Made by a program: the position numbers and the translations under genes. From Eledone cirrhosa (lineage: Eukaryota), in the NCBI GenBank assembly GCA_964016885.1, contig OZ024756.1, positions 25,420,001 through 25,484,000 on the forward strand: a DNA stretch of 64,000 bases. Direction: 5' to 3'. Below are positions 1 through 64,000 of this stretch, in pieces. Position 1 is the stretch's first letter; each line of letters starts with the position of its first letter. A model generated the notes under the pieces. It did no database searches and was not told where the DNA came from. It was given only the letters and a program-made list of their open reading frames with translations.

Positions 1-89
1 TATGGTCTTTAAAGCGAAGAAATACCCATGATGGTTGGAAGATCACTGATGAAGGACCACTTTATTCATATATATATATATATATATAT

Positions 90-932
90 AAATTTAGCGA
101 GAATCTCATTTCGGCGGGTAGAAATTGGCGAAACGCAACTTCTGTATTGTGCAGACAAGCGCTCCATGGATATGAAGATACCAGAGCAATAAACATAAGT
201 TTAAATGGTCATACAAACTGGGACGATGGTTAAGAAGCCATTAACCACCTTAGCCAAAAAAGCGAACAAGCTAAACGGGTCAAACAAAATAAGATATGAT
301 TGAAATAGTTACCCGGACCCTCGGGAAGATGGAATACTCCGATATTTGGGTTTCTGCAACACCTAAATCAATAGTCTGCTTATAAAAAATAAGCTTTGGT
401 ATAATGATCGAACAAGGCATTGCTTTCTCAACAGGCATTTTGCTCTTCGTGCGCCAGAATCTCACAGGTTATGGAAGCACATGTGAGGTTCTAAGGGGAG
501 GAAACCCCTATTTTGGCCAGTGAATTCAGCATGTGTAGTTATTGCAAAAATTTGCAAAAACAGCACAAAACGAATTTAGCTCTCGACCGAGTTGTTTTTA
601 AAATAAACTTAAGCGATTAATCAGTCAATAGAATTAACTAAAAAGCCAAAGAAAATTAACTGGTTAATCGCTTGACTTGGGAGATTAATACAAATATAAA
701 TTTAGCGAGAATCGCATTTCGGCGGGTAGAAATTGGCGAAACGCAACTTCTGTATTGTGCAGACAAGCGCTCCATGGATCTGAAGAGATACCAGAACTAT
801 AAACATAAGTTAAAATGGTCATACAAACTGAGACGATGGTTAAGAAGCCATTAACCACCTTAGCCAAAAAAAGTGAACAAGCTAAACGGGTCAAACAAAA
901 TAAGATATGATTGAAATAGTTACCCGGACCCT
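90..932. repeat. Partial tandem direct repeat (about 235-bp segment repeated at a 608-bp period) between (TA)n tracts
   Basis: aaatttagcgagaatc...gttacccggaccctc at about 90-322 and 698-932 with few mismatches. Confidence 0.85.
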
Positions 933-974
933 CAGATATATATATATATATATTATATATTATATTATATAGTA

Positions 975-1047
<73 letters not shown>

Positions 1048-1176
1048 ATCAAAAGATGGTTAAATGAGTTCCATGTATTTTATTATGCGCATATTATGCT
1101 TCTTATCCGATATCTGCATTGCTTTATTGTACTACAATAAAACTCACCTCCTACATATATATATATATATATATAT

Positions 1177-3575
1177 AATATATAAGAACAAAAGATGGTT
1201 AAAAGAGTTCCATGTATTTTATTATGCGCATTTCAAAAACAAATATCATCATGCAATAATATTTGTGTTTTCATCAGATAAAACAGGAAGACATGATATG
1301 AAGGTTAAAAAACACTTGTGGATAGTGCAGTTTTAAATCAACATATGAAAAGTAGTTTTAGATTGATGTGTGATATTGGGAAAAATATTTTATTTTGAGG
1401 GGGGGGGATGAAAAGGAGGAGGAGATGAGAGTAAAAAGCGGAGAGGGAGGAGTATAATGAGGAAGGATGAGATAGGAGGAGAGATGGGTGATAGAGAGAG
1501 AGAGAGGTAGCTTTTATAACTGAGAAAGATATATTGTTTTACATAGAGAGGTTGAAAACCGTTGGAAGATAATGTATAAATTAAAAGAATTTGAAAATTA
1601 ACGAAGAGAAATAATGTAAAGTTAAGGTTTGAATATTGAGGGGTTTAATAATATGTGCGATGAAAAGAAAATGTTAATATGTATTAAGAATAATATTTAA
1701 GGGTTTAATAACATGTGCGATGGAAAAGAAAAAGTTAATATGTATTAAGAATAATATATAATATGTGCGATGGAAGGAAAATGTTGATATGTATTATTAA
1801 AAAGAACAACATGTAATTTAAGTAAGGATATATTGTGAGATGAGCATGAATGAGTTAGATGAAAGGGAGAAAAAAATAATGAATTGAGGATGAATAATCT
1901 AACGTCAAAAAAATGTTTGTTTACGAAGGATTTTTACAAGGTGATATAGAGTAAGAATGTATTGTATTATGTAATAATTGATTCTATGTTAGGCAACAGT
2001 GAGAAAAGGTACAGATTAGGGGTTAGACATTAAAAGAAAAGGAGAAGAAAGGGAAGTGATAAATAGGAGCGATATAGAATGGGTAACAGGTATTATAGAA
2101 TGTATAATAACCTTTGAAATAAGGTAGAAAAGATGGGTATATTTTTAAAGAAGTGTATATATATATATGTGTGCCTTTGAGAAAAAGATTCTAAATTGAT
2201 AAAGAATATTAGCTGTATACTTTGTGGAATGTTTTGTGGAATTTATGCAAGCAGATAGAAAACAAGTCAGTGCGTCTATTTATTATAGAATCTAAATTAG
2301 ATATAATGGTAAATTTTTCATTTAGACAGAGATTGCAAATTTTGGATAGAGAACTGTTCAAAGACGCAGAAGAAACCTTCTTCCAAAAGATGCTATATTT
2401 AATATTTTTGTCTTTCAAGGACCATATGAGTTCTGAGAGAGCCGTGTTGGTTCTTTTAAGTTTGTATTTAAAAGACGAATGATGGTTATAAAGACGAGCT
2501 TTAAAAGAGGTGGAAGTGGAGCCAAAATAGGTGAAGGAATTGGTGTCTATAATACCTGTTACTCATTCTATATCGCTCCTATTTATCACTTCCCTTTCTT
2601 CTCCTTTTCTTTTAATGTCTAACCCCTAATCTGTACCTTTTCTCACAGTTGCCTAACATAGAATCAATTATTACATAATACAATACATTCTTACTCTATA
2701 TCACCTTGTAAAATTCCTTCGTAAAGAAACATTTTTTTGACGTTAGATTATTCATCCTCAATTCATTATTTTTTTCTCCCTTTCATCTAACTCATTCATG
2801 CTCATCTCACAATATATCCTTACTTAAATTACATGTTGTTCTTTCTAATAATACATATCAACATTTTCCTTCCATCGCACATATTATTAAACCCTTAAAT
2901 ATTATTCTTAATACATATTAACTTTTTCTTTTCCATCGCACATGTTATTAAACCCTTAAATATTATTCTTAATACATATTAACATTTTCTTTTCATCGCA
3001 CATATTATTAAACCCCTCAATATTCAAACCTTAACTTTACATTATTTCTCTTCGTTAATTTTCAAATTCTTTTAATTTATACATTATCTTCCAACGGTTT
3101 TCAACCTCTCTATGTAAAACAATATATCTTTCTCAGTTATAAAAGCTATCTCTCTCTCTCTATCACCCATCTCTCCTCCTATCTCATCCTTCCTCATTAT
3201 ACTCCTCCCTCTCCGCTTTTTACTCTCATCTCCTCCTCTTTTTCATCCTTTCCACCCCCCATCCCCCCTCAAAATAAAATATTTTTCCCAATATCACACA
3301 TCAATCTAAAACTACTTTTCATATGTTGATTTAAAACTGCACTATCCACAAGTGTTTTTTAACCTTCATATCATGTCTTCCTGTTTTATCTGATGGAAAC
3401 ACAAATATTATTGCATGATGATATTTGTTTTTGAAATGCGCATAATAAAATACATGGAAATCTTTTAACCATCTTTTGTTCTTATATATTATGTATACTC
3501 CAGTCCTACAAACTGTAGAGTGCTTCTTATCCGATATCTGCATTGCTTTATTGTACTACAACAAAACTCACCTCC

Positions 3576-3580
<5 letters not shown>
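1177..3580 (-). mobile_element. 5'-truncated Penelope-like (Naiad-type) element with an inverted ~920-bp terminal repeat
   Basis: Minus strand 2209-2547 encodes the GIY-YIG C-terminal half (YFGSTSTSFKARLYNHHSSF...LSELIWSLK...CNLCLNEK...CLH). Arms 1177-2099 and 2546-3490 are reverse complements, and each carries a hammerhead. Confidence 0.85.
1217..1283 (-). ncRNA. Type I hammerhead ribozyme; inverted twin at 3384-3450 (+) has CTGATGG
   Basis: ttttat-CTGATGA-stem II-GAAA-tgcgca-TA-ataaaa; stem I ttttat/ataaaa; palindromic stem III. Confidence 0.8.
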
Positions 3581-3641
<61 letters not shown>

Positions 3642-4187
3642 TAACAGATTAAAGTTTAAGCAAAGAATCGCTGCTTTCACCCTTAACGGGATCTTCTGAA
3701 ACTAACCTTTGGATTTTAGTCTTCAAATTTATTATTATTACTATATATATTACTATATATATATAGTTTCTTACAGACTCATGGTTGCAAGCTCTCTTAA
3801 TCTGCCTGTACATCCTGTATTTGCACTGTTTGTGCTTTGATGTATCTATGCTTTGCTTTGTTGTTTTTTTTGTTTTTGTTTTTTGTTTTGTTTTTTTTCG
3901 GTCGGGGGGGGGGGTATTGTTTTTCTTTTTATTGTTTTTGATCATGCTGAGTAACACCTTCACTCATTCCTTGCTACCCTCTCCCAACCTCCTTACCATC
4001 TATTGCACCAGTTATGTGATACATTTTTATGGAATTTTTGATGGAATTTTTTATGACATTATGTGCGTCATGTATTGTGTCTTTTTCTATATAGCGCTGG
4101 CCTCGGGGCGTCCCTGCTGGTCCTTTAACCTTGTTCTGGTGATGCAGCTTGATGGAGCATGCAACTATTGATATACTCTTGTTTATA

Positions 4188-4234
4188 GGCTCTGATGATT
4201 CCTGCCAAAGAGTATGGATGAAACACTGTTAGCT
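4188..4234 (+). ncRNA. Minimal type I hammerhead ribozyme
   Basis: ggct-CTGATGA-ttcc..ggat-GAAAC-act-GTT-agct, immediately followed by AATAAA. Confidence 0.7.
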
Positions 4235-4279
4235 AATAAAACAATGTATTTCTAAACACTCTTTGGTTATTCCTAAAAT

Positions 4280-4320
<41 letters not shown>

Positions 4321-4599
4321 GTGAGGTTTTTTTACAAAATGAAAAATAACCGGTGTCCTACACCAGTGAAAGTATAAAGAAAAAAAGAGGAAATTGAAAA
4401 TGCAACCGGAGTCTTATTTTTAAAAAAATATATATATTTATTTGGTTCCTTTACCGGTTTCGCAGTTCTTCTGCTTTTCAAAAGTAGAGTTGAGATGGAG
4501 GGTCTGTGATTTTTCTCGTGAGAAAAACCACAGACCCTCCAAGATCCCGTTAAGGGTGAAAGCAGCGATTCTTTGCTTAAACTTTAATCTGTTATTTTA

Positions 4600-4655
<56 letters not shown>

Positions 4656-4659
<4 letters not shown>

Positions 4660-7600
4660 AATTAAGTCAAAGATGTACATCCATATATGTATACTGAAAT
4701 ACTAGTATGTATATGAATACACACACGTATACATATGTAGATGTACCAAGTTTTTTTTCACTGATCACTTTACTGTGAGTGGCCAGCTATTCTGTATGTA
4801 AACACACAGACAAACCGGTTTTTAGAGTCATACTGGTTTTTGAGGAAACACCTTTCCTCTATTCTTCAGAAAGCCAGACAAGGAATATTGAACTAGTTTC
4901 GTTGTTGTTACAACTCATCAGCAATATTTACCTATCTTCCGGCCTCTCTAGAGAATCGTAAAAGCACATATCGCTATATGCTTTTTCTATGAAAATTAGT
5001 AGTGGGCAGACCAACTTGCATAGAGTGTGAGTAAGTACCGGTTCAACGGAGACGATAAAAACAAATAACGAAACGAAATTAAATTTCGTTTCGTTTGTAA
5101 CTCACTTTTGTATGACTGACGCTCAAACAATTAAGTCAAAGATGTACATCCATATATGTATACTGAAATACTAGTATGTATATGAATACACACACGTATA
5201 CATATGTAGATGTACCAAGTTTTTTTTTCACTGATCACTTTACTGTGAGTGGCCAGCTATTCTGTATGTAAACACACAGACAAACCGGTTTTTAGAGTCA
5301 TACTGGTTTTTGAGGAAACACCTTTCCTCTATTCTTCAGAAAGCCAGACAAGGAATATTGAACTAGTTTCGTTGTTGTTACAACTCATCAGCAATATTTA
5401 CCTATCTTCCGGCCTCTCTAGAGAATCGTAAAAGCACATATCGCTATATGCTTTTTCTATGAAAATTAGTAGTGGGCAGACCAACTTGCATAGAGTGTGA
5501 GTAAGTACCGGTTCAACGGAGACGATAAAAACAAATAACGAAACGAAATTAAATTTCGTTTCGTTTGTAACTCACTTTTGTATGACTGACGCTCAAACAA
5601 TTAAGTCAAAGATGTACATCCATATATGTATACTGAAATACTAGTATGTATATGAATACACACACGTATACATATGTAGATGTACCAAGTTTTTTTTTCA
5701 CTGATCACTTTACTGTGAGTGGCCAGCTATTCTGTATGTAAACACACAGACAAACCGGTTTTTAGAGTCATACTGGTTTTTGAGGAAACACCTTTCCTCT
5801 ATTCTTCAGAAAGCCAGACAAGGAATATTGAACTAGTTTCGTTGTTGTTACAACTCATCAGCAATATTTACCTATCTTCCGGCCTCTCTAGAGAATCGTA
5901 AAAGCACATATCGCTATATGCTTTTTCTATGAAAATTAGTAGTGGGCAGACCAACTTGCATAGAGTGTGAGTAAGTACCGGTTCAACGGAGACGATAAAA
6001 ACAAATAACGAAACGAAATTAAATTTCGTTTCGTTTGTAACTCACTTTTGTATGACTGACGCTCAAACAATTAAGTCAAAGATGTACATCCATATATGTA
6101 TACTGAAATACTAGTATGTATATGAATACACACACGTATACATATGTAGATGTACCAAGTTTTTTTTTCACTGATCACTTTACTGTGAGTGGCCAGCTAT
6201 TCTGTATGTAAACACACAGACAAACCGGTTTTTAGAGTCATACTGGTTTTTGAGGAAACACCTTTCCTCTATTCTTCAGAAAGCCAGACAAGGAATATTG
6301 AACTAGTTTCGTTGTTGTTACAACTCATCAGCAATATTTACCTATCTTCCGGCCTCTCTAGAGAATCGTAAAAGCACATATCGCTATATGCTTTTTCTAT
6401 GAAAATTAGTAGTGGGCAGACCAACTTGCATAGAGTGTGAGTAAGTACCGGTTCAACGGAGACGATAAAAACAAATAACGAAACGAAATTAAATTTCGTT
6501 TCGTTTGTAACTCACTTTTGTATGACTGACGCTCAAACAATTAAGTCAAAGATGTACATCCATATATGTATACTGAAATACTAGTATGTATATGAATACA
6601 CACACGTATACATATGTAGATGTACCAAGTTTTTTTTTCACTGATCACTTTACTGTGAGTGGTACATCTACATATGTATACGTGTGTGTATTCATATACA
6701 TACTAGTATTTCAGTATACATATATGGATGTACATCTTTGACTTAATTGTTTGAGCGTCAGTCATACAAAAGTGAGTTACAAACGAAACGAAATTTAATT
6801 TCGTTTCGTTATTTGTTTTTATCGTCTCCGTTGAACCGGTACTTACTCACACTCTATGCAAGTTGGTCTGCCCACTACTAATTTTCATAGAAAAAGCATA
6901 TAGCGATATGTGCTTTTACGATTCTCTAGAGAGGCCGGAAGATAGGTAAATATTGCTGATGAGTTGTAACAACAACGAAACTAGTTCAATATTCCTTGTC
7001 TGGCTTTCTGAAGAATAGAGGAAAGGTGTTTCCTCAAAAACCAGTATGACTCTAAAAACCGGTTTGTCTGTGTGTTTACATACAGAATAGCTGGCCACTC
7101 ACAGTAAAGTGATCAGTGAAAAAAAAAACTTGGTACATCTACATATGTATACGTGTGTGTATTCATATACATACTAGTATTTCAGTATACATATATGGAT
7201 GTACATCTTTGACTTAATTGTTTGAGCGTCAGTCATACAAAAGTGAGTTACAAACGAAACGAAATTTAATTTCGTTTCGTTATTTGTTTTTATCGTCTCC
7301 GTTGAACCGGTACTTACTCACACTCTATGCAAGTTGGTCTGCCCACTACTAATTTTCATAGAAAAAGCATATAGCGATATGTGCTTTTACGATTCTCTAG
7401 AGAGGCCGGAAGATAGGTAAATATTGCTGATGAGTTGTAACAACAACGAAACTAGTTCAATATTCCTTGTCTGGCTTTCTGAAGAATAGAGGAAAGGTGT
7501 TTCCTCAAAAACCAGTATGACTCTAAAAACCGGTTTGTCTGTGTGTTTACATACAGAATAGCTGGCCACTCACAGTAAAGTGATCAGTGAAAAAAAAACT

Positions 7601-9167
7601 TGGTACATCTACATATGTATACGTGTGTGTATTCATATACATACTAGTATTTCAGTATACATATATGGATGTACATCTTTGACTTAATTGTTTGAGCGTC
7701 AGTCATACAAAAGTGAGTTACAAACGAAACGAAATTTAATTTCGTTTCGTTATTTGTTTTTATCGTCTCCGTTGAACCGGTACTTACTCACACTCTATGC
7801 AAGTTGGTCTGCCCACTACTAATTTTCATAGAAAAAGCATATAGCGATATGTGCTTTTACGATTCTCTAGAGAGGCCGGAAGATAGGTAAATATTGCTGA
7901 TGAGTTGTAACAACAACGAAACTAGTTCAATATTCCTTGTCTGGCTTTCTGAAGAATAGAGGAAAGGTGTTTCCTCAAAAACCAGTATGACTCTAAAAAC
8001 CGGTTTGTCTGTGTGTTTACATACAGAATAGCTGGCCACTCACAGTAAAGTGATCAGTGAAAAAAAAACTTGGTACATCTACATATGTATACGTGTGTGT
8101 ATTCATATACATACTAGTATTTCAGTATACATATATGGATGTACATCTTTGACTTAATTGTTTGAGCGTCAGTCATACAAAAGTGAGTTACAAACGAAAC
8201 GAAATTTAATTTCGTTTCGTTATTTGTTTTTATCGTCTCCGTTGAACCGGTACTTACTCACACTCTATGCAAGTTGGTCTGCCCACTACTAATTTTCATA
8301 GAAAAAGCATATAGCGATATGTGCTTTTACGATTCTCTAGAGAGGCCGGAAGATAGGTAAATATTGCTGATGAGTTGTAACAACAACGAAACTAGTTCAA
8401 TATTCCTTGTCTGGCTTTCTGAAGAATAGAGGAAAGGTGTTTCCTCAAAAACCAGTATGACTCTAAAAACCGGTTTGTCTGTGTGTTTACATACAGAATA
8501 GCTGGCCACTCACAGTAAAGTGATCAGTGAAAAAAAAAACTTGGTACATCTACATATGTATACGTGTGTGTATTCATATACATACTAGTATTTCAGTATA
8601 CATATATGGATGTACATCTTTGACTTAATTGTTTGAGCGTCAGTCATACAAAAGTGAGTTACAAACGAAACGAAATTTAATTTCGTTTCGTTATTTGTTT
8701 TTATCGTCTCCGTTGAACCGGTACTTACTCACACTCTATGCAAGTTGGTCTGCCCACTACTAATTTTCATAGAAAAAGCATATAGCGATATGTGCTTTTA
8801 CGATTCTCTAGAGAGGCCGGAAGATAGGTAAATATTGCTGATGAGTTGTAACAACAACGAAACTAGTTCAATATTCCTTGTCTGGCTTTCTGAAGAATAG
8901 AGGAAAGGTGTTTCCTCAAAAACCAGTATGACTCTAAAAACCGGTTTGTCTGTGTGTTTACATACAGAATAGCTGGCCACTCACAGTAAAGTGATCAGTG
9001 AAAAAAAAACTTGGTACATCTACATATGTATACGTGTGTGTATTCATATACATACTAGTATTTCAGTATACATATATGGATGTACATCTTTGACTTAATT
9101 GTTTGAGCGTCAGTCATACAAAAGTGAGTTACAAACGAAACGAAATTTAATTTCGTTTCGTTATTTG

Positions 9168-9172
<5 letters not shown>
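4656..9172. repeat. 470-bp tandem array with central inversion; hammerhead ribozyme in every full monomer (retrozyme-like)
   Basis: Four full copies plus a partial one (4656-6660), then five full copies plus partials inverted (6661-9172). The only differences I found are in poly-T length. Flanked by (TA)n on both sides. Confidence 0.95.
6949..6993 (+). ncRNA. Minimal type I hammerhead of the 470-bp monomer (also 7420-7464, 7890-7934, 8360-8404, 8831-8875 on +; 4884-4928, 5354-5398, 5824-5868, 6294-6338 on -)
   Basis: aatattg-CTGATGA-gttg(taacaa)caac-GAAAC-ta-GTT-caatatt: 7-bp stem I, 4-bp stem II, palindromic AACTAGTT stem III. Confidence 0.9.
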
Positions 9173-9217
<45 letters not shown>

Positions 9218-9298
9218 TAAAACGTATAAATGGAAAAGCACAGTATATAAAAATGTTTTTCCTTAATCCGAGAGAATAAATATTTTTATATTATAAAA

Positions 9299-9464
9299 CG
9301 GTAAAATTCCGTTATAACGAATACCATTATTTTTCAGTATAACGAAATTTTTTTTAATACCCGGCGACACGCTCGATGTGTTACGTCGATCTCGTTATAA
9401 AGAATTTTTCGTTACAACGAATTTTTTTATACCCCATGAAGTTCGTTATAACGGAATTTCACTG
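9299..9464. mobile_element. MITE with pogo/Tigger-like TIRs
   Basis: cggtaaaattccgttataacgaa ... ttcgttataacggaatttcactg, with internal cgttataac sub-repeats. Confidence 0.65.
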
Positions 9465-9465
9465 G

Positions 9466-9498
<33 letters not shown>

Positions 9499-9569
9499 TA
9501 AATATATATAAATCAAGAAAGAAAGAAGAGTGACACGGTTTGCTATACAATAAGGGCTTTAATCACATT

Positions 9570-9675
9570 GCTGACAATTGTTTCTCTGAACTGGTAGGTC
9601 TAGAGATCGCTACCCGCCTGTTTCTGCGTCAATCGATCACCAATACCTAGTTATAACCAGTCAATTCATCAGAGC
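9570..9675 (-). ncRNA. Type I hammerhead with long, branched stem II
   Basis: gct-CTGATGA-..tgactggt...accagttca..-GAAAC-aatt-GTC-agc. Confidence 0.65.
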
Positions 9676-10271
9676 TTGCGAGAATGAAGGGAATACACAG
9701 GCATGGCTTCTATATATAGTAGTGGCACTAAATCAGAACAATAACAACAATACTAACAATGCTAGCAGTAAATTAGTTGAAATAATCACAACATCAATCT
9801 AAGTAAGACATAGAGTATACTTATGACTTTGGCAGGTAAAACGAGCTGATATGGGGCAGATGTATGAAATTGACATGTAAAAGCTGTCATGGGGTGTATT
9901 ATATATAGTATAGAGATAAGCCAGGGCTTTAAACAATGTACCATTTCCTTTACCGTAGGTTTGCTGATCGTAAGAATTATTTATTATCTGAGAGATAAAA
10001 TATTTTCATTGTAGTGGGGATAGTAATTTTTATGTGGTGTAAAGCGGATTCACTATTTAAGTGGTCTATATTAGATGAAGGGATTGTTAGTTCGAATCAT
10101 GGGGTTGTTTAGCTTTCACATCATCAATAACATGCATGTATAAGATAACACTAACAGAGTAGCAATATAATAGGTAAGTTAATACAGAGGTTAAGGAGGC
10201 AATATATATATATAGAGAGAAAAAACACGCTGACTACAATTATAACAACAGGAGGAAGGTGATGTTTTACG

Positions 10272-10299
<28 letters not shown>

Positions 10300-10313
<14 letters not shown>

Positions 10314-10590
10314 GAGAATGTTTGTATGTCTGTCTGTCTGACTCCCTAAAACTCGAGAACCACCCAACCAATTGTTTTCAAACTTTACACATGTAATACT
10401 TATGGTCCTGTGAGTGTTCTGAGCAAAAGATATTTCAAATTTTCCATGCCCTAGGGACCGCATTAGGCTATTTAGCGATCTCTATATATAATTCTTGGTT
10501 TTTCTTTTTAGATAGATACATAGATATAACTTTGCGCCCTTATAATATCTGTCTGTATGTCTGGCTGTCTGCATTACGACATTATGACGC

Positions 10591-10640
<50 letters not shown>

Positions 10641-10775
10641 GCGTGTGTATATATATATAGTGTGTAACGTTTTTCGAAATATTTACTTCTGCGTTCACAG
10701 ATTGATTTTTTTAGTTTCAGAAGATCCCGTTAAGGGTGAAAGCAGCGATTATTTGCTTAAACTTTAATCTGTTAT

Positions 10776-10846
<71 letters not shown>

Positions 10847-10998
10847 ATTATATATTCGTGTACAGATATTTTTGCATACACAATAACAAAATATAAACAA
10901 ATATATTTATTTCACGAGGCTCGATAAGGATAAATATATATCAAATATATAAGAACCCTAGAGCAAATCCCGAGCAACGTCGAGCCATTCTGCTACTA
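10300..10998 (+). mobile_element. Non-autonomous Helitron-like element with nested insertions
   Basis: 5' tatataaaacagagaatgtttgtatgtctgtctgtc; 3' cccgagcaacgtcgag hairpin followed by ctac (degenerate CTAG). Confidence 0.55.
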
Positions 10999-11409
10999 TA
11001 TATAATAACGGCGATGAATTTGTTTTCAGAGCTAGTGAAAATATATGCTATTTTCAAAAATACACAGTGACTGATCGGCCTGATTTACATATTAGCAGAC
11101 TGGCTGATCAGTCAGATCTGCATATGAGCAGATCCACTGATCAGACAGATTTGCATATCAGCAGACTAGCCAGTCAGTTTCCTGTGTACGAACGATAAAT
11201 GGCCGGCTTTGCCAAATTCAAATAAAAAAGAATATTTTCGCTCTACATGGCTGAATACATATATATATTTTTATTTTTTTTATTTTTCATATATATAAAT
11301 ATATATATAAGAGAAATCAGATTTCGCTTCACAATGTGTATAGAAATTTCTAAACAAATGCTATTTTAAGAAGCCGTAGCTACGTAAACACCGTCCTCCG
11401 GTAATTATT

Positions 11410-12240
<831 letters not shown>

Positions 12241-12467
12241 AAATTACAGATTAAGGTTTAAGCAAAGAATCGCTGCTTTCACCCTCAACGGATCTTCTGT
12301 ATATATATATATATAAGAATTAAAATACTAGAGTGTGTTGGAGTTAAACACCCTCTTCATATTATAGAAATGACAGTATAAGATATAGCTCAATGTAATT
12401 AAACAGAGCCGAAGAATTATAAAAAATTAAACCAAAGAAGCCTTCAATACATCAAAAGTATTTATTA

Positions 12468-12505
12468 GCCAACAATGTTTCATCCTATTAAGGACTCATC
12501 AGGGC
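12468..12505 (-). ncRNA. Minimal type I hammerhead ribozyme
   Basis: gcc-CTGATGA-gtcc(ttaata)ggat-GAAAC-att-GTT-ggc, then taataaa. Confidence 0.8.
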
Positions 12506-12748
12506 AAGTAAAGCTACAAGAAGCACTATCGGCCAATACAAGCCAAAAACTCAGAAGAATATGGAGTATACATCTATTAAAGCTTAGGAAAGATATCAAG
12601 GAAAAGTAGGCTAAGATTAAGAGTGAGCAGTTACAAACATAGATATAGACCAAATAGCAAGGAAGTGATTAACATGTTGAACCCACATTGCAAATATTGT
12701 ATAATGCAAAAACTTTTTTTTATAATATATATATAAATAAGTAGAAGT

Positions 12749-12887
<139 letters not shown>

Positions 12888-12900
12888 GTATATATATATA

Positions 12901-12953
<53 letters not shown>

Positions 12954-13175
12954 TAAAAGAGAAAACACAGGTAAGCATTAAGAGAAGGATTTTATCCAGG
13001 TATTTACGACCGTTTCATTGGTAAGTGCAACCTTATATTGCTATACTGCAAATAGGAGCCACTCAATTATAATTGTTGTTCACATTGTTGTTACCCCTAA
13101 CCGTACATTGAAACCATCCATGAAACTGGCTTTCTTAACCAAAAACTGGATCACAATAAGCAATTTTTTGCTTCT

Positions 13176-13255
<80 letters not shown>

Positions 13256-13256
<1 letters not shown>

Positions 13257-13466
13257 AGAAAAACCACAGACCCTCCATCTCAACTCACCTTTTGAAAAGC
13301 AGAAGAACTGCGAAACCGGCAAAGGAACCAAATAAATATATATATTTTTTTAAAAAAATAAGACTTCAGTTGCATTTTAGATTTCATCCCTTTTTCTTTA
13401 TACTTCCACTCGTGTAGGACACCTCGGTTATTTTTCATTTTGTAAAAAAAACCTCACTTTCTAATA
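13256..13466 (+). mobile_element. Penelope pLTR-like fragment; inverted copy at about 4313-4520
   Basis: About 200 bp shared in reverse complement; contains hammerhead-like cctTTTGAAAA-gcag..ctgc-GAAACCG. Confidence 0.6.
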
Positions 13467-13563
13467 TATATATATATATATATATAAAAAAGCAAAAATT
13501 ATTTTAAATCATTTGCAGTGATTACGAGCCCTCAAAATCAATAGGAGCCGAAGAGAAAACAAT

Positions 13564-32399
<18,836 letters not shown>

Positions 32400-32676
32400 C
32401 AACAACGATAACTATAATAAAAATTCATAATAATTGTTTCTTCTTTAGCCACAACGCCAGCAGTAGTGATAATAACAGTGATTTCTTTATTAGCCACACA
32501 GGGCTCACGCCAAGAAAACATTAAGGACAACACAGGACCGCACAGAATGATACAACGTGTGTAAAAAAATGTTAACGGAAAACATTTTAACAGAAACAAA
32601 TTCCCCAATAGGGGGAAACTTCCGAGGATCATTTGAGGAGAAAGTAGTAGTAGTAGTGGTAGTAGTAATGATGATG

Positions 32677-32761
<85 letters not shown>

Positions 32762-33649
32762 TTTTACTTTCTACGTAAGTTTACTCTTAACAACACCTCT
32801 CTCACAACACAAGATCACTCTATCTCTATCACCCCCTCAGAGAGAAGCTAAATTTAAGCTATTTTTAACAACACTGCTCTCGGAAAACCCCGAATCCTGC
32901 CATCCACTCCTATCTCACCACCAGGCGTCTCTGGTAGACCAATGAAGTACCATGGATGCTAATAGCTGCCTCTCTCTTCGATCAACAAAATATGGTAGAC
33001 CAGTACCAGAGAGAGGTCTGAAATAGCTCACTAAGACTGGGATACTGTTGAAAAGAAAACAATTTAGACATCTCGGGGTGGTGTGAGCACTAGGAGGGAG
33101 GGACAGTGGACAAAGGAACAGCTGTCCACACGAAGCGAAATTCCTTCTGAGAAAGTGGTATAGACCTGACTAACTAATTTTAATTTCTTTAAACTACTAA
33201 CTTCGCAGAAGTTCCCTTTGTGGTGTTTGATAGTTACGTTCCTTTACACTATCTAAAAGGTTTGTTTACTCATAGCTAAATTCGAAACCACCTACTCTTG
33301 AAGAACTCTTGCATATTTTCTAAATCAACTTGTGGAGATAGCCGTTTTCTTATTTTATTACATGTTGAATAAGTTAGGGTGTATAACCCAACGAAAATTA
33401 AGAACCTGTATATGTCACTGTTATAAATAATTATACTTATTTCGTCTTATGGACGGTCGTTAGCGAGCTTATACTATTAAGTCTACGCTAAGGTATGTCA
33501 ATATCTTAACACTAAATCGGCCCTTGCCATTCTGAGTTCAAATCCCGCCGAGGTTAACTTTGCCTTTTATCCTTACGGGGTCGATAAAATAAAGTACCAG
33601 TAATGCACTGGGATAATTGCTGGCCTTGTGCCAAAAGTAGAAACAATTA

Positions 33650-33710
33650 TATTTTATCTGATGAAAGCACACTAAAATTTTTGTGTCCTTGAAATAGGTA
33701 TAATAAAATA
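33650..33710 (+). ncRNA. Type I hammerhead ribozyme
   Basis: tattttat-CTGATGA-aagcacac..gtgtcctt-GAAA-tagg-tATA-ataaaata. Confidence 0.75.
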
Positions 33711-34744
33711 TTTTCAATTTATTAATATTGTTAAAATTAATTAAGGGCGGTGGATTGGCAGTATCGGTAGAGAGTTGGTCGCCATGCTTTGCAGCAAAGA
33801 GTTACAGCCTTTTATGGTCTGAGTTCAAATCCCGCCGAGGTTAACTTTGCCTTTCATCCTTACGGGGTCGATAAAATAAAGTACCAGTAATGTACTGGGT
33901 AATTACTGGCCTTGTGCCAAAAGTAGAAACAATATTGTTAAAATTAATAATACTCCAGATAGAATCTGTAGAGTGCTTCAAAACTGTTATAAAATTAACT
34001 TTGTTGAATGATAATCAACAAAGCAGTATTTTTTTAGTAATATTAATATCATTATATGCTTATAACATCCCTATTCTGATCACTTCTATTTTGATTACAA
34101 TTTATTATAACCACCGCATCACATTTAGCCATCTATTTATTTTATTACATTTATATTATTATCTTTAATAAGCCCACTTTGATCTGATTTTAGTTTTACT
34201 AATATATTATTTTATATTAGCCATTCCCTCTATCTCGGTTTGTTCCAGTAGTATACCTTCAAGTTTTATATATTATATCAAATTATTAATTAATTAGTAT
34301 TAATTTGTTATCTTTAGGTAATTTGTTATTTCTTTTATCCTTCCATATTATTTAGAATATGTATAAATAAATTTTTTAGAGAATTTTTTAGAAAATTTTT
34401 TTAATAAGATTTTTTAATAAAATTTTTGATTGAAAATTTTTTTGATTAATTTTTTTATCAATTTTAATAATAGACAGCTTTTTACTATATATTGATAAAT
34501 TATTTTATTAATATTTGCTAATATATTATTCTAAAATTATTATTAATAATTTTTTTAATAATTCTTTAATTCTATAATCATTAGCCCTGATATTTATTAT
34601 TGTTGTTATTACACCTTGACTTACTAAATAAACATTTAGTAACTCTCCTTTAAAAAAAATATTTATGAATTACCTCCCTTTCATTCTTATTTCTCCATTA
34701 ACCGTCATCTATATATTAATTTCAACAATGTCAGTATTCCGTGT

Positions 34745-35600
34745 GTCATAAAAGAGATAGGGATGCAGGCAAAACACCTAGATGTGATAACAATTGCAGA
34801 CTCTGCATCGAGGATATCACCCATGTCATCAGCAGCTGTCCAAAGATGTCATCGCGGTACTATCTACTATGAGGCATGATGTAGTGGCCAAAACACTGTA
34901 CAACGCAGTTCGTAAAAACTATAGCCCCGATAATAAACACATTAAAAGCTACAGCAATGTGGAAGACATCCATGTACATAATATGAAAGAGTACCGGTGG
35001 AATGTTCCAGTAAAAACCCCAATAAAATGCAGGCATAACAGACCAGATATTATGATATGGGACAGGGAGAAGAAAACATGCACAGTAGTGGAAGTTAGCT
35101 GCCCAGCAGATGCCAATATAATATCAAAGATTAGTGAAAAGGAGAATATTTATGCAGAACTGATGAGAAATCTGCAGATACTCCACCCTGATTACACCTT
35201 CAGATTTATGCCTGTGATTATTGGGGCACTGGGATATGTTAGTAACTGCCTCAATACAAATCTTGAGAAGCTAGGCTTCACAGGAACAGAAAGAACACAA
35301 CTAGTTAGGAAATTACAAGTACAATCCATTAATGGAACAGTAAAAATATGTAAAACATTCCAAACATTTTGCATCTAATAACTGCATATACACATGTACA
35401 GATGCAAAGGATATACACATGCACACATACAACTCAAAACATACACATCCACACATACAATAACATCCATATATACACATGCATGCATACATATCTACCT
35501 AGTTGATGTTGTGTAAATTCCAATGAGAGAGTCTTGTGTCTATGTTAGAAACCGACTCTCTCTCTATTGGTAAAACTTCGTGAAATTATAAAACCAGAAG
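34745..35600 (+). mobile_element. 3' fragment of an RLE-type (R4/NeSL-like) non-LTR retrotransposon
   Basis: CCHC knuckle CRLC..EDITHVISSC (frameshifted), RHD, RPDIMIW..VVEVSC (PD-(D/E)xK) and IIGALG in ORF 34794..35378. Confidence 0.85.
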
Positions 35601-36532
35601 AACATACACACATACATACATGATGGCTGACCCCTCGTTATCGCGTATGGCGATTGCACGATATACCATTATTAATAAATATTAACTAATTCTATCGTGT
35701 AATGCCTGTGCGTGAAGATTTTTTTTTAAGTGAGGAGAGACTGTGCACCGAGCCAATCCCACTCTCTGAGCGACAGTAGCTATAACCCTGAAAAGAAGAA
35801 AAGATCAACATCATCGGTAACTACTGAGCCGCAGGTTTTATGTCGGAGTTATCCCAGTTTCCTGAGTTGCCTTCTCCTAGAAGAATGCCCTGACAAAGGC
35901 TAGAGGTCCTTCATTCCCAGTGGTTTAACCGCGCGATTGGGTATCCACCCCTACTATTTCTATGTCTCCGCGCATATACATACACATGCACCCATGTATA
36001 TACACATATACATACATATGTACATGTGTATATATACATATTTACACTCTTTCGGATGGCCGTTGACTCTTATTAGTTCTTCCGCCCTGTGTAAGGTTTT
36101 GTTTTTTGTTCTGCAGGGTGTCCAAAATCACCCTCCTCACCAAGTAAACTTGGTGGGGGTTGCTGGTTTAGTCGCCGACGACCCGACCATGTGTCAGGTT
36201 GTACTGGGTTACATGTTACCAGTAGCAATCAAGAGTGACCCGACATACATACATACCCACACACGCACACATACACATACACACATGGGCACGCGCACAC
36301 GCACGCACACACACACACAGTGTACGACGCTCCCACGAACACAAATATTTATAGTCATCCAATAGTTTCATTTCAATTAATTCCGAAGTTTCGGGAATAA
36401 TGTATTAATTCATTCTCTAGTAATGTCTGCTGGTATTTCAATCTAGTTTGATTAATTAGACTAATTAAACATAAGTTATTTCAGTGTTCTAATGATATAT
36501 AAACCATACCTACATTATAAAGTTTATAGTTC

Positions 36533-36611
<79 letters not shown>

Positions 36612-36678
36612 ATATATACATATATATATATATATATAAATAAATATATATATATATATGTATATATATATATGTATG

Positions 36679-36733
<55 letters not shown>

Positions 36734-36769
36734 GTATATATATACATATATATATAAATATATATATAA

Positions 36770-37330
<561 letters not shown>

Positions 37331-37364
37331 AGAAAATGCGAAGTAGTTTCAGATGTTATATATG

Positions 37365-37421
<57 letters not shown>

Positions 37422-37606
37422 TATATATATATGTGTGTGTATGTGTATGTGTATGTATGTATTTGTATATCTATGTATATATAAATATATAAATGTATAA
37501 ATATATATACATGTGTGTATGTATGTTTGTATGTATGCTTGTATATATATATATATAAATATATACATATATATATACATATATATATATACATACACAC
37601 ACACAT

Positions 37607-37675
<69 letters not shown>

Positions 37676-37703
37676 TATATATATATATACAAGCATACAT
37701 ACA

Positions 37704-37747
<44 letters not shown>

Positions 37748-37750
<3 letters not shown>

Positions 37751-39503
37751 TTTACGTATCGAGAAAGAGAGAAAAAATGGAGGGATAGGTGATACATATA
37801 GTTATTTGCCAAGTAGCGTATGCCAAAGGTGCTCGATACTAGTGCCGGCAGTCTTAAATATTCGAAGTGTTAATATTTAGTGGGCTAGAGAGTTAGCAGA
37901 GCGTAAGCACGTGGGAAAGTGAAAAATCGGAGAATAGACCGTTAAAACATGTTTATTGAAAATATCACCTACGTACGTTTCGCCCAGTTGGGCTTCTCAA
38001 GGGCATAAACAGTCACAAGTGTTCCTTATATAGTTTGGAAAGAGATTTGGGGGTTAAATCGACATCAAGATTCATCGCTCGCAAAAATATCTTGTTTTGA
38101 TTTTGCAGCAGGTCAAGGCAGGTAACTTTGGCCGGTGTTAGGGCAGTCTTTCCCGGATAATTTTTGGTATGCAGGGATCGTTTTCTGGGTGTTGTTTTGC
38201 TGCGCCTGCCCGCCGGGGGGTTAAGACTTGTTGCAGGGAGATCCAGTGTGTTATTTCACTCTCCATTCTTAACCCATCTAAAGAAGGATATTTTTAAGCG
38301 ATGTGTACAACTTATCACTGTTTCAGCTCTGCTGTTGATGAGCTCGTGGGGTGCAGTTATGATGTGGTAGAGCTCCATGAGGCAAAGATCGCATTTCCTC
38401 TTGAAGTTGTACGGTGCAGCCCTGTCGACAATCTCCCAGTGCGTGGAGAAGCTAATGTTTAAGTCCTTTAGTGATGTGATGTAGTCCGCTAGCGAGGTGG
38501 AGTGCCTTAGTTTTCTATTTGTGAAAGAGTGGAGATGTGTTCGAAACCTAATTTTGAACGGGCCGGAGGTGGCCCCTATATAATGTTTAACACTATTGTG
38601 GCTAGTAATAGTGCATCTATATATAACCCTATCGGTCAAGCAGTATCCTCTAAGGGGGCACCGTCCTCTGTCGCGGCAGTTGCAATTTCTGTCGCTGTTC
38701 CGTCTATTTCCCACGATAAGGCTATCATTGTTGCTGCCTACGTTGTTAGCTGTGCTACCGCAGCTGTCGTTAGCACAATTACAACCCACAGCACGCGGGA
38801 TGGTGCGATTGTTATTCCGCACGCCATGTTTTGCATGCTCCCCAGTCACTTCGCGGTCATTCTGGTTGCGTCTGCGGATGCCGTTGCCAACACTATTGGA
38901 TGCTGTCAGGGAGTTGTTAAGGCCGATACAGTTATTGTCAGGTGTAGGTGCGTCTGCGTTGAGGTGCTGTGTCTTGGTGATCTTACTGTGGTTCGTTGTT
39001 CCTATGATGTCTGCTAGGTTAGGAGTAGTAGAGAAGGATATTTTTATATTGTTCCTATTAAGAATTTTTCTATACCTATGGTTGGGTGGGAAGTTCTTCT
39101 CTAAGGCTTCGAAGAATATCCGGGGTATGTTGGAGGCCACACTTCGAGAGTAGGGGGGGGGGGGGGTGGAACCATAGGACGTTACGGTGGCGATTACGTG
39201 TCCTTGTACTTTTGCTACGGGTGGTTCCATCTAAGTGATCGCTCTTATGTGTGTTAATGCGCTGTCGCCCGTTCGGTGCCCCTTTCACTTTATGCTCGGG
39301 TGCACTCTTTCTACCACTTCCATGTTTATGTACACGAAGATGTTGGTTGGAAGGCGTTGGTAGTAGGCCGTCGCCTTTGTTGGTTTTGTAATAGGGGAAT
39401 AGTTTATGCCCTTGAGAAGCCCAACTGGGCGAAACGTACGTAGGTGATATTTTCAATAAACATGTTTTAACGGTCTATTCTCCGATTTTTCACTTTCCCA
39501 CGT
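37748..39503 (-). mobile_element. 5'-truncated Naiad-clade Penelope-like retroelement with inverted 102-bp pLTR (37909-38010 / 39402-39503)
   Basis: RNVLWFHPP|YSRSVASNI (frameshift in a G15 run), FPPNH..KILNRNNIKISFS, CNCRDRGRCPLRGYC, VIY..HYIG..FKIRF.THLHSF, CDLC..E, CTHR. Confidence 0.88.
38256..39230 (-). CDS. Penelope-like (Naiad) RT thumb/linker plus GIY-YIG endonuclease, partial ORF
   Basis: 324-aa open frame with GIY-YIG motifs and CxCx5C, HxxxF, CxLC and CxH signatures. Confidence 0.85.
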   Translation of the reverse strand: MEPPVAKVQGHVIATVTSYGSTPPPPYSRSVASNIPRIFFEALEKNFPPNHRYRKILNRNNIKISFSTTPNLADIIGTTNHSKITKTQHLNADAPTPDNNCIGLNNSLTASNSVGNGIRRRNQNDREVTGEHAKHGVRNNNRTIPRAVGCNCANDSCGSTANNVGSNNDSLIVGNRRNSDRNCNCRDRGRCPLRGYCLTDRVIYRCTITSHNSVKHYIGATSGPFKIRFRTHLHSFTNRKLRHSTSLADYITSLKDLNISFSTHWEIVDRAAPYNFKRKCDLCLMELYHIITAPHELINSRAETVISCTHRLKISFFRWVKNGE

Positions 39504-39641
39504 ATATATATATATATATATATATAGGAACCAGTAAGACCCCTGGGGTCTTACTGGTTCCTATTACCCACTCTGCTACCCTAAGTATTGAGTACTTTGG
39601 TGCGTTATGGTCCACCTGGTTCCTTACCACATTTCCTTTGT

Positions 39642-39705
<64 letters not shown>

Positions 39706-40435
39706 AGCATACATAGAAGCATACATACAAACATACATACACACATATATATATATATTTATACATTTATATATACATAGATATACAAATACATACACAT
39801 ACATATATATATATTTTTATATATATATATATAACGAAGGAGGTGTGGTAAGAAACCAGATGGATCATAACGCGTCCAGAAATAGCCGTCGAAACGGCTT
39901 GAGCTCTGCCGTCGGGGTCAAACATTTTCCTATATATATATATATATATGTGAGTGTGTGTATGTATGTGTGTGTGTATGTGTGTGTATGTATATATGTG
40001 TGTGGGGGGGGGGGGTATGCATGTTTGTATCTATGCTTGTATGTATGTGTGTGTGTAGCAAAGATATATGGAGATAATCCGAAAAGAGTTAATACTGCCA
40101 TGTAATAATCGTTTCAATCTCCATGTCACTAATGATGTAATCCGCTGACGATATAAGATTTACGGTTGCCGAATTTCCAGGGCATTGTGTGATATGCAAT
40201 ATTTAATAATGCTTTGTTGAACTCAATATTTTTCCTCTTCGACTAAATTATCTTATATGAACATTAATCGAATATGATGTATTGAATCATATGTAAAGCT
40301 ATTAAATGATTTAAAGAAATCTACTTTGTTATATATCGGCGGCAATCGGTGGATGGTGAAGTTCTCTATAAAGAGGAAGAGAACATTATGAAAAAATGGA
40401 AAGACCATTTCTTTGATATTTTTTCAACCTTTCTA

Positions 40436-40684
40436 TTATAGACTTTGTAGGACTCCTGTCTGAAGGCTGAAGAAGTCTCTATCAACATCATGAAATCGAA
40501 ACATTGATTTTGTGTCCTTATAGAGCATCATGATTGCTTTGACTGTTTCTTCTGGTATTCCATGGGCTCGAAGTATTTCAGCCATTTTACCTTCATGCAC
40601 TGAATCGAATGCTTTCGAGAAGACCACAGAGAGCATGACTGCCTCCAGGTTTCTTGCTCTTACACCTTCAATGATTTTTTTCAA
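40436..40684 (-). pseudogene. LINE reverse transcriptase fragment
   Basis: FSKAFDSVH...GIP...IMMLY...GVLQ. Confidence 0.8.
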
Positions 40685-40689
40685 CTTAG

Positions 40690-42240
40690 CAATTTACAAT
40701 ACATTCTTCTGCCAAAAAGAAAGAGGCATAAAGTTACCTGGATACACCCAAGGTCAAAAGATGGCCACATGATAGATTTCATAGTAACCCGGAGATGCGA
40801 CTTCAATGATGTCTGTAACGTGTGCGTCAAGCGTAGTGCAGAATGCAACTCAGACCATAAGATGGTTCGGGGAAAGTTTAAGTTACATGTTCGGAAATAG
40901 ACTCGTATGTGTGGGATAAAATCACTGAAGCGTATTGATGTTGGAAAGTTAAAACAGCAACAATAAACGTTTGGATAATATTCACTTTGATGGAACGTGG
41001 TTAAACTTCAGGGATCAATTGTATACAGCAGGAGCAGAAGAACTTGGATTCAGGGCGAAAAAAAAAACATAAAGGCTGGTTTGACGCTAATAATCTGGTT
41101 ATCAGCCAACTATTAAAGTTTTGAAGAGAGTTCCCTACGAATATAACTGCTATTAAAAAGATATACAAAGAATATAAAGCCACCTTACAACGTGAGCTGA
41201 GAAGGTTTAAAAATAAATGGTCTCTGAAAATATTGAAAGTGCTTATAGCGCAAAGAATACAAAACTGTTTTATAGTCCTTTGTGTGCAGTATATGGTCCA
41301 ACAACTTCATCTACTCTTCCAATAAGGTCCAAAGACGACACTGCCATCATCAAGGAATCGGTGAAAATCCTTAAGCGTTTTTATTTGATAATCCATCATC
41401 AGTTGATCATGGTGTGCTAGATGTGTTGTACATTTTAAAATAGATCGATTACCAGATTATAATCCATCATCAGTTGATCATGGTGTGCTAGATGTGTTGT
41501 ACATTTTAAAATAGATCGATTACCAGATTATAATGAGGTTTAATGGCCATCAATCAGTTAAACACAGGTAAGGCACCTGGATCAGATGGACTCCCTGTGG
41601 AAGTGTTAAAGATTGGTAATAAGAACATAACACAAACAATACTCCATCTCATCACAGAGTGCTGGGCTGGAGCTTCTATACCACAAGACTGAATAGATGG
41701 TATCTTGGTGACCTTGTTTTAAGGTTTGAGGATAAAGGAATTTGTGATCACAACCGTGGCATCATTCTGTTGGAATCTGTGGGCAAAGTTCTTGCTAGAT
41801 TATTCTTGAACAGGTTGATGGAGGACATTTGTTTTATAGCCATTCCTAAATCACAAAGTGGATTTAGATCTGGCAGAGGGACGATTGATATGGTCTTTTC
41901 TGCAAGGCAGTTAAAGGAGAAGTATATTGAGCAGCAGGTTCCTCTTAATCGGGTTTTTGTTGATCTGACAAAGGCCTTTGATATGGTGAACAGAGGTACG
42001 CTGTAGAAAATACTAGGGAAAAAGCTACAGTATGAACCTCAATAAGGATACAGGGAATTGGAGTTGTGAAGTGTGTGGTCGTCTACTGCTCTCTAAATCT
42101 GGGTACATCACTCATTAAAAATCACATGAAAAGCTAACTGTATACAGCACTATCTCTCCAATACTAGGTGAGACAACATGCGTGGTGTGCAAAAAAATCT
42201 GCAAATCAATTTCCGGTTTTAAAAGGCATATAGCCGAATT
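40690..42240 (+). mobile_element. Degenerate RTE-clade LINE (APE C-terminus, RT, terminal C2H2 finger)
   Basis: IDFIVTR..SDHKMV, GKAPGSDG, RGIILL..GKVLAR, QSGFRSGRGTIDMVF..RQL.EK, FVDLTKAFD; CVVC...KRH near 42180. Confidence 0.85.
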
Positions 42241-42324
42241 GTTGGTGTTTTTGCTTGTTTCTTTTTCTAGCACGTAAAACTTTTACTAAAAGCCATATCG
42301 AATTTAATGTTAAATATTTACAAT

Positions 42325-42572
42325 ATCACTACTCGAATGTCTCAGGAAAGAATCACTGGACAGATTTTACAGACGAAACCAACTGGCAGGAGACCCAGAG
42401 GTATACCCCGAGCAAGATGGTTGGATAACATCCATGAGCTTGGCTGCTCTCGCTTGGGGATGCAGCTGAATCAGTTGGGGGTGGTTGCTTCTAACAGAAC
42501 CCGCTGGAAGAAGTGTTTGAGGATTCGGCTCCTACGACCCTCTCAGGAATAAGTGGGCGAAGAAGAAGATTA
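42325..42572 (+). mobile_element. RTE-type LINE 3' end with (GAA)n tail; inverted copy at about 46120-46632 with a ~121-bp internal tandem duplication
   Basis: PTGRRPRGIPRARWLDNI and PTGRRHRGRHRARW motifs. Confidence 0.8.
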
Positions 42573-42984
42573 ATAAAAAACGAATTAAGAATTAGACTGT
42601 CAAAGTGGCTGAGTGGTGAATGTGCCATAGATCCTATCGAGTTCAATTCTACGCGCGCGTGAAGAATTCTAGTTCTCAGCGAGAAAGATTTCTTTTTTCT
42701 CTTAATTGTTCCAAGGGACGTAACTCTTGACTTTGTTTTCTAAAGTTATGTCACTTGAAATACAGTTTTTTGTTTTAATTTTGATTCGCATTATGGTTTG
42801 AAAAGTTCTTTTTTTTTTAACAGTCTTTATTTTTTATTGAATACTCTTGCAGAATGAAAATATAAACACAATTAATAAGAAAATAAATACAATTAATTAT
42901 TCCTCGGAACCTTATTAATGTAATGCACAAAATATATGTCAAAGCGAAAGAAAAAGTAACAAAAAAAAAAGAAAATCAATTCAC

Positions 42985-44480
42985 CACCAAGTGGGTCAAT
43001 CGGTTACACACCTCAACGGTCATCGGAAAATTTTTGAGACAAGCCAACACGCTCATATCATTACCGCGAGTAATGGCGAGGCTAAGGTGCTAAAACATCC
43101 AGGCACGCTCACGGGCATCACCTGAGGTTAGCCAACTTAGATCAAAAGATAGTCTCAAAGGCTTGGTCAGTAATTAGGGCTCCAAGGGAGCACCACACTG
43201 ATGAGAGAGGAACTGCGATAGAAGGGAAGGACTCTATAAACAGATTTACAGTCTACTGATGTGAAGCTGAGTGGTTGAGGGACCAGAGCTGGCATTTGGA
43301 ACTGTTGATATTAAGGCTCTTGCAACCCAGTTCCTCAATCAACGTCTTCGCAGTTGCGAGGACCTTATCTGGAAGACACCCCCAAACAAACATCATCCAG
43401 ATACCAGACATTCAAATCCATGTGAGCTCCTATCTTGGTGACGTCATCAATACTCAGTGTGAAAAGAGCGGCTCAGAGTGGGTTACCCTGTTGGACCCCG
43501 GGGCAGATAGGATGAAATGGTCAACAAAGGAGAGGTAGGAGGGCTCCTGATAAGCTTGCCAAGTAAAGTGGTAAAGCTAGTGGTAAAGCTGTGGGGCTCT
43601 CTCCTTTACTGAATGGAGGATGACATCCCAACTGATGGAAATGAAGGCGTTCCTGAGATCTAGTTTGAGGATAACTTTTGGGGTCTCAGAAGGCAAGTTG
43701 GTAAAAGCTCTGGTAGCATGAGCAGCAGCTTCACAGCCCAGCTTGGTACTCAACTCTTAACTGAATAGAGGAACATTTCACAGACAGGCGGCCTGAAATT
43801 GAGGACAGATACACTTTCACTGTGAGTTGTCGCAGAATAACCCAACTGCTATGGGGCAGAGGTCACCATTAGGCTTTGTGAGGCCAAACAGTTTAACTCC
43901 AAAGAACAGGAGGAAAATGTAAGGAAGGACAATCCTGGATGAGAACAGTTTAACAAACTGGGTTAGGTTCTCCAAGAGCTCAAGGCCAGCATCACTGGCT
44001 GACAGGAAGATATCATCCTTGAGGTGCTGAGGTCGTAGACCATGAATCCCTGCACAAAAATTCGCAAGAAAATACAATCACTTTCCTGATGCTATCTGAG
44101 GTGAAGACAAGTTGTAATTAGCCTGGTGGGTCAGGCAAATGTAAGCAGTCATCCAGAAGAGCTGCTGGATGTTTCTCCCACAGTTGATTGAAGGAATAAA
44201 TAGTGCACTGGGCAAGGGAAGACAGAGAGGAGAAAAGGCAAACACTCCCTTTACTGTCAAATTCATTAAATTTGGCATTGACGGCATTCTTTTTAAGTTC
44301 GGTGATCATCCATTGATCGGTACTGAGTTGATCACCGACCTGAGATGAGCAGTATTTGGGGTGAGCTCAAACAGCTCAAACTGCCATGGAGAGAAACAAG
44401 AGGGAATAAGAACAGTTTCTGCCAATCCGAGATGTTGCTGGATAGGCAGATGTTCTTCAACAGCTCGAGAAAGCACGGTT
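42985..44480 (-). mobile_element. Degenerate CRE-clade non-LTR retrotransposon; second 3' fragment at about 52395-52705
   Basis: GLRPQHLKD, FFGVKLFGLTKPNGDL.PIAVG, GTKLGCEAAAHATRAF, LKLDLRNAF, VQQGNP, LSLAITRGN; second fragment [24 protein letters not shown]. Confidence 0.8.
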
Positions 44481-44990
44481 CTTTTTTCGTTTGTTTTTTG
44501 GGGGTTTTTTCGTTCACTTTGACCATATATTTTTGTGCATTATATTTATAAGGTTCCTAGCAATAATTAATTGTATTTATTATTTGTGTTTATATTTTGA
44601 CAAGTTAGGCCTTGTTATGAGAATAAAAGAAAAGTTTTATGGGAGAAAATATGAGAAATGAAATATTTAGTGGTCATAACATTGCTAACCCAATGGTGTG
44701 GGCTGCACCAAGTAGGGGAGCATTCACTTGTGTGTGGGAACCCGTGTGTAAGCCGCCTTGTGGACAGAATTAAGAAAACATTTCTCCAGTGGGTGGTGAG
44801 GGAGAAGCGTTGTGATAGCCATTCCAACTCGTGGGGCTTGCTCCAATGGGTGACCAAGTGAAAATAAAGACCTAAATAAACCCTATATAAAATAAAGACC
44901 TGTATAGATTTTTCCCACTGACCATTAATCACTGCTACAATTACTCCTCTCCCAAATTGTTATTCAGTGATATTAACAAAAGAAAAAGAG

Positions 44991-46033
44991 AAATGTTTAT
45001 ACCCAGAGAAGAATAGATATGCAATGTCATGTGTATATTATGTTTATAACATAGTACTTGAAATTGTTATACTGTGATAAATGTTTATACCAAAAGAAGA
45101 ATAGATACGCAATGTCATGTGTATATTATGTTTATAACATAGTACTTGAAATTGTTATACTGTGATAACTGTTTATACCAAAAGAAGAATAGATACGCAA
45201 TGTCATGTGTATATTATGTTTATAACATAGTACTTGAAATTGTTATACTGTGATAAATGTTTATACCAAAAGAAGAATAGATACGCAATGTCATGTGTAT
45301 ATTATGTTTATAACATAGTACTTGAAATTGTTATACTGTGATAAATGTTTATACCAAAAGAAGAATAGATATGCAATGTCATGTGTATATTATGTTTATA
45401 ACATAGTACTTGAAATTGTTATACTGTGATAAATGTTTATACCAAAAGAAGAATAGATATGCAATGTCATGTGTATATTATGTTTATAACATAGTACTTG
45501 AAATTGTTATACTGTGATAAATGTTTATACTAAAAGAAGAATAGATATGCAATGTCATGTGTATATTATGTTTATAACATAGTACTTGAAATTGTTATAC
45601 TGTGATAAATGTTTATACCAAAAGAAGAATAGATATGCAATGGCAGGTGTATATTATGTTTATAACATAGTACTTGAAATTGTTATACTGTGATAACTGT
45701 TTATACCAAAAGAAGAATAGATACGCAATGTCATGTGTATATTATGTTTATAACATAGTACTTGAAATTGTTATACTGTGATAAATGTTTATACCAAAAG
45801 AAGAATAGATATGCAATGGCAGGTGTATATTATGTTTATAACATAGTACTTGAAATTGTTATACTGTGATAAATGTTTATACCAAAAGAAGAATAGATAT
45901 GCAATGGCAGGTGTATATTATGTTTATAACATAGTACTTGAAATTGTTATACTGTGATAAATGTTTATACCAAAAGAAGAATAGATATGCAATGGCAGGT
46001 GTATATTATGTTTATAACATAGTACTTGAAATT
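44991..46033. repeat. 88-bp tandem minisatellite, about 12 copies
   Basis: Unit aaatgtttataccaaaagaagaatagat(a/t)..caatg..tgtatattatgtttataacatagtacttgaaattgttatactgtgat. Confidence 0.95.
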
Positions 46034-46632
46034 TTTATACAGCATGAATAACAAGAGAGTAATGTTTATATTTAGACAAGAATGGATACCCAATATTATG
46101 TATATATTTTGTTTAAAACTTCTTCTTCTTCTTTTTTTTCTTCTTCTTCTTCAACCACTTATTCCTGGGAGGGTCGTGGGGGCTGAGTCCTCAAACTCCC
46201 TCCAGCGGGTCCTGTCAGAAGCAACCGTCTCCAACTGATTCGGCTGGATCCCCAAGCATGATCAGCCAAGCTCATGGATGTTATCAACCATCTTGCTCGG
46301 TGTCTACCCCTGTGTCTCCTGCCAGTTGGTTTCACCCGTAAAATCTGTCCAGTGATTCCTTCTTGAGATTTTCTAACCACATGCCCATAGTATCAGAGCC
46401 GAGATCTCTCAATTCAAAGAAGTAATGGCTCTACCAGGAGTGACTCTCTATTCTCCGAGCTACAGATCTGTCCAGTGATTCTTTCCTGAGACATTCTAAC
46501 CACATGCCCATAGTATCAGAGCTGTGATGTCTCAATTCAGAGAAGTAATGGCTCTACCAGGAGTGACTCTCTATTCTCCGAGCTACAGATCTGTCCAGTG
46601 ATTCTTTCCTGAGACATTCTAGCCACATGCCC

Positions 46633-46830
46633 TACTCGTTTCCGGGGGTAGCTACCGGCGCAGTAACTCCCCTTTGACCGTTTCTCTGGTCGCGATTCTT
46701 GTCGATGTGGCCTGCCTGCTTACATCGGTGGCAAATTATTTCAGGCTTCGGCTCAGCTTCATGACCAAACAGAGCCTCAACTTCCGATGTGACGTCACTG
46801 CCCCTTTGCTTCCGGAATCTTAACCCCACA
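46633..46830 (-). pseudogene. Gag-like zinc-knuckle fragment (LTR retrotransposon relic)
   Basis: ICHRCKQAGHIDKN (last Cys of CX2CX4HX4C lost). Confidence 0.5.
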
Positions 46831-46889
46831 ATTCTTTTATTCTTTTACTGGTTTCAGTCATTAGAGAATGCGATTATGTATTTGCGAAC

Positions 46890-47097
46890 ATTTCGTTACC
46901 ACATCAATTAAAATAGATTTAGTGGCAAATCGTTACCACGTCAAATAAAGTATATTTAGAGATAATTCGTTACCACAGAAAATATGTATGTATAAATTAA
47001 CATGGTAACGAATTGCCACTAGACACGTACATTTTAATTGACGTGGAAACGAATTGCGCCAATATATGTATATGACGTGATAACGAATTGTCGCTAA
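46890..47097. mobile_element. Foldback MITE-like element built from inverted sub-repeats
   Basis: Three copies of (aat)tcgttaccac facing three of (g)tggtaacgaatt. Confidence 0.6.
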
Positions 47098-48779
47098 AAT
47101 ATATATAAAGAGAAAGAGAAAAGTCTCAGCATGGTGAAGAAATTCCTCAGCGGGAAGAGAGACGGATGTGTGTAATTATGTCTCGTTTCCTTAGTTTTTC
47201 ATTTGTAATCTTTGTATGGGAATCATTTGTTAGTATAGTCTTATTCGATACCACCGAGTCAGTTGTATTTGTTTTTATTTCTTAATACTACAATGGCAGC
47301 GAATTGGCTAGGTCGTTAAAATGTTGGATAGAATATTTCGTGGTAATTGTTCCGTCTCTCTGTTGAAGTTCAGTTGAGTTCAACTTTCAAAATCGATAAA
47401 AAGAATGTCAGGCCAGTACTGGGATCGATTCTTTCTCACTTCGCTCTCTCTTCCTTCCTTCTGGAAGATACCGGCTCTATTCATACCTGGAGAAGGGATG
47501 AGTTCCGTCAGGTTCAAACATACTCAAGATACGCCATATGTCACGACGGCGACTCCGTCAAGAGTTACGGGTCATTTACATACACATGCATACTTGTACT
47601 ATTAACATTCAGATATATCAATCTGACATAAAAAGCATCTTCGAAGGAAAAAAAAAACACCATCATCGCGAGTTACCTCCCTTCGTTCATACTGAATTTG
47701 TCCTAATACCCGAGTCGTTTATATGATAATAATACATGTAGGTTTGGCTTTTTAAATACAGTTCTTGGGAGATATCAGTCACACATTCTTCTTAAGGAAC
47801 TGTCAACACACACATATATAGCGGGATACACTTTCATGACTGTAACATGTGGTGTGGTAAATAAATATATACATATACATCACGTCTGAACATAAAGGAA
47901 CCAAACTCCCACCGTCACTGCCTCCGTCTCTCCCGCTCTCCCCATCTCTCACTATTATGAGCAAATGGGGGCCCACACGCTGGCCGACCAGCGGTCAGAA
48001 TAGAGAAGGCGTACAGGTGAACTTTTAAGTATACCTGTATGATTTATCATCCAAGTGGGGAATATTTACCTGTTCAGTATACGGCGACTGTCCAATGTAT
48101 TCTTCCACACTTGTTTTGTTTTATTATTTATTTGTTTTTATTATTATTATGTTGTTTTTTACAGATGGTAGGCTGCTATTTCTAGCGATTTGGCAAAGTC
48201 GTTAAGATGTCAGACAGAATGCTTTGTGGTATTCGTTCCGATTCACTACATTGTAAGTTCAAATCCCACCGAGGTCCTCTTTACCTTCCATCCTTTCGAG
48301 ATCAATAATTAAAGTACCAGTCCAAGGTCAGCAGATTGGTGCAGCTATTTAAAACGTTGAACAAGATGCCTTGCGGTATTTGTTTCTGGTCCTGTCCCTT
48401 CCGACATCAAATCCTGCCTTCTGTCACAGGAAGAATCATGACACTTTTACTGAGAGATAATATTGGTAGTAGGAAAAGATCAATGGAAACATAGGTTGGA
48501 GGTTCTTTCTTCTCTCCTATGCACTAGCACTTTAGTTTTGGTTAAGTTTACTCTCGGATCTTCAATAGTCGGAACTTATTTTCTAGTTCTTAAATGGATT
48601 TGGCTATAAGGACCACGTCATCTGCATAGAGAAGTTATCATGGGCAGCCAGTGAAGTACAATTATTGAGAATTTAGCCGATTTCATGACAGAAGTTGACT
48701 ACAATGTTGAACAATCTCATCCCCACTCAACTCCAGGCGACCATGCAAACCATCTTCATTTCAGGAATGGAAACCAATC

Positions 48780-51700
48780 CTGTCTTCCAAAAAACTCCAA
48801 AACTTCAAAGCTGCAACCATCAACATGGGCATTATGCAAGGAAGATCAAGTGAGATTGTAGAGATGCTAGAGCGAAAGAGAGTGGATGTGTGTTGTGTGC
48901 AATAGATTAGATGGACTGGAAGATCAGATAGATTTCTTGTTGGTAAAGAACGATGCTACAAATTTTTCTGGGTGAGGAATAATTACAGGCTACGTGGAGT
49001 AGGTATTCTGTTAGTAGAAAAATAGGTAGATGTAATCACTGTAAAGAGAGTAAATGTCAATCGTTAAACTCGGGATGGTGCTAGGTAGAAAATAAAAAAA
49101 GTCTAAAGTCTGTCTTAAACCAGAAGGCTCATTTGGCCGGTGCTTATCCCGGTTTCATAGCATGAAGCGACTGAGAGTACAAGACCCCCCCCCAGACAGG
49201 ACGCCAATCCATCGCAGGGTTAAACCTCCAGCTATTGCTGGTACTCGTTTTCAGCTGAGTATACCGGAGCAATGTGAAATGAAGTGTTTTGCTCAAAAAC
49301 ACAACACACAGCCCAGGAATCGAACCCATGACATTATGATCGTAAGTTCAACACTCTTACCACTATGCCACGTGTCTCCACCTGCTAGGTAGAACAACTG
49401 TTTATAAACCCCTCATGCAGACAACCTATCTAGTGGGTGGCAAGGAACTTTTAATCATAAAAGGAGACTTTAATGAACATGTTGAGCATTACAGTGATGG
49501 CTTCGACGGAGTCCATGGGAGTTATGGGCTTGGTGCTAGAAATGAGGAAGGTTTCTAGAATTTTGCGACACTAATGAACTAACAATCTGCAACACTAACT
49601 TTAAAAACCCAGACAACTACTTGATCACCTATAGATCAGATGAGCACACCAGCCAAATAGATTTCATCCTCATTAGATGGAGTGATGGTTGTAAACACAA
49701 AATCCATCCCTGGCAAGGAATGCACCTTCCATCATAATCTTGTAGTCAGTGATTTGTTAATTAAAGCTAAGCAAACTTGGAGACAAAGAGCAGCCTGGAG
49801 GAGGAAGATATGGAAGCCTGTGACAAATTTAGGAATATCCTACTTGACACTTTTGACAATAAGGAAGAAGTAGGGACATACAACATAGAGGAACAGTGGG
49901 AGTTCCTGAGAGATAATCTACTTAAGGTCACAAATGAGGCACGTGGCTGGAACAGAGGTCCAGGGGGTAGGAGAGTGACTTGGTGGTGAAATAGTAAGGT
50001 GGATGGAACAATTAAGGCTAAGAGACTGGCATAGAAAGAATGGCAAAATGGGGGAAACAGAGAACTTCACTAAGAGGCCAAAAGAGAGGCTAGGTGACAA
50101 GTATACTCTGCAAGGCGTATACCCAGTAAAGAGCAAAAAATAAAAAGCTTATGCATGTTATGCGACATGAGGACTAAAAATGTGAGGTATTCAGGATCAC
50201 GAGGCAGTATGTCAGGGAAAATTGTGATATTGTTGAGTAGAAGTGTTTCTGAGATGACAATGGTGCACATGGAAGTTTCATGAGAGGCTGATGACTGAGG
50301 AGAATGTGTGGGAGGTAGATAGCCTGCCCCAAGTAGACTCAACAGAGGAACCAACTGTGCAAGTCTGCTCTAGCATAGTAAGTTAAGCAATTAAGGATAT
50401 GAAGACAGGTAAAGCAGCCAGGCCATCAGGGATAGTTGCCAAGATGCTGAAAGCATCTGGGATGGTAGACCACACCATAACCACCCATATTGTAAACCAA
50501 GTAATACAAAATGGGGCTATACCTAATGACTGGTGTAGTAGCATCGTCATCAATTGCTACAAGGGCAAAGGTGATGCACTAGACAGAGGAAACTACCAAG
50601 GCACCAAAATGAGGGACCTAGTCATGAGAGTTACAGAAAGAGTCATTGTACAACAGATTAGGGATCAAATTAACCTAGATGAGATTCAGTTCAGATTTAT
50701 GCCATGTAAAAGTACCACAGATGCCCTCTTCCCTGTGACACAACTGCAGGAAATGTGTCAATACCAAACAAAATATAAACCCCTCTACTTGGCATTTGTT
50801 GACCTGGAGAAAGCTTTTAACAGAGTCACCTATTCTGTAATTTGTAGGAAATTAGGAGTAGAAGAGTGGCTGGTGAGGGCAGTACAAGCCATGTACAGAG
50901 GTTCAGTTAAAATTAATAATGACTAGTGAGGAGTTTAGCGCACAAGTTGGTGTCTACCAGGGCTCCACACTTAGCCCTCTACTGTTTATTATCGTCTAGG
51001 CTATAACAGAAGAGTTTAAAACAGGATGCTCTTGGGAACTCCTGCATGCTGATGATTTAACTCTCATAGCTGAATCTATGGTAGAACTAGAGAAAAAATG
51101 ACTGACCTGGAAGCATTACCTGGAATCAAAAGGTCTTAAAGTCAACATGGCAAAGTTCTAAGTAGTAAGGAAAACAAGGCCCTGATCCCTTCTGGGGAAT
51201 GGCCCTGCTAAGTATGTAGGAAAGGGGTGGTAGATATTCTATCCTCTGTCCCAAATGCAAACTATGGGTACACAAGCGATGTAGCAAGATCTCAGGTAGG
51301 CAAGCAAAGAACATAGGTTTTACCTGTGGAGTTGCACAGAAGCATTAAGCAACAAATGCTCACAGGAATCAAGCTCTATCAAATTCTTAGAAGGTACCAT
51401 AGAAGCAGTTGACAGTTTCTGTTACCTGGGTGATCAAATTAACAGTGGAGGTGGGTGTTCCCAAAATACTGTAACCAGAGAATGGGATGGAAAAAGTTCA
51501 GAGAACTACTACCACTGCTAGCTACAAAAGGGTTCTCCCTCGAAATGACAGGCAGATTGTATGAGGCATGCATACAAACTGCAGTACATAGGCAGTGTGC
51601 AGAGGATCTACATAGATTGGGAAGAAATGAAGCTTGCATGCTCCTATGGATATGTAATAGTGATATACATGAATGGCAAAGCATAAATGAACTGAGAGAG

Positions 51701-51950
51701 AAACTGGGCATAAGAGGGATCAAATGCAGTATGCAGGAGAGGAGATTGTGGTCATATGGACATGTGATGTGTATGAAGGATGACAGCTGCATAAAATGTG
51801 CAGGGCGCTGAAAGTTGATGGAAGCTATGGAGTCGGAAGGCTTGGGATGAGGTGATAAATGCTGACCTTGCACAATTGCACCTCTCAAAGAGATCTCTGG
51901 CGTTATGCAGTAATGCAGAAGACCAGTCTTCCTATATGCATGGGTTGAAG
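48780..51950 (+). mobile_element. Degenerate near-full-length RTE-like LINE (APE + RT + Cys-rich finger), interrupted by a SINE
   Basis: VDVCCVQ..RW, GDFNEHV, QIDFIL, KAARPSG, NYQG, LYLAFVDLEKAF, QGSTLSPLLF, LLHADDL, CPKC.LWVHKRC, GHVM. Confidence 0.85.
49102..49382 (-). mobile_element. Second tRNA-derived SINE family; another copy at 58905-59192
   Basis: Two near-identical ~285-bp copies with a tRNA-like head (tggcatagtggt..gggttcgattcc) on the - strand. Confidence 0.85.
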
Positions 51951-53405
51951 CATACTTCTAGTATGAACTACGCTCCCCTCCCCTTTCCATACACCTCCCA
52001 CGTCCTAACACCCCACCGAACATTACGCATTTGTCATGTTATTTATGTATATATTTAAAACATATTTGTTAATAAACATTTGTAATGTAGAGTATTAGTT
52101 TGCTTTGTTGAAATATAAACACTTCCAAACAACAATTTTGTATCATAGAACCTTTAATGTGAATAAAACTTATTGTTTCCATAATAGACTTAAAAAATGA
52201 ATAAACTAAATGATTTTCGTTCTAATCTTTCTAATTTTCCTCGCATTCTCCGTATTTCATTACTATTTTAAACCATATGAAATATGTTTTATCGATCAGA
52301 AGAACAGACGTTGATAAACACAAATATAAACGCATAAAAGAGATTTTTTTTTTAAGTGGGGGCGGGTGGCAAAAACAAAAACAACCATAAATTCACCACG
52401 AAGTGCGACAATCAGCCGCACATCACATCATAAGGGTTAACTAAACACTTTGAGGCAAGCCAACACTCTCTCGACATTGCCACAGATGATGGCGAGGCAC
52501 CCTCACAGGCATCACCTGACACCTCAGTAAGGCGAGCCGCCAACAATGTCAAGAACTTCGCGTCCCAGGTGAGACACCTACCTCTTACCTAAGGACAAAG
52601 GGTAAGGCTGTCTGGTCTCTTCCCATCACTTCTGGATAATCCAACCGGCTCCAGAACTGAGGGGATATTTACCTGAGCCAGGGCCCGTTTGATGATCTGT
52701 TACTATCAATCTTGTTATCAATGAACCGATCTATGTATCTATTTTATTTCTTCTTGTTCATTCAACTTTATCGTTTCCTTTCTGTTGTAATTTTTATTTA
52801 ATTACTTCCACTGAAATTAATGAGACAGTTGTGTTTTCATTTAAATGTAGTTTTGACTAATTTGTCTGGCAAGGCTTGAAAACGAACTTTGCTTCATTAA
52901 CTAACTTTTTTTCTAATTACCATGTTTCTGATTAGAGACATCTCATAATTTTCAAATCATTTTGAAAAGCTGGTTTGTCTCAAAAACTAATAGAGAGGTT
53001 CCAGTGGTCCTCGCGATATCTCTTTTGGAAGTGGTTCGTTTGCCCACCCCTTTCGCTTGCTTTTGATGTATGTGATCCAAGATGTGTATTACCTGCTGGT
53101 GTTTTTTCTTTCTTTTCTTATTTGTAATATTTATACAACGAAGGACTTGAAAATATTACTAACTTCCTCGTTATTAAACTTGTTTGGAACAACAAAAGTT
53201 CATACATAAAATTACGATGGAAAGTTTTATTCAGATAAATATAAAGACGTTAAAAATAAAGTTTTCTATAATGGGACAAGGGGTTATTTAGTATCAAAAC
53301 ATTTAACTACTTTTGTAATTTAGTCAGAGAATGTTAGAAAAAAACTTTCTTCGTTATAGCTTTCGTAATTTTATTTTGTTAGCCTCTCTTATATTTAACT
53401 CTCAA

Positions 53406-53490
<85 letters not shown>

Positions 53491-54299
53491 GAAGGCGGTG
53501 TCTTAAATACCTACCAGTATACGACATAATTAAACATCAAACATTAACTGAATAGGGACTCAATACATGAGCAGTAAGTGTGTGTGTAAAAATATATTTT
53601 CTGAAGATAAAGGTGGCAGTAATTTCGAAGTTTCAACGATTGTTTCGTGTGGCTGTTCTTTTCTATTAAGACTTCATACGCTGATATATATATATATATA
53701 TATCTTTATGTATGAAAACATTCATTCAGTCATACAAACTGTTTTAGTTTCCTATTTCTTTCTTTCACGATTTCCTATTAAACTTCCCCTTACATAGTCC
53801 GTCATCTTGTGTGTGTGTGTGTATGTCTCTCTATCATACTTTTAATCCCACTCTCTAACTACTTATAATCTTCAATTTTCCTCCTCCTCCACTTTTCTAT
53901 CATATCACTTTTCTCTTTCTTTCTTTCCCTCCCTCCGTTCTTGTCCCTACCATATCACCTTTTTTCTCTTTCTCCCTCCCTCCGTCTTGTCCCCTACCGA
54001 TCACGTCTTCTCTCTCATTCCCTCCCTCCTTATCCCTACCATATCATCTTTTCTCTCTCTCTCTCATTACCCTCTCAATCCCTTCGTCCTTTTTCTCACC
54101 ATATCACCTCTTCCCTCTCCCCCACTGGCCGTTCTGCCAAACAACCAACCATCAATAATTTCTTCACCTAAAGTAAGAACCTTTATATATATATATATAT
54201 ATATATATTTTAATTCTTCGTCAATGCCATCTCACTTTTATGGTATATACATATATATGTATTCTTGTATATACGTTTAAATTTCTATGTATTTATATA

Positions 54300-54343
54300 T
54301 GTCTGATGACCCTGTGGTAAACAGGCGAAACTCCAGAGTAACA
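54300..54343 (+). ncRNA. Type I hammerhead ribozyme with canonical GUA site
   Basis: tgt-CTGATGA-ccctg(tggtaaa)caggc-GAAA-ctc-ca-gaGTA-aca. Confidence 0.85.
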
Positions 54344-55344
54344 AGACTCAGTATTTAACCTTAATAATAATATATATATTATTAAGACTATATATATATA
54401 TGTATGTGTGTAAGTCTTGCACGATTGTTTATATCCTTAATTTACCTTCATTCTGTTTCAGTATCTCATCGAGGCCGCTATGTCAACATAACATAAAAGC
54501 TTGCGTATATAAATACACACACATATATATATAGTCTGTAGCTATGTTTCACATGTATGTATATTTGTTTACCTTCGTCTTCATCCCATACATTTTTATA
54601 CACTCGGCTTTTTAAAAAAAGTGTTTCTTCTAACAACATATCGCCTGCCTGATTATTTATAATGAAATCCGTGTTATGGAGTATATATATATATATATAT
54701 ATATAATATAATATAATATATATATATATATATATATATAGCGTGAGAGAGATTAGATAAATAGATCGATCGATAGATAGATTCTTTGATGAAGAAAAGT
54801 GAAATATAAACACGGACTTGTAGACATTATCGTGTTTAACTTCTACAACACAATAACATCAACAACACGATCAACATTGTTGAATCCATAACTGAGTTTA
54901 CTGTCCGAAACAAAACATTTTTCGAGAAAAAAAAAAAAATTAAATTATTTATGTTTTAAACATCGGAAATAATACTTCTACCCAAAATATTTTTTAAATT
55001 TATTTTTATAATAGGTTACGTTTTAAAGAAACTCATAGATACACCGATAGGTTTTTTTTAACCCCAATCATATATATATAAAAATTTATATATATATATA
55101 TATATACATATATATATAAATGAAGGAATTTAGGTATATTATATCTTTTTATTTATATCTAATGTTTCTTCTTTCTTTATAATGTGTTATATAGCTCTGA
55201 TATTGAATCAATCTAATCCATTCAGATTATTTTGTCCCTACTATTCATAGAGCAACAACGGTTAAGGTTGGCACCACACAAATTCATGGATATATGTGGG
55301 TATTCGCATGTGTCTGTATTTCTTTGTATTGTTATATATATATA

Positions 55345-55418
55345 TAAGGTGCCCCCAAAATGTATACACACTTCAACACCATTCTAATAAAAGTGCATAC
55401 ATTTTTTGGGGACACTGT
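55345..55418. mobile_element. Tiny Tc1/mariner-type MITE
   Basis: ggtgcccccaaaatgtatacac ... gtgcatacattttttggggacactg in a TA context. Confidence 0.5.
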
Positions 55419-55419
55419 G

Positions 55420-55464
<45 letters not shown>

Positions 55465-56051
55465 GTGTCAGGTCACCAGTTGGTGCTACTGGTAACATGT
55501 ATCCCAGTACAACCTGCCTCATGGTAGGGTCAATGGCGACTAAACTGGCAACCCCACCAAGGTTTCTTCGTGAGGAGGGTGACTTTGGACATCCTGCAGG
55601 ACTAAAAACAAAACCTGTTAAAGGAGCTCTTAAGAGTCAATGGCCATCCAAAATCACAGGGAGAGATGACCCCTTAGCCTTTGTCAAGGCAGAATTCTAG
55701 GAGAAGGAAAACTCTGATATAACACCTGCAACCCTGATGGTATCCAATGATGTTGACTTGTTCTACTTTTTGGTAAATATCATTTTGGCTGGCTTTGTGC
55801 AGTGCCTTTGCTCACTATAAAAGCTTCACGGCACAGGCATTGCTTTGTATCTGGAGATCTCTCTGCACTTGTCATCACATGGTACCATGGGCCCAGCACT
55901 GTGTCAATAATTGTCACAAGTGTAGTGTTTGTACCAGAGTTTTCAAGTCGCTGGCTGGACTAAAAAGTCACACTCGTTCAGCGCATCGGTAGGGGTTCTC
56001 CTACATGGATATAAAGTAGTGGCAGCTACTTTATACGAGTTAGCAGCCACC

Positions 56052-56084
<33 letters not shown>

Positions 56085-56980
56085 TTATTAATACATATAC
56101 ACATTATTATGGGTAAGTGATGAGTCTTGTTACTCCTGTGAGTACATAGGTGAAACTGCAGAGTAACAAGACTCACCTTAGCCATAATAAAGAATATATA
56201 AACCCTATTTCGCTATTGAGTACTCATTCTCGCGCACGCCCGTCAATATCACATGTGTATGTGTGTGTGTATATAGATATATATACACACACACGCGTGT
56301 GTATGGATTTATATCCTTATATATACTGTATAGAAGTAACCGAGTTGTGTGAATGTATATTTTGAATATTTAGTCTTGAAAAAATGCAATGCAGAAATCC
56401 GCACACAGATTGCAGCTATGGCACTGGTGGCCAAATTGGCAAGAATATGAAGGAGCAAAATCATTTTTCAGACCAAGTAGAGATTGTACAAATTGCTGGT
56501 AGGTTCCATATTCCTATATGGGTGTGAGACCTGGATACCTTTGGCAGAAACAGAGAGAAGGATCCAGGCGTTTGAGGACAAATGCATGAGAAACTCCTTC
56601 CTATTTCCTATTGGGAATGTAAATTATCATCATCATCATCATCGTTTAACATCCATTTTCTACGTCAGCATGGATAGGTAAAAAAATACATGTGTAGTAA
56701 GGTTAAAGGTTTTGTGGGTCACTAGGGAAATCTCCTCGCCACTGTCAAGAAGAAGAAACTGGCGTGGTTTGGCCACGTCACACGACATGACAGCCTTTGC
56801 AAGACCATCATGCAAGGCACCGTTGAAGGTGGACGCTAACGCAAAAACTAGTTGGACAATGTCACAGAATGGATGCAAATGACGACATCAGATTTGTTGA
56901 TGGCTGCTGTTGATAGACTACTTTGAGTGTGTGCTGCTTCTGCAGTGGGATCCCCCTAACGACTTCAGAAGTCAAGGGAC
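55465..56980 (+). mobile_element. RTE LINE relics (5'UTR-like piece also inverted at 36040-36242; C2H2 3' end; RT C-terminal piece 56380-56980)
   Basis: CSVCTRVFKSLAGLKSHTRSAH; LYGCETW..AETERRIQAFE..CMR; KLAWFGHVTRHD. Confidence 0.7.
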
Positions 56981-57015
56981 TGATGATAATGATAATATAT
57001 ATATACATATACACA

Positions 57016-57620
57016 CGAGCGTGGGCGGAAAAGTTCATAGGCTGACTATGAAGGAGTGGTGATAGAGCCATGAAACTGCATGCATTAATTTCAACTCTTC
57101 TTCTTAATATTGCATTATTTCTCTCCAGGTAAACTGTCATCCAACTGTTCAAAAGTAACCAGTAGTGACTTCTCTTGAAAATGGACAAAATAAAGTATCA
57201 TGGTTGTATCAAGTACCTGCATAAAAAGGGTTTAGTCCCCAGTTTTATCAAAGTACAAAAGTGGGCGGCTGAATTTAGGAGGGGAAGGGAGAGTCTTGAA
57301 GATGACCCAAGGTCTGGGCGTCCTGCAACTGCCACCACCGAGGAAAACATTGATTGTGTTCACCACATGGTGGTGGATGACAGGTGATCGACTATAAATC
57401 AAATAGCCAATGTAATTAGCATATCCCATGAGACAGTTGAGAATATTCTACACAATGAACTTGGCATGACAAAAGTTTCTGCTTGGTGGGTGCCATGTCT
57501 TCTGACACCTGATCAAAAGTGCACCAAGCTGATCACATCACGGGAAAACCTGACATGGTTTCTTTGAACGTTTCCTAACACAGAATGAGTGTTGGGTTGA
57601 CTACTTTGGGCCAGAAACAA
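57016..57620 (+). mobile_element. Mariner element, 5' half with internal deletions
   Basis: TIR gaaaagttcataggctgac; [32 protein letters not shown]; WVP..LT. Confidence 0.85.
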
Positions 57621-58342
57621 GGAGAAGGACACAGACACAGTCCCTTCCTGCCACAATTGAAACTGAACATCAACAGCTTCAATCTCATCAGTGTTGGAGG
57701 CCCTGCAAAGGTCATGGAGTAGCCCCTTGTTCAAGACCTTGCAAAAAAGCCTCCCAAAAAAACATGACAATACATTAACTATTAACATCATCATCATCAT
57801 CACTCTCAGTAACTAACAAACTGAACAACAACCTTCCATAAGTAGTAGTCAAATACTCTTAAGTTACAAACTACTGTCTTTAACAAATTGAAAGGTCACA
57901 TTTGACAATGATGTTCACTGTTATTTCAAGCAACTTGATGAAATGCAACAGGTACACCCTGTTGAGAAGACTCTTCAATTGTATTAACGATATGACAACT
58001 TCCCTAGTGCTGGTGCTACCATAAAATGCACCCATTACATACTGTAAAGAAGTTGGTGATTGGAAGGGCATCCATGCCAGTTGTATCAAAGACATGACAA
58101 CTTCCCTAGTGCTGGTACCATGATAAAATACACCCTGTTGAGAAGACTTCAGTTGTAACAAGGACATAGTAACAACCTTAGTGCTGGTGCCATCATAAAA
58201 TGCACCCTGTACACTCTGTTGAGAAAACTATTCAGTTGTATCAAGGACATGGTAACCACACTAGTATTGATTTGGTCTATGATGTGATGACCTATCCAAC
58301 CCATGCTGATATGGAAAATTGTATGTTAAATGATGATGATAA

Positions 58343-58540
58343 TATGAGGCTCATCTGAAAAGTTCATAGGCTGACTATGAAGGATTCATGCTAGATCTGT
58401 GAAATCTTGCCTGCATTAATTTCAACTCTTCTTATTATTAACTGTATTGTTTCCAGACACTATGTTGAAAAATAAACCTTATTTGGACATTCCATGAGAA
58501 TATCTTGGTCAGCCTATGAACTTTTCAGCCAACTCTTGTA
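58343..58540 (+). mobile_element. Non-autonomous deletion derivative (MITE) of the same mariner
   Basis: ctgaaaagttcataggctgac ... gtcagcctatgaacttttcag TIRs with TA ends. Confidence 0.85.
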
Positions 58541-59278
58541 TATCATCATTTTTACAGAGGTTTTTCCATGCCAGAATGGATTGACTATATATGTGTGAGT
58601 GTAAATAAGTAAATTGCACCGTCTAATACATAAATCTGAACGTAGATACATCTAGAACAGACACAAAGAAATTGCCTAATGTCCCAACATGTAAATAATA
58701 CACTCAGAGTAACAAATCCAACTATAAATTGAACACCTATACTAGAACTAAGACATCATACATAATTCCTGCCTCATACTCCATAAAACATATATATCAC
58801 CTTGACCGACCAGTCTGTCAGGCGGCATTCAGCGCCGCTGGTCACAGCACGTGCTGTTTTAGCCATATGATGACGCCATCCCACTGGCTGGGTGGGCAGG
58901 CCGTAAGTCTAAAGTCTGTCTTAAGCCAGAAGGCTCATTTTGCAGGTGCTTATCCCGGCTTCATGGTGTGAAGCGACTGAGAGCACAAGACTCCCCTCTG
59001 GACAGGACGCCAGTCCATCGCAGGGTTAAACCTCCAGCTATTGCTGGTACTCATTTTCAGCTGAGTAAACTGGAGCAACGTGAAAATAAAGTGTCTTGCT
59101 CAAGGAAACAACATATCACCCGGTCCAAGAATTGAACTCACAACCTTTCGATTGCAAGCCTATTGCTCTAACCACTAAGCCATGCGCCTTCACAAAATAT
59201 ATATATATGTATGTATAATGAATCAAAAACATATATATATGTATGTATAATGAATCAAAAAGTTTAGAAGGAATTTAA

Positions 59279-59408
59279 CCCTTTAGCATTTATATTACTC
59301 TATATTTACTATTATATTTTCATAGTAAAGCCTTTACCTTACATAATTATCTCACATAATATCCAATCTATGAGATTTTGATTTTTGGGCGGTTTAAATG
59401 CTAAAGGG
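59279..59408. mobile_element. piggyBac-like MITE
   Basis: ttaa-CCCTTTAGCATTTA ... TAAATGCTAAAGGG-taaa. Confidence 0.65.
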
Positions 59409-60179
59409 TAAAAGAAATGCTATTAATCTTACACACATTTCAACAAATGAAAAGTGAAGAATACAGCTAATGGAAGATTTCAGTTAAGGAAATATTCCAG
59501 CACATGAAAATAAATCCAATTACTAAAGTCCAAGCATGAAACCAACAACTTTCCTTCTAATATATTTTTCACAATATTTGATTTCTGTGTTTATTTCTGA
59601 TCAGTTCATTCAGCTTTTACTTCTTCAGGCTGTGGTTAGTCTGTTTGACTCACAATCATAAGTTCGTGGGTTTGATTCTTGATCAGGGTTGCATGATGTG
59701 TTCTTGAGCAAAACACATTTCATGATAGGACAAGGCCCCCTATCATTAAAACACCCAAGAAACCTCACTGGAAACCAGCTAAACCTTACATAGGTGTGTA
59801 AATTACATTTCTCATTTCAAACAAAAATAAGGATGAACTGGAAACATTTTCAATAATAATTTGATATTTATTTCAACATGGCCAGTTACAGTTCTTGGTT
59901 CCTATGAGTTCCAATGTTTGATTAATTCCTTATTGTGATCTTTAAGAGACTATTTTTCAACAAAAATGGAATTTTGTTTGTTGGTTGAAACCATTTTACT
60001 TTACTTATTTGGATAATTTGGTGTATGTATGTCATCATCATCTCCGTTTAACGTCCATTTTTCCACACTGGCATGGGTTAGATATATATATGCATACATG
60101 TATGTGTGTGTGTGTTCATATCTATGTATTTATATAAATATGTGTGTGTGTATGCATATATTTATTATATGTTTGTATG

Positions 60180-63100
60180 TGAATACGTGTCTGCCATTCT
60201 TCTACATCCAGTTTCTTTAAGGATCACCTGATGACGGATTATGGTACTCTGTCAAAGGCTTTCTTCAGATCAATAAAAACTGGATATAGTGGCTTACACT
60301 TAGCTAGGAACTTCTTTTGTAGTTGTTTTACTAAAAAGAGGGCATCTGTCATACTCCCCTTTGGCACAAAACCAAACTGCATCTCATCTAATTTGAATTT
60401 TTCCTTAATTAGTTGTGCTAAAACTTTTTCTATCACTTTTATAATTATAATTGGCCCTTTCCAGAGTATCACTTTTTCCTTTGTAACAATTAATGAGTAT
60501 ACTGCTACGTCAGTTATTAAGTATGACCACCTGCTGTATTACCTGATTGACTGGGCAAGTGACTAGTTCAGCTCCTACTTTCAGCATTTCAGTGACTATC
60601 TCAGATCGTCTTATCATTTTTCATCTATATATATATATCATCATCATCATCATTGTTTTAATCTGCTTTTCCATGCTTGATGGGTTGGATGGGTCTTTTC
60701 CAGCACAGTATCGCTCCACATGTTATGGTCTTTCATCATCTCCCCTGTGAGCTTCAGCAATTTGAGATCAGCTCTCAACCTTTACCCAGGTCTTCCTCTA
60801 CTGCAGTTTATTTCTACTAGGATTTCTTTACATTTCTTCACCCAGTGATCCTCATCTATATACATCACATGACCATACCAGCGCAGTTTTCTCTCCTGCA
60901 CACAATGTCTGATACCTTTTGTACTCAGCTTTTCTCTCAATTCATCCATTTGAACATGATTGGTTAATTTCTCTCCAGCCTTCACATATCCTATTCATTC
61001 ACTACTTATGTCTCATTCCCATGCAACATCACACACAGGCATCATACACCTAGTCTTTTATTCATAGAAAGTAATCTTTTGTTGTCAACAGAGGTAGTAG
61101 TTCCCTGAATTATTTCCATCCGGATCTTCTACAAGGGTGGGCTGACTATCAAGGAGTGGTGCTAGAGCTGTGAAATCTTGCATATGCATTAATTTCAACC
61201 CTTATTATTAATAACAGTATAGTTTTTTTCCAGGTAAACTGACATCTGACTGTTCAAAGAAGACTTCAAAAGTAACCAGTAGTGACTTCTCTTGAAAATG
61301 GACAAAATTTGGCAACATGGTGGTATCAAGTACCTGCAAAAAAAAGGTTTAGTCCCCAAGGACATTCATGCTGACATTGTTGCTACATTACGGGATGATA
61401 TTCCAGCTTTATCAACAATAAAAAGTGGACAGCTGAATTTAGGAGGGGAAGGGAGAGTGTTGAAGATGCCCCAAGGTCTGGGCGTACTGCAACTGCTACC
61501 ACACATTGATTGTGTTCACCACATGGGGGTGGATGGCAGGCGATCGACTATAAATCAAATAACCAATGCAATTAACATATTCCATGAGAGAGTTGAGAAT
61601 ATTCTACACAATGAACTTGGCATGACAAAAGTTTCTGCTTGGTGGGTGCCACATCTTCTGACACCTGATCAAAAGTGCACCAAGCTGATCACACCATGGG
61701 AAAATCTGACGTTTGGAGTAGATCCAGCTGGTTTCCTTGAACGTTTCCTAACCCAGGATGAGCAATGGGTTGATCATTTGGAATGAAAACACCCTTCTTC
61801 ACCTGCTCCAAAGAATGCCACGGTCATTTGTTTGGCAGGGAAGGTTATGACTTTAGTTCTTTGGGATGAAAAAGCATTGTGTTTATTGACTATTTTCAAA
61901 AGGATCACACCATCAATGCTGAGACAGTTACGGAAGTCTAACAAGACTAAACACCTAGGAAAACTGACAAAAGAGGTCTTGTTTTATCAGGACAATGCTC
62001 CAGCACACAAGTCATTGATTTCAATGGCTACTGTGCATGACTGGCTTTGAACTGGTTGATCACCCTCCTTATTCTCCTGATTTGGCCCCATCTGACTACC
62101 ATCTGTTCCCCAACATTAAAAAACACTTGGCCGAGAACCAGTATTGCAATGATGTTGATGTCATATTTGCTATTGATGACTTTTTTGATCAACAGGATAA
62201 AAGCTTCTTCACCAATGGGATCTAAGCACTGCAATGGAAGAAGTGTGTGGACCATAAGGGGAAGTATGTTGAAAAATAAACCTCATTTAATCACATTCTA
62301 TGAAAGTATCTTGGTCAGTTTATGAACTTTTCAAACAAGCCTTGTAGCTACCAAGCTCTCTGAGCACTCTCCTCCACTGCTAATTGTCTTACCTAAGTAG
62401 CAGAAACTATCCTTCCTTTCTGTAATTGGAAAATGTTTATTTTAATGATGCTTATATTACTATCCGTATGTATGTGCCACATACAGAGTTTACCTTTACA
62501 GTTAGTCTGCCTTCTATCCCACTACACCTCTTGTGTATCCATGATTTACATTCTTTACATCGTATAGAGTTTCTACATTATCTTTTCTACATATCGAGCA
62601 AGACCAATTTCCTGATGGGATCAGGGTCTTGTCTTCTCTCCTACTTATCAAAACTTTGTTTATTTTTCCTAAGTTTACTTTAATCCCCTTTAAGTCTCAG
62701 TTCTGTTTCCAAAGATGAAATTTCTTCTCTAGCTCTTCTATTGATTTAGATGTAAGAACCAGGTTGCCAGCATACAGAAAGTTCCATGGACACCCAGTCT
62801 TAAACTCTCCTTTATGGCCTAGAGAACTATAATAAACAGGAGTGGGCTGAGGACTGATTCCTAATGAATACCTACTTCCATATTGAATTCTGCACTAAAC
62901 TCATTACCTACTCTCACCTTACTGCCAACTTTTCTGTACATGGCTTGCACTGCTCTCACAAACCATTTTCCTATACCTAGTTTCCTTGGGGACCACCAGA
63001 TGACAGATCGGGGTACTGTCAAAGGCTTACTCCAGATCAACAAAAGCTAGCTTACATTTAGCTAGCAACTTCTCTAGTAGTTGTCTCACTAAGTATAGAG

Positions 63101-63850
63101 CATCTGTCGTGCTCCTCCCTGGCACAAAGCCAAACTGCATCTTAAACTTGACTCTTTCCTTAATTAACTGTGCTAAAACTCCATCACATTCATTACTTGG
63201 TCCATCAGTTTTATGCCTCTGTAGCTGCTCCTTTCCAAAGCATCACTATTTCCTTTGTAAAAATTAATGGGCATATAGCTATGCCAGTCATTGGGTATGA
63301 CCCCATTGATTATGCAGGTGACTAGTTTGACTCCTACTCCCCCAGGAGATTTTAGCATCTCCACAACTATCTATGACAGACCGTCAGCTTTATCATATTT
63401 CATCTCCTTGACCTGTCAATTTTGATAGCTAGTCTCTTTTCCTCCCACTCATTCTCCACAGTCATTAATCTCTCATAGTAGCATTTCCATCTCCAGGAAA
63501 GGATTTAGTATTCATAAACATCTGCCTATCCCATTTTCTGACAAGAAGATCTGCAGGGGATCTTCATAGATGTGATCCTTTTATTCTTTACTTAGACCTG
63601 ATTGTGATGCATAGATAGAGATAATTGTTGTCAATCTATTCTAAGCTTGATAATTCTCTCACTTATTCTAATTACTTTAATTACCTTATCTTGGAAAAAG
63701 CAATACATTCATTCATCTCCTCTCAAGCAACTCCACAATTTCTCTAGATTTACCTTTCAGAGTGCCAACATTAAGAGTAGCAGCCCTGAGATGTGTTACC
63801 TGACAGTTGTGGTTAGGTTGTCATTTGGTAGTAGCTTTCGTCACCTGAAA
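60180..63850 (-). mobile_element. Degenerate RTE-like LINE pieces (same family as 48780-51950), split by a mariner insertion
   Basis: MQFGFVP..SMTDALF.VKQLQ.K, FIDLKKAFDRVP, LRWYGHV, SYRGIKLMDQVM; LINE sequence resumes on both sides of 61132-62344. Confidence 0.85.
61132..62344 (+). mobile_element. Full-length but defective mariner (DD34D) transposon
   Basis: TA-flanked; LTQDEQWV, FYQDNAPAH, HPPYSPDLAPSDYHLF; several frameshifts; left TIR partly deleted. Confidence 0.92.
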
Positions 63851-64000
63851 TGGAAATCAGGTGTGCAATGGATTGAAAGCACTCAAGGGGTTCTTGCACT
63901 TGGCTATGCTCACCACCCTACTACTGTGCATAACACTAACATAACTAGTGTTAGAGTGAATCTTATATGTTGCGCTTTTCATAGTTTTTGGCAGGTTTTT

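What the first reader, a model, noticed from the sequence alone, without database searches (positions are those of the whole stretch)
6535..6760. Foldback junction turns the ribozyme array into a ~4-kb palindrome with outward-pointing ribozymes
Seen: the forward array stops at ...gtgagtGG and resumes inverted at GGtacatc (2-nt microhomology), leaving a 34-bp spacer (6627-6660) between arms of about 2 kb. Ribozyme-sense strands point away from the centre. The GIY-YIG elements at 1177-3580 and 37748-39503 and the pair at 36920-37282 have the same tails-out geometry. Inference: a template switch during Penelope-type reverse transcription of a circular or multimeric RNA could produce both the tandem copies and the inversion in one insertion event.
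Basis: partly seen in the sequence, partly recalled or inferred. Interest (0 to 1): 0.7.

Follow-up and report, generated by a model that had tools for sequence, protein, structure and literature searches.

The report
Ribozyme circle copied from both ends
This 4.5-kb mirror-image array is one of well over a thousand insertions of a 470-base repeat carrying a predicted self-cutting RNA motif, and its two different fixed ends and shared rare mutations suggest that a Penelope-type transposon enzyme likely copied one small RNA circle round and round from both sides of a DNA cut.

Summary
The inversion is in the assembly and is the family's normal insertion form, not a one-off. The array is a non-LTR retrozyme: a 470-bp unit with a minimal type I hammerhead, 4.3 copies on the minus strand and 5.3 on the plus strand, joined by 3-nt microhomology. 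Of the first 41 family ends on contig C1, 35 have an inverted arm. Outer ends are fixed at two sites 70 nt apart: 45 of 55 two-armed insertions have one of each, none has two alike, 10 have an end unseen or atypical. Central junctions vary, either arm can be longer, and 18 of 20 rare fixed variants are shared by both arms. This favours twin priming from both target strands on one, probably circular, RNA over a fold-back template switch. An autonomous Hydra-like Penelope family follows the same one-of-each rule (9 of 9). Inverted copies and tails are known for Penelope elements; I found no report of them for retrozymes. The scan noted the same model on other repeat families of this genome. The RNA circle, cleavage, the partner enzyme and read support for this junction were not shown. 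The 36920-37282 pair is a different, fixed-centre element.

The parts
4600..4655 (.). left (TA)n target microsatellite
4656..6662 (-). left arm, 4.27 copies of the 470-bp unit; RNA-sense 3' end at 4656 = monomer position 236 (short end, inferred RT start site S)
6628..6659 (-). 32-nt unpaired spacer of the palindrome; part of the left arm
6660..6662 (.). inversion junction, 3-nt microhomology TGG (left arm 5' position 109, right arm 5' position 144)
6660..9174 (+). right arm, 5.35 copies; RNA-sense 3' end at 9174 = monomer position 306 (long end, inferred RT start site L)
9105..9174 (+). 70-nt tail between the two fixed ends, containing a 13-bp hairpin
9175..9215 (.). right (TA)n target microsatellite
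6949..6993 (+). minimal type I hammerhead motif (7-bp helix I, 5-bp helix II, palindromic helix III, GUU cut triplet); further copies at 7420, 7890, 8360, 8831
6294..6338 (-). same hammerhead motif on the minus strand; further copies at 5824-5868, 5354-5398, 4884-4928
1170..3580 (.). separate two-armed Penelope-like element: GIY-YIG remnant and hammerhead on minus, inverted arm with about 80-nt tail on plus
37748..39503 (-). separate 5'-truncated Hydra-like Penelope element (GIY-YIG ORF 38256-39230) with 102-bp inverted arm and 162-nt tail

Best explanation
The array is a non-coding hammerhead retrozyme insertion that was likely made by a Penelope-like RT/GIY-YIG enzyme through twin priming: both cut strands of a (TA)n target would prime reverse transcription on one RNA, probably a 470-nt circle. 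Inferred steps: (1) array transcripts self-cleave, probably as ribozyme dimers, and are ligated to circles; (2) the enzyme makes staggered nicks about 11-13 bp apart; (3) one 3' end starts at monomer position about 306 and the other at 232-236; (4) each RT rolls round the circle for a variable distance, from about 10 nt to more than 10 turns; (5) the two cDNA ends are joined by 0-5 nt microhomology or a short filler and the gaps are filled. This yields a head-to-head array with tails out and a 70-nt tail on one side. Shown here: the geometry, the fixed one-of-each ends, variable junctions, target duplications at informative sites, shared variants. Not shown: the RNA, its circularity, cleavage, the enzyme.
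For: Inversion is the norm: 17 of 19 long arrays and 35 of the first 41 long ends on C1. One-of-each ends: 45 of 55 two-armed insertions are L+S, 0 L+L, 0 S+S; sampling from S ends gave 12 L partners and no S partner in 20 loci. Arm length does not follow end type (S longer 19, L longer 26; 23 of 45 differ more than twofold). One template: 18 of 20 rare variants fixed in at least 2 copies of one arm are carried by the other arm (13 insertions); the window's own variant at position 25 is in all nine copies that cover it. Read-through of the ribozyme site: 5' ends do not cluster (78 ends, KS p=0.34). Microhomology of 2 nt or more in 11 of 24 clean joins vs 17.5% by chance (p=0.001). Target duplication of 12 bp at L036/L037 and 11-13 bp at L039, L049, L050. 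Unit folds far better than shuffles as a circle (z -9.4). Same rule in an autonomous Hydra-like family, 9 of 9. In vitro, a Penelope-like protein nicks and extends both strands and starts at two internal RNA sites that bound the tail (PMC11167929).
Against: No autonomous element with sequence homology to the unit was found; only one Penelope family was compared. Circle and linear multimer cannot be separated by DNA alone: a homogeneous donor array would also give shared variants, and only 80 of roughly 2000 loci were sampled. Periodic variants in L033, L044, L045, L049 and L055 need multimeric templates or later duplication. 2 of 20 rare variants are not shared. 11 of 80 sampled ends or arrays show no inverted arm (2 of 19, 6 of 41, 3 of 20). 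Junction offsets are slightly shorter than uniform (p=0.039) and 4 of 39 are near-perfect palindromes. Arm lengths correlate weakly (rho 0.32, p=0.03; the set includes arrays picked for length). In vitro, start sites did not differ between strands, so the strict pairing is unexplained. The window's position-25 variant is not private: 205 exact matches genome-wide. No target duplication is visible in the window's pure TA flanks.
Confidence: 0.68

Rival explanations
1. Fold-back template switch: one cDNA is primed at the target, the RT turns back on its own product, and the second end is set by endonuclease cleavage at the other tail boundary.
For: Explains shared variants and microhomology. 4 of 39 junctions are near-perfect palindromes and 10 of 39 have offsets of 40 nt or less, the window's 35 among them. 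Craig 2021 ascribes the tail to EN-mediated resolution (PMC8557442).
Against: The copy cannot exceed its template, yet either end type can be the longer arm, with an 11-nt L arm beside 6.6 kb (L040) and a 13-nt S arm beside 3.2 kb (L041), so either end would have to go first and the copy stop exactly at the other site. Only 6 of 125 minority substitutions are in both arms, although many may postdate insertion. Offsets run to 231 nt.
Confidence: 0.12
2. Twin priming, but on a linear multimeric transcript or on two RNA molecules from one donor locus rather than on one monomer circle.
For: Accounts for geometry and ends equally well. Periodic variants in a few arrays. Ribozyme cleavage was dispensable in vitro for the anole element. 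The young subfamily has a GUU triplet where older copies have GUC, which may cleave less well (recalled).
Against: Rare variants fill every unit of both arms (10+2 copies in L147, 6+2 in L067, 5+4 in L050), which needs an unsampled homogeneous donor for each. Arrays reach about 14.6 kb (L055/L145), a long uncleaved transcript.
Confidence: 0.14
3. Self-priming on an antisense template, as proposed for rotifer Penelope elements, or later rearrangement and gene conversion of simple tandem arrays.
For: Published model for head-to-head Penelope repeats with junction palindromes (PMC3846280). Conversion could spread variants across arms.
Against: Most junctions are far from palindromic. Neither process predicts two different fixed outer ends with a target duplication around the whole unit.
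Confidence: 0.04
4. Long-read fold-back chimera or mis-assembly.
For: No short-read contig bridging this junction was listed (inconclusive, see Tried and rejected). Palindromes are a known long-read artefact class (recalled).
Against: A fold-back read would mirror the flanks; here unique flanks differ on the two sides. Dozens of loci share two fixed ends and target duplications. Short-read contigs independently show TA joined at both end positions (loose ends at 6822 and 6748).
Confidence: 0.02

Closest known systems
Metazoan non-LTR retrozymes (Cervera and de la Pena 2020, PMC7229834, passages; Li, Clavereau, Pollet 2026, bioRxiv 10.64898/2026.07.22.740005, main text parts 1-3 of 5 and a term search)
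   Same: Non-coding tandem units with one type I hammerhead each, low GC, dispersed dimers to multimers, target duplications above 4 bp, proposed circle-templated tandem cDNA and proposed Penelope mobilisation.
   Different: Neither main text describes central inversions, fixed paired ends or a tail ('inverted' 0 hits in the first, 1 hit in a reference title in the second; supplements not seen). The unit (470 nt) is above the 170-400 nt of the first paper and within the 51-972 bp of the second. RNA and cleavage untested here.
Endonuclease-bearing Penelope-like elements (Craig 2021 PMC8557442, passages and section 11; Arkhipova 2013 PMC3846280, passages)
   Same: Inverted 5'-truncated copy head-to-head, tail at one end, (TA)n targeting, 8-10 bp duplications in rotifers, hammerhead with palindromic helix III (PMC4209133, passages).
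   Different: No ORF; both arms are multi-unit rolls of one small unit; tail is 70 nt rather than 30-40; those papers explain inversions by undefined steps, EN resolution or antisense self-priming.
Poseidon element of the green anole in vitro (Frangieh 2024, PMC11167929, main text parts 1-2 of 4)
   Same: Both target strands nicked and extended, two internal RT start sites bounding the tail, AT-rich targets, predicted dimer.
   Different: No strand difference in start site was seen in vitro and no circle was tested; here each insertion uses one of each site and rolls many times.
LINE-1 twin priming (recalled; no paper read)
   Same: Two target ends prime on one RNA and the cDNAs join by microhomology, giving tails-out inversion.
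   Different: In LINE-1 the second priming site varies and the arms cover mostly non-overlapping parts; here both sites are fixed and the arms overlap fully.

Membership tests
Metazoan non-LTR retrozyme | Tandem units, each with a type I hammerhead | tested here: met
   9 motifs at 470-bp spacing; Rfam gave no match at gathering scores
Metazoan non-LTR retrozyme | No protein-coding frame, dispersed high copy number | tested here: met
   No ORF of 120 aa or more in 4656-9174; 1980 exact long-end matches, control 0
Metazoan non-LTR retrozyme | Target-site duplication longer than 4 bp | tested here: met
   12 bp at L036/L037, 11-13 bp at L039, L049, L050; not visible in the window
Metazoan non-LTR retrozyme | Expressed as linear and circular monomer RNA; self-cleavage | not testable with these tools
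   No RNA holder listed; only a predicted stable circular fold
Penelope-like insertion product | Head-to-head inverted 5'-truncated copy | tested here: met
   35 of 41 and 17 of 19
Penelope-like insertion product | Two fixed 3' ends with a tail between them | tested here: met
   Positions 232-236 and 300-306; 45 L+S, none alike
Penelope-like insertion product | Homology to the pseudo-LTR of an autonomous element | tested here: inconclusive
   No match to the Hydra-like family's own sequence in 22 loci; other Penelope families not compared
Autonomous Penelope-like element | RT plus GIY-YIG ORF | tested here: not met
   Array has none; it works like a passenger of such an element
Hydra clade (for the neighbour at 37748-39503) | RWK, DKT, CxCx5C linker, no CCHH, (TA)n target | tested here: met
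   Motifs read by eye in the 928-aa frame of L103 against Craig section 11; no tree built

The most novel reading that the evidence does not exclude
Penelope-type enzymes integrate by asymmetric twin priming: a dimer holds one RNA circle, each subunit starts at its own fixed site from its own target strand, and both roll. This one mechanism would explain Penelope pseudo-LTRs, head-to-head inversions, the one-sided tail and retrozyme tandem arrays, and these arrays would be the first genomic footprints of rolling-circle reverse transcription of ribozyme circles in animals.
Probability: 0.55. Interest if true: 0.78.

Novelty: new variant of a known kind. Interest (0 to 1): 0.58.

Why it matters
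How Penelope-like elements make their tandem and inverted copies, and which enzyme moves animal retrozymes, are both stated as open in the papers read. A young, abundant family with strict one-of-each ends and arm-shared variants turns these into a direct assay: purified protein, a 470-nt circle and a (TA)n target should give two-armed concatemers. It also means that over a thousand multi-kilobase palindromes in this genome are normal transposition products, relevant to assembly checks, genome stability and double-stranded RNA formation. The junction in this window is itself just one example.

Tried and rejected
Read support: no RNA holder listed. Laying Logan contigs on 6605-7075 and 6612-6712 listed no piece bridging the junction, but the lists were cut (907 and 113 pieces not shown), the runs may be another individual, and the only joint shown (6662 to 7075) is the ordinary tandem continuation; inconclusive. 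Empty-site test not possible across (TA)n with contigs. Rfam: no match. Pfam did not recognise the GIY-YIG frame. Partner search: low-stringency BLAST of the unit against 22 loci of the Hydra-like family hit only other retrozyme copies and TA/CA-rich noise; an own-genome search with the tail region returned only retrozyme copies. The first microhomology script mis-anchored many junctions and its counts were dropped; only its chance rates were kept; one search replaces it, and some of its 14 'extra base' joins may be method artefacts from nearby substitutions. The idea that the position-25 variant is private was rejected. The 36920-37282 pair was rejected as an example. L080 was dropped as a duplicate of L079. 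Literature searches for a prior report showed none on inverted retrozyme arrays or Penelope twin priming; subscription papers and supplements were not seen. A search of earlier scan notes by sequence returned nothing.

Full report
Observation. The window holds a 470-bp tandem on the minus strand at 4656-6662 and on the plus strand at 6660-9174, between two (TA)n runs. The exact arms end inward at 6627 and 6660, leaving 32 unpaired bases; the join has 3 nt of microhomology. Each unit carries a minimal type I hammerhead motif with a palindromic helix III and a GUU triplet, on the strand pointing outward. Rfam does not score it. Such helix III motifs are described as working in dimers and occur in Penelope repeats (PMC4209133, passages). 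As a circle the unit folds to -145.6 kcal/mol against -95.1 +/- 5.4 for 60 shuffles. Positions below count from the base after the predicted cut.

Is it unique or an artefact? No. The own genome holds 1980 exact matches to the right-hand end plus TA, against 0 for the control. Of 19 other long arrays from the first search, 15 have a long inverted arm, 2 an 11-13 nt inverted arm read by eye, and 2 none; these were picked for similarity and length. For a fairer sample I took the first 41 listed ends on C1. 30 pair with an inverted arm ending at 232-236 (23 long, 5 of 10-20 nt, 2 resolved with further stretches), 1 is inverted with the far end out of view, 4 are inverted with an atypical far end, and 6 have no inverted arm. 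L079 and L080 look like one duplicated insertion. The reciprocal sample was 20 of 330 ends at position 236 on C1, skipping 11 already matched to a long end. It gave 12 partners ending at 304-306, 1 inverted out of view, 2 inverted and interrupted, 1 complex, 3 without, 1 running off. All inversions are tails-out.

Anatomy. Over 80 loci, 55 have two arms of at least 60 nt: 45 pair a long end (L, 299-310) with a short end (S, 226-237), none pairs like with like, and 10 have an end unseen or atypical. The S arm is longer in 19 and the L arm in 26. Central 5' ends spread over the unit and do not gather at the ribozyme cut (78 ends, p=0.34); the offset between the two runs from 0 to 231 nt, slightly shorter than uniform (p=0.039), with 4 of 39 near-perfect palindromes at internal hairpins. 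Of 39 junctions 38 were scored: 24 have no extra bases and 11 of these have 2 nt or more of microhomology (17.5% by chance, p=0.001); 14 carry extra bases, some clearly re-copied unit sequence. One array sits in non-TA sequence and is flanked by a 12-bp duplication; three in imperfect TA show 11-13 bp. So the two-armed unit is one insertion.

One template. The family has subfamilies at about 85-99% identity to the window's unit, and the two arms of an insertion always match each other: among 22 scored insertions of the C1 sample, 16 have no other sampled arm as close. Of 20 variants that are rare among sampled arms and fixed in at least two copies of one arm, the other arm carries 18 (13 insertions). 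In the window an A at position 25 fills all nine copies that cover it, while 19 other young arrays have G; it recurs 205 times in the genome, so it is not private. In contrast, only 6 of 125 minority substitutions occur in both arms. Shared fixed variants with unshared sporadic ones are what two independent copying runs on one template give. Caveats: sporadic changes may postdate insertion, a homogeneous donor array could mimic a circle, and a few arrays show periodic variants.

Neighbours. The element at 37748-39503 belongs to an abundant young family (150 scored matches at 95-100%) with intact frames of about 927 aa bearing the motifs given for the Hydra clade (PMC8557442 section 11; no tree built). 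It has two fixed ends 162 nt apart; 9 of 10 loci fetched whole show two arms and all 9 have one end of each kind (loci were picked for long frames or paired hits, not for end type). The element at 1170-3580 has a GIY-YIG remnant, a hammerhead and an 80-nt tail in the same layout. The pair at 36920-37282 is a unit of constant length and centre, so a fold-back or MITE-like element. No sequence link between the retrozyme unit and the Hydra-like family was found, so the partner is unknown.

Mechanism. In vitro, the anole Poseidon protein nicks and extends both target strands, starts at two internal RNA sites that bound the genomic tail, and is predicted to be a dimer (PMC11167929). Applying this to a ribozyme circle gives the observed product: both target ends prime, one at L and one at S, each rolls a variable distance, and the cDNA ends join by microhomology. 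A fold-back switch needs the second arm to be no longer than the first and to stop at a fixed site, which fits poorly with 11-13 nt arms of either type beside kilobase partners. The antisense self-priming model (PMC3846280) predicts junction palindromes, seen in a minority. I put twin priming on one circle at 0.68, on linear or paired RNAs at 0.14, fold-back at 0.12, others at 0.06.

What is known and new. Retrozymes, their circles and the proposal of Penelope mobilisation are published (PMC7229834, passages; bioRxiv 10.64898/2026.07.22.740005, parts 1-3 of 5). Inverted copies and tails are standard for Penelope elements. I found no report of two-armed retrozyme arrays, of the one-of-each rule, or of twin priming for Penelope elements (searches; supplements and subscription papers not seen). 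Earlier scan notes reach the same model for 310-, 450- and 592-bp families of this genome; my reading was set down before that look-up, and those notes are not evidence. Read-level support for this junction, expression and cleavage remain untested.

Verdict. Real, systematic and mechanistically informative; a new variant of a known kind. Interest 0.58.

Noticed in passing
window 36920-37282; L113-L124: Fold-back or MITE-like unit with about 140-bp or longer inverted repeats and a conserved centre; many copies are cut at the same point by (GA)n or (TA)n.
   Followed up: partly
window 37748-39503; L103-L107: Young Hydra-like Penelope family with intact frames of about 927 aa, 60600 first-look candidates, 162-nt tail, and a hammerhead-like motif with a U3-A8 type core in its repeat (read by eye). 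A candidate source of protein for in vitro work.
   Followed up: partly
window 1045-1155: 110-bp mini-insertion made only of the two ends of the 1170-3580 Penelope family, back to back in (TA)n.
   Followed up: no
window 4315-4600, also 3636-3695, 10711-10780, 12240-12299: Ends of another abundant (TA)n-tailed element; its TA run is the target of the array (nested insertion).
   Followed up: no
L107:1700-2100, L108:1380-2000, L139: Sister retrozyme family with a related hammerhead and a tail sharing short motifs with this family's tail; L108 is two-armed with two different ends. The shared motifs may be the RT-binding signal.
   Followed up: partly
L033, L044, L045, L049, L055: Variants repeating every 2 or 6 units within one arm, pointing to multimeric templates or later duplication.
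   Followed up: partly
monomer position 470 (window 7457): The young subfamily has a GUU cut triplet; older subfamilies have GUC.
   Followed up: no
runs X4, X5: The unit is held in runs under many organism labels (16 studies); X4 has a single 503-nt near-identical, circular-looking contig at depth 10. Contamination, relatives or transfer; unresolved.
   Followed up: no
window 22414-22966 and 30622-31117: Two further 500-550-bp palindromes inserted in (TA)n; family not determined.
   Followed up: no
G000:C1:5738088-5752750 (L055, L145): A two-armed array of about 14.6 kb, some 31 units.
   Followed up: partly
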